Source of the DNA: Craspedostauros australis
Taxonomy: Eukaryota
Direction: 5' to 3'
Length of the DNA stretch: 64,000 nt
NCBI GenBank assembly: GCA_030167865.1
Contig: JALAGF010006669.1
Location: 1-64,000 of the forward strand
Each line of letters begins with the position of its first letter. Within the stretch, counting starts at the first letter, position 1. Under the pieces are notes generated by a model. It was not told the DNA's origin. It searched no databases and worked only from the letters and a program-made list of their open reading frames with translations. A program made the position numbers and the translations under genes. This document shows, one piece after another, positions 1-64,000 of this stretch.

Positions 1-146
1 CACTCAAGCATTGGAGCCAAGCATTCCAATCATACTCGTACGCACTCGTCACTGTCCTCCTTGTCATTACCATGCCCATGTTTGTGTGGTACTCCATGCA
101 ATGGCCACATGCCATGAATGACATCATCGAAAAGGGCGAAATCTCT

Positions 147-1311
147 TCAAGCATTGTCCTTGAGGTAGGCCGCGAATTTGTCTTTGTACTCCGGATGCCA
201 ACGACTGAGCGGAGGGCGGTCCTCCGTGATGTCCCTCATGGTCCACGTCATACGGAGGTTGTCAGTCTTGCGATCGACGCTGTTGTCAGGACACATGATG
301 TAGAAGAGACCCTTGTCCATCTCTGCCACCATGAAGTCAACCACCTGCTTCGGCATCCAAGCTCCGTCGGCCGGCTTGTCCTCGTGGAAGAAGACTGCGT
401 CCTGATCAAACGCTTCATCCTTCTCCGATGCTTTCGACCTCGCCGCCTTGAGCGCGATGGATGTGTTGACCCAGCCTGGAACGAGCAAGCATGATCGCAG
501 CTTCGATCCTTCCTCGCTGCGCAGATCATGCTCCAATCCTTCCGTGTAACACTTCAACGCCGCCTTCGACATGTTGTACGAGAGATTTCCTGGCGGCATG
601 GTGATGCCTTGCTTGGATCCGGTGTTGACGATGATGCCAGGTTCGCCCGATGCCTTCATCTTGGGCACGAACGCCAGGCATCCATGGATCGGGCCGTACG
701 TGTTGACGCCCATAGTGAAGTGCACAGTCTTCATGTCCGTGAGCGGACCACCGCCTTGGCCAACCCCGGCGTTGTTCATGAGGAAGTGGCATTTTCCACC
801 ATCCTCAAACACTTCGTCTGCCAACTTCGCAAGTGCTTCCTCCTTCGAGACATCCACCACCCTCGCTTCGATTCTCTGAAAGGCCATGCGTCAGAGAAAA
901 ATGGGGAGCAGAAGAAGAAGCAATGAATGCGTGCAGATTGGTTTGATCAGTGAAATCAGTCAGAGCAGTGAAAGCCATGGCGATAAGAAATCGTCAGAGC
1001 AATGTGAAGCAACAAAGAGAGTGAGGTGAGAGGGTGAGAGAGGAAGACAGGTCGATAGATGAAGGATGCGAACCACAGCGAAGGATCCAACCAAACTGCT
1101 TGCGGTCGCCACTCACTTGAGATTCGGAAGTGCACTTGCTCTTGACGAGATCTTTCGCAAGACCCAGCTCTTCTTCGTCAATGTCTGTCATCCACACATG
1201 CATGCCTCGGCTGGCAAAGTCAATGCATGCGGCTCGACCGATGCCAGATGAAGCACCGGTCACGACGGCCGTGCATCCTTCCTTGAGTACATCCGCGCTT
1301 GTCACCGTCAT
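147..1311 (-). CDS. Short-chain dehydrogenase/reductase (classical SDR), 2 exons, ~307 aa
   Basis: Exons 1311-1117 and 875-147 are joined by a GTGAGT...TTTCAG intron in phase 0. Motifs: VVTGASSGIG (Rossmann), NNAG and YNMSK (YxxxK). Confidence 0.92.
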
Positions 1312-1876
1312 CTTGATTCTCTATCGTCGTCCTTGCGTTTGTCTCTTCTTGCGCGAGTGCGGATGGTGCGAGTATGAGTGTGGGTGTGATTATGAGCATG
1401 GATGGCATGAATGGTGTGGCTGGTTTGTGTGTTCTGTGGTAGTGGTAGTGGTGGTGGTGGTGACGTTGATGGGAACTGGGAAAGAAGGGTGGAAAAGATC
1501 CGATTCGATTTTGTTCTTCGCATCTCTTTCTTTGAAGACTCCTGTAAAATCAGTCCTCTGATACGGCTGCCAAATCATGACAGAAGAAACGGCTGACTAT
1601 CACTTGTTTTCAGCATCTCAAAGTAGGGAAGCACTTGGGTGCTCCGCTTCCCTTTCTCTTCAGACGACAGCGAAACGAAACCAAACGAAGTGCAGTGCAA
1701 CAAAGAGATTGACACAACGCACGAGTTGCAACAAGCCAACATCTTCACGCACAGCACAACAACGATTCAGCGCATGCTTTCTGCATGTGCATCTGATGGA
1801 TGGCACTAGTATCATACACACTCTGCCATTGTGTATCACCATCATCGTCATCATCATCGTCATCATCATCGTCATT

Positions 1877-2943
1877 ATGTCTGTGTGTGGCTATCAAGCA
1901 CGCCGACACTCTACGACACACGAGCAAATCGTGTGGGCACTCAAGCTCTCGATTCCGACAGTGGAAAGCATGCTCCTCACCAAACTACCCACCATGGCTC
2001 AACTGCACCCGATTCGCAGACGATTTGATCGCCAACGCGCTGACGGTGGCCATCTTGGGCGGACTCTGTGGGCGCATTTGATACTGAGGGATGAGGCAAC
2101 AAGGAACGACTTTCACTGCTGGCGTTCCTGGTCGGAGGAATGGTCATTCAGATCGCCATCATGATGCCAGTGCCGGCCGGGTGGCTGCGCGGCACGGAGG
2201 ACTTCCTCATTTCCTTGCATCGTTTGGACACTGACGTCATGATTCCAGTACACTGGAATGACCCATGTCCTGACGTACGCATCGGCCTCGCCTTGCACTT
2301 ACCGATCAATTGGCCCTTCGTCTGCTCCGCAGGCGTGGATATCCTTGGATGAACCGTTGCCGCAACCGCCTTCCAGCTTCTGCAGGCCATCATCATGATT
2401 CGGTGTGCCTTCGGTACCGACCACGGCCGCAATCGCGATGGACAAGGAAAATGTCACATTCTGGTCTGGATTCAAGGCAGCCGTCTCATCGTTGCGTGGC
2501 GTCCGTGTTCAGTGCACAGCCACATACACATACACAATCGGTATCGGCATTACGTCCACGCTGGACGAGAAGGATGCCATTGACCAGACCACGGAGACCA
2601 TCCCGCTGCTGGCCTTCCGCATCTTTGCTGATGGTGTGCTCCATGCTTTCTGCACCATGCTGACAGGGACAGGCAACCAATGCTCCACCGTGCCAGCCGC
2701 GGTGTTTTCGCACTGCCTTATTGCACTGCCACTGGCATACGAGCGAATACACATTTCTTGGTCGTTCGCAACGACGGCAACACGACCCGCAAAGGCAGCT
2801 ACTTCTGCTGCACAGTCAACGCTCTTATCCCCGCCATCACGGTCGGAACATGGGTCCACACGCTCATCTACATCAGTTTTCACAACTTTGGTATCAACTG
2901 GGAGTTGGAGGCAAAGCAAGTCGAGGACAGCACGAAGACTTGA
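1877..2943 (+). pseudogene. Decayed MATE-family (multidrug and toxin extrusion) transporter
   Basis: Collinear fragments in different frames, with stops: ALKLSIPT..SMLLTKLP; IANALTVAILGGL; IGLALHLPINWPFV; TFWSGF; FADGV..MLTGTGNQ..VPAAVFSHCLIALPLAY; GTWVH..INWELEAKQVED. These resemble successive eukaryotic MATE segments, including the C-terminal DW..EA motif. Confidence 0.6.
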
Positions 2944-3291
2944 AGGATCGGCCATCGTGGGGGAGGTACGACATGGCACAACATGCTCACCAACACATGG
3001 CGCACGTTCTGTCGTGATGGAGAAAGGGTGCTTCTCTCGTGACTCGATCAGTCCTTGATGTTCTCCTTTTTGAAAAAATGGATTCTTGTTTCGCTTGTTT
3101 GATTGTTTACCTCTTTGTGGTACGATCTACAACACGCGCAAAACAGGCAACTTCCATCGTTCATCGGCATTGCCATCATCGATCGTCCATAATCTCAATC
3201 GACCATCAATCATCAGCTATAACAGTCGTCCTTGCCGACGCCACCCCCCTCAGAAGCAAGCACCATCCAGATCCACCAGGGACCCAGCAAG

Positions 3292-4885
3292 ATGGAGGAA
3301 GAAAGAGCAAGAGGTGAGCTGCGGTCGTTGACAGGATTGCTGTACAGAATTACAGTGCGGTGCCGAATGAGTATTGGACTCAGCGGCTGCGGATCGTGAT
3401 GCGATTGGTGGCAAGTCTTACAGTCTCCACATGTCCTCTCGGTCTGCATGGCGGTCGAAGTCGCCTTGGCGTATGTGCCCATGCCCATGCCCGCTTCAAA
3501 CAACTAACGATCGATGATTGCGAATGACTTGTTCTAAACCGACGCGCGCATCCTTTCATTTCCCCCATACTCCTTCTGCACACTCCAACACCATATGGAT
3601 ACCTACTCTGCATAATCTTCGAATCGCTGTAGCACTGTGGATACGTCTACTTTCAGAACCGGCCACACAGGCGCGCATCCTTGGAAGACAGAGATCACGG
3701 CTCCGTCAGGCTTGTTTGGATGGTAACCTAGGTCGGGTACAGTCATTGCTGGCGACAGGGAGAACTGCAAGACTGATAGATCCAGACGGCGAAGGTCGGA
3801 CGCTGATCCACAATGCTTCTAGCCGTGGGCATGCATCCGTGGTGGAGTTGTTGCTCAGAACCAATCATCACGGCCTGGAAATCGATGTCAATGCTCAAGA
3901 CAACCAAGGTCTCACAGCATTGCACAGCGCTTGCAATCTGGGCCACCTCGATGTCGTCACATGCTTGCTTCAAGCCGACCATATCAACATCAACATTCAA
4001 AACGAACGTGGTTCCACGGCATTGCATCTCGCTTGCGATGGGCGCAAAGTAGAAGTCGTCAGATGCTTACTCCAAGACGAACGCATCGACATCAACGCAG
4101 AGGACGACCTTAGTGCAAAGCCGTTTCACAGCGCGTGTGCCACGGGCTGCAGTCTCCTGACTACATGCTTTCTCCAACACATGCACGACAATAACATCAA
4201 CATCGACCTCCTTGCCCTGTATGAGGATATGGTCCTTCACTTCGCTACTGCGAATGACCTGATGGATGTGATCCTTCGGTTCATACATGTTCACGATACC
4301 GAGGATATGAGCATCCACATGAACCGCCAAGACGAAAACGGCGGCACCCTGCTCCACCACGCTTGTGAATTACGCGATCTACGCCTGCCGAAGTGCCTCC
4401 TTCAATCAGAGTACACCCGGGGAACAATCGATCTCACGATCCTCAACAGACGCGGGCAGACTTCGCTCCACCTTGCGTGTAGAAACCTCATCTCCTCTGA
4501 AGAGATGGTGGATTGCATCCTCGAGTCAGCTCTCAACGACAACATGAACCTCGATATCAACGCTCAAGATGCAGATGGCCGCACGCCGCTACACATTGCC
4601 TGCATCATGGGTTTCGGTCATGTGATCGAATCATTGCTTCGATTCAATGAAGCCCGCAACGCTCGCACCAACATCAATGTTCAAGACAACAACGGGCTCA
4701 CAGCCCTGGTGGAAACTTTGCTCCAACCTCGCTCCATCCACGATGCCATCGACATTTCCGTCGAAGATCTCTACGGACATACAGCACTTCACTATGCCAC
4801 TGCGAACCACCACGAAGATATCGTCGAGTTGCTGCTTCGATCCGATTCCATACGCACGCGCACGGACAGCATGGCCAATATGTGA
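3292..4885 (+). CDS. Ankyrin-repeat protein, probably 2 exons, ~416 aa
   Basis: Many G.TALH.AC..G...VV..LL repeats in ORF 3518-4885. A likely micro-exon at 3292-3313 (MEEERAR, GTGAG donor) splices in phase to the TTTCAG acceptor, with exon 2 starting at 3657. An unspliced start at ATG 3524 is the alternative. Confidence 0.85.
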
Positions 4886-5756
4886 CGTGCTCGTGCGTAG
4901 CATAGCGCCCATCACCTTGCCTCCCAATTCCCCGATCGGAAGGCAACCCAAGACGACGAGTTGGGGAGGAAGGGGGTCGTCTCCTCTTGCACAGCAGCAC
5001 CTGTTCGATGCTGCCTTGCAGCAACACCAGCAGGAATTGCGCCTGCATCAGTGGCACCCCTTCAGCACATCGTGCGCTCATCAATATGTATGATTGTATG
5101 TGGTAGTGAAAGTGATAGTGATTGTGATAGTGATTGTATTACTCTACTCAGATCGACTCTGCCGACACCGCCCGTGAAGGTGACTCAAATCCGCATCGAT
5201 GCACGGAGTCTCGGGAGAGAGCCACATTCTGGAGAGTACTCGTGCCCAACGAGTGTGTATGATGCCACACTTGTTGCTCAACTCGGAGCGCCTCGCAGAT
5301 GCCCAGCGAAACTACTCTCGTGGAGATGGGGTGTCATGCAACTTGACGGTGTTCTTCGTGCGAGTATGGTAGGTAGGTAAGTGTGTGCTTTGCTCTACTC
5401 TACCGATGCTCTCACTGTGTGCACTGCGACTAGTCGAAAGAAGCAGTCTACAACCTGGGTGCTGCATCGAGTCATGAACGGAGTATGGATCACGTGTTGG
5501 TATCTTTCGCAGAGGTTGAACTTGGGGAGAACACAAGAGGCAAAACGCAAATACCATGCGCACTCGTCTCCTGACGTCAATGCATCCATCCAGACGAAAC
5601 CAACACGCGAGCACAACAAAGAGAAAGGAAGAAAGGGGTATGGGACATCATTCGCGATCATTGCACCAATACAATACAGAAGCACATTCCATCCCGACCT
5701 TGAAGTCGAACCAATAAACAGAGACGATGTTCCAATGCAACAGCCATCTTTCTCGC

Positions 5757-6668
5757 ATGGCCATCGCGGTGGCCTTGCTTGCATGTGCTTTCGATCGGTC
5801 ACCAGTGGCGCATGCTTTTCAGCCGCGAATGCTGACGAGTGAAAGCGGCGCAGGATGGGAGTTTCCACCCATCGGACAGCATATTGCGAAGAACGCAGCC
5901 GCGATCTTCATATCCAGTACCTTGCTCCTCGGAGGTCAGCCTCAAGCAGCGACAGCCCTTGACCCAACGGTGTCCGGGGCGCTCCAAAAAGCCATCATCG
6001 AGGCAAGCGATGCCACATACCCCTTGCTGCAAGCCTTGGACAGCACGAGCACGGCCTCGTTCTCCACCAAGGTCTCCAATGTCATCGCGAAAAAGTTGAA
6101 TCCCGACCGTTTGACCAACGTCGTGGATAGCGCCACCAGCGCCGTCCTGGCGATCCCAGATGATCGCATCTCCAAGTTCACAACCATCGTGGAAGATGCG
6201 TACCAAGGCGTTTCGTCGGACACCTGCCAATACATTGCCATTCCAGCTTCCGCAATCGAAAAGGTGGCGCTGTCCGATGGTCTCCAAAAAGTGGATGCGG
6301 AGAAACTCTCCCAAGCATTGGAGAAGGTGGCACTGTTGCAACGGGCGGTGCCGGTGTCCTCCTCGGCGGATTCTGGCGGCATCTGTTTGCCGAAATCGCA
6401 GGAGGCCTTGGAGAACATATGGGTCGGCCAGACGGAACTGTTGCTTTCCGTTCCCAAGGCTGCCAAGAAGGAGCTCGGCGAGCGAACGAAGTCGGCAATC
6501 AGATCCATTCCAGGCCCGGAGGCTTTGAGGCTCGCAAATGATGCCAAGAACATCGTGACGGGTTCTGGCGACCGAAAGATCGCAAGTCGGTTCCTGCAAA
6601 CGGGACAAGCGCTGGACAAGCTCATTCAGCAGGATCCCAGGTTTCAAGCGTTCCAATCACCGAAATGA
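5757..6668 (+). CDS. Plastid-targeted, probably thylakoid-lumenal helical protein with weak similarity to peridinin-chlorophyll a protein (PCP)
   Basis: Signal peptide ending AHA-FQP (ASAF-type), then a second hydrophobic segment ending ATA. The mature region has SDATYPLLQALD and LLSVPKA segments reminiscent of PCP. The ORF is solid; the family call is tentative. Confidence 0.75.
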   Translation: MAIAVALLACAFDRSPVAHAFQPRMLTSESGAGWEFPPIGQHIAKNAAAIFISSTLLLGGQPQAATALDPTVSGALQKAIIEASDATYPLLQALDSTSTASFSTKVSNVIAKKLNPDRLTNVVDSATSAVLAIPDDRISKFTTIVEDAYQGVSSDTCQYIAIPASAIEKVALSDGLQKVDAEKLSQALEKVALLQRAVPVSSSADSGGICLPKSQEALENIWVGQTELLLSVPKAAKKELGERTKSAIRSIPGPEALRLANDAKNIVTGSGDRKIASRFLQTGQALDKLIQQDPRFQAFQSPK

Positions 6669-8775
6669 AGCATCGGCGTGAACATCGACTAGCGTGTCGT
6701 TGCATGCGGTTGAGATTGGGTCAACCTGCGTACGAGTACGAAGGTGAGATTGAATGAGCGAGCGCGTTGCGCTTGTGGTTGGGATTGCTCCACTTTGCTT
6801 TTCCCTTTGCCTTCAATTATTGGCTCGTAGGACTACTTCACTTTTGCGTCTTCGCCACCAACTGGCTCCATGACAAAGCTGCGATCGGTCTTACCACTTT
6901 GCACCGGAAGAAGTATGGTAGTATTGGCAGGCATTATACCGCTTTTGACATGAGCACCGGACGGGATTGTCTGGAGCACCACGCCGCAACTGTAATAGAG
7001 TACCCGCTCAAGCCCAACCCCTGCTTTACCCGTCACCGTCGTCATGGCAACTTCAGATATTATAGTTCTCTCCTTAGATTGCGATCTACACAATGCTGGC
7101 TTGTATAATATGCTTCGGTAATCCCACCCCAGATCATGTAATGTCATCTTCAGTTGGGTGGAGTAGAGCAGAGTAGTAGCATCACAGTATCTGTTGCGAC
7201 CCAGATGCTTTGACGAAATTGAACACCAAACAACATTCCTGTGCGCAATCAAGTTCGAAGCAGCCTGGAGCTTGTTGATGCGTCGAAATACGAGCAAGCA
7301 CGAGACCGCCTGCTCACATTGGCGTCAGCGACGACCTGCCTTGATGACAACGTTATCGTTCAGGTTATCAGTGACGGTGCTGGAACTTTTCAGATCGGCC
7401 TCGACTGGCGACAGTTGGAGCAGACTGGTTGGCCCGCACTGATGATTTCTCCCGACAGATCCAGGAAACAGGAGGCAGGAAAACGCGGTGAGTGGGCGTG
7501 TTTGTGGCAACATGCGCATGCGAGTGGCTCGGAGTGTCTCCATGTCCCGGATTGGACTGGTTCGGTCTGATGGAGGTTCGCGAGTTGTTGGACAGGTGAG
7601 AAACAACATGTGGTGATGTGATGTGATGTGACGCGATACGGCGACCTCTCTTCCTGAAGTTTCGGACAAAGAGCAGACTTCGCCACAAACTGCGGCGAAC
7701 ATCTTCCACGGAACGTATCAATGGCGACCGACAATCGTCGAAGAAGCGATTCGTGTTTAGAGACGCTTCGGTCAGCCATCACCATCCGAACAGCAGAACT
7801 TCCTCACCTTTTCGGAACTATTCTCGACTTTCTGCATTCCGCAATTCCTGACGCTGCGTCTTTTCCCGATTGACAAATGTTCTGTGTGGTTGTTGGTTGC
7901 TCTCTCTGTGATTGACGTTGTTTCTCTTGGTGGTGGTGCTCGTGCCGTTTCCTGTTTGTTTCTCAATTCCATGGCGAAAGTGCACGCACGCACAGAGGTG
8001 AGCCACCCATGCCTAGCGTTCTTGCTGCTGCTGACGCTGCTATACTGTTGTTGATGTCGCTACTGGTGCGTTTGTGGGCGGGATTGGGTCTCCCGCTGCG
8101 TATAGTACGACAGCGAGTCTTCCATCGATCAGCCCATTCTGCTGCTGCCATGTTGATCTCACAACTTCACAACAGCCAGCAACCGCATTGATACCATACT
8201 CGTACTACTACTGCAGACCGAAACAAGCATACACAAAACAGGAAAGCACCACATCCATTGGTAAGCAGCCAGCACTTTCGTTGCAAATGTTCTCATTTGA
8301 TGACAGCGGTGGCCCATGAACATGGCGTGGAAGCATTGTGACCGAAGAAACGCCCATGTCGGTGGACGTACTCGTAGGGGATCGCTGTGACAATCCGAAC
8401 ATCCGTTGGTTTCGTTGAATGTTTGGTATCGGCATGGCAGAGCACCAAGGCATCGCTGACCATTCGTCGGTTCATGCAATTCGGATTCCTCACTCACAAA
8501 GTGTCGCATTTGTCGCCCATCATCTCACGTCATCTTCGGTTGTGTGTGATAATCGCTGCTGTCTTCTCACTATGGTATGATCACACAAACGTGCATGGGC
8601 ATTCACCACCGTGCTGTGCTGTACTTCCCACGACGGCAGCAACATCGGCATCATCATCATCATCATCATCATCAACAACAACAACAACAACACTCGAACA
8701 AGCCGCACACAAACTGTCAACAATCCTCAACAAAACAGCCGACGATAGGAACAACCACGACAAACGACGACGACA

Positions 8776-9528
8776 ATGATGAGAAACGCGCTCCTTTCCA
8801 GAACATCGGCAGCTCTCCGATCTGCGTCAGCCCATAACAGAACCGTTGCATGGGCGGGCAGGAGTAGCATGATTGGCCGCACTTTCTCCAGCGATTGTGA
8901 ACCAGCACAGAAGCTCCAATCGGTTCTAGAGAACTACCGCCAAACTCAGTAAGTATGATATTTCGCATCGACTGTCATAGCTACCGCACTGATGATGACG
9001 ACGATACCGGAGGCAGAGACAGAGGACAGAAGCAGCACCACATGTGTTACGTGGTCATCTGTCCTTCATTTTTACACCTTGGCATTCGCAAGGCTAGCAC
9101 CATGGCGCCGCAGATGGTTCACCCTTCACCGCTGCTATCGTCGTTGCCATTCGTATCATCACCCTCGCCGTCGACCACTCTCACACCTGCTTCCATTCTT
9201 GTGTTCACGTCCTTTACCACGCATACTCCGAAACACACACATGCACTGGCACACACGCTCACGCCTCGACAGCTTTTCGCGAGAGATCCCTTCACGATTT
9301 CAAAAGGAACTGTTCACACCGTACGCGACATCCAACGGCACTATGATTCCCATCGAGCACGTCAATACCATGCTGGTGAACATCGGCCAAGAAGAACATG
9401 TACTGTCTTCGAGCGAGCAGGAAGAGCTACTGCGGGAGGCTGGCATCGTGGCCCAGCCGGACGGCATCAGCGAAGATGGCATGATACCCACCAACACAAT
9501 CATGGAACTCCTTTCCAGGGCGAACTAG
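8776..9528 (+). CDS. Small uncharacterised protein with a mitochondrial-type presequence, 2 exons, ~142 aa
   Basis: Exon 1 (8776-8948: MMRNALLSRTSAALRSASA...LENYRQT) ends at GTAAGT. Exon 2 (9273-9528) follows a CAG acceptor, continues in phase as H-FSREIPSRFQKEL... and ends ELLSRAN*. The N-terminus is rich in R/S/A and lacks acidic residues. Confidence 0.75.
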
Positions 9529-10280
9529 GACGTATGGTAGAGCGTACATCGGGAGTATCGTGCTTGATAGCGCCCCGATTGGTTCCCACGACGCAAAGCT
9601 ATGATAGCGTCAAGTGCAACCATCGTCGAGAAGCAGCACAAACGATACCAGCACGCTGCAGCGCCGCAACCGTCCACAACCCCAAAGCAACGACGAGTAC
9701 TCTGCTCGTGCATGAAGAAATGACATCCAACAAGGACTCGAAAACTAATAGCCTCCACAGTAAATTAGCAGCCCAACTGTGCGAGTATTTGCAGCATTTG
9801 CCATCCAGAGAAGCGCAAGCAGGACAAATGATGCATGGTGCACTTGTACCATGCCCATAGCTCGTGTGTGATGTGGTTGTAATGATACCTGTGGCTGCGC
9901 TTCGAGCAATGGCGTGCCCCATTGTTCGCACTTCCCCAAACAACAGGCCTCTCTATACTTGTGTTTTTAGGCTAGAGTATCTCACCAACACGGACACGAT
10001 TCAATCGAATCGAAGCAATCAAAGAATGACACCACAATGAAAATCACATCAGACACCGACATCAACACCCTCACTGTGTTGCTCCTACCGACACAGAGAT
10101 CGACAATCACGTCATGAAGTCTCCCCAAGCACAAGTACTTACGTGGATGGGCGACACAGATGTCAACAAGAGACGACTGAGGCACTCTCTCCATCAGTAC
10201 CTCGCTTGGCATCACATCATCTCGAAGAAGAAACGGGCAACTGAGATCGGTGCTGTCACCCCTTCGTGGACATCATCACG

Positions 10281-11747
10281 ATGCAACGTCGGCGCTTCCG
10301 CAAGGTCAAGCGAGACATGTCCAACCCTCGCAATGCCAATGCAAGCGCCAACGCCAACGTTGCCAACCTCAATGAAGGCAACAGGACGGTGGCAGCAGCG
10401 GTTGCCAATGACAACGACGACGACAGCAGTAGCAGCAGCAGTGATAGCAACATCAGCTCGTACATGGAGCTTCGGAATCATCAGAGGCGCCCGCAAAACC
10501 AGGACGTCGAAACCTCGTTGAATCATTCCATCAGCTCCGATGCGAACGCGTTGCCGAGACTTCAGGACCGATCCTGGATCGGCGCTCGTGTTTCACCGAT
10601 TCCACCCGAGATGGGTCATGATGATGATGAGAATGACATTGCGACAGCTGGTATTGGCGTTGGCATCGGTGCTTCTGTCCAGAACAACAACAACAGGCGC
10701 GTCGGTGGCAAGAACGAGGCAAGAGTGCCTCCCCTGCACAAGGCCATGCATGAATCGTCTGAGCCACCCTTCGTATTTGTCACGTCTGAACGATCATCGT
10801 TGCTGGGCCAGCAGATGCGAAGACCACAGCCCATCATCCGTCCCATCGTGGAAAAGGCCGGCGCGGGTACGGGAACGGCCATCGTTCAGAAGCGGAGGGT
10901 GCTGGTGGAGTCATGGACGGAGAAGGTTCTCGGACAGGTGCTCGTGGGAACATCTGGGATCGTGTTGGCCTGCATCGGCCTGCACGACGGGTACCTGTGG
11001 TACTTGCAGATGAGGAAGGGCCTCTCACCGAAGTACTCGATCATGTGGCAAGTGCCGTGGCTGTCTCCCTCCAACCGTGCTCTTGTCCGATTCGGCGCCT
11101 TCTTCCCAGAGCGAATGATGGCGCGGCAGCAGTTTTGGCGGTGCATTACGTCCATGTTCGTTTGCATGTCGGTGCTGGAATGGTCGGTGCTGATTTTCTG
11201 CTGGGTGGTGCTGAGAACGAGCGTGGAAGGGAGGAGGACGGGATCGCCATGGGCATCGACGGTGATGTCCACGTTGCTGTACGTCACAGCGTGCGGGATC
11301 GGGCAGTTCTGGATGATGTGCTTCCATCCCTTGGGCATCGCCGGATGCGCCTTATGGGGAACTGGCGGCCTTCTGTGTGCAACTGGGATGGCACGGCCCA
11401 AATACAGACAGGTGATGTTCTTGTCGGTCATCGCAATCATCGTGTTGGGGGCATCGCAACCAGCAGGTTCCGCGTACGGCGCGATCGGAGCGTCGTTTTG
11501 GGGATGGAGCGTGCAGGGGGCAGGGATACTGGATGGATTCCTGCTGGGACCCACAGCGATCAACAGACGCAACGCGATGGCCGACGGGGCCAGCAGCACG
11601 ATCGAAGAGCTGATAGATGGAGTCAGCCACGAGACGAAACGACGCAGGAGGATTCAACGCATCGTTTCGCGTTGCTTCTCGGCCTGTGGAATGGTCTGCC
11701 TTTGGATTGCGCCGGCCTACTACTACCGCTACTATGCAGAACTGTGA
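10281..11747 (+). CDS. Rhomboid-like multi-pass membrane protein, probably catalytically inactive
   Basis: Long disordered N-terminus, then SPS..ALVRFGA.....QQFWRCITSMF (rhomboid L1 loop with WR motif) and about 6-7 hydrophobic helices. GxSG is replaced by GCALWG. Confidence 0.7.
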   Translation: MQRRRFRKVKRDMSNPRNANASANANVANLNEGNRTVAAAVANDNDDDSSSSSSDSNISSYMELRNHQRRPQNQDVETSLNHSISSDANALPRLQDRSWIGARVSPIPPEMGHDDDENDIATAGIGVGIGASVQNNNNRRVGGKNEARVPPLHKAMHESSEPPFVFVTSERSSLLGQQMRRPQPIIRPIVEKAGAGTGTAIVQKRRVLVESWTEKVLGQVLVGTSGIVLACIGLHDGYLWYLQMRKGLSPKYSIMWQVPWLSPSNRALVRFGAFFPERMMARQQFWRCITSMFVCMSVLEWSVLIFCWVVLRTSVEGRRTGSPWASTVMSTLLYVTACGIGQFWMMCFHPLGIAGCALWGTGGLLCATGMARPKYRQVMFLSVIAIIVLGASQPAGSAYGAIGASFWGWSVQGAGILDGFLLGPTAINRRNAMADGASSTIEELIDGVSHETKRRRRIQRIVSRCFSACGMVCLWIAPAYYYRYYAEL

Positions 11748-14356
11748 GCAGAATGGGTGGGCATCCTAGTGCTCCGGAGTACTCTGCACGATAGCAGACC
11801 GCTCGCAAGAATCAGGATCTGCAACTGCCATGTCATGCTCAGCACAAGGAATGGGCGCCGCCTCTGCGGACATGCCATCTGAGGGTGGGCAATTGTGAAA
11901 GTATCTGTACTCGTGGGTCGTACAATGGATGTGATGTTGCACTCGCAACATCTATCGATCCGCAGCACATGAACACGAGGACAGAGCAGTTGATGAACAG
12001 ACTGGAGATATACAATCTATGTAAGCGAAGATCACATGGAGGTTGTACTCCAGTGTACTATAATAACTCGCACGGAATGCTCCTGTCATACCATATTATG
12101 AAGCCATTGTGAAAGTGAAGCGTGCGCATGCATCCCGCCCTCCCACTCCGTGCGCTCCAACAATCATGCATGTTGCAATACCATGTCAATACGGATACCA
12201 CAAGTATGGTGATACTAACACTGGAGTATATAGTAGTGGCACAAGGTGTTCTATGAGCTGTGAACAATGATGCTGTATTTGGAACTATGAATGCCATGGG
12301 AGAAAGGTTTGAACCGTGTGAGGTTTGGAGAAGGATTTTGAACAATGACGCGACAGCATTGGCGCATTTTTAAATTCGGGGAAGCTGGACGACGCACATT
12401 TTGGTTGGATCGTGCCGTTTGTCTCTAACGTTTAGGACACATACATCATAAATAAATGATTCAACGGTCGATGAATATTGTACACAGCGCATAAATCAGA
12501 AGATGTGTGCACGCGCGATGCGACACACGCAAGAACAGCAGAAGGAGTTGCCCAGTCATAGCGAGATGTTGCCGTTGTTGTTTTTGTGTGCCAACGCGAG
12601 CGTTTGCTTTGTGCAGTTTGTTCTCTCCTTTGTCTCGCGTTGGTGTGGAGTTGCCGACATCCACACACCATCCAACCAGTACTTCCAAGAGCAACTTGCG
12701 ACATTTTGGCACTGGCGTCAACAGCAACCCCAGAGCAACACGGAACCAACCCACCAAGAATCCAGGACAACCCAGCCAACAAGGCCAACAGCATCAAAGA
12801 CAAGCACCGGCCGCTTACCCAGGCCGTTTATCTGTCGACCATCTCCACTCCCTGTGATACTCTATTCAACGCAACGCAACGCAACACAAGGCACGCATCC
12901 GCCGACCGACGCTGCGTCGATAGCGAAGCACAAGACGCGTAGAGAGTGGATAGCCAGCGAAAGAGGAAGACGGACATTAATTTTGGTTGGTCTCTGTGGT
13001 TGGTACTGGCGTGTGTGTGGCCAGTGGTTTTGTTGGTGTCATTGACGAGTCCGTGATTGGAATACAGTACTGAAGGTACGTGAAAGATACGAGACATCGT
13101 GACTGAAGGATTTGAACAGCGCGGTTAGCAACGCGGGCACGGTCGGCAACGGACACAAGCAAGAGCAACAGAGGCGGAAGACAGCAACAAAGGACAAAGT
13201 CAACAGGCACAGCCAGAACAAGAGGCGTGGAAAGAGCGAACTGCGGAAGATAAAACAAAAACAAAGCCGAGCAGAGTTCAATCGAGTTGAGTTGAGTTGA
13301 GTAGAGTTGATGGAATCGGGTTGAGTGGAACCGACAGGACAAAGCAAGGCAAAGCAACACAAGGCAAGCCAAAGGAAAGCACAGCAACAGAGATAAACCA
13401 AACGGCGCGCGCCAACAAACCGACTTGTCGAAAAAGACGAGCATCGACGGCAGCAAGCACGATCGCAAGAACGGACAGGAACTGTAAGACACCAACCCGC
13501 TGGGCATTTCCCAGCACGGACTCCCACGGCAACTCCAGCCAAGCCCAAGACACGGTTTTTGAAGAAACGAGACAAAGGCTCCGCCAGCTGGGTTCCGTGG
13601 CGGTCTCTGACTGTGTCTGACTTCGGACCTCGTCGTACGGCCATCCGCAAGGCCTCGTCTGGGCTGTTACTGCAACACCTGCCACGATAGCAGCGGTTCT
13701 CGCTTTGCCAGCCTTCGTTTCCGCGATTCCTTTCGGCCAGCAGCAAGACAACCCGCATTGCCAGCCATAGTGCCGTGTCCCTTGTCGATCCGCAGCTCGG
13801 TCCATGCTATCTTCGCACATTGCGCAGTCTCCAACCACTTCTAACCCTGTCAACATTTGCATCCCTCTTCCCTTCTTCCTCTGTTCGCCACTGCCTTCAT
13901 TATCTGCACTCCACTCCGCTCCTGCAGAACCGACCCTGGTCTTCCACAAGGTGGCAAAACCAGACAAGAGCACAGGCAAGAGCACAATCCTCTCCTCAAG
14001 GCTCCAAGACACAGCCGACACCAGTTAAACCGTGAAACCCGTGAAAGTAGCAGAAGCAACCCGGACGCATAGGCGACAGCAACCGTGAGAGCGGGGCGTG
14101 CAGCACCAACATCAGAGCTCAAGAGCAAGCAAGCCCTTCAGACTTCGACATTGCAGCGAGCATCAGCTCGTCAGACTTCAGCAAAAGCAACGCACACTTC
14201 GAGCAACCATCGAGGTTGCATCAGGCGGCGAAAGACGTTCAGCACCATCATTCATTCACTCGAGTGCGCAAACGTCGGATTCAACACTCACATAGCACTC
14301 TTGGCGCAACACAAACACTCGAAATCGAACCTTGAACTTCGAAACCATCAATCAAG

Positions 14357-16961
14357 ATGGCAGCGGTTCCTGACTACACCCCCAACAACGGTGCTTCCAA
14401 CGGAACATCCGCATTACTGAACTTTGTGACAGGCGCTACTTCAGGCGCGACTAGCAGCGGGAACAACCCCGCCATGTCCAACGGAACCACAGCTGCCTCC
14501 GACAAAGCGCAGCGACCTGACGGCGAGGCATGGACCAGAGGTGGACGCCAATTCTCCTCCTCTAGGGAGATATACACGCGATCGTTGTTCCGGATATGTC
14601 TCAAGTTCACCACGTCGGAAGATGAAGATGAAGGCAAACCGGAACCAGCAACGGCGTTCTGGACATTGTATGGGAGGCCGACCACCATTGGCAACGGCGG
14701 CCCAACATCGCCAACCCCCGACAGCATTTGCCGCAGAATGGACGACTCGATGACCGGACCCGCGGCTGGCATGCTCTCGCGAATAAATGACTTTGATGGT
14801 GACGACGCGGCAAGGCACTCGCTCAGGGCCGGAATGACCACTGGATGGCACATTCGAGGCGACCGCGGTGACGCTGCTGTCCGCGTGGGCAAGGCAAAGA
14901 TCTTCCCGGGCAACAATGGCCCTGACGGCCCCACCCGCACTGCGCAGATCCTGTCATTAGACGCCGAACGATGGGCACTCATTAAGGGCGCCTCCTTCGC
15001 CGCCGGAAACTCCGTGCTCAACGTGGAGGACTGCAACGACGCCAAGCAAAAAATCACTATCCACTGTTCGAAGGGACCCATGCGAGGCAAGTTAATCGAC
15101 ATCCACGCGTCGCGGTGCCCCTTCGTCTTTGGCAGAGCCCACGAGGCTGACTTGTGCATCATGGACCGCGAACTCAGCAGGCGTCATGGTGCCATCCTCT
15201 ACCTTCCAAACAGAAAGTCCGCAGCACGTGGCAAGCCTGCCACTGGCGGCACCTTCATTCTCATTGACCTTGAAAGTACAGTAAGTCAGCGCGAGGTGGC
15301 ATGCTCCCACCAATGTTTCCTCAGATGTCTCATCATGACGGCATTGATGAGTATTGAGCTGTCAATGGCAAAAATGCGGATGATCAGCTCAAATTCACCC
15401 AGTGCGATCAACGATCACGACACTTCGACATACACTGCTCTTGCATAACTACACATGTGCACGTACTGTATTATCTCTCACACAATCGCACACCCTCCCT
15501 GAACTACTCGCTGACACCACACTTTGTCACTCTCTTCTTGCCATTGCTCTCCTCCCATCTGACGCCACTGACACAACTTCGAACACGCGCAGAATGGATC
15601 GTACATGCGGCTGGTAGGACCGTACAGCCTCAAAGGGATGGGAGCTCTCACTGTCGGCGACGAGTTCATTGTTGGAAGGACCGGTTTTTCGGTGAATCGA
15701 TTCGATTTCGGCATATCGGAGGCCATCGGTGCACGACCAACGATGGAGGACAGGACGATAGTCATCCAGTCGTTGATGTACGAACCAAGGCACGGATACC
15801 ACAGCAACGAGCCGAAGGACCAGCTGCAGGAACTGGCCATGACATCATTCGCTGCTGTCTTTGATGGTCACGGTGGTGATGAATGCTCCAACTACCTCGT
15901 CGACGCTCTGCCATATCGCATCCGACAAGGCATGTACGCGGAGCGGGAAGCCCTCCGAGCTGCCATCGAAACCAGCCGAAGTACATCACGAGCGGAGCAG
16001 TCAGATGATGCTGCGTCCGAGCTCATGCGAAAGATTCTGAAGACCGCCTACCTGCGGACCGACAAGGAATTCATCTCTCCCAAAAACGCACCACAGAGCG
16101 GATCCACAGCTGCGACCGTCATCCTCCTGGGACGCCGCCTGTTCGCGGCCAACGTCGGAGACAGTCGCGTGGTTCTTTGCCGTGCCGGGGGGCAGTGCGT
16201 GGAATTGACAAGCGATCACAAGCCCAGCCGCCCTGACGAAGCGGCCCGAGTGCGGGCTGCTGGTGGATTCATCCTTCACAAGCGAGTCATGGGAGAACTC
16301 GCGATCACACGTGCCTTTGGAGACAAGTCGTTCAAGATGGGCATCAAGGCCATGCTGGAGGAGGAAGCAGACGAGCTGGCCCGCGGTCTGAACGAGAATG
16401 ACCAAGCCAAAGACCTCACGGCTCCTTTGGTCAGCGCCGAACCCGAAATCGCATCCATGGTGAGTCGCAGTCTCTCTAACGCGTCAGCGGTTGATCGATT
16501 GATTGATTGATTGATTGATTGGTGTTATTGCAGGTTTGTCCCACTGTTGCATTTGCGACTGCGACGCGCAATGCTTGTGGTGGTGACGGCAATAGATTGC
16601 ACTGCACTGGACGCACCCTTCATCTCGCATATACTCACACAATTGCATGCACATGATTTTCATTTGTTCATGTTTTCACCGCCCATCGAATATGGCATCG
16701 AACACGCAATCTCCGTCTCTCTGTGAACCACCACAGGTTGTGAGTCACAACGACGAGTTCCTGCTGCTGGCCTGCGACGGTCTGTTCGATGTCTTCCGAT
16801 CACAAGATGCGATCGCTCTCGCCAGACAGGAGCTAATCGCGCACCGCGGTGAGCCTGCAGAGGTCGCCCGAATCCTCAGCGACCAAGCCATCCGTGTTAG
16901 ACGAAGCAGAGACAATGTCAGCATTCTGATTATCGTTCTCCGACCCTTTTGGGAGCATTGA
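14357..16961 (+). CDS. FHA-domain PP2C (PPM) protein phosphatase, 3 exons, ~671 aa
   Basis: Exons 14357-15280, 15593-16459 and 16737-16961, all GT-AG phase 0. FHA motifs: FGR..., SRRH, DLEST|NGSY. PP2C motifs: RPTMED, FDGHGG, ANVGDSR, DHKP, LAITRAFGD, ACDGLFD, DNVS. Confidence 0.93.
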
Positions 16962-17560
16962 TTATAATCAGCCCGAATGAAATGATAGACTTGTGACGAT
17001 AGCATTCGACCTGACGCTCGCGAGCTGACTCATCCCCTGGAGGGCATCTGCCGAACATCCCCCCTTCCACCACACAATCAACAAAATGAATAAATTAACC
17101 AAGCGATCGATCAGTGAAAGTATCGATTAGGGCAGCAACGACCTTGGAAGTATTTGTACTCGGGTGTCCAATCTGCCATGAAAGAACTGTAGCTGGTCTT
17201 CATTCTGATTAAAAGAACGAGAGCCTCGCAGTCAGTGCGCTGCATTAGTATTTGTACAATATATCAGAACAAGTCGATCGACCATCATCGTGTTTCAAAC
17301 TAATTCTACGTATTATCTGGAGAGCATGAATGCCTGCTGGCGTAAAAGAATATCCAAAGCTCGCAAGCATACTGGTACTTTATGTTGGCTTTGAGTCTCC
17401 TGCTCGGTGGATTGGTTTCTGGAACATGGGCGCTTACGTGCAGCACCCCGACTCCACAGATATCAGCAGCACCAGCGTCGTCCTCTCATGCTATGGTAGT
17501 CCACGGCACGCCACGTCATTCCAGATCATATTGCTCAGTTCCACTCCACTCCGTTCTACT

Positions 17561-17803
17561 CTATTGCGTTTTTGAGGCCGACAGCATCTTTTCCAGATTC
17601 ATGTTGCACTTTGTCCAGGCCGAGCCGACTCCAACGCCAGCTCCGAACCCCGTGATCGCCTTGCGCACGCCCGATGCTCCTCCTCTGGACAGCACAATGC
17701 CAACGGAGGCGCCGACCAACAATCCGACCGTGCCCTGCAGCAGCACGTCCTCTGCCGCTTTCTGCATCTGCTGCGAGACCTTTTGATCTGATGTGCTGCT
17801 CAT
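17561..17803 (-). CDS. MIC10: MICOS complex subunit Mic10
   Basis: 80 aa with two glycine-rich hydrophobic helices (GTVGLLVGASVG; GFGAGVGVGSAW) separated by a short basic loop. Confidence 0.8.
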   Translation of the reverse strand: MSSTSDQKVSQQMQKAAEDVLLQGTVGLLVGASVGIVLSRGGASGVRKAITGFGAGVGVGSAWTKCNMNLEKMLSASKTQ

Positions 17804-18217
17804 GTTGGTGCTTGATGTGTCGGTGTTTCTCTTGATTGGAAGTTACTGGAATGTAGGGTTGAGCACTTGCACTTGGATTTGTCTGCGTGTGTTGTATTCT
17901 GTGGTCTATGCTCTGTACTCTGTACTCTGCTTGTGATTGTGATGTCTGGAGGAGGAATTGGATCAGGAGAGGTGGGATGAGTTTAACGGTTTGGTCGAGT
18001 TGGCAAACTATTGAAACGGAGACGGTAGTTGGGTATAAGATCGTGTCTAAAAGTGTTGTTTGACGGATTGTGATCTGTCTCTTTCTTCTGCGGTGCACCT
18101 TCTGTGCCTTTTTGTTGTCTGCTGCTGCTCGTGACTCCTCTGAGCCCTCGTGACTGGTTTCGCTCCAATACAAACATGAAACGACAGAACACACTGCGGG
18201 GCTCTTCTCTCTGCGTA

Positions 18218-20258
18218 CCTTCCACCTCACTCACTCGGCAAACCGATAGCACTAGTTGTAGAGTTTTTGCCGTGTTCCTTGTCAGATTGACTCGTGTTTG
18301 GATGATCCCGGGAGTATCGGTAATGATACCGACACCGCAGTTTCACAAGCCAGCTAGTGTTTAGTGACGTCACTGGTTGTTTGTTTCACGGAAAATTACA
18401 GTGGACTCACCAGACTCAGGATTCTTGGTGAAGGTTTGGAGGCATTCGTCGGAATTCTGTTGTGATTTCCCACACCCCAACAGCAAGAAAAGACCGTCAC
18501 CAAGAAAAGAAACACAACAACACGACAATGGGGAAACAAAACAACGCTCTGTGAGAACCGCCAAAAGTCATGGACGGCAATGCATCAACCACCAGTCCAA
18601 TGCCAGATCCAAGCACATCAACGGAAACGCCATAGAAATATTGGTGGATGGGCAAGAGGGAGCTATCAGAGCGGTTCATTTGAATCAGCGATAGTGAAAA
18701 GAGCGAAACGTGCAAAAATGCGTCNNNNNNNNNNNNNNNNNNNNNNNNNNNNNNNNNNNNNNNNNNNNNNNNNNGTGTTCCTTGTCAGATTGACTCGTGT
18801 TTGGATGATCCCGGGAGTATCGGTAATGATACCGACACCGCAGTTTCACAAGCCAGCTAGTGTTTAGTGACGTCACTGGTTGTTTGTTTCACGGAAAATT
18901 ACAGTGGACTCACCAGACTCAGGATTCTTGGTGAAGGTTTGGAGGCATTCGTNNNNNNNNNNNNNNNNNNNNNNNNNNNNNNNNNNNNNNNNNNNNNNNN
19001 NNNNNNNNNNNNNNNNNNNNNNNNNNNNNNNNNNNNNNNNNNNNNNNNNNNNNNNNNNNNNNNNNNNNNNNNNNNNNNNNNNNNNNNNNNNNNNNNNNNN
19101 NNNNNNNNNNNNNNNNNNNNNNNNNNNNNNNNNNNNNNNNNNNTTGGTGGATGGGCAAGAGGGAGCTATCAGAGCGGTTCATTTGAATCAGCGATAGTGA
19201 AAAGAGCGAAACGTGCAAAAATGCGTCAAAAATGCATGTTGGGGACGGGATGTGTGTGGACGATACAAGCCATTTAAACAACCATGGATGGGCAGGATGC
19301 ATCAAGGGGATCAAGATGAAGGGTCCTACGAAGTTTGAGGCTGAAAGAACGCCTGGAGGGTGTCGATGGAGGGGAACAAGTGGAGTGCAAGAGTTTTTGG
19401 GGTGGTGACAAAGCACCCATCACGTGGCTTTGCTGGTGTGGTGGCGCACGTGAACATCCGCCACATCGCCAACCCACCCATACAAGATGTGTTCATTATC
19501 AAGTCAAGAATGGGGTTGGAGAAGTGGGGATCGATTACATTGAGTGGAAGAGGTTGAAATGAAGCAAATGCTGCAGTCGCATTTTTTCGATACGAAGAAA
19601 AACTGACGATGGCATCAGCGTCAGGATGGATACAAAATTGGAGATCCATCTTGAGGCGTTTTGGGATGTATCAACGTGTCCCCAGTGAATCAGGGATCGA
19701 GGGAGGCTGTGTGGGGGGAACAGAGATGGTTGTGATCGGGAGATATGATTGGATGAAGCAGCTGCCTTCGGACTGTCCTTCATTTTCAAAAATGTTGGAT
19801 TTCAGAAATGGGCTGCCAATGTGCATTGAACGGAGATCTGACGGTGCATGCTTGGCAGGGATGGATACATATGGGGTATATGGAGACAATGAGACGCGTA
19901 GGTGGTCGAAACGAGACGGTTATGGGCATAATCTTGGATGGCAAAGTGATGGCACCATGGTCCCATCCAGAATTTTGCGCCACACACAATCCCACGTTGA
20001 CAACAAAAATGATGTTAAATTTGAAGTCAATTTAAATTTAAGTTCAATATTCTTATTCGCAGCCAACGGTTTGTTCACATGGTACACTTATTTTTAATTA
20101 TGAATGATGTGGTGTTGCGATATAGCATCATAAGCATTTATTGGGATGGATTGCAATTTTACTCTAGACTGGGCTACGCAACACGACTAATCCCACGCTG
20201 GAGGGCAAAAAACTCTACAACTAGTGCTATCGCTTTGCCGAGTGAGTGAGGTGGAAGG
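18218..20258. mobile_element. Non-autonomous TIR DNA transposon (Tc1/mariner-like, TA target duplication)
   Basis: TIRs at 18218-18271 and 20204-20258 (CCTTCCACCTCACTCACTCGGCAAA[C/G]CGATAGCACTAGTTGTAGAGTTTTT..GCC; 1 mismatch, 1 indel). Flanking TA at 18216-17 and 20259-60. No transposase motif seen inside. Contains N-gaps. Confidence 0.85.
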
Positions 20259-21119
20259 TATGTTGTTCACCAGTGCATCGCTTACCTGTGTTGGACGCAC
20301 GGGACGGTACAGTTTGTGTCGTATACCGTAGAATTATAGAATAGTAGGCAAGATCGTTGTGCTCGTGCTCGTGCTCGTGCTTGATGCGTCGCTTCTGTCA
20401 CGACGGTGACGGCAGAAGACGGCAAGATCACCATGGTCGGCTCTCTATTTTTGGATTCGGTTTGCTTGTTGTTGTTGTTGTTGTTTCGGTTTGGCCACAG
20501 ATTGAATCGGAGTATTCGTTTGCATCTTGTTCGAAAATGTCGTTTGACACATTCGAATGCATGACAACAAAACGAAAAATGGCGAGAACACGATCGAAAG
20601 GTCACTGGAGAAGGATCGTTGTGCTGTTTGGTGTGCCACTGTGTTGCGCTGTGCAGCGTTCGCTGGAGTCGGGGTTGCGAAGTGCACCATGACCCCAACA
20701 ACAAGACCAAAGAGAGTCGCTGCCCACAGCGGTGTCACCAACAGAAAGGACAAGAGGTCGACAACATCAGCGATCGCCCACAAGAAGAAGACTGAGCGAG
20801 AAACGGAGAGAGAAGAGAAACGATACCGTCCACAGATCATCACATCTGATTGTTGCTGTTGCTCCAGGATTGATTGCGTCCAGCACGCCACGATCGAAGC
20901 CAAAGAAGCAGTTCACGCCACTATCCGCACGAGACTCTGTGGAGGCACAGATACGATACGCACAAGCGGCGCAACGAGCCACACACAAGAGAATTCACGC
21001 CCGTGCGAGTACTCCTGCCGCTACTCCCCCGTCTGATATACTCTATTCGAGTCTACACGAGTCTACACGAATACGCAACAAGCCAAGAAGCTGAAGCATC
21101 AAGAACAGGAGGCACGACA

Positions 21120-22721
21120 ATGGCGCCAGTGAGGAGAACGGCAGGAAACGCCGTGCATTCGTCCACCATGGATGAGGAAGATGAGGATGCGCTGGACCTG
21201 GCAGATCAGACGCAGCGCCCCAACGACGTTGCCGTGCAACAGCAGAGAGTCAACGCATGGCATCCGGTGCTGGATCCGGAATGGATGATCTGCACCTTCC
21301 TAATTCTCTCGGTCATCCTGATTCCCGTTGGTGAGTTCTGCATCTGCTACATGATGTTGCATCGCACGAGACTCAGTTGCGTTCCGTACTGTTCGCTTCG
21401 ATCTTCTTTGCTTTGGGTCTTGTTCTTGTTCTTGTTGTTTGTATTTGTGCTGGTGGTGCTGCTTGTGCTGGTGTGTTTGATTTTTGCGCCTTCACATTCA
21501 CATTCTTCCTTTGTGGTTCGGTGGCGTTCTCGTCTCAGGAACGATGCTCAACGTGTCTTCCCTCGCCACCACATCAATCTGTTTTCTGCATGGCCCTCAC
21601 ACATCATGCCGTACCACTCTCTCACCGTCTCATCATGCCAACATCTCAATCTGCCATGACATGGTTGGAACGAACGGAATGATTGGAATGACTGGGACGA
21701 TTGAAACAACGCCAATACAGGCTTCAAGATGCAATCCCTGTCGGACGATGTGGTCGAGATGAAACGAATTTATGATTCCGCAAGCGAGGGGGACGTGGCC
21801 CCGGAAGATAGGGCTTGTCGAATCGGGATGGACTACAACTCCACCAACGAATGCACGTTGGAGTTCATCGCGCCAAAGGACATGACGCCGCCCATACTGA
21901 TCCACTACGAGCTGGACAACTTCCATCAGAACCACCGATCGTACTCAAGGAACCGCGACGACTTCCAGCTTACCGGCATCGAACGCGACGATGTATTCTC
22001 GGATGAATGCAAGCCCCTCCTCAAGCTGGGGGACATTGACCTCAACCCCTGCGGTCTCATCGCCAACACATTCTTCCATGACATCTTCGAGCTAGAACCG
22101 GGCGTGTCTGCCAACGGGGAACCTCTCGTCATGAAGGAAGAAGGAATCGCATGGCAGTCAGATATCAAGCACCGGTTCGACTTTGCGCTTGGTTTCAAGA
22201 TGGAGGAATGCCCGCAGGACGACTGCAATGAAGGCGCATCCTCGACCTGCTGCCAAGACTTGGACTTTTCCTGCGACAAGCCCTTGATCTCCCCGAAGGA
22301 CGGCAAGTGCTACGCCTTCCACTATCCGGACGAAGACACCACGCAGTACCTGTATGAAACCTACCCGGAAAAGATCAGTCCCTTGGAGCACGTCACCAAT
22401 GAGCATTTCATCGTCTGGATGAGGGTTGCCACGCTGCCCAACTTTCGCAAGCTCTACGGGTACATCCAGGAACCCATCGCCGCCGGCACTGTCCTGCGAT
22501 TCAACGTCAAGACACGATACGTCGTGGAATCGTTTGATGGGTACAAGGCGCTGGTCATCAGCACCAACAACATCTTCGGTGGGCAGAATGAGTACCTCGG
22601 AACCAGCTTCTACGGCGTGGGAGTCTTCTGCTTGGCCATGGGACTGCTGTTTGGTCTCAAGCACTGGCTGCGACCGCGAAAACTGGCCAACAAGAAGTAT
22701 CTGCGGTACAAGGAGCATTAG
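21120..22721 (+). CDS. CDC50: CDC50/LEM3 (ALIS) P4-ATPase flippase beta-subunit, 2 exons
   Basis: Exons 21120-21330 and 21721-22721 (GTGAG...TACAG, phase 1). Motifs: QQRVNAWHP, YELDNFHQNHR, PCGLIAN, GIAW.SD, NEHFIVWMR.A.LPNFRKLYG, GG.N..LG. Confidence 0.93.
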
Positions 22722-23500
22722 GCAGTGTCATGGGTCGTTTCATTTCCAGTTGCACCCGTCTCTGTGGCTGCCACTACTCCACCGTCAACGAGCCGTGACG
22801 TTCCACGCCGTGGTCGCAATGCCATCGCTGTGGTACGAACATGCATTTACTGGGGGCACACATTGTTAAGCGGAGTGAAGAGTGGAGTGGAGCACAGCGG
22901 AACAGTGGCAAAAAGTGCAGCCAACGACACACAGCCTCCAAAACGCCTGTTGTAGGGTACTATTAATTCAATTACAACCATAATACATATTTGCTTTCGA
23001 TACCTACGCTCCTACCAGCGCTCGCAAGTATGCTGTGTTTCGCATTCGTCTTCGTCGGTTCAGTTCGTGGTAAGATCGGATAGTTGTACGACTATGGTCT
23101 GTCTCACTCTCACACACATTTACTTCATAGAGAGGAGGAAGATGTGGTGAAGGCGGCAGGTGCGGAAAGGAAAATGATTCTTTGGCGCGAATGCTCCGTC
23201 GCTTTGTTGGTTGGTCCTTGCGGTTGTTATGAGTTGTAATCGACTTGGCTTCGGCCATCCACACACTGTTTGTCGATGCGAAGTAGAGTATGCAAGTTCA
23301 ATGACAGCCATGTCATTGCAAGCATCATCTGCGAGGCTCGCTGGTTGATGATGAGAGGTCGTGACTACTAATGGTATTAGAATGGACCAGCTGCGCGCCT
23401 TCCATATGTACTTGTGCAAATACATGCATGCTAACATGGAGATGCAATAACCGAAAACGTCCCATTCACTATTTGACCGTGCCTGTTGATCATCAACGCA

Positions 23501-25372
23501 TCATTGGAACACACCACCGCCGCCGCTGCCAGTGTTGTCCTTGTCCCCGTCGCTCAACAGCTTGTCGAATGCATCCAGATCGGTCTGATCACGCTGGGCC
23601 TTCAATTGCTCGGTGCTCTGCTTCGTGTCGTACACAACATCGTCGGCTTGCAGCTGCTTTCGGCGCGTCCCAAACGTGGCCGCCGCCTTCAATTTGCGTC
23701 CGACGCTGCCGCCGCGAGCCACCAACCGCTCGCGCCATCGACGTCGGTTGGAGTTGCGTTCGGCGATTTCCTTGTTGCGAGCGCCGATCCAGAATCTGCG
23801 CGCCAACGGAACGACGTTGAAGAGGATGGCGTATCCCAAAAGGAGCGGGTACCCGGCCTGGACGACTCCAAAGTACGAGGGCAATTGCACGCCGTACAGC
23901 GCGTACTGGCTGAGGAGGTTGCCGAGATACAAGGCGCCACCCAGGTTGACAACGCCGAGACCAGCGGCGAAGAATCGGTACCCATCGGGAGCGAGGCTGA
24001 ACTTGTACTCGCGCTCTTGCAGCAGCGATGGGTCGTCCATCAAGGCTTCCTGCTCGAGCTCGAACTTCTCTTCCCGCGTCATCGGTGGCAACACGTCCTT
24101 CATCGTTGAGATGAGATCCTTGCGTTCCAGAAGTCCGCGTGTGCTGATGCCGTTGTAATTGAGCAGCTGCTTGATCTCCTTCGTCGAAGCATCGGCGGGC
24201 AAACCGGCACGCTTGAGGGTCATGGTGTCTTCGGTGGCGGACGGCAGGACGTTGGTGGAGGAGGCGGAGACTTGCAGGTCGGGGAAGACGTAGACGATGT
24301 CACCATCCTCTGTGACTTGCGGTTCTCCATCCAGCTTGGCGACGATCGGCAGGACGAAAGATTCATCGACGTAGCCTGTGGCTTCGTCCTTCGGGGCTGG
24401 CGTGTCGAGGTAGGGAGCAAGCTGCTCGGCAGTGACTGCACCGTCGTTGCTGCGGATCATCTGGGCTGCCAGACTGACCCTTCTCTCCTCCAGGCCGCCG
24501 TTGGGATCGCCATCTCCGAAGATGTAGCTGAAGACCGACTCGAGGAATCCCATCTCATCTGGATCGCGCCGGTCCGGGCCTTCGTTGTAGTAGCCGTAGT
24601 ATCCGTAGGGTCGGTAGTAGAAGAAATCGAAGGGGGAGGGACCCCACACATTCATGCCTCCGAAGGAGGGACTGAAGGAACCGTCCCCGCCACGGTTGTC
24701 GCTGCCGCGATCGTCCCGGTCATCGCTGGAGGACGATGACTGAATGAAGAAGATCGTCGTGAAGATGAGGACGATGGAGGCCACCAGAGCGATGCCGAAT
24801 GAAATGCGGATGAGCCAAAACAAGGTGGGCCAGATCTTCTCCAATGTTTGCTGGGCCTTGTACTTGGCGCTGTTGGAGCTGAGGACGCCGTTGAGGTTGG
24901 GCGGGAAGTCGTAGATGAGCTCGCCGTCGTTGGACACGGAGATGTCACCCATCGAGAGCGAGGCCAGGGCTGTGAGGTCCTTGCGGGCCTGCGAGATGCT
25001 GACGCCGGCACGCGTGGCGATATCGGAGGCGACGATCTTTTGGCCGCTGGCAGCTGTGACGGCATCGACAACCGCCTTCGACGGGAGCTTCTCCATCAAC
25101 GAATCGTAGGAGATGGCTCTCAGGCGCATGCGGTTCTGGCTGTGCCCTTGGCTTCGTGAGATGTGCTGCAGTGTGCGGAGCGTATGCGCGGGTTTGCTCT
25201 GAGCGATGGCGCCGAACGCAGATGGCGCTTGTTGCTGCTGGACGTGTCTGTTTGTCAGGCCATTCCCATGGTTGGAAGGCACGGTGAAGGCACCTGCCAT
25301 CGAGCATTGGAGTGCAACGACGAAGGCAAGGACGATCGTCGTCAGCCTCATGCTATCGCTGGGTGATCGCAT
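23501..25372 (-). CDS. Plastid-targeted membrane protein, homologue of the conserved cyanobacterial/plant At5g03900-type family
   Basis: Signal peptide ending AGA-FTVP. Segments D.A.RAG..I..A...L..LA....G...VS..GE..Y.FP, FLESVFSY.FGDGDPN, GAVTAEQLAPYLD and GDIVYVFP.LQ are recalled from this family. ATG 25351 is an alternative start. Confidence 0.8.
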   Translation of the reverse strand: MRSPSDSMRLTTIVLAFVVALQCSMAGAFTVPSNHGNGLTNRHVQQQQAPSAFGAIAQSKPAHTLRTLQHISRSQGHSQNRMRLRAISYDSLMEKLPSKAVVDAVTAASGQKIVASDIATRAGVSISQARKDLTALASLSMGDISVSNDGELIYDFPPNLNGVLSSNSAKYKAQQTLEKIWPTLFWLIRISFGIALVASIVLIFTTIFFIQSSSSSDDRDDRGSDNRGGDGSFSPSFGGMNVWGPSPFDFFYYRPYGYYGYYNEGPDRRDPDEMGFLESVFSYIFGDGDPNGGLEERRVSLAAQMIRSNDGAVTAEQLAPYLDTPAPKDEATGYVDESFVLPIVAKLDGEPQVTEDGDIVYVFPDLQVSASSTNVLPSATEDTMTLKRAGLPADASTKEIKQLLNYNGISTRGLLERKDLISTMKDVLPPMTREEKFELEQEALMDDPSLLQEREYKFSLAPDGYRFFAAGLGVVNLGGALYLGNLLSQYALYGVQLPSYFGVVQAGYPLLLGYAILFNVVPLARRFWIGARNKEIAERNSNRRRWRERLVARGGSVGRKLKAAATFGTRRKQLQADDVVYDTKQSTEQLKAQRDQTDLDAFDKLLSDGDKDNTGSGGGGVFQ

Positions 25373-26117
25373 GGTCAACTTTGCGTCTGTGCTGTTGGCG
25401 ACAAGTATTGATATGATTGAGGTTGTAGTCGTCGTTGTCGTTGTAGTTGTAGTCGTGCTTGGATGCGGGCCAACCGTCCGAAGTCAATCGATGGATGGGT
25501 CGATGGATGGCAATGCTGTACTCCTGCTTGATGAGCCAGAGTGAGAGTGGGAGTATGGGTGGGAGTGTGAGATGATCAGATTGTGGATCCTGTGGTCCGA
25601 ATAACTTGTACCATGTCTTGCAGCGGTGCGTGTTTGCCGTTTTGGCCGACCGCCAACGTTCGCGATCCAAACCGACGAATCGTCACCATTGTCGTGTGCT
25701 GACGCCTTCACTCGTGCTTTCGACACGTGACAGAAACATCCTTCGTGCTCATGGATGAGTTCAACTGGCGATTCAATCGACTACTCATGGATCGTGAATC
25801 AACAAGCGTATCCACGATTGATGTGGGTCAGTCACACAAATCACAAACCGCCACTTTTCATCCAACGAAGGGTCATTCTCATCTCACATCCTCTGCGCGA
25901 AAGAAGAACACAAGCAAGTGGATCCAGATCCAGAGGCTTCACCTGTCACCAAGAGAGAGAGAGAGGACGAAGCACCTCAACAGTAACAACAACAACAACA
26001 GCGCAAGAGCCGGCCAACCAACCAACCAGCCATCCGTCCATTCACGTCCACATCCATCCGTGCTCATCACACTCGTACACTGCTCAGTCTCTTGAGTTCG
26101 ACACTCCGTCTTCCATC

Positions 26118-26648
26118 ATGCAGCTCCCAAAGTCCATCACTCTCCCAGCCGTTCTTCTCCTCCTCTCGATTTTATGCGATGAGGTGAACGCCCAGAGCTT
26201 CTGCAACGGTCTCTGCATCGTCAACATCAACGGGGTCAGCTGCGGCAACATGCTCCTCAACTACGACTTCGAAGGAGAGTGCTGCGCGATGGAGGAGGTC
26301 ACCGCCACCGGCGGCTGTCGCATCCGCACCAACAACAAGTGCTCCTGGACGCCCAAGTGCGGAACTTGCGACGCAAGCTTGAAGAACAAGGTCTTTTGCA
26401 ACACCCTCTACCAGGCTGGATCCACAGTGGACTGTCCCGCAACCGACATCAACGCGTTGGATGGATTGACGAGGGCGCCGACGGACAGCAACAGCACCCA
26501 GCCAACCATGATGCCGACGGCGTGTCCCGAACCGCCTACAAACGCCCCCACTGCATCGCCCACCAGCGCGGCAATGACAAGTGGTGTGGAGGTGACGATG
26601 ATGGCCGTCCTGTCCGCGGCGACCGCCCTTGCGCTGTCTGCCAACTAA
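26118..26648 (+). CDS. Secreted cysteine-rich protein with a P/T-rich stalk and a probable GPI-anchor signal, 176 aa
   Basis: Signal peptide (MQLPKSITLPAVLLLLSILCDEVNA-Q), 12 Cys in the mature part, an APT/PT-rich linker and a C-terminal SAA..hydrophobic tail. Confidence 0.8.
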   Translation: MQLPKSITLPAVLLLLSILCDEVNAQSFCNGLCIVNINGVSCGNMLLNYDFEGECCAMEEVTATGGCRIRTNNKCSWTPKCGTCDASLKNKVFCNTLYQAGSTVDCPATDINALDGLTRAPTDSNSTQPTMMPTACPEPPTNAPTASPTSAAMTSGVEVTMMAVLSAATALALSAN

Positions 26649-26651
26649 AGG

Positions 26652-26654
<3 letters not shown>

Positions 26655-26681
<27 letters not shown>
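26655..26681. repeat. (GA)n microsatellite in a 3' UTR
   Basis: Pure AG dinucleotide run just after the stop codon at 26648. Confidence 0.9.
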
Positions 26682-26685
<4 letters not shown>

Positions 26686-29600
26686 GGGTGAGGGTGAGAC
26701 GCCAAGCAGGTCGTGCTCGTTCGATGATATTGTGAGCAAATGGGCAAACGGGGCACTCTTGGATCCATGTCAGTGCAAGCAGATGTCAATACCAGCAGTG
26801 GAGAGGAAGAAGAGGAGCAGAATGGCTTTTTTGATTTCCGGCCTGGACTGTGCGGCCTGGGCCATGCGCGCCGTGAGCGGCCATGCCTCACTGACGACGC
26901 GGCTTCGGCCATTGTGTGCCTAAGATGGCGTCGGAAAAGAAGCTTTCGAGCACACATCATGTGCGGAATAGAGAAACACAGAATGCTACTGGACTTGCGA
27001 CCTGTCCGACAAGTAGTTTGGGGGACAGAGCTTGCGCATCTTGTCTTCTCTTGCTGCCTGGGCAGACGCACGCAATGTACGGTAGAACGGAATGGGTACA
27101 CAGGTCAAACAACTCAACTGTGGAACAAAAAGTGTGGGAGTGGTGTGATAGGGCGCAAGCGGCTCTCCGTGGGTGCGACAGCGTTGAAGGGGCGCAAGCG
27201 AGGAGGATTTCGATGCGCGGTGATGCCAACGGAATGGTGGGAGGTGAAGATCGCAAAGTCGGCGACACGAAAGCAGATCTTCAGTCTCTCTTCGCAGATC
27301 AAAGTGCAAATAGCATTCGTAGTACATGTGTATGGTGGATTACATAACAATGCTTCGCTTGTTGGAAAGCGTGGCATGTGTGGCGCAGAATTGCAGAATA
27401 CCAGGGAATGCCAAATTCACTCCATCATACGATCACCACACGCAGCATTTCAGGCACACAGCTCAAGCAGGAGCGCGATGAAAAGCCGAGCGGCACACGG
27501 ATCTTTGGTAGAAGAGCAACTTCTGTTTGTTGTCCTTGCATCCGATCGCTTCTGTGCGCAGCTCATGGATGCTGTGTCGGTAATGCAAATGCGAATGCGG
27601 CTCGTCTTTGGGTATGAAAACGAGCGCTGACGTGGATCTTGATGCAACTCGAACACTTCCATCGCCAACCTTCTGCCGCCTCCTCAACACTGCCCAAGAA
27701 GAGCGACCTTTGCCAACCTTCGCCTGACCCTTGGCAGAGACAACCGCCAAACTCAAGTCTCCCAGTCGTTTCGTGTGTTCGCGCCTTTTTGGGCCCGACC
27801 AATCCTCCACTCAGGCACGTGTGTCATACCAAAGAATGGCTCGCTCCAGCTCTTTGTGTCATGGTGTTGCCGCAAAGACAACGAGGTGGGTTGACCTAGT
27901 CGCCATGTTCTCTGTCTCTCTGCAGGGTGCCATTATTCGGAAGTTCAGTGTTGGTAGAGAGTGCAGCTGAGTCAGAGTACACATATTGGTATCTGGAGGT
28001 ACAAGCAGCTGTCGCGTAGGTTCGTGATCTTTGAGCGCAGTGCCGTCCTTTCGCTCTGTACTCCATCACTCCACCAGTCCCCTTTGTTGCTACCCAAGGC
28101 CCGTCAAAGCTGAGTGCGAGACATCTGTTGCGTTTGTCTCTGCTTGTCGTTCTGCCTTGTTCACTTCCACAAACATCGCCTGGACAGCGTCGCAAAGTGC
28201 CTTTGTGCCTGAGGAAGTCGTACTTGTGGTCTGAGGGTGCTGTGATAATACGTAGTATGACAGGATGCATCGCCGTCGAGATGAGTCACATGTCTGGGAG
28301 AATGGAGAACTCTCGGAATGGGCAACCAGATCGCACGATTGGGACAAGATGCAATGCGAGCCCCTGACGATACCGACTTGGTGGTTCCCTGTGACGATCT
28401 TCAAAGAAGGCGCCAAGGGCACAAGCTGCTGTGCTGCTGAGCAAACAGGGACAAATGCGCAGCTCTTCAGATCTTGGGGCTCCTTCCTCCTTTTGGAGTA
28501 GTGAATGGTGCTCCAAGCTGAATGTCCTGCAGAAAGAAAGGCCTGGTTTGACGCTCCGACATAGGCGAAAAGGACCCATCCCGACACGAGGCAATGCTCC
28601 TGTTTCGTCCGATGTGGACGAAAGCGTTCTTCCATGTGCATGGCAGAGAGGACAAGATGGAAGAACTTGAGAGCACAGTACGGATGATGGTGTGGTGTCG
28701 TAACGTTACGAGCTTTTGGACCATGCACCTCAGGAGGGCGGTCAACTTCAGTCCTTGGAGAAGACTATACACTCTCCCAGAGTACCCGTGTCCGTATTGA
28801 TGGATGGGCACTTCGGTCCTGGTGCGTGAGGGTGTACTTGTGGACTGGAGAGGAACAATAGAGTACCTCGTATGGTAGCCGCACGCTGCAGATGTTCCAC
28901 TTGATTAGGAGTCTCACAAATTGAAGCTCACGTTGCAATGCCATACACAGTACGAGCATGAGCAGTTGTTCGCTGCCACTAAATCGGCAAAGCATGGTCG
29001 CCTCTCAAGACAAGAGACTCCAAACAGCACCGCATGGAGAAGTGGAGGAAGGACAATACGAGCAAGAATGATGAATGTCGGATTGGGTCTGGAGTGTCAT
29101 CGCAAGTGCAGGGCCGTGACAACCAAACCACGGGGAGGTACAGGCGGAGGGCAACGTAGCAAGCGTGGCTCTCGGTTCAATCATCCTCTTCCCTCACTCG
29201 ATGCAGACATGAGCAGTTGGTGATTTGGTCTGACCTGCATGCTCAACTCGTGGAGTACGGCCTACTCTCGCGATCAAAGAGATGAGACTTTCGCAGCCGA
29301 TGGCACACGAGTTGGTGACGAGACGGGGGAGCCGGCACCGGCATGGGTGCGACGCAGTTCTCCTGGTCGTGCGCTGTGACTTCATCCCATTTCGTCGTCC
29401 CGGTGCGATGTCCCTGTCTTTGCTCTCTGACATTTCCTATCCAATTGCAACGTTGTTCTGCGTCCGGGTCGGTGCGGTGCCAGTGAGCGATCACCCTCTT
29501 CTACGTCCCCCACGGTGGAGCAAGGTGGAATTGGCGCAAAGGTGCCCATGGTGAAACACAAAGACGATGTGCGGGCACGAGTGATGTACGACTGCGAGCC

Positions 29601-32600
29601 GGTGGCGGTCATCAGGAGGGCTTTGCCATTCTGCCATCCTCGGGACGTGCACACCGCCTGGTGGTTCATTGCGTCGTGCAGTGATCGCGCGACCATCGTT
29701 CTTGCCACATGATCATCTCGAGAGATGACTTGCGTGGCCTTTTGTTCGGACTATCCATGCGTCTTGACATCATCGATGCCCTCTGCCTTCGGTGCCGTCG
29801 CCAGCGCCATTGTCATCACGGGCCATACCCATTGTTGTCATCAACAACTCCAAACATGCATGATCGCCTTGGCATCGTGGTGACGCACATGGTCGTGATC
29901 CCGCTCCTGCTGGTAGTCTTGCTGATCCCACCCGCAACCTCGCACGTCGCTTGTTTCGGTTTCATTCCTGTCACTGGTGCTGGTGCTGGTGCTGCTGCGG
30001 TTTGTACTCTCTCTCTCTTACAGCTCTACGCGGTAGGTGGTGATCGCAGTGATGTTGTCAAGATGGCCGTGATGGCGCGCGGAGGCGGAAACAGTGCCAG
30101 TTTGCCAGAGATGGTCGATGGCGTCACTCACCTTTCCTACCGCCAAAGCCGTTCGCATCACAGAGCAAAAGGATTGATGGAAGTGTGCCGCTGTGCCACT
30201 CATCGATGATGCTGAGATGACAATGATACAGAATGGCAGATGCATGGTGTCATCGACCTGTGATGGGTTCGTCGTCGTACAGTTCTTGCCCCTTGGTGTC
30301 GGCTGCGGGGTTGGAGCCGCCAGAGAGAAGGGACATCGTCGGCTTTGTTTGCCGAGAGTGAAGTCACAAGAACGCCCAACGAAACAAAACCGAGAATAGG
30401 GCCCAAAGGCGGAACCGACGAGACCAAAGAAACCAAAGAAACCGGGAAAGGTTCTGCTCTCGCGATGTGATACCATCCGCTGTCCCGCCCTGATGTGAGA
30501 CGAACCGCGAGACTAAATGAAAGCAGACGAGAAAAAGAATCTGGGCATCATTGACACGAGCGTGATACACCTTCAGTTCTGTCTCTGGTGTCTCCGCTGT
30601 TCCTTCGCTGCGAAGTGGTCGTGCTTGTACTCCCGTCCTCGATGCCTCGGAGATAATCCATAGCTCGGACGAGTACGAGTTATTGGGACACAAGCCCCTC
30701 AAGGTGCGCACGGAAAAGTGGGCGCCAGTGGTGCACAATTGGCACAGAGCGCTCGCGACAGACACTCTCGCCTGGAGTGGAACAGGGCATCGTGTTACTG
30801 CTGTGTGGCGTACTCTTGTACTCTCGTGGGTCGTGCTTCATGTCTGGCAGCTGCGATGGAAGCGTGCGTAACCGGTGACGCCAAGGACGCGCCAAAGTCA
30901 GAGACAACCTCGATCTTCCACGGCTGGGGCAGTTGTGAACGCACAAGAGGTAGAGCGGCGGCCCAACGTGATTTGTCCCACACAACAGGAACTGTTTCGT
31001 GATGGTCTCCTTTGTGGTAGGAGGATGCACCTCCTGTTCGTATTCTGCGCCCGAATGCGGTCTGCGCATCGTCGCCACCCACAGCGCTGCAGGTGGAGGT
31101 AGTGGTGACAGAAGGCGTGGCTGTGTTCCGGCGTGAACGAAGCGACAGACGTGTCAAGATAAAAGCAAAACACCGGAATGACATGCGGACCAACCCGCAC
31201 CAAAGCGGGCGCGGCAGAGCTATTTCCATCTCGAGAGCCAGTTGTTGGGAGAGTGTGTCGTACAGACGACAGAGGATACGTGCATTGTTTGTTTGTCATC
31301 GCCGCTGGTGTTGCTTCTTGCGACGCGCTGTTCGAGCCGATGTCGTTCGTGTGTGCACAAAGAGTACTCGTATGTAAGCGCAGAACAATGCCGCGCTTCC
31401 CCTTGCCAGCAATCGAACGACCGGGAACGATTGTGAGATATAGCGCAGCAGTTGCCGCCACCATGGAGGAGATTGGACAAGCGCCATTCCGAGGTGCAAA
31501 TCCACCTCTTCGCAGCGGTTGCTACCTCGTACTCATGCACGTGCGAGAGACGAAGGTTGTGAAACACGTGTGCCGCATCAACAGCATGTGACGGAAATGC
31601 CACTTGAGGAGACAAACACACTCGTCGGAGAACAAGGTGATCGTTTCTGTGTGCGGGGAAGAACATGTACTCAAACAGCCCAGGAGAGAAAGAGAGAAAG
31701 AGAGTCGAGTATGAGAGTATGGCAAGAGCTGACACCCGAGAAGCCTTCTCTCCTGGCGAAAGGTCACCACTAACGAGGGACACGTGAGGTGGGGAAGGTG
31801 TCAGCAATGGTGTCCATGCAGGTGACGAGGATGTGAACAGAATGTCGTTCTTTCCATCAAAGGTTAATCATGTTTTGCCCCAGTTGCTCGCACCACCAGC
31901 GCTTCTTCTCAGCCATGCGAGCAACATTGGTCGGAGCAGCTCGTACTCGTCGGTCGTACCAGCCCCCCTGCGAGCAAGTTCTTCATTCTCGGTCATGGTC
32001 GCTCTGCTCCGAGCCTGTACCCAAGGACGAGTGTTCGTGCTCATGCGCACGTCACCATCCTGCCGGATCATGTGAAGTTCTTTTGCTGTGTTCTGTGGAT
32101 GTATACCACTATTCTTCCGCTTCTTGCGTTCCATCAGTCATGCACCACACCGAGCGACGACAGCTGGTCGTCTCCCAAGTCACCAGCTCACCGGTGAAGG
32201 CTGCTCTCTCTCTACCTACCTAAAATGTAGAGGCCTCCTGGGCCCTATCCACCTCACCAGAAGCGCGCCTGGGCTTGTCATCCTCATCCAAATGTTTGAA
32301 GTTCGTGTTTCATTTCCATGTACCCGCCAACGGCGAGAGTATCAACAAGTACATAGCACAGCATCGCACACTAAAGGTGCACCCCTCACACCTCGCAAAC
32401 ACGCAATTTTCAATCGTTGCCGTCGCCATTGCCAAAACCGAAAATCACGCTCGAGGTACCGACAACCAAGCCGCGAAAGTTGTGACCAGCTGCCTCATTT
32501 ACCTCTGCTTCCACCTTTGAACACGAGTTGTACTTGCACTCGCACCCCCACTCGCACTCGCGTGACAGCGACATTCTGTTCGTTGCATCAGCACTATGTC

Positions 32601-33945
32601 CATTGCTAACCTCACGCGTTCTCGTGTGGTTAAACTACTCGTCATGACAGTGCCCCGAAGAGTGTCAATTGGGATCATCACGCTCGTGGAATAAGGTACC
32701 GGAGTCAAGAAACAGGAACAGAGCCCTAAATCGGTGACATGGCAGCCGGCAACTTCAGGTTGCATTTGCGTCCCTGCGACGCGCAGATCCGTTTGCGCGA
32801 GTGGGCATGGAATCCCGTGTTGGCGGCAAAGCATGGCTCACGCTGAAACCAGGGATTTCACAGCTGTTGGCTGTGATACGCGCGACTATTTACGCGCAGG
32901 AGGAACACAGCGTGTCGAGCGGAGTCAGACACACGGCAGCGTGACACGTCGCAAAAGTGTTCTGTTTTCCATCCCATCACGTAGAGCGCGGTATCTAAGT
33001 CACGCCATCCTCTGAGCACGATGCTCTTGTCAAGTCCACTTAAGGTATAGTTCGCCACTATGCCCGCTGGTCTCATTGATAGAATGTACTCCGGTTCTCG
33101 CGAGCGACAGAAACTATGGAGATCTGATCTTGTTGACGTTTTCGAAGAAATTGAGTATTCATCCGATGGCCTTCGTTGACCTTCGTTTGCCGCATCGACG
33201 TTGAGGTGCCAGCAGCTGCTCCGCCGTAGCTTTGTACTGCGTGACTACGACACTCCAAACGCGAGGCCTTCAATCTCGTTTTACGCGATTCGTCATTCTC
33301 CTTTTTCCCGAACGGGCAAACAAAGCAGAGCGCTTGGTGCTTTGTTGGTGTCGTTGCCGCATGTGTTGCCAGGCGAACACTCTGCTTCGATTCTCGCGTT
33401 GTCCTTGTTCTGGCCGGGAGTGACGGCGCCAACTGTTCCTGCGAGAGGTGTCCACAGCCCTTTTCCTCTGCTTCGTCTTCCACCTTTTCGTCGTAGAACA
33501 TGGTAGGACTTCCACACAACCAAAACGATCTTTCCCGACCCGGAAGGCGAGAGGCAGAAGAACCAGCCAAACAAGAAAAACGCAGCGAAAAACGCCCACG
33601 AAAATAAAATCAATTTGTCAACCCTGACCATGGTTTGTGCACAACGCCCAAGAGGACACCAACATTGCCCAAAGACCACCACCCTTTGATCATAAAAAAC
33701 AGAAGTCGATCAAACGACAACGACACCCAACAAACAAGCAACCAGAGAACAAGAGAAGGAAAGACGAAGAGAAGATTGCCCCATACAAATCCCTCTCACC
33801 CAGTCCTCACACTTGAACCAACCTCCCACCACACCCACCATCACCTCAACCATCAACAGCAGGAAAGCAAACCGTTGTCCACATCCCTCCGTCCAACTCA
33901 CCCCCAACAATACACAACACACGTTATTCCATACATCCACACGAC

Positions 33946-35511
33946 ATGAGCTACAGCATGAACCCCAACGCCTCCTTCGAAGCCATGATGCACCAGGCAA
34001 GACTTCGCGCAGCAGGCGCTGATGTTGCGATGAAGGCCGAATCGCCCACTGGACCCGTCCCTCTGGTGGCGAACTCCGACCTGCCCTCGACTCCCGCCGA
34101 CGATGATGCCGCCGCCCTCGCCGCTGCTGGAGCCGCAGCCACCAAGAAGGGCCTCGAGTGGACCGGCATCGCCGGAGCACCAGCCGTCGGAAGCGATTCC
34201 TTGCTGGGCATGGCGGCATCTCTCTTCGGAGTCGACCACGCCGCCCTGCCTCCCTCCGCCGCAGCACGTCCCATGATGATGCCCGACCCACAGACCGCCA
34301 TGCTCACACCGCAGCAGCAGCTCGCAAGATCTGTGGACATCACCTCGCAGGTCCTCTCCGAGCTGCCACCCGACATGTTCGACGAAGCCTTCGGCAACGA
34401 CCTCTTCGAACAGAGCGAGCTCGAGCCACTCCCGCTTGACCCACGAAGGATGAACGTCATCCAGAGCTCTCGCGACATGATGCAGCGCCAGAACCACCAG
34501 TCGAGCCTGGCCGTCCTGGAGGAGACCCTCAACGTCCTCAACCAGGACATGGAGCTCGACATGTTCCACCAAGCACAAGGCTTCGCCGCCCGCCAGCACG
34601 CCGCGGCCGCTGCCGCCGCACAGGCTGCCGCCATGAACATGAACGTCAACGCCGGTGCTGCCGATGCCATTGCCATGCCCCACGGCATGGTCGCAGCCGC
34701 CGCGGCTCGGCCATCCAACAAGCGCACAGTCTCTTCGGCTTCGCCCAAGCGTTCGTCCAAGAAGCAGCGCACTAGCAACGGCGCTTCGCCAGCAGGCAAG
34801 AACGCGGCAGTCGGCGAAGCCGAGATAGCAACTACGGCCGAGGATGACCAGCGCCGCTTCCGCCCGTACCAGTCCGAGCAATGGGCTGAGAAGTTCGAGG
34901 AGCTCCTCGCCTTCAAGAAGGAGCGCGGCCACTGCTGCGTCCCACACACCTTCGAGGAGAACCCCGCTCTCGCTCGCTGGGTCAAGCGCCAGCGATACCA
35001 GTACAAGCTCAAGAACGAGTGCAAGCAGTCCACCATGACTGACGACCGCGTCAAGACCCTCGAGAACGTCGGCTTCATCTGGGACTCCCACAGCGCCGCC
35101 TGGTTCGACCGCCTCAATGAGCTCGGCGACTACAAGAAGGGACACGGCAACTGCAACGTGCCTAGCAACTACCCAGCCAACCCACAGCTCGCCACCTGGG
35201 TCAAGTGCCAGCGCCGCCAGTACAAGCTCTTCTGGGACGGCAAGACCTCCAACATGACCCTGGAGCGCATCTCCGAGCTCGAGAAGCTGGGCTTCGAGTG
35301 GGAACTCCGCTCACACAACAAGAACAAGAACAAGGTCGCAGCGGCCCGCCACCAGACCCTCCGCCAACACCAACAGCGCCAGCAGTTGCAGCAACAACAG
35401 CAGCACCATCAGCAGCAGCAGCAACTCCACCAACAGCTCATTCTGCAACACCAGCAGCAGCAGCAGCAGCAAAACCTTCTGCTCCTCGCAAGGCACCAGC
35501 AGAGCCTCTAA
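33946..35511 (+). CDS. Helicase-associated (HA, PF03457-type) tandem-domain protein with poly-Ala and poly-Gln tracts
   Basis: Two copies of W...F.EL..(F/Y)K...GHC.VP..(F/Y)..NP.LA.WVK.QR.QYKL....MT..R...LE..GF.W. Basic NLS-like PKRSSKKQR. C-terminal Q tract. Strong codon bias. Confidence 0.92.
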   Translation: MSYSMNPNASFEAMMHQARLRAAGADVAMKAESPTGPVPLVANSDLPSTPADDDAAALAAAGAAATKKGLEWTGIAGAPAVGSDSLLGMAASLFGVDHAALPPSAAARPMMMPDPQTAMLTPQQQLARSVDITSQVLSELPPDMFDEAFGNDLFEQSELEPLPLDPRRMNVIQSSRDMMQRQNHQSSLAVLEETLNVLNQDMELDMFHQAQGFAARQHAAAAAAAQAAAMNMNVNAGAADAIAMPHGMVAAAAARPSNKRTVSSASPKRSSKKQRTSNGASPAGKNAAVGEAEIATTAEDDQRRFRPYQSEQWAEKFEELLAFKKERGHCCVPHTFEENPALARWVKRQRYQYKLKNECKQSTMTDDRVKTLENVGFIWDSHSAAWFDRLNELGDYKKGHGNCNVPSNYPANPQLATWVKCQRRQYKLFWDGKTSNMTLERISELEKLGFEWELRSHNKNKNKVAAARHQTLRQHQQRQQLQQQQQHHQQQQQLHQQLILQHQQQQQQQNLLLLARHQQSL

Positions 35512-36245
35512 GCACCGTCATGCCCTGAACATGACATGACCCGCAGGGACTCGAGCTGCCTCGCAGCCAAGTTAACAACACGCACACAAATGGCGAAGCC
35601 GAGGCGCCGGCCAGCGGGTCGAACGTTCATGTCGCCTCGACATGATGTGACAGCCAGGAATGAAACCAAGGGACACGCTCAGGATGGGGCGACACGCCCA
35701 CCAACAGGAGCAACAAGAACAACGGCCATACATGCCGCAGCTGCTCGCAATCAATTCAACCAGGAGCAGCAGCCAGCCACGATAACGCACAGCAACGGCG
35801 AACAACAGCAACAACAACACATGCACTGTAGAAATTCATACAATATCAAACTTTTTATTCGTTCATACGCCATGGGATCTATCCCCCATCCAACTGTCAA
35901 ACGTTGAGCATCTTTGTACATGTAACAACACAAATGAAAGCAAGAAACTGTTATAGTACTCGGTATTCCTCGCGCCGTTACAGTTTGCAATCGCACTGTC
36001 GCCGCAAAGATCAAGGCTACATGCGCATTAGCACGCGCATGTGCGTGTAGGTTACCACGATCACATGCCACAGAGCAAGGATGCACACTTTTTCCTGGGG
36101 CAAGTGCACAAGCCCGAGGTACTCGTAGGCATGTACGGTGCACCAAGGTTGCAAGTCACGGCTCGCAGAGGTGCAGTATCAATCCATACCAGTGCTCGAA
36201 CCAACACAATCATGTCTCCAGAGAGGTATCACGATGAGCGCGTCC

Positions 36246-37199
36246 CTACAGAATGGATGGGATGAATGCCTTGCGCTCCTTCGGGTAATCCTTGAACTTC
36301 TCCCTGTACCAACAGTGCTGCCTGAGGGCTCGTGGGATGAGATTGGCAGCAGTCCAAACGGGGAACGACCACGCAGCCCAACATCTTGCTGCGATTGCAT
36401 AGCCAACCCACTCCAGCATCTCTCCACCAAAATGGGGCGTGCTGACGTGCTCGAACAGACCGCCGCGAGGGATCTGGTATCCCTCGTTCAGGGAGCGCAG
36501 GCGGCATAACTCACTGTCAGATGTGTAGTTGATGACGAAGCCAAGCGCCATGACGAATACTCCCAAGACAAACCGGGGGGAATACTCGTATCGGTCTGGA
36601 TACGATTGAAACTGGCAGAGGCTCTGTGCTTGCAAGCTGAACGGAACATCGGGTGGATGGAAGCACGCGGGCAGACAAAGACGCAGGGGATGGGATCAGC
36701 GATCGAAGTACTCATAGCGACACAGTGCAGAATCATATCACGCAGTACCATCCCATGACATGTCATGCCATATCCGTGCTTGTGTGACGCGCCGTACTCG
36801 TAAGAGTAAAAGAGGGACGTACTATCCGTTGACCGTCGTGTAGCACATGCCAGAAAGCGTGATTCCGATTGGTGTTTTGCTTTTGGGTGACATCTTGAGG
36901 GGATACAGCAACGTCCGGTTGATGTAGTGCAAAGTGAACGCGGCCAATAGAATGCAGTTCGACATCCGAAAGATCGTCTCGTCACGGTGCAGGTAGCCGT
37001 AGACGGACCAAATCAGGTTGGGTGATTCAAAGAGGAACCATGACATGGGTGCGGGGAGCATCATCCCGAACCAGGAGTCTTCCGTGCGATGCAACTTTCC
37101 ATACGTCGATAGTGGGCGCAGCATCAGCCATGCAAATACTACCGGGGCAAGTATGAACACGCGGAGCGTCGTTGTATCCAACATCTCCCGTTCTGCCAT
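36246..37199 (-). CDS. Steroid 5-alpha-reductase / DET2-like (3-oxo-5-alpha-steroid 4-dehydrogenase), 2 exons, ~255 aa
   Basis: Exons 37199-36823 and 36636-36246 join to NGY|LQA (GT-AG, phase 2). Motifs: YGK, W.LFESP, HY.NR.L.YP, Y.IPRGGLFE.VS.PH..GE..EW, NL.PRA...H.WY..KF.DYP..RKA.IP. Confidence 0.92.
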
Positions 37200-37812
37200 G
37201 GTGTGCAGGAGTCTGTGTGTGAGTAGGCAGAGCAGTGGTGACGGCTACTACACTCGAGTTGAGCAGAGAGGAGTAGAGATTGGTTGCGACAGCTGTCTCC
37301 TTCGTTCGTTCGTTTGTTCGTCCGTCCCTTGACTTGACTTGATTTGATGGAAGCCTTCGAGTCTTCAGATGCGTTGGCTTGTGCGTTGGTGTGCTTGTTG
37401 GCGGGTCGGCGGAGAATAGATTTATCGGAAGTTCGTGATGGTTTGGATACCTCTCGGCGAGAGCTCCCTCCAAATCTTGGCGCGAAACATCGATTTTAGT
37501 CCATTGAGTCATAGTCACGATCCAGCCGATCACGAATAGGTCTCAATTCGACTTCCGAAATTACAGAAGAGCTTTGCCATCACCCAAACGACCCACCAAT
37601 CATCAACGCGATCCGCACCCAACAAAGGATCAACGTCACCAACACCCACAAGGACGAGCCGCGCTCCGCTGATGCCAAGCGATATCTATCGGCTTGCCAA
37701 ACTCAACAACACTGCTCCAATCAAGAACGATCGATACGGAGAGACAATCCATCGATGCTCGTCCCTTGCAGCGACGGATCATCAAGCACCGCACAAAGTT
37801 ACCTGCTTCAAG

Positions 37813-38295
37813 ATGGCGATTCTGTCGCAGATCCTCATCATCTGCATGCTGTGCGGTTGGGGCGTGTCAGCCTTCGCTCTATCCATGCACCATCAAGGTT
37901 CTAATAGGTCCACCACACAAGACACTTCATCATCGTCATTGCCATCGGCTGCACGACGTGCCTTCGTGATTGGTTCCGCTTCCTTCCTTGCTGGCATTGG
38001 CACTGCAGCTCCGGCCAACGCTCTGAAGCAACGCAACGAGGCATTGTGCGGGACAGGCTTCTTCACCAATATTGCTCAATACAAGTGCACAGAGATCGGC
38101 GACATATCGGACGAGGGCAAGTCAAAGGCGATGAACCGGAATGACATGCAATCGGTGGATAGCCTCCTGTCCAAGTTCGGCAATATCGAAGTCGTTGAAG
38201 GGGTCAAGGATACATCAGCGTCGTTATCGTCATCGGCCAAGACGAAGGCCAACGAAAAGAGTGAAGCTCTTGCGTCGGATCGCAAGGGAAGCTAG
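37813..38295 (+). CDS. Small plastid thylakoid-lumen protein (Tat-type), function unknown
   Basis: Signal peptide ending VSA-FAL, Ser-rich transit peptide, RRAFV twin-arginine motif, hydrophobic stretch and ANA cleavage site. Mature part begins LKQRNEALCGTGFF..YKC. Confidence 0.8.
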   Translation: MAILSQILIICMLCGWGVSAFALSMHHQGSNRSTTQDTSSSSLPSAARRAFVIGSASFLAGIGTAAPANALKQRNEALCGTGFFTNIAQYKCTEIGDISDEGKSKAMNRNDMQSVDSLLSKFGNIEVVEGVKDTSASLSSSAKTKANEKSEALASDRKGS

Positions 38296-38450
38296 AGTAG
38301 ATTCCAAATCATCGCCAACATCATCCGTATCATATCCCGTTCGTCTGTTCATGATAATATGACTACCTCCTCTTCATTCGATTCCATTCTTCATGACATG
38401 GCATTCGTCATGCACCCACCTTGAAAGAAAGGAAGCCCAGACGGCTCACT

Positions 38451-40064
38451 TCAAAAGATGCTGCGCTGCAAGGGACCGGAACGCTTCGCAAAGTCGTAGC
38501 GCTCAATCTCCGAGATGGGTGTATGCTCTCGGATCGACTTCGTCAACGTTTGCGACGGAACGTCCATCATTGCAGCCTGTAGCATGGATTGCGCCGTGTA
38601 CCGTTGTGCCCGTGATCCCAGCTTACGCAATCGTCGTTGGTAGGCATCGTTTCCATCTTCACCGTACATCAAGTGGAAGGGCGCGCCGATCAGCCTGCGG
38701 CGATTGGATTCCATTTGGTCTTGCGTCCATTGCAACGCCTTCCATCGTTCTTCTTCTTTGGCACAATATTGCATGTACTGTGTCAAGACATCGTCGCGAC
38801 TTTTCATCACTTGTCGTTGCTGTGTTTGTTGGAGTAGATCATCTCCTTCGACTCTCCACAGATCATCCACGCTCGCGAAGGAACACGGATGATTGATGAC
38901 GGCGCGTCCCACCATCGCTCCCATGCCAGTACCACCCGACGTACGTTGTTGAATGTCATTGACGTTCTGAATTCCACCGTTGGTCACGACCTCCAGCTGC
39001 GGGAAGTGGGATGCCAACCGCGGCACGACGCCGGGACGCAACGGCGGAATGCTGCGATTGTCGATGGTGGCCTGACGGGCCCTTCGTTTGGCTTGGTATT
39101 GGGCACGCTTGTGATTGATTTTAGGTGGTGCAGAATCGTTGTTGCCGTTCTTGCTGTTGGCATTGTTCTTGGATGGAACCCACAACGATGACGATTGCTC
39201 CAGCGCATCTCCCAACAGAGCGATGCGCGCATGGCACTGCACTCGTCGCACGTCACCATTCTTGGTGATGGTGGACACGAAGTGATGACTTTCCTGAAAG
39301 GCCTCGTCATCCGATTTGGCACGATCCGCAGCCGCGTCATATGTCGCAATCTCGCGCACACCGAGACGATGCTTGACCGATAGAAAGGTGCCGTTTGGTT
39401 CGCAGGACGCGTCTACCATGTCCTGTATCGATCGTGACATTGCTTCGACGCATTGGGCCACCAACGATGGTGTCTGCATGAGAGCCGCGCCGCCGGCTCT
39501 GCCGGAAACAGCGTTGCTGGGGCAGCCGCAGTTGAGATTGATGGAGTCGTAGCCGTACGCAGCACCGATGGAGGCGGCCTTGGCAAGCGCCTGCGGATCC
39601 TTGCCACCCAGCTGCAGATGAGTGTTGCCGTGCGGGTCATCGAATTGGAGCAATTCGTGAAGGGCAACGGTTTGCGGGTCGGCGTTGGTATATGAATGCG
39701 ACGATATCGAGGAGACGACCTCCAGGATGTCATCCGGATGGTACGACACTGCGCCCGTGCTGCTGTGCTCAGCCGCCGCAAGCTGATACGCCTGGACAAT
39801 CTGATTGGCCGGTATCATCTCGGTGTACAAATGCGCATGCTGGCTGATGCAGCGGAACATGTAGCGGTAATGACGATTGGTGTGTCCCATCATCGGTGCC
39901 ACGGAGAATAGCTCCTGCGATGTTGGGACACTTGTCGGCATGTGTGTAGGTGCTGCTGAATCTGCTGGTGAGTGTGCAGACAATGGCACTGGCAGTGATA
40001 GGGACATGACTTGTGCTGGATTGATGAAGAGCAGCATCAGCATGGCTGTCAACGCTTTCATCAT
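38451..40064 (-). CDS. dusA: tRNA-dihydrouridine synthase, DusA-like
   Basis: Motifs: FSVAPMM..TNRHYR, LYTEM, QLGG, INLNCGCPS, GAALM, SVKHRLG, HAR.A.L, NRSIPPL, NGGI, MVGRA. Start is uncertain: ATG 40064 gives a signal-peptide-like N-terminus, and an in-frame upstream ATG lies at 40286. Confidence 0.9.
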   Translation of the reverse strand: MMKALTAMLMLLFINPAQVMSLSLPVPLSAHSPADSAAPTHMPTSVPTSQELFSVAPMMGHTNRHYRYMFRCISQHAHLYTEMIPANQIVQAYQLAAAEHSSTGAVSYHPDDILEVVSSISSHSYTNADPQTVALHELLQFDDPHGNTHLQLGGKDPQALAKAASIGAAYGYDSINLNCGCPSNAVSGRAGGAALMQTPSLVAQCVEAMSRSIQDMVDASCEPNGTFLSVKHRLGVREIATYDAAADRAKSDDEAFQESHHFVSTITKNGDVRRVQCHARIALLGDALEQSSSLWVPSKNNANSKNGNNDSAPPKINHKRAQYQAKRRARQATIDNRSIPPLRPGVVPRLASHFPQLEVVTNGGIQNVNDIQQRTSGGTGMGAMVGRAVINHPCSFASVDDLWRVEGDDLLQQTQQRQVMKSRDDVLTQYMQYCAKEEERWKALQWTQDQMESNRRRLIGAPFHLMYGEDGNDAYQRRLRKLGSRAQRYTAQSMLQAAMMDVPSQTLTKSIREHTPISEIERYDFAKRSGPLQRSIF

Positions 40065-40835
40065 TCTCGCTGTCGCTGTTGAGAAATCCCGAGCGGTGGA
40101 TGGAAAGCAACTCGTACTCGTCTTCGTGCTCGTACGTGTTCTGTGAATGTGGCTGGAGTTAGTATCCGTACCATCATGGTACGAGCAACGGCTTCCACTT
40201 GACACAGCGGCCAGACCAGCTGCGCCAGCTGCGATCGTAGCTACAGTCGCAATCGATGTCGCTGTCCCAGTCGTAGTCGCATTCATACCTTCCAAGAGAG
40301 TGCGAGGATGGCGGCGGTGATACCATTGTCACAACCGACGGGCGATACCCTTGCAATCAGTGTCGTGATGCGTCATGTGTGAGGTCGGATGGACATCTCA
40401 GTCATTGGTGGTTGATGGCTCGCTCCACCAACAACGCACTGCGAGGAATCGCGAAGAACCGACACGAACAAAAAATGAGCGGCCAGCGATGACACTTCGT
40501 CCCCGATGACAGGAATGAGGACTTATGAAGTACCTTTGGATCTGCCATCCCGAGAAAGCCCAAGGAGATCCAACCAAGAAAAGTGCCACGCATCAAACCC
40601 CAACAGAAACCCAGACTCTGATACTGCCAACATCCATCACCAACCATCGACACCCGTCGCCAACATCCAATGTCCAACGGCAAGCATAAAACTTCTGGGG
40701 AAGCATCACGAACGCCTCCCATTTCAACGTGCTCATCTATAATACATACCTCCAGCACCACAAGAAGGCATTGTATCAGCACCAACAGAAACGTCAGTAG
40801 CAGTAAGTGGTTGCAAAGAACAGAACTTGGCAAAG

Positions 40836-43290
40836 ATGAAGGTGCCGTTGATGTTGGCGCTCGCTTCTCAATGCTGCATCCTCAGCATGATGCCAATCGC
40901 AGCATCGTCGTCAGCACGATGGGCCTCGTCCTCACGACGCAACGATGGCCTCGCCTCGCTCTTTGAACGCTTCAGTCAGGGCGGAAACGCGAATCGCGAC
41001 GATCGACGTATCGTGGACCTTACGCATCCGTTCCGGTCAGGCATCCTGCGCGCCGACCCCAGCAACATCCAGGCCTCCACGAGAGCGCGCAAGAAGGATG
41101 GCAAGCAAGATGATGACGGCGATCGAAACGACAAGGATGGAGACGACCAACCCACGCCACGCAACAAGCGACGTTCTCTGAACTGGCTGGAACGCAGAAA
41201 GCCAAACGAGCCAAGGCGCAGCAACAGCAGAAATGACGGCAAGAAGACCGGCACGACCTCCAACGACAAGGATGGCGCGAACGACGAGGGGCAGCTCAGC
41301 GACATCAACTTCGTGAAGGACCAGAAGTTATATTCCAGAGCCGAGGCCCGACGTCAGAAACGCAAGAAGGCTCGCGAGGAACGACAGCGCTTGAAGGACG
41401 AGAAGGAAGAAAAGAAGCGATTGCAGGAGGAAGACAAGAAGCAACGCAAGAAGGAGAAGGCTAGCGGCAGCAAAGCAAGAAAAACCGAAGATAGTGAAGG
41501 AGAGCAAGGCAAGGATCTGGATGATGGACAGTCTGATGATCTCACTTCTGGTCGCAGGAACAAATCCACCCAGTCCATTAAAGACGGCGAGAAGGAGGAT
41601 GAAGATGATGACGAGCTCGACCAGCTTCGGGAGTTCTTGGGCTCCACTTCATCAACTAAGGCCAACAACACATCTGCAAACAGCACCAGCAACAGCAAGA
41701 ACGACAAAGAGAATTCGGAGGCAGAGTCGGACCAGCCACGATGGAGATACCCTCAGCGGCAACAGCAGCAGCAGCAGCAACAACAACAACAAAGTGGCAG
41801 ACAGGGCCATTCACAACTGATCATCCTCGGTTCCCCGTCTCAGTCCATGCATCCGCGCTCGCCGAACGATCCAGATGACCCATCACAAAAGAGCCACCTC
41901 AACCAACACGCCACGGCGCAGCTTGTTGCGGAAGTCGCCGTCGCGTTGGTCGGCATCGCGACAAGAACATGGATCTACTCGTGGATCATCCGCCTCATCA
42001 CATCGGACCATGAAATCATGGATCCGGCGCAGCACTTCTTCTGGGAGGTCATCAACAACAAGTACGACCGCGACGAGGCCATCCTTTCGCGCGCATTCCA
42101 CAGTCGTCCATCGGGCGTCACCGCCAAGGACTGGAGAAGCTACCACCGGACAGCCAGACCTGCCCACAGCCAGCTCCGCGCCGCACTCCCCACGCAAACG
42201 TTGGTCGTTGTGGACATCACGCCCGGCGGTGAGATCGATCTGGAGTACATCTCCAACGTCTGCACCTTTCTCGTCAAACAGCATGCCCGCCAAGCCTTTG
42301 GGAAAAAGCTGGAAGTCGTGCTCTTGGTGCAATCTCCCGGCGGCGGGGTCACGCAGTTCGGACTGGCCGCATCGGAGATTGCCAGACTTCGCAAGAACAA
42401 CATCAACGTCACGGTCTGCATCGATCAGGTTGCGGCAAGCGGAGGTAAGATCAATCATGAACAGTCTTGTGCGTGTGCGTGTCATATTTGCATATTTGCT
42501 TTGTACTCGCGTTTTACTTCTTGACAATGTTTGAGCAACTGGAAGGCCACAGCATTGCGATACATCGTCGTCCGCGAAAGTACCAATTGCAGTCTATGTG
42601 TGCCTATGTCTGTGTGTGCATCTTTCATGGATTGCAGCGGTTGCTGCCACCACCGAAACACAACGCTCACTCCAGGGTCCCTCCTGCACTTTGCTTCCCA
42701 ACTCCGATCTCGCTTATCAAATGGTACACATCACAGGCTACATGATGGCAACTCAGGCATCCCGCATCATCGCAGCGCCGTTCGCTTATGTTGGCAGCAT
42801 CGGCGTCCGCCTGGAGACCTTCAACTTCAACAAGATGCTGGAGAACTACAAGGTCCGCCCTATCGTCCTGCATGCTGGCAAGAACAAGAACAACCTCTCG
42901 ATGTTCGGCAAGGTGACCGACGACGGTATCCAAGAGGAACAGAAACGGCTCACCCAGATGCACTCTGCCTTCATCCGATGGTGCACGGACCAGCGACCAT
43001 CCCTCGACCTGTCCATCTGCGACGGTTCTATCCACATCGGGGACGAAGCGCTGGAGACCGGATTGGTGGACCGCATCCTCACCTCCAGCGAGTACATCCA
43101 CGAACGCATGCGCGAGGGTGATTACGTCCTCAAACTGCACAAATACAGCAACGTGCATGTCCAGCAACGCCTCATCAACCTACTTCCGCACGTCAAGAAG
43201 AAGGTCAAAGTCATTATCACGCGCGTCGTGCAATCCGGCTTTGTCTTGAATATCGCACGTCAGATTGTGGCACAGGCGGGGTCGGCATAA
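40836..43290 (+). CDS. Peptidase S49 (SohB/SppA-like) with a long charged N-terminal extension, 2 exons
   Basis: Exons 40836-42444 and 42737-43290 join to give VAASGG|YMMA. Motifs: SPGG.V..FGLAAS...RL, AAPFAYVGSIGV, AGKNK, G.EALE.GLVD...TS.EY. Confidence 0.9.
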
Positions 43291-43609
43291 GTGTCAAGGG
43301 GGTACTAATGCCAACATGTAAACATGCAAACAAAGGATGCAATAAAGCAAAGAGATATTGTCTTAAATTACATGTAAGGACCGAAAGTTTGGTAGAGTCA
43401 CCTTGCCATACGTTCAACCAATTGGCGTAGTCAATCTAGCTTAGATATACTAGCCTGCTTTGGTGTGGCCATTTTGCGTGATCTTTGTTGGCTGGACGAT
43501 ACGAAAAACACCGTGGCGATGACCACAGAACACTCACAAACCAAACCAAAACGAGCATCGCGAGCACACACTACGCGCACGCAGATCAACCAATGCAACC
43601 ACACTCATC

Positions 43610-45006
43610 ATGCCCAATCCATCAAGCGAGGATCAGCAACAAAGAAACGTCCAGGCAGAACCCAAGGACAGATTCAGTGCGATTCCGCAGCACTTGCAAA
43701 TAGAGATCATTCACAGCGACGATGACATCATCGTGATCCGCAAACCGAACAACCTGCGATCCGTGCCTGGATTTGCTGCCACCAATACGGACGAGGCATC
43801 GCCCAAACCATCGGGCAATCGACGCACGGGTCACGAGGCGTGGGTGCTGGCGCTGCAAAGCTTTCGCAACGACAAGATGCTGCGGTCCGAACAATCTCGC
43901 ATTGCCAACTGCCTGCGTGCGATGGCCTCCATCCCGGACAACGCGCTGCAATCCATCCCGCGCAAGCACAAGCCATTCTGCAGATACGTGCAGCGCAATG
44001 CGCGCCGGCTCTTCGCAACATCATCCGATCGCCATGACAATGGAGACCATGCACCGCAGGCGGCGCACGAGAACCAGGAACTCTGCAACCAGGTGTACCA
44101 ACGCATCAAGCAGCGACAGATCCCACTGATAAATCTCCCACAAGTGACGAAACTGGAAGATTCTGCCGTGGGACAGCTCACGTTGCTGGGATACGGCGGA
44201 ATGCCGGAGGCATTCAACGTCGACAAGTCCATTCATGTTGTGCATCGGTTGGATTGCGAGGTATGTGCGTCCATGTGTATGAAGACCCATCGCGAATGAG
44301 GGGATTGCGACAAGAGTGCTGCGGTTCCTCTCGATGCATCGTGCGACCTGAATCTCTCCCTTGCTGACGCGCACCAAATGGGATGCATGCTGTACTCTAC
44401 CCCACTCTACCATTTCTATTTTGCACGCTCTCCATTCCCATCATTGCAATACAGACATCCGGAGTCATGACGTTCGCCCGCAACAGCGCCGCAGCCTCGT
44501 TCCTTTCCAAAGTCTGGCGCGAACGCGATGGTGTCCACAAGACATACATTGCGGAGGTTTCTGGCTGGCCTCCTTTCGCGGAGAAGCAACAAACGGAGGG
44601 AGAGATCCGCACGTTCTTGGCAAAGAGCGAAGAGAGCATCAAGTGGAAAGTTATGTCGAACCAACAACAACAACAACAACAACAACAGGAGCAGCAGCAG
44701 AGTGATGATGAGCGATGCAAAGAAAGTATCACCAAGTGGGCGTTGCGTGCGTCGTCGTGCAGCGAATCGATGAAGGACGGTCATATCGTGCTGCGGCTCC
44801 ATCCTATCACTGGCAGGACGCACCAGCTGAGGGTTCATTGCGCTCACGTTGGCAACGGGATCGTAGGCGATTCATTATATGGTGATGACAAAGGGAAATC
44901 TGACACAGGCAATCTCCGTCTACATGCTTCGGAGCTTTCATTTCCTCATCCCAAGGACAAGATTGCTGTTTCTTTCTCTTCTGAACCGTCCTGGTTGCAC
45001 GCATAA
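43610..45006 (+). CDS. RluA-family RNA pseudouridine synthase, 2 exons
   Basis: Exons 43610-44260 and 44455-45006 join to give VHRLDCE|TSG. Motifs: KP..LRSVPG, KTY.A.V, P.TGRTHQLRVH, IVGD.LYG, L.LHA..L.F.HP. Confidence 0.92.
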
Positions 45007-45501
45007 TGGCGATAAGCAATGGAGCAGAGTGCAAGGCTTCGTCGAATGGAGATAACACCTTCCCAAAACAGAGGGGTTTGTAGCTTGGAGATTACCAAGG
45101 GCACAGATGGCGCAGGGACGATGCGAGTGACTTCAACCTGACAGAAAGCTGCTATGATTGACACGCAAGACACGCTCGCTCACCCGCAAACAGAGGGTCG
45201 GCAGCGACTCTGCAGTCTACTGTACCGGTGCAGACATCCCACACCAGTTGGCCAAACGATGATATCACGTCACCATCCACATTGGTATGATACAGATGCA
45301 AGGTTCAGGTGGCAGGGCAATCGACTAGTGAAATTGATTGATACAAGGCATGCGGACTATCAGTCTACGATACTAACGTATTTGTAGTGTGCTCGGTGTG
45401 GATCTGACGATCGATGCGTGGACATGAACGCTGGTTCTCACGTTGTACATATGAATGGAGTGAGAGTGACCGATCATATGCTGACTTCATGTCCTCCAAT
45501 G

Positions 45502-45756
45502 TCACTCGCCACTCGGCGCTGTATCACCAGATCCTCTCCACCAGCTCGTTTTTGTCCGTTTGATGGAAGGTCCCTCGTTGAAGCATATGAGGATGCCAAG
45601 ATGACCCTTCCTCGTTGCGACATCGGCTGCGGTCTCACCTTTATTGTTTCTGATCTCGAGATCGATGTTCACATGGTCCGATCTAACCAACGCTTTCACC
45701 ACACGTTGAGAACTGTTCGCACTGGCCAAGTGCAACGGTGTGTCGCCGGACGCCAA
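45502..45756 (-). pseudogene. Ankyrin-repeat gene remnant
   Basis: GDTPLHLASANSSQRVVKALV...IRNNKGETAADVATRKGH, with no ATG-started long frame and disrupted sequence upstream. Confidence 0.6.
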
Positions 45757-46691
45757 AATAGCACCACAGCATGTCTATCTCACTGGCTGGGGAATACCGA
45801 GAATAGATGCCGCACCAGATAATGACGATCACCATTCACACTTTCATCTACTGCGCATCGTCGAAACATCATCTACTGTATGGTCGAACTGATTCGCTCG
45901 TTTGCAGTCGTGACGACGGCATTGTTGATAGGCACCATCTTGTGTGGAAGCAAGACAGCCTAAGGATGACGATGTGCGGCACCGTTGTCGGTCTAACGTA
46001 CGTGTCCTCGTCGCCCTTGCCATGCATATGCGTGTGCCCGTACACGTCTGTCCAAAGAGCAAACAAACAAGAAGGTGAAGGGGAGAGCTGAGACACGGAT
46101 GCACGTATTAGTTGCATTGCCAAATCGATGCAACTTCAGGGTGGCATTGGCACGACACCATGCGTCTTGTGGACGGTTGCGAGTCTCGATTCGTCCTTGC
46201 ACATGCCCTACGCACATACAGCATTCTACTCTCGAGACGGAGGTTTTCATTGCACATTAACATGTAATAGTAGACTAGAAAGCACGCATCTATGGTAGAC
46301 TTCGTGAAATTAGGTTGGGCAAGTATGGTACAACTCCGGGTTGTGAAATCTACACATTGTGAGTCTATTCGAATGCAGAAATAGTACTTCGATTGGGCTA
46401 ATCACAAGTAGCACAAACCACACTCAACAACACGATTTGTGATCCATTCGAGTGCAAATCAACGTCTCAACTCTTTTGTGCTGACATGACGCCACAACCA
46501 CCCAACAAACCAGAGACGTCTCGCAAAACTGTTTCTCCTTTTCTGCAAACGAGGAGACTGGCGCCAAAACGTGGAACAGAAAAACGCTCATGGCATCAAC
46601 ATCGACAACATCGACAACATCGTCGTGCTCAAACAGACCTACGTTTAGTAAAATATAATACAGACAGACACACGCGCACACGCAGAGAACC

Positions 46692-48986
46692 ATGGGTAGA
46701 CGGAAGAGCAAGGGAAGCAGACACAATGGGGAGTCACTGTCCACAAGAACAGCCAAGCAGATCGCAGTCCTGAATGCGCGGATCAAGGAGGAAACGCCCG
46801 CCCGCGGCAGCGCGCCTCCATCCGGCGTCGTCGCATTCGAGTCGATGCCCCTGTCCGATCTCACGCTCGGAGGGTTGGCAGCGGCGAACTACACCAGCAT
46901 GACGGCCATTCAGAGCGCCAGCATCCCGCATGCGTTGGCAGGACGCGACATCCTGGGAGCGGCAAAGACTGGATCTGGAAAGACGCTGTCATTTGCCATT
47001 CCCGTCCTGGAGTGTCTCTTTCGCAACAAGTGGTCGAAGGTGGATGGGCCAGGTGCCATCATCCTGTCGCCAACGCGCGAGCTCGCAGGGCAGACCTTCC
47101 AGGTGCTGAGGCTGATCGGCTCCAGACACAAGAACCTCTCTGTCGGACTGCTGATCGGTGGGAAGCGCGACTTTGAGATCGAGCAGCAGCATGTCGGCCA
47201 GACCAACATCCTGATCGCAACCCCCGGCCGGCTGCTGCAGCATCTGGAGCAGACACCGTACTTTGAGGTCGACAACGTCCACATGCTGGTGTTGGACGAG
47301 GCGGACAGGATCCTGGACATGGGCTTCCGTCATCAGCTGGTCCAGATCCTGGACTACCTCCCGAACGAGCGTCAGACGCTGCTGTTCAGCGCCACGCAGA
47401 CACGTGATGTCAAGCACCTGGCCACGCTCAGCGTGAAGCGCAACAACGTGGAGTACGTCGGCGTGCATGACAAGGCCGCGACGGACACACCAGATATGCT
47501 GTCGCAATCGTACGTCCTCGTCCCGGTGCAGCACAAGCTGAACTGCGTGTACTCGTTCCTCAAAACGCACCTGCGATGCAAAACGATCATGTTCTTCGCC
47601 ACGTGCAGCCAGGTCCGACATGCGTTCGAGATGTTCTGCAGCATCCGTCCTGGGCTGTCCGTCCTGGCGATCCATGGAAAGATGACGCAGGACAAGCGAA
47701 CCCAGGCCTACGACAAGTTCACGCGCACACCGCATGCCGTGCTCTTCGCCACCGACATCGCATCGAGAGGGCTGGACTTCCCCAACGTCGATTGGGTGGT
47801 CCAGGTGGATGCACCGGAGGACCAGGCCATGTACGTCCACCGCGTGGGACGAACGGCGAGGTACAAGAACCGAGGCAACGCGTTGCTGCTGCTGGATCCC
47901 AAGGAGGAGAAGCAGACGGTGGGATCATGGTCGCTGAAGCTGCCGATCAAGAAGAAGGCCATCAATCCGACCAAGACAGCCATCGTGACACAGAGGGCCG
48001 CAGCCCTGGTCGCCGAAGATGTGAGCTTGAAGCAGCTGGCCAAGAAGGCCTTCATGAGCTACCTGCGGTCGTTGGCGTTGCTGCCGAACCAAGATGTGGA
48101 CTTCAAGGTCCAGGAGCTAGATGTGGAGGAGTTCGCAACATCGCTTGGCCTGGCTTCGATGCCCAACCTGCGCTTCCTGGAAGGTGTCACATCTCGGGAA
48201 GGCCTGCGGAAGAAGAAGAACGTCAACCGCAAGCTGCAGAAGCTGAAGGATCAGATCAAGGCCGAGAAGCTGGCGAAGAAGATCGGCAAGCTGAATGCGG
48301 AGAAGGTCCTCGAGAAGAAGCGCAAGGCCAAGCACCAATCCGTGGGTGATAGCGACGCTGATGACAGTGACGAAGATGGATTGCTGGTGGTGAAGGCTCA
48401 GCACAGACCTTCCGACATGGTTGATGGCGGAGATGATGTCGAGAATGGAGATGATAGGTTCAACATCCATGAGGTCACGCAATCTCGCAAGGCCAAGAAG
48501 ATCCGCGTGGATGCAGGCGCCAGCGGGCAGAACAAGAGAATCGTGTTCAATGACGACGGCGAGGCAGTCGCGGATGACGTCGTCGAAGCGGCCGCGGCCA
48601 ACACAGCCTCCACCGGAGAGTCCATCGACAAGGACAAGCTCAAGGACGCAAACGAGATGTATCTGGAGCAGGTTCAGAAGCGACTCGAGAAGACGAAGGA
48701 GCTTGACAAGAAGGAGGAGAAGCAGAGGATTCGGGAGAAGCATCGCAAGAGGCGCATGCAGGAGAAGGTGTCGAGGGACGATGGGCTGGAGGCCGGTGGC
48801 GCACCTATTGCGACCTTGGGTGGCGCCTCTTCTGGTTCGGGAAGCGACGATTCTTCGCAGAACACCAGTGGCAGCGATAGTGACAGTAGCAGTAGTGGCG
48901 ATAGCAGCTCAGATGACAGTGCAGATGAGGAGATGGATGTGGCGGCCAATGAGGACCTCGCATTGTCATTGATCCGTGGCAGATAA
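46692..48986 (+). CDS. DBP4: DEAD-box RNA helicase DBP4/DDX10 (18S rRNA biogenesis)
   Basis: Motifs: GAAKTGSGKT, SPTRELA, ATPGRLLQH, LDEADRILDMGF, SAT, TDIASRGLDFP, YVHRVGRTARY, followed by AKKAF.SYLRS and a KEKEKQR.REKHRKRR C-terminus typical of Dbp4. Confidence 0.92.
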   Translation: MGRRKSKGSRHNGESLSTRTAKQIAVLNARIKEETPARGSAPPSGVVAFESMPLSDLTLGGLAAANYTSMTAIQSASIPHALAGRDILGAAKTGSGKTLSFAIPVLECLFRNKWSKVDGPGAIILSPTRELAGQTFQVLRLIGSRHKNLSVGLLIGGKRDFEIEQQHVGQTNILIATPGRLLQHLEQTPYFEVDNVHMLVLDEADRILDMGFRHQLVQILDYLPNERQTLLFSATQTRDVKHLATLSVKRNNVEYVGVHDKAATDTPDMLSQSYVLVPVQHKLNCVYSFLKTHLRCKTIMFFATCSQVRHAFEMFCSIRPGLSVLAIHGKMTQDKRTQAYDKFTRTPHAVLFATDIASRGLDFPNVDWVVQVDAPEDQAMYVHRVGRTARYKNRGNALLLLDPKEEKQTVGSWSLKLPIKKKAINPTKTAIVTQRAAALVAEDVSLKQLAKKAFMSYLRSLALLPNQDVDFKVQELDVEEFATSLGLASMPNLRFLEGVTSREGLRKKKNVNRKLQKLKDQIKAEKLAKKIGKLNAEKVLEKKRKAKHQSVGDSDADDSDEDGLLVVKAQHRPSDMVDGGDDVENGDDRFNIHEVTQSRKAKKIRVDAGASGQNKRIVFNDDGEAVADDVVEAAAANTASTGESIDKDKLKDANEMYLEQVQKRLEKTKELDKKEEKQRIREKHRKRRMQEKVSRDDGLEAGGAPIATLGGASSGSGSDDSSQNTSGSDSDSSSSGDSSSDDSADEEMDVAANEDLALSLIRGR

Positions 48987-49104
48987 AGACTAGATCGGTC
49001 GCAACAGCCTCTGTCTCCGTCAACAGCACCAGCAACTCCCGCTCATTGCTTCCACTCGCCATGTGCAGTGCTGTGTTGTCATCAACACGAACACTCGGCC
49101 AGTG

Positions 49105-50275
49105 CTATTGAAGCAGCCTCAGCACGAATTCCCCGCGTGGAAGCTTGAACAACTGATGGAGCGTTGTGTCACCATCGTTGCTTTTGCGTCGATATCGATG
49201 ATACCATGGATCATGACTCGGTGTCTTGCCATTGTTGTCTTGGACAGTGGTATCGATGGCATCCGGATCCAGGGAATGCAGGTACAGCACCACGGAGTGA
49301 TCTTGATTCAAGCTCATGTGGTGAAGCAGTGTCTAACCCTACTTGTTCCTTCTCGCGAAGTCCATGGCGGCTTTGCCTGATATCTCCATTTGTGCAACTA
49401 GCTGTGCCGGATTGGTATGGCATGCCATCTCAAAAACCGTGCAGTCCTCCTTGGCACATATGTCAAGATCGAGATGATTCGCTCTCAACAAGACCATCAT
49501 GATGCTCGTATCCTAGCGGCTGCTGACAATATGGAACCGCGTTTATCTTCCTTCATCTTTACAGTTGATGCCAATTGCCAAACCATGCGTCGCTGACATA
49601 GTGAAGTACCGTTTTGCCTTGGTTGTCTGTTGAATCGACAAACGACTTCGACTTGCCCCAGGTGAATCAAGTACTCCACGATCGACACATTTCCAATCTG
49701 CCACGCGAGATGCAGCACTGTGCAGCCCTTACCATCCCGCTTGAAGAGCATCCGGTTGTCAGGCTTTGCTTCCATGAAGCACTTGGCAACAGGAAGCTGC
49801 TGATTGTTGCACGTGATGTGGATCGGAAGATTGCCATCTTCACATGCCTGGAGCGTTTCGACTAGATGCTTCACCAGCGCTTTTGCTGCTGGTGTGGCAA
49901 GCGCAATGAAACAGAGTGCATCCATCTTTGTCCGCGGCTTCTGTGTCAACCCATCCTGGGTTGGATTCCATCAGGTATTTTCCACGGCCGTCCTTCCCGA
50001 GACACATGCTACCATGAGTGGCGTTCTCTTGCGTGCGTTGTGAGAATTGAGGTCCGCCTTCGTGGGATGTGATCCGATGAGGTACTTGACGACGGAAATG
50101 GACCTACCATCACAAGCCCAGTGAAGCGGGGTGTCGCCTTCCACGTCCCGAATGTTGGCAAGGAGCTTCAACTGATCTGACTCTACCATGGATGGGAGTG
50201 TTTGCAGATCGTCGCTTTCGCACGCACGGTGCACGGCAAGGGCAGAATCATCTACTCTGACGTCATCGTTGAATA
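49105..50275 (-). pseudogene. Ankyrin-repeat pseudogene
   Basis: Ankyrin repeats (GDTPLHWAC, RTPLMVAC, GNLPIH, GCTVLHLA, GKTVLHY, GKTP, GDTTLH) are interrupted by an in-frame TGA at 49973-49971 and by frame changes further downstream. Confidence 0.75.
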
Positions 50276-50830
50276 GTCGATCACCTCACATTGAGTCGCC
50301 GTTGGATGTGATGTATTGTAACGTATTGTGAACCTGAGAAAAAAGCAAGAGTGTGCAACTGGAGTGGAGTGGATTGTTGAGCAGAGTGGTCATGATCGGT
50401 TGCGATCGCGTTGTTGTGCGATACTTGTCTGTGAGGGCAAATCGCGTCCTCTGTTGCTGATTCGTTGGTTTCGCGCCATGAAAAACACATTTTAACGGTC
50501 CCTAACCGTTGGCTTCAGAATTCCACCCAACAATCGGAGAACGGTATCTTTCGGCCGCGTGTTGCCGCCAAGAACACAAGAGACGAGAGACACGCAAATG
50601 CGCACCCACAGAACGACACCATGGCGGCGCCAACCAGTCCAGATGGCATGAGAGCGCATTTACTCGGACTCGTACTCTACCTCACTGTCATCCTATCTTC
50701 CGATCTGCCCCACCTTGTCACCACTCGTGTTGAAGGCCGATAGTAGCAGTCGGCACCATCATCACTGCGGCAACCACAGAGTGCGTGTCAGGTCGGCTGC
50801 ACCAGCAAGCGCGAAATCGACGGAACCACC

Positions 50831-53800
50831 ATGGCGCGCCCCATCCCACAGGTGAGAACGCGCCGAAAGAAGCGCAAGGCTTTGAATCACATCGACCAAA
50901 ACGTGGGGCAAGCCAATGCTGACTTGCTGCAGAAGAAGACGAAGCCAAGAGGCATCAGCTACAGCGCTATCTCGCTTTCGGATAGCCCTTTTGCTTTTGC
51001 CACATGGGAGAAGAACCTCCTGGCATCGGCCAAGACCCCGAAGATGAGCAACGTGCAGGGGCGGGAAACGGAGAAGCGGAAGGCAATAGCCGTCAACGCT
51101 GCAACCCAAGTCCTTGACGAAAAAGAGGGAGCAGCCAAACGCGCACCCTTGCTTTCGGCGTCGAGAACAGACACGATGTCTGCGGAGGGAGCGAAGAAGA
51201 CCAAGAACGAGACCAAGACCAAGCACATGGCCGATAGACAGGAACAAACATTGCGACCGCAAGCGGCGGCGATCGTGCAGGTGAAATCGCATCTACGCAG
51301 AGGTCAATCAGCGGGAGACACGGAAGACGATGGCTTGGATTTCTGTACAGTGTCACCTCGCCCCCCTCCAAGTGGTCGTAACGTCACTCACCGACGAAAA
51401 CGGAATCGGAATCGGAAGCCTTCAGGCAAGGAAGAACGAGATGAGGGCACAGCGCAGAGTCTGCCTGCGCAGCGCAAGTCTCCGTCACACTCTCAGCAAG
51501 CCTCAGATACTGGTGCTGCATCTCGTCCACAAACCGATGTTGAGTTGAAGAAGGGTGCCGCTGTTGGAGACTGTCGCGCAGCGTCTCATCCCAGCGACAA
51601 GGGTCCACAACAGCAAGGTGCGAACAACGCCGACGGGGATACTGGAGATACCGATACCAAGCATCAAGCTGTGGATGGATCTGGTCCCCTCCCTCCTGAT
51701 TCCAACTTGGATTCGCACAGCCAACAGAAACAACAGAATGATACAGAGGTGCAAGCAGAGCAGCATAGTACGACCGCAGCAGAACCTGCTCCATCGGGTG
51801 ATGGCGCAGGCCACAGAGTGACGGCGGCACAGCTTTCAATAGAGAAGGTGGACATTGAGAGTGGACAAGGTGTCAAGCACCCCGATGGCCAAACTGATCA
51901 TGACGCAGCCGGCACACACAGCAACGATGGAGACAGTGAGTGTTCGTCGGATATGGTCATCGCATCAAGTGGCAGTTCTTCATGCATGGAGCATGTGGCT
52001 GAAGACCTACAACGTGAGGCAGGCGACGGCGACTGCACTGAGTCCGACGCAGATACCACGGAATCCATGCAGATTCTCGACAAGACTTCAGGAGAGGATC
52101 ATCGCAACCACCACTTGCAGCAGATATTTGAACGAAACTGTGCTCATATTCACGTACAACGGACGAAATCAGCTCAAAGTCACACCACTCATGAGAGAGC
52201 TCAGAGCAATTCCGCCTTTCAATCACTGATCGATCGTTTGAAAACATCAAGCAGCAACGCTGCTGTCGGCGTCGCATCACAAGCGTGTGATTCGCACAAG
52301 AAGAGTGGCATCACCAGCAGTCGATGTCGCGAAGCGATATCATCGGTGCCACTTGGCGAAGGATGCGTAGGTGCCCGTGGGTCGGAGGCACATGGCAAAC
52401 GTGGCACTGTTGATGAGAAGGACAACGACGACCACAACTGCAGCAATGAAGAAGAAGAAGACGATGATGATGCTTCAATCGCCGTTTGGTCTCTCGATGA
52501 TGACACCAGTATTCCCACCGAGATTCATGTCCAAGGGCGTCGCTTCGTCCACCCGGCATTGCCGCCAGGATGGACAGTCCACACATCCAAAACGCGCGAT
52601 CGTCCATACTACAAACACCCCGACTTCGGAAGCACGTGGCATTGCCCCGTCATTCTCCCCTTGAAGATGCCAGGTCACCGTAGATCACTGATATCGGTGC
52701 GTGACGAAAAGGCTGACATGGAAGACGACAATACCAACGGCGATCGTATGGATGGGGCTATCGATGGCATCCGATTGCGGCCAGCCTCGATGACTCAGGG
52801 AGGAAAAGTGGGACAGCTGAAACCGATGCATCTCGTGGAACGGCAGAAAGGTGCCTCCCGACGCACCGCGGCTAGAACGAATGTGTTGGGACAACGAGAG
52901 CACTCTCGCGGCGGCCGGCATTCTCCTGCCCAGAGCGACCAATTCGAAAGCTCCATGTCCGACCTCATCGACACCGTCATCGAAATGAAAGAGCAGCACA
53001 ATGCGCGCTCCTCTCGAGTGAATCTGCGAGTCGATTCTGCATGTACACCAATAGTGGGCGCGGCTGCGAATGGGCGATCCAGCATCTTCAGACGTTTGCA
53101 CCACGCAGATGATGGCACGACGCCACCGTCGGCGTTCGGTGCCACCCAAGCCTCGCGTCCTCTCCGCTCTTCACTGTCTCCGCTTCAAGGCCAAACTCAA
53201 GCACATTCACGGCTGCAGTCTATTGCTGACCCGAATCCTCGACGGGGCCGACATGAGGCAATCCGAGAACTTGAGCACAACCCTGCGGCATCCACAGCTG
53301 TCCACCGCGACGATCGTAACAGCAGGCCTCCGAGTCGCAAGGCCACTATCAACAGCCCGTTGCGCCAAGCTGCTTCACGTCCCTCAACTTCGATCGCACC
53401 TTTGCCCAATGTCCCGAGACCCCGGCGGAGTCTTGGGCCGAGAAGCAGCACGCCGGTTCACAACACGAATCCCTCTCGGTCATACATCGGAGCATCGATG
53501 AGTAGATCGAAGACTGGCACATCAGGCGCAGAAGCAGGGCGCTTGGGGCTTCAAAGTCATCCAGACGAGCAATGCGGCGAGGGCGGCATGTACGATGGCA
53601 AGGGCAGTGGGAATGTACAGCAGCAGCGCCTCTGCAACCCGAGAACTACGTCAGTTGAGCAAAGCGCTAGCCCATGGACTCCCGTCGTGCCAAGATTGAT
53701 CTTCGGTCAACAGAGTGACAAATCTGCAGCTCCACCGAGATTTCAGACCAAGCTGCGCGGCAATGTCCAAGGTCCCGGTGTGTCTGCAACTGCCCCGCGC

Positions 53801-55117
53801 CACACGCACGACGAAGGACGCGCTGCACGCCAGACAACTGGATCGAGGTCCAACAGCGAGAAGTTTTCGTTCCAGGCCGTTGGGACGGTTGCCGAACGCT
53901 TGAGCAAAAGAATGCTGCGGCCTTCGTCGACGGTAGCTGGGATAGAGCAACCGCACCCCGTGCCAGCTGTGCGCGGGTTGAATTGGAAGCCATCAGTCAT
54001 CGCCCACGTCGCCGCAGCGAATCAACGTTTTCTCGTAGCCGATGGCGGTGCATACCAAGCTCGCCCCAGGGTTCGGAATGAGGCAAACACTGCAACGGTC
54101 GACGATCTCTCCGCAGCGCTTGCTAAGGTCGCAATTTCGCCGGCTCTCGATGTCAGTGCTGGTGGTGTGTTACATCCGGGCGATGTTGACAGCTCACCGC
54201 ATGTTTCTGAATATCAAAATAAAGACGACAAGAAGCAGCATCAGAGTGAGGACGGCCACCCCCTCCGTGATCATGATGTTCATGGTCATGCAACGCCTGA
54301 TCTTGATGGTGGTGCCACTGATGACGATGACGCAGTTGGGATTATTGGTCAAGATGAGCAACTTTCGTCGAGAGCTGAGGAGGAGCTGATGAAAGCAGGT
54401 AGCGACGGGTCGCCCGAGGATGACTTGGACCTGGATGCAATTTCTTCGCCAATGCAACACACAACGGATGGGCCTCGTGTCGGCCGTGGCCGGTTGAGCG
54501 CAAACGACGACCCGGGCACTGTTCCACCTGTGAGCGACGCTGGCCACAAGGGCGGCGGCCCGACATCTCCGCCAAAACGTACAGTAGAGATGCAAGACGG
54601 CCCAAAGCGACAAGATGGTAGGGAGAAAGCCGCTGCAGCACCCCAGTCACCCTCGCAGTCTCCTTCGGCATTGGCGCGGCGAGCATCACTGCTGCCGTTG
54701 CCTGCGTCTGTCGACTCGAAGGAGAACGATGTTTTCTTCGACTCCATGGGTGGAGACAGTCCACTCAGTATCGATTGCGGCAACCGCCACGATCATCAAG
54801 GCAATGACACAGATTTTGACTATGATGCGGTGTCAAACAGTTGTGGCGGCCACTCTGGCACGCATCGCCTTGCCAAACGCAGATCTAACGCAACCAAATC
54901 GTCGATGAAGACCAAATCCAAACAAGTCAGCGAATACGTGCTGCGGCAAAAGGACCCGCTCTGTCCGCTGCAACGCTTGGATACGATCGTCGACGAACGA
55001 GGACGAAGGCGCAAGCGAGACCGTTCGGCCCGGACGCTGGCTGATTACTTCACTCATGTCTTCTACCGGCCACCCCCGCGTTCCAAACGCCCAGGTAAAC
55101 GCTCTTCAAACAAGTAG
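50831..55117 (+). CDS. Large (1428 aa), mostly disordered protein with one WW domain
   Basis: 4.3-kb stop-free ORF. LPPGW..HTSKT..RPYY.H....STWHCP near 52555-52650 matches the WW consensus. Basic NLS-like stretches at both ends. Confidence 0.8.
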   Translation: MARPIPQVRTRRKKRKALNHIDQNVGQANADLLQKKTKPRGISYSAISLSDSPFAFATWEKNLLASAKTPKMSNVQGRETEKRKAIAVNAATQVLDEKEGAAKRAPLLSASRTDTMSAEGAKKTKNETKTKHMADRQEQTLRPQAAAIVQVKSHLRRGQSAGDTEDDGLDFCTVSPRPPPSGRNVTHRRKRNRNRKPSGKEERDEGTAQSLPAQRKSPSHSQQASDTGAASRPQTDVELKKGAAVGDCRAASHPSDKGPQQQGANNADGDTGDTDTKHQAVDGSGPLPPDSNLDSHSQQKQQNDTEVQAEQHSTTAAEPAPSGDGAGHRVTAAQLSIEKVDIESGQGVKHPDGQTDHDAAGTHSNDGDSECSSDMVIASSGSSSCMEHVAEDLQREAGDGDCTESDADTTESMQILDKTSGEDHRNHHLQQIFERNCAHIHVQRTKSAQSHTTHERAQSNSAFQSLIDRLKTSSSNAAVGVASQACDSHKKSGITSSRCREAISSVPLGEGCVGARGSEAHGKRGTVDEKDNDDHNCSNEEEEDDDDASIAVWSLDDDTSIPTEIHVQGRRFVHPALPPGWTVHTSKTRDRPYYKHPDFGSTWHCPVILPLKMPGHRRSLISVRDEKADMEDDNTNGDRMDGAIDGIRLRPASMTQGGKVGQLKPMHLVERQKGASRRTAARTNVLGQREHSRGGRHSPAQSDQFESSMSDLIDTVIEMKEQHNARSSRVNLRVDSACTPIVGAAANGRSSIFRRLHHADDGTTPPSAFGATQASRPLRSSLSPLQGQTQAHSRLQSIADPNPRRGRHEAIRELEHNPAASTAVHRDDRNSRPPSRKATINSPLRQAASRPSTSIAPLPNVPRPRRSLGPRSSTPVHNTNPSRSYIGASMSRSKTGTSGAEAGRLGLQSHPDEQCGEGGMYDGKGSGNVQQQRLCNPRTTSVEQSASPWTPVVPRLIFGQQSDKSAAPPRFQTKLRGNVQGPGVSATAPRHTHDEGRAARQTTGSRSNSEKFSFQAVGTVAERLSKRMLRPSSTVAGIEQPHPVPAVRGLNWKPSVIAHVAAANQRFLVADGGAYQARPRVRNEANTATVDDLSAALAKVAISPALDVSAGGVLHPGDVDSSPHVSEYQNKDDKKQHQSEDGHPLRDHDVHGHATPDLDGGATDDDDAVGIIGQDEQLSSRAEEELMKAGSDGSPEDDLDLDAISSPMQHTTDGPRVGRGRLSANDDPGTVPPVSDAGHKGGGPTSPPKRTVEMQDGPKRQDGREKAAAAPQSPSQSPSALARRASLLPLPASVDSKENDVFFDSMGGDSPLSIDCGNRHDHQGNDTDFDYDAVSNSCGGHSGTHRLAKRRSNATKSSMKTKSKQVSEYVLRQKDPLCPLQRLDTIVDERGRRRKRDRSARTLADYFTHVFYRPPPRSKRPGKRSSNK

Positions 55118-55349
55118 GAGGATTACCCATATCCGTACATTTGGTATAGGTGTCTGAATGCTCGCAATGCACTTTTCTGTTGTTGTTGTTTTCGCATATG
55201 CTCACTGTGGTCGAGAACGCTTGCAGTCATGCGAGGCTGCAGCCATCGTCAAGCAACGGTCATTGCGAAGCAGATGGTTCGTTGTCCAAAGGAGAGATAG
55301 AAGGTTCTACTATTCACTCGTACAGCATGGTGGCGTCACCAAGCTTCTT

Positions 55350-56218
55350 CTAGTAGCCAATGATTTGTGTCACCTGATCTGCCGTCAGATCCAGCCGGAG
55401 AGGAACCGCCACCACCGGAATAGATCCCGCCCTTGGTGTCTTGTCTGTCTCCTGTATTTGTGCCAGGACATAATCCAACTTCATGATTCCGCAGTTGTGA
55501 TGGACACAAGAGGAGTGAGAGTGAGAGTAGGGGGCAGACGAAGAGCCACAAGCATTGTCAGCAAGTACAATAGGTCGAGTACTTGTACATATGGCACATG
55601 CATGGCGGTGGAGGATAGAATAGAATAGAAAAGTAGAGCAGAGCATACAGATACTCGTACACTCACCTGATCATACTTTTGCAAGATTTCCACCACGGCC
55701 TGTAGATGGCAGAGGTAGTCCAATTCTGTTTCATGTCTGAATCTGCGTCCCTCCAGATGATACGGCATCACATTGAGGTACATCTTGCGAAAGCCGAAGC
55801 TGTCCACCCGGTTGAAATCGACATCGTAGCATTTCCCCCACTTGCCGAGGATGGCGTCGCGAAGTCCGTACCCATCGAAGTCGCCATCATCATTTGCAGA
55901 CGCAGACGCAGTCGCCGTCGCTACCTCTGCTTCCGACGCACGTTGCGATGAGCCTAGCGATGAACTTTGCAGTTGCTCCGCTTTCCTCTTCTGGAAAGCC
56001 GACATGTCCAGCTCTCCCTCTTCAGCAGACACATCTCTGCTGCTGGCATCTTCATCGCTCGTGTCTTTGTTCGTATTCCAGAAACCCAGCGCGGATCTTG
56101 TCCTGCGACCTGCGCTTTTCGATGTCACGGGCAGCCGATCGTGCTGGATGACGAAAGCCGCGAGGACCTGGCATGACACAATCGCCGTCAAGCAAGCGAG
56201 CGCGGTAGCTGGCTTCAT
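55350..56218 (-). CDS. DUF3067-family plastid protein, 2 exons, ~226 aa
   Basis: Exons 56218-55667 and 55478-55350 (GTGAGT...AAG, phase 0). Signal peptide ending LAA-FVI. Motifs: KWGK.YDV, YLNVM..HL, TE.DYL.HL, PR.G...AV.LRLDL. Confidence 0.85.
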
Positions 56219-57113
56219 GTTGTGGCAGAAAGAGTATGAACGATGAACGATGGACGATGAACGATGCACAATGGGCGATGGACAGGGAGGAGGTGCTTGC
56301 TGGGTGTTGTGGTGTTGTCCATTGTTGCGGTGAGATACCGACAACATGCCCGTTTGAAACGACCGTTCATATTTCTGACGACGGTCCAACGGCCATTCTC
56401 AGTCTTGTATTCGATGTGCACGAGCTGTGTGACCGTTGCGAAAGATACCGCCTTGTTGGATCATTAGAGAGTTATCGCATGTAACTTCAATGAGTCCCGG
56501 GGTACAAAATAACCTGATAGAGATATTTTTCGGGGGGTACGGGCGAGCCAGCCACTCCTTAGATTTACATGCCATGCGTTTTGAAGCTTTTATTTTACAT
56601 GCCATGTAACTCCAACAGTCCCGCCAAATGAGAACTCCACGCGGAAGTAAAGTGAATTGACAATTTGTTACCCAATCATAGTCGCACACTTCTGGTCTAT
56701 TCGCATCTTCATTGTTCTCGAGTTTGCCTTGTTTCTTTTTTAGATTAGCGTCAATGTGAACGGTTCGACCCAATTTTCGTGGTCGAAGGGATCGTGTTTC
56801 TCCGCACGTCCTTCGTTGCGTCTGTTGGTGCAGCTGCCGCAAAAGCGCGGGCAGATGGCGCGAAACTGACGAATGCCACTTACGTCATTCGAAGATGCAG
56901 CACAACAGCAGGCAGCCACCATCAGCACCATGCCAGAAAAAAAACAAACAAAACAACAACAAGCCGGTCACCGATTTGTGTTGAGAGAAAAACTGATGTG
57001 TTCGAACAGAGCGAGATCCCTCTTCATCCACACCCAAACAACAATCATCTTCCCCACACATCCATCTTGTTCACACACCCTTCATCGCTCATCCATTGAG
57101 ATACTATGCCATC

Positions 57114-58598
57114 ATGTCCTCCCCTCTCCAGTCGGACCACCCACATTGGCTTCCTTCCGATGGAAGTGAAATCGATGACGAGAACAGCACTCACAGCAGC
57201 GCCATGAGCATTCGCTCCATCACCGCCAAATCTATTCCTGCAAATGCAACCCCAGCCTCCATTCGTGACGACGCCGCTGACGTTGATCCACCTGCTGCAG
57301 GTCCCTCTGACGAGGTCGTCGTCCTCCCAGATGGCCTTGTTGATGAAGGTATGGCCACCTCCGACGAGGAGATTGACACTGCAACGATGAAGATCCTCTC
57401 CATCCCAACCACAAAGCGCGTCAACCGGTCGACGGCGAGGGCTCTGCGTGCTGTTCAGGCCGCCAAGTCAGCCACCAAGTACCTCAAGGTCAAGAAGGAG
57501 AAGACCGACAACACCATCCCCTCATCGTTGCAGGTGAAGATCAAGAAGGAGAAGACTGATGACAGCATCCCCTCGTCATCCTCAAAGGCTGCAAAAGCAT
57601 CACGTACTTCCAAGCAGAAGGGCACGGCCCGAGGACACACTCACATGATGTACTCGATGGAGTACCCCCCAGTGTACCCCTGGATCGAGATGCCGCGCCC
57701 CATTGATGTATCCATGATGATGTACGTGTGGGCCAACGACCCCAAGCCTTGGGAGTCCGTTTCTCTGCATTATTGGAAGGCATGCAGTCAGCATCTCTTC
57801 AAGTCAAAGGCATTGGGGTTGAACAAGGTGCCTCGCGCAAGAGGTCTTGCCGAGCGGTTCGAATACCTGATGGTGTTTGTGGACTACTACATTCAAGACC
57901 AAGATCACAGGACAGGTGGCAACGAGTCCTATCCGGACTACTTGAAGAAGCTCACCGAGATCCGAGAGCTCCGACATTTGTTCTCCTCGAAGAAGAACAA
58001 CACAGTGGAGCAACAACAGGAGGAGAAGCGGGTTATTGAGAATATGTTGGATCGGATGCTGGGGAAGCGTCCTCCCATTCTCATCTGCAGCTCCTCAAAA
58101 GGGAAAGCGAAGAAGGGTGGCAACAGCGGCAACAGTGCCCAGTCCTCGGATGACTCATCAAAAAAGAAGGCATCAAAGAAAACAAGAACTTCTGTACATG
58201 ATGTGAAGGAAGAGCACAAACAAACTCTCCTGCTCGCAACTGCATTGGAGAAGGCTCAGGAAAAAATCTGTGAGCGGATTGACAAAAAGAAGAAAAGATC
58301 CAATCCACCTCCAATCAAGGTGGTGGACATCAACTGCATTGCTGCCACTACCTCTCCAGGCACTGCAGCCACAGATTGCAATTCTCTCACCAGCTCCGCA
58401 ACATTGCCACTTTTGCATGCTCTGCACCAGCAGCAAGAGCTGCTTCAAGACATGAAGCACAAGCAACAGCAACAGCACGAGCGCGCTGAGCAACATCATC
58501 ATGAGGTGTTCGCTCAGCAGGCAAGCATTGCCACCAGCTTGAAGGAGCTTGTTGGCATCCTTGGCAAGCAACAATCGAATGGCACTCAATCACCATGA
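57114..58598 (+). CDS. Transposon ORF2, putative Myb/SANT-like (trihelix) DNA-binding partner
   Basis: Intact 494-aa ORF inside the TIRs. Core W..C...L......AR...ERF..L......RTG followed by basic and coiled-coil/Q-rich regions, the layout typical of Harbinger ORF2. Internal duplication KVKKEKTDNTIPSS / KIKKEKTDDSIPSS. Confidence 0.75.
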   Translation: MSSPLQSDHPHWLPSDGSEIDDENSTHSSAMSIRSITAKSIPANATPASIRDDAADVDPPAAGPSDEVVVLPDGLVDEGMATSDEEIDTATMKILSIPTTKRVNRSTARALRAVQAAKSATKYLKVKKEKTDNTIPSSLQVKIKKEKTDDSIPSSSSKAAKASRTSKQKGTARGHTHMMYSMEYPPVYPWIEMPRPIDVSMMMYVWANDPKPWESVSLHYWKACSQHLFKSKALGLNKVPRARGLAERFEYLMVFVDYYIQDQDHRTGGNESYPDYLKKLTEIRELRHLFSSKKNNTVEQQQEEKRVIENMLDRMLGKRPPILICSSSKGKAKKGGNSGNSAQSSDDSSKKKASKKTRTSVHDVKEEHKQTLLLATALEKAQEKICERIDKKKKRSNPPPIKVVDINCIAATTSPGTAATDCNSLTSSATLPLLHALHQQQELLQDMKHKQQQQHERAEQHHHEVFAQQASIATSLKELVGILGKQQSNGTQSP

Positions 58599-59572
58599 GC
58601 AATCCTTCAAAAAATTGCTGCTGTGTTTTCTCACACCTTCTCCTTCCCTTCCATGACAGCTGCATTCCGTTTCTCCTCCATTTCATTCTTATGTCCCATT
58701 CATGATACACACTTGCACTGCCCCCATCACACCCAACCACCAAATGGATAGCAATATCACACTACAGCAAAAAGGACTGATGCATCACCCCATTCCCTAT
58801 GCTGCCACATCCACGATCCACACCTTGATGCATTCCAGAGTCCATCGGCCTATCCATGGATTTGTGCATTTTGCCTCCACCTGCCACACCATCGTTTCCT
58901 CTTCTACCGTCAACATTGGACATCTGCAAAGTGACAGATGTCCAATGTTTGCTTCAATCCATCAATCTTTGGATGCAGCCACAACAACAACCCTCAAGCA
59001 AAGCGGAGTAAGTCTCAATAGTGAACCCGTTTCCTATACAGAGTACTCAATTTGCAGTCTTCATGCAACGTCCTGTCTTCTCATGTTCAACCTGCACGCC
59101 CAATCGCATCCTTCGTGCACACATACGATGGTATCCGCGGCGCAAACTGCTCGTGTGCAATTCTAATCCATCGTCGTCATCCTCGTCATCCTCATCATCC
59201 TCGCCGCCATGCCTGTGAACGTCCGGTTCATGCTTTCCAAGATGCACGGAGGAGGGCACGAGCATTCCTCCAACCAGTCCATGGTACTCCCCATCGTCAC
59301 TAGCAGCAGCATCCGCGCGCAACACGCCAACTTATTCTCTTGATGGCCATGGTCACGGCAACCACCATCGCCACCACTGCCATCAACATCGTCACAACAT
59401 CGGCTGCTTGTGCAATCGATGGCTGGTGGAATGGAAAAATTATGCGCGGATTTGACGCTAGAATCCTCTGTCCTTTGCTGTCCATGAAATGATCATCATC
59501 CCCGTTGCAACACACAATGACAGCCTGCGCCGATCAAGGGTGGATTGAAACACACGCGCCCCTCTTCGCATA

Positions 59573-61549
59573 CCATCATCAGCAACGCCATCATCAGCAA
59601 CGCCATCATTTGCGACGCCATCATCAGCGATGCCATCATCAGTGACGCCATAACTTGCGACGCCGTCATCAGCAATGCCATCATCAGTGACGCCATCATC
59701 AGTGACGCCATCATTTGCGACGCCATCATTTGCGACGCCATCATCAGTGACGCCATCATCAGGGACGCCATAACTTGCGATGCCATCATCAGCGATGCCA
59801 TCATCAGTGACGCCATCATTTGCGACGCCATCATCAGCAATGCCATCATCAGCAATGCCATCATCAGCAATGCCATCATCAGCAATGCCATCATCAGCAA
59901 TGCCATCATCAGCAACGCCATCATCAGCGACGCCATAATTTGCGACGCCATCATCAGCGACTCCATCATCCGCACCGCCATCATCCGCAACACCATCATC
60001 CGCAACACCATCATCCGCGACGCCATAATTTGCGACGCCATCATCAGCGATGCCAGCATCAGCGACGCCATAATTTGCGGCGCCATCATCACCGATGCCA
60101 TCATCAGTGACGCCATCATCAGCGTTGCCATCATCACCAACGCCATCATTTGCGACATTATTATCAGCGATGCCATCATCAGCAACGCCATCATCAGTGA
60201 CGCCATAACTTGCGACGCCATCATCAGCGATGCCATCATTTGCGACGCCATCATTTGCAACGCCATCATCAGCAATGCCATCATCAGTGACGCCATCATT
60301 TGCGACGCCATCATTTGCGACGCCATCATCAGCAATGCCATCATCAGCAACGCCATTATCAGCGACGCCATCATCAGCGACGCCATCATCAGCGATGCCA
60401 TCATCCGCAACGCCATCATCAGCAACGCCATCATCAGTGACGCCATCAACAGTGACGCCATCATTAGCAACGCCATCATCCGCGATGCCATAATTTGCGA
60501 CGCCATCATCAGCAACGCCATCATTTGCGACGCTATCATCAGTGACGCCATCATCCGCAACNNNNNNNNNNNNNNNNNNNNNNNNNNNNNNNNNNNNNNN
60601 NNNNNNNNNNNNNNNNNNNNNNNNNNNNNNNNNNNNNNNNNNNNNNNNNNNNNNNNGCGACGCCATCATCAGCGACGCCATCATCAGCAACGCCATCATC
60701 AGCGATGCCATCATCAGCAACGCCATCATCAGCAACGCCATCATCAGTGACGCCATCAACAGTGACGCCATCATTTGCGACGCCATCATCAGTGACGATA
60801 TCATCAGCGACGCCACAGCAACTCCATCATTTGCGACGTTATTGTCAGCGACGCCATCATCAGCAACGCCATCATCCGCAACGCCATCATCCGCAACGCC
60901 ATCATCCGCGACGCCATCATCCGCAACGCCATCATCAGCAACGCCATAATTTGCGACGCCATCATCAGCGACGCCATAATTTGCGATGCCATCATCAGCA
61001 ACGCCATCATCAGCAACGCCATCAACAGTGACGCCATAATTTGCGACGCCATAATTTGCGACGCCATCATCAGCAACGCCATCATCAGCGACGTCATAAT
61101 TTGCGACGCCATCAATTGCAACGCCATCATTTGCAACGCCATCATCAGCGACTCCATCATTTGCGACGTTATTGTCAGCGACGCCATCATCCGCAACGCC
61201 ATCATCAGCGATGCCATCATCCGTGAAGCCATCATCCGTGAAGCCATAATTTGCAACGCCATCATCAGCGATGCCATCATCAGCAACGCCATAATTTGCG
61301 ACGCCATCATCATCAACGCCATCATCAGTGACGCCATCATCAGCGACGCCATAACTTGCGACGCCATCATCAGCGATGCCATCATCCGTGAAGCCATCAT
61401 CCGTGAAGCCATCATTTGCAACGCCATCATCAGCGATGCCATCATCAGCGATGCCATCATCAGCAACGCCATCATCAGCGATGCCATCATTTGCGACGGT
61501 ATCATTTGTGACAATATCATCAGCGACGCCATCATTTGCAACGCCATCA
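59573..61549. repeat. 15-bp minisatellite, consensus GCCATCATCAGCGAC, about 130 units
   Basis: Directly visible tandem array, interrupted by a 95-N gap (60562-60656) and one 4-nt-shorter unit near 60811-60822. Confidence 0.97.
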
Positions 61550-61649
61550 CATGCGCCACGAACGCGATGTAACTAGGACATAGTAACAGTTGATTATGTA
61601 TGGCACTATCGAAAGTGCACAGTATTGAAATGAACGACAGCCAATTGGA

Positions 61650-62864
61650 TCATGGAATCAAGCTGATATACTCCTCCATGGACAGCTTTTCAGATGTGTA
61701 TCGTGATGATTGCTCATTGCCATAGAGTGTGCAACGAAGGTTGGTGAAAAATGCCGCAATGTACTGCATGTGGGTGAGCGGATTCCAATACATCTTGAGC
61801 TGATTCTTCACCCCCAGCAATGGGAAGTTCCTGCCGATCTCCATGAACTCCCACTCAACACAGATTCGTGCACTAGACATGTCCTTGTTGCACAGAGCTT
61901 CAGAAGAACCCCGAGTGGTGTTGCGAAATGCACCAAGGATGTATGCTGTTGTTTGGTACGCCGGATCGCCATACAAACAATACAGCGGATCGTGACCAGG
62001 CAACGGCATCAATTGGCGCAAGTGATCCTCAACTTCACTCTCACGCAGCATGTGCATGTCATGACAGGCACCCAGGATGGGCCCATAGTAATGAAGAATC
62101 AATCCATCTGCACCAACAATCCCTTGAAACTTCACTCCATGCAGATGCTTGTGTCCAGAATACGCCAATTCTTGGTTGTAGGTTGGTCGGCACGTCGCAG
62201 AGAACGTCCCGTCAACGAAGCCGATGACATTGTTGACCAATTGTTTTGTGAGCTTGCAGACATTGCCAGCGTACTGCTGAAAGCGAGGGTAGAACAGCCC
62301 AATGTCACTCAGGTATGGAGCCGCGATTTCATAGAAGTAAAGAAAGAAGGTGGAACAGATACAAGAAAGCCTGTTGACATCCATATCGAAGCGATCCTCC
62401 ATGTCAATCAATCGATCTCGATGAGCCAATCGATACAGCATGATCAGAACACCGACCTCGAAGGACACAGCCAAGCGATTCTTCACCTGTATAGATCTGG
62501 GATCGGCCTCGCCAGACACAGCGTTGAATTTTGGCCAAAGCGCGACGAGGATTCGACGCAGGTGGTCCTTCCGAAACCGGAAGTGTTTCAGAGCATCCCT
62601 CTCTGACAGCTGACGAATTGTGACACCACGATTGCTATGAATCCGTGGAGGATCCAGTGGAAGAAGGTATTGATGCTGTAGTTGCAGGGTGTGCACGCCA
62701 AGGGCAAGCACATTGCGGAAGTGCAGAAGGAGATCCTCCATGTCGTCATCGTCAAGATCATCTATTGGAAGCTGAGCTAGCCATGTAGCGGCACGCACGA
62801 ATCTGGCCCTTGCCTCTGCGCAGGCCTCGCGCTCGGGCAAGCAATTCCACACGCGTTGAGACAT
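61650..62864 (-). CDS. Harbinger/HARBI1-type DDE transposase (DDE_Tnp_4-like), intact
   Basis: Motifs: FRFRK, L.IMLYRLA..R..DM...F (HTH region), IGFVDGT (D), YSGHK..HG.KFQ, GPI.G..HD..ML, LYGDPAY (D), N..MSSARICVEWEF (E). Start could be ATG 62912 or 62864. Confidence 0.93.
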   Translation of the reverse strand: MSQRVWNCLPEREACAEARARFVRAATWLAQLPIDDLDDDDMEDLLLHFRNVLALGVHTLQLQHQYLLPLDPPRIHSNRGVTIRQLSERDALKHFRFRKDHLRRILVALWPKFNAVSGEADPRSIQVKNRLAVSFEVGVLIMLYRLAHRDRLIDMEDRFDMDVNRLSCICSTFFLYFYEIAAPYLSDIGLFYPRFQQYAGNVCKLTKQLVNNVIGFVDGTFSATCRPTYNQELAYSGHKHLHGVKFQGIVGADGLILHYYGPILGACHDMHMLRESEVEDHLRQLMPLPGHDPLYCLYGDPAYQTTAYILGAFRNTTRGSSEALCNKDMSSARICVEWEFMEIGRNFPLLGVKNQLKMYWNPLTHMQYIAAFFTNLRCTLYGNEQSSRYTSEKLSMEEYISLIP

Positions 62865-63551
62865 CTTTGGGAGAAGTCCATTGTGGGAACATATGCGAGG
62901 CAAGTGGTGCATATGACCAACATGGCAGAGACACTGAAACGGAAGAGGAGGCAAAGATACGAACAAGCACGAACATGCAGGTGGAAGAGCTGAACATTAT
63001 TTTTTGTTCGTTGTGAACGGAAACGACAAGTGGAGAGGAACGAACTTCCTCTTGTGAGAATCTCGCGCCAAAGCAGGCTACTCGAAAACATGGATAAGGC
63101 TAGACAACCTTGATGACGTCATCGTATGATTACTTTGATTTACGTCAGTCCTTCCAAGATTCAATGTCACAGCGAACCTTGGGGGGAGGCGTCCCAAATC
63201 GCGTCACATCGACAGTTTCAGGGGATGGCTTAAAGTTACCAGCGATAACTCTCTATTGGGAATGGTTCGCGTTTGCAAGTTCTCCAAGACGGTAGCTGAC
63301 GCAGTACAAATGCTCAGAAGATCGAGTTTCAACCACCCACAGGAACAAGTGCACGAAGTTCGGTCAGATTTTTTCCCAGGTTCGTCATCCCTCCACTGCG
63401 CAGCGATCTGCTGCGAGTCCAGGCAGCTTCCCGAAGCAATCCTCCGATTGGTACATCATCTCAGCTCCGTTCGGTCCTCGATTTTAACCAAGTCGCATCA
63501 CATCACATCAAATCACATCACATCGCGATCGAAGAGACGACGACAAGCATC

Positions 63552-64000
63552 ATGGACGGCCCTACAGTTCCCTGGACGATGGCGGATGTCAGCAAGTTGG
63601 GTGGCAACAAGGCCTTCTTGCTGTACCACGTGATGGGCTCCGGGTGCAGCTACATGACGCCGCTGGGCTGCGCGCTGGGTGCTGCCATACTCCCGACGTT
63701 CGGAACCACCCTCGGTGGTGGCAAGCCTCTCACCACGTTGCAGGCAGCCGGTGTGGGTGGCATGGCTGGCGGCGCCCTCGGTGGCACCTTGGGCATGATG
63801 GCCATGATCAAGGCGAGCCACAGCAACAATCCCAACATGCCCTGGACCGATGACGGCATCCAAATGCGCGTGGATGGCCTGTCACACAACTACATGGTGC
63901 GGGCGTTGGACTTGGGCATGTGGTTGGGTGCCGCAGCTGCCGGCGGCGCTCTGCTGGCGTACGGCGGTCCCCAGAAGCTGGGACTTTCGAGCGGTACCCT
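63552..64000 (+). CDS. Glycine-rich membrane protein, truncated by the window end; function unknown
   Basis: Not in the ORF track because it has no stop in the window. ATG 63552 opens MDGPTVPWTMADVSKLGGNKAFLLYHVMG...GGMAGGALGGTLG...WTDDGIQMRVDGLSHN...LDLGMWLGAAAAGG with coding-like codon bias. Confidence 0.75.
   Translation, partial: MDGPTVPWTMADVSKLGGNKAFLLYHVMGSGCSYMTPLGCALGAAILPTFGTTLGGGKPLTTLQAAGVGGMAGGALGGTLGMMAMIKASHSNNPNMPWTDDGIQMRVDGLSHNYMVRALDLGMWLGAAAAGGALLAYGGPQKLGLSSGT

Follow-up and report, generated by a model that had tools for sequence, protein, structure and literature searches.

A transposon with two convergent genes and a 15-bp minisatellite between them raises the question of whether the repeat works for the element or is merely carried by it. 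The original prediction for this locus was a recently active, intact Harbinger-superfamily transposon in which the array is a functional internal module.

An intact two-gene element of the Pangu group

The element proper covers positions 56466–63254 of the window (the whole stretch of DNA analyzed, 64,000 nt), is 6789 bp long and looks autonomous, with two convergent genes. The predicted range of 56463–63257 describes a real element but takes in the ATT target-site duplications, which were also predicted and are read directly at 56463–56465 and 63255–63257. The expected 25-bp terminal inverted repeats (TIRs) are present: the left one (56466–56490, plus strand), starting with AGAG, matches the right one (63230–63254, minus strand) at 22 of 25 positions. 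No match was found when searching for the predicted empty site. Recent activity is supported to a moderate degree, as near copies are 93.8–99.2% identical and a transposase stop is found on four of seven contigs.

The superfamily assignment was correct in that this is an intact PHIS/Harbinger-type two-gene element, but its target is that of Pangu, not of PIF/Harbinger proper. Among 51 distinct genome ends, in which several related families are pooled and a few loci may repeat, 41 are flanked by ANT (20 ATT, 16 AAT, 3 AGT, 2 ACT) and none by TNA; matching target pairs also occur in contigs C5422, C6694 and C5522. Passages of the paper defining Pangu (PMC4482050) give as its properties an ANT target duplication, TIRs of 11–40 bp starting with AG, a DDE transposase and a second ORF mostly devoid of recognized domains. 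The element resembles this description in its duplication, its TIRs (an AG or GG start is admitted), its IS5/Harbinger-type DDE transposase lacking further domains, and its convergent second ORF of 494 aa; the tail-to-tail layout recurs in all 14 two-gene elements examined. Because of the ANT targets and the AG-starting TIRs, we assign the element, on these sequence characters, to the Pangu group of PHIS and not to PIF/Harbinger proper; the transposase tree comprises unnamed relatives. At 6.8 kb it is longer than the reported Pangu mean of approximately 3.5 kb; the word “tandem” is absent from the main text of that paper, and no diatom appears in the supplementary Pangu rows examined (PMC4482050).

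Two further systems are similar in part. ANT-targeting Harbinger elements of Ectocarpus share a stramenopile host, two tail-to-tail genes and the ANT duplication, but the main-text passages describing them do not mention an internal array (PMC12477816). Harbinger3_DR, a member of PIF/Harbinger proper, combines a transposase with a Myb-like partner in the sections describing it (PMC9710019), whereas its group targets TNA and the ORF2 found here has no Pfam Myb match.

Transposase and ORF2

Both genes are uninterrupted and point at each other, as predicted. The transposase (61650–62912, minus strand; 420 aa) matches Pfam DDE_Tnp_4 with an E-value of 9.7e-18 and, besides, only DDE_Tnp_1 weakly. 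Its motifs GFVDGT, YGDPAY and CVEWEF begin at residues 231, 314 and 351, and D234, D316 and E353 are invariant across 27 aligned relatives. A metagenome scan with the single transposase as query retrieved 0 of 142 candidates; with the transposase alignment as query, 294 sequences were found and 80 kept. Viral contigs yielded none (0 of 16).

ORF2 (57114–58598, plus strand) encodes 494 aa without an internal stop and is the sole intact close copy in the assembly. The Myb/SANT-like partner originally proposed gains support from the modelled fold and from cluster leads in an atlas comparison, according to which the conserved helical core (approx. residues 180–325) is probably a Myb/SANT/trihelix-like DNA-binding domain. 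The best fold match of the model (pLDDT 80.5) is the Sap1 DNA-binding domain (Z 7.7, rmsd 3.0, 101 aligned residues), followed by GT-1 (Z 5.7), NgTRF (5.6), Zeste (5.4) and ISWI (5.1), all of them below Z 8. Foldseek returned nothing at E ≤ 0.001, with Sap1 top-ranked, and the MADF/Myb clusters of the atlas, at 0.84–0.87, are leads only. Pfam gave DUF6548 at E 0.03 and nothing else for ORF2, no Myb match in 15 ORF2 cores, and a sub-cut-off Myb_DNA-bind_4 match in one of 20 distant homologs. The full-length protein found 0 of 7999 scored candidates in a protein collection, a profile search with the core detected 24 weak relatives, and a sequence search of PDB gave nothing below E 0.086.

Four copies of CATGTAA/TTACATG were counted in the first 200 bp of the element (56478–56612), one in the TIR tail and three subterminal, and none in the right 200 bp. 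In Harbinger3_DR, a short subterminal motif is described as the partner’s binding site (PMC9710019); on this model, CATGTAA at the left end is likely the site of ORF2.

Structure and coding capacity of the array

The minisatellite (59573–61549; consensus GCCATCATCAGCGAC) was delimited by TRF with a period of 15, 131.4 copies and a score of 1568. It makes up 29% of the element, and 100 bp separate its end from the transposase stop, in agreement with the predicted copy number of about 130, share of nearly 30% and distance of about 100 bp. However, the called units number 125 (66 + 59; 39 distinct types among 122 scored), and a 95-N assembly gap within the array (60562–60656), which the prediction omitted, makes the true array length uncertain. 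The prediction had also passed over a non-repeat spacer of approximately 970 bp separating ORF2 from the array.

The gap lies in mid-array, and the 2-kb length could therefore be an artifact in which the halves beside it overlap or derive from two copies. Exact bases shared with other copies reach at most 46 for the left half (235 with C6580 for the right half), and ATT/ATT, being the commonest target, makes matching duplications weak proof. Nevertheless, we consider an artifact very improbable: the halves share just 59 exact bases and thus do not overlap, the order of left end, spacer, array and transposase is found on independent contigs, and the assembly contains the right flank just once. 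Nor does the layout result from a misjoin, since spacer, array and transposase are found joined on C6580 and C2650, two contigs free of gaps.

It is extremely unlikely that the array is an exon of a third gene, encoding the pentapeptide repeat ADDGV (minus strand) or IISDA (plus strand). Three of the six frames are stop-free over the 122 scored units, and variation is least at middle codon positions, but shuffled variants leave the same frames open in 98–100% of 2000 runs. Further, the window, C4752 and C6580 carry a frame-shifting 4-nt deletion, the ADDGV frame has no preceding ATG, and the 86-bp-unit array of a sister family contains stops in all six frames. The coding reading was rejected on these grounds, and we regard the array as non-coding. 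Rfam searches gave no match, and the folding of 300 nt of the array was not unusually stable (z +3.1 and −0.4).

The array is CpG-rich (observed/expected 1.44, compared to 0.63–0.78 in the ORFs), and of the 235 departures from the unit consensus, 94 are transitions affecting its two CpGs. It might accordingly be a methylation or small-RNA target setting the strength of silencing, which we hold to be improbable: the transposase shows the same decay, with 87 of 131 transitions against near copies in CpG-type context versus 28% of sites (pairs not independent), which demonstrates methylation of the whole element but no role for the array. In addition, the GGAT-type arrays of other relatives differ in make-up. 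Quite improbable, too, is the leading idea of the original prediction, namely that the array serves ORF2 as a multivalent binding platform. In its favor, the modelled ORF2 has a plausible Myb-like fold, GCCAT is common to terminal repeat and array (109 in the array; TGCCAT 25), and GAYGATGGC is, by eye, common to the 15-mer and the 86-mer. On the other hand, the array contains no copy of CATGTAA, TGCCATG or CATGCCATG, and most relatives encode ORF2 yet have no array.

Distribution of arrays among copies and relatives

Exact matches to the 15-mer (84 on seven contigs) all lie in the context of this element family, and those to the 86-mer (35 on three contigs) all in the sister family. The array thus travels inside this family alone, and satellite seeding was not seen: no arrays seeded outside the element were found in the assembly searched, which is fragmented and could hide such arrays. 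Unit number varies from approximately 21 (C2650) and 53 (C6580), both with both flanks and a gap-free array, to at least 125 here. An array of some length is retained on all seven family contigs reaching the site, three of them copies that have lost ORF2 through one shared deletion.

The array is not a required part of the element. Nine of 14 related two-gene elements, selected for both genes on one contig and representing about six independent lineages, have none, a count biased towards absence because short-read contigs break at arrays. Their spacers measure 288–656 bp, of which tandem repeats make up no more than 60 bp. The five arrayed elements form two separately supported clades with three unit types, namely the 15-mer here, the 86-mer in the sister family and the GGAT type in a third clade. 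The sister family, which seems the most recently active (many ends are identical over 45 bases), has a larger array of 4.5 kb, and its mini-elements of approximately 1.4 kb, with matching target duplications, are array-less (C6694 fully called; C5422 with a 184-N gap). Of 50 metagenomic relatives whose downstream sequence extends for 500 bp or more, none has an array of at least 200 bp, a figure with the same bias. The proposed functional module is not supported, in view of the array-less relatives, family-specific units, absence of CATGTAA from the array and lack of arrays seeded elsewhere.

Polarity of the spacer

The spacer past the ORF2 stop (58599–59572) is strongly C-rich and CATC-rich on the plus strand, with a GC skew of −0.54 in its first 200 nt. 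On the transposase strand, GATG exceeds CATC in all 14 spacers. The skew after the ORF2 stop lies between −0.44 and −0.62 in 12 of 14 elements; 3 of 77 host genes, here long ORFs and not annotations, have −0.4 or less. In the 200 nt upstream of such host ORFs, 46 of 64 have more CATC than GATG, 6 show the reverse and 12 have equal numbers; downstream, the corresponding figures are 25, 22 and 17. Host upstream regions have a skew minimum of −0.56, with 11 of 77 at −0.4 or less.

The spacer might thus be a promoter-like module firing an antisense RNA that enters the transposase gene at its 3′ end and damps the element, the arrays being amplified versions of this signal. On the antisense strand of the transposase gene, all 14 spacers carry the CATC polarity of host upstream regions; in 12 of them, the skew after the ORF2 stop equals or exceeds that of the most skewed host upstream regions, and it does not go beyond 0.2 in any of the 16 host intergenic regions between convergent genes. 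We nonetheless regard this as rather unlikely. TCAHW, an Inr-like word of diatoms (PMC4686930), is hardly polarized in the array (11.2 versus 9.0 per kb), metagenomic relatives do not have such polarity, and the host comparison used long ORFs as genes. The strongest skew adjoins the stop codon of ORF2, at a distance of 1 kb from the array, is also found in array-less elements, and hence may belong to the ORF2 3′ UTR. More doubtful still is an extended form, in which the Pangu elements of this host would keep a strand-polarized antisense module that families independently amplified into kilobase arrays, their length tuning self-repression.

The array as a probable passenger

On balance, we favor the reading that the array grew by slippage, is tolerated in a spacer that the element does not need, and is hence a passenger. 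Counted for it were the array-less relatives and mini-elements, the three unit types in two clades, the varying unit number, the missing CATGTAA, the missing metagenomic arrays, the CpG transitions, and the internal tandem repeats reported for other DNA transposons (PMC8101967). Against it we counted the array kept on all seven family contigs, the larger array of the sister family, and the spacer polarity and skew shared by relatives, which indicate that something about the spacer is conserved.

Variable-length tandem repeats inside DNA transposons are reported for Merlin families (PMC8101967), Tetris (PMC4079207) and DINE-TR1 (PMC6947457). Unlike these, the present array sits between convergent genes, has other units in sister families and has not spread beyond its element. 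None of the titles and abstract openings searched, which included few subscription papers and no Repbase, describes a Pangu or Harbinger element with an array between its genes.

By analogy with characterized PIF/Harbinger elements, the Myb-like ORF2 would bind a family-specific end motif and recruit the DDE transposase, which would cut at the TIRs and insert at ANT. Movement would not require the DNA that lies between the stop codons of the genes, as the array-less relatives suggest. In this spacer, already CATC-rich, slippage and unequal exchange may have expanded short CATC-containing words independently in different families, giving rise to the different unit types. As a passenger, the array would be carried along, shift in length between copies and decay by CpG transitions.

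With this locus, the Pangu group, for which the defining paper, in the passage concerned, counts just two potentially active families (PMC4482050), gains an intact member from a host that is probably a diatom. In sibling families, tandem repeats appear to have arisen more than once at the same site but not to have spread from it, and these siblings, with their own end motif and their own ORF2, make the role of the Pangu ORF2 easily testable. If the antisense reading were true, the array would be a length-tunable device of self-control in a DNA transposon.

Classification and age of the transposon

All features listed in the original prediction were found in the sequence. The element proper (56466-63254, 6789 bp) lies between two ATT triplets, and its terminal inverted repeats (TIRs) agree in 22 of 25 positions. 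It carries a transposase on the minus strand (61650-62912; DDE_Tnp_4 match, E 9.7e-18), an ORF2 on the plus strand (57114-58598, open over 494 aa) and, in the spacer between the two stop codons, a 15-mer array (59573-61549), of which only 125 units are called due to an internal 95-N gap. The proposed Harbinger-superfamily membership holds as far as an intact two-gene element is concerned, but not for PIF/Harbinger proper: ANT flanks 41 of 51 distinct ends of the element and related families (a few rows possibly represent one locus twice), and TNA none of them. Elements of the Pangu group target ANT, have TIRs that start with AG and carry a second ORF in which no known domain is recognized (PMC4482050). 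In Ectocarpus, ANT elements with tail-to-tail genes are described (PMC12477816), a layout and target duplication shared by the window element. Judged by its ANT target, AG-starting TIR and domain-less ORF2, the window element, which is real and intact, would belong to the Pangu group.

A search of the assembly (65.9 Mb, 6734 contigs, GC about 54%) with the transposase gave 86 matches, whose identity over long stretches ranges between 97% and about 45%. A close intact ORF2 was found in the window only. A single deletion removing ORF2 is common to contigs C5532, C2644 and C6580, and C4248 has the same junction. The predicted recent activity is narrowed to a moderately young family: near transposase copies on seven contigs are 93.8-99.2% identical at the DNA level, and four of the seven contain a stop in the transposase. 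Apart from the window element, its family may have no intact copy. A sister family (74% identity in the transposase, 41% in ORF2), with both ORFs intact at C5934:1-8992, looks younger and more recently active, as many of its ends, inserted at different sites, share the same 45 bases.

Several other features were observed. A DUF3067 protein neighbors the element; the Atlas cluster closest to it consists largely of Bacillariophyta (score 0.90). The host is therefore probably a diatom, although this is a lead and not an identification. A low-complexity ORF of 1428 aa (50831-55117, plus strand) has one weak WW match (E 0.075). At 18001-20050, GC falls to 42%; this stretch, possibly another repeat, has a 17-bp duplication at 20015-20048 and is interrupted by two N gaps, at 18725-18774 and 18953-19143. 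Near family members, tandem repeats have 102-bp units (L090:7177-7979), suggestive of an ankyrin-like coding repeat, and 196-bp units (L168:5807-6404). A mini-element of about 604 bp with C5711-type TIRs (L156:2-605, C4822) lies upstream of the ORF2 of another Pangu copy.

The minisatellite as a probable passenger

As predicted, the array travels inside the element: the exact two-unit pattern has 84 matches (control 0) on seven contigs, all of which are element DNA. Since the gap-free contigs C6580 and C2650 carry spacer, array and transposase together, the layout is no misjoin. A free 15-mer satellite seeded by the element was not found in the assembly. Array length varies from about 21 units (C2650) and 53 (C6580) to at least 125 in the window; C5532 has about 59, its right side being replaced by other DNA, C4752 and C2644 stop within the array, and in C4745 it is interrupted. 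In the sister family, the array is 4.5 kb long and built from an 86-bp unit that itself includes 12-bp GAYGATGGC sub-repeats; this 86-mer is confined to that family (35 matches, three contigs).

Spacers were measured in 14 elements whose two genes share a contig, excluding a few duplicate or broken-off contigs. Nine are 288-656 bp long, and tandem repeats take up no more than 60 bp in any of them. The remaining five bear the window 15-mer, the sister 86-mer or GGAT-type arrays of 0.3-1.3 kb (C5711, C6294, C5121), and fall into two separately supported clades on the transposase tree. Sister-type mini-elements of about 1.4 kb keep both ends and matching duplications; the fully called one on C6694 has no array, and none was seen in that on C5422, which contains a 184-N gap. 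No array of at least 200 bp occurs in the 50 metagenomic relatives (of 80 kept) with at least 500 bp downstream; a convergent ORF2 homolog is present in five of the 80. The absences, in these relatives as in the nine spacers, are biased because short-read contigs break at arrays. Three unit types in two clades, and nine related elements without any array, argue against the proposed functional module. The array is probably not needed by the element, and we lean towards regarding it as a length-variable passenger.

Tandem repeats within DNA transposons are already known (PMC8101967, PMC6947457). An array between convergent Pangu genes was not found in the literature searched, which included neither Repbase nor most subscription journals.

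A coding function was also considered, as three frames of the array are free of stops. It was ruled out: the same frames stay open in 98-100% of runs with shuffled unit variants, three copies share a 4-nt deletion that disrupts the frame, and in the sister array none of the six frames is free of stops. Transitions at the two CpGs of the unit make up 94 of 235 differences from its consensus, and in transposase comparisons 87 of 131 transitions are in CpG-type context (28% of sites; pairs share mutations). This decay in both parts would fit methylation of the whole element.

Polarity of the spacer

In all 14 spacers, GATG exceeds CATC on the transposase strand, and over the first 200 nt past the stop codon of ORF2, GC skew is −0.44 to −0.62 in 12 elements. 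The other two have −0.23 and +0.10, the latter in an element whose broken ORF2 misplaces the boundary. In 256 kb of host DNA, CATC exceeds GATG upstream of 46 of 64 long ORFs (opposite in six), while downstream there is no polarity (25 against 22). Within 200 nt upstream of long ORFs, host DNA is strand-polarized and CATC/C-rich (window 1-56400 and stretches L184-L203), as exemplified by repeats of CATCA (63496-63524) and of ATGAACG (56236-56283). As its polarity is of the upstream type, the spacer resembles a promoter or leader that points at the transposase tail. We consider it rather unlikely, however, that it drives antisense RNA against the element's own transposase. The uniform polarity and the strong skew, with only 3 of 77 host downstream regions reaching −0.4, would agree with such a module, but the 14 elements represent about six lineages and the host "genes" are long ORFs used as stand-ins. 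Moreover, the published diatom Inr-like word TCAHW (PMC4686930) has hardly any polarity in the array, and the skew maximum adjoins the ORF2 stop with or without an array. The polarized spacer may instead be the 3′ UTR of ORF2. With promoter and 3′ UTR alike, the GATG core common to unrelated arrays would be explained by arrays grown out of local spacer words. At L163:3226-3443, near a family member, a tandem repeat with a 21-bp unit that includes GATGGC flanks a transposase on its ORF-proximal side.

By eye, seven of 14 elements (L089, L090, L091, L094, L095, L156, L078) have the splice-donor-like GGTGAGT at the spacer's end on the transposase strand, directly at the stop of ORF2. Chance may account for this, or a read-through transcript may be spliced there.

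ORF2 and the element ends

The ORF2 core has a predicted fold (pLDDT 80.5). In structural comparison, its top five hits are the Myb/SANT/trihelix-type domains of Sap1, GT-1, NgTRF, Zeste and ISWI (Z between 7.7 and 5.1, under the tool's safe level). Since the scores are below that level and Pfam detects no Myb domain in the core, ORF2 is likely "Myb-like", but not proven to be so.

The zebrafish element Harbinger3_DR has a Myb-like protein whose binding site is a subterminal motif of 9 bp (summarized in PMC9710019). The candidate ORF2 site CATGTAA occurs four times in the left 200 bp of the window element, both within the TIR tail and in near-palindromic form, but never in the array, which shares only GCCAT with the element end. 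This argues against the suggestion that the array is a binding platform for ORF2. The right end of the window copy has no CATGTAA, because its TIR differs from other copies at two bases. In other families, the word found in the family's own TIR tail is repeated in subterminal position (TTTCCATCGAG for C5522, CTCAGCTC for a mini-element on C4822; by eye). Also by eye, a TIR core AG..G..TATCGCA is kept per family (L089, L096, L156, L164 and window 56466-56665), followed in each by its own word of 7-11 bases, which is found again some 100-140 bp in from the end. Families with their own end words are a natural set for tests of ORF2 specificity.
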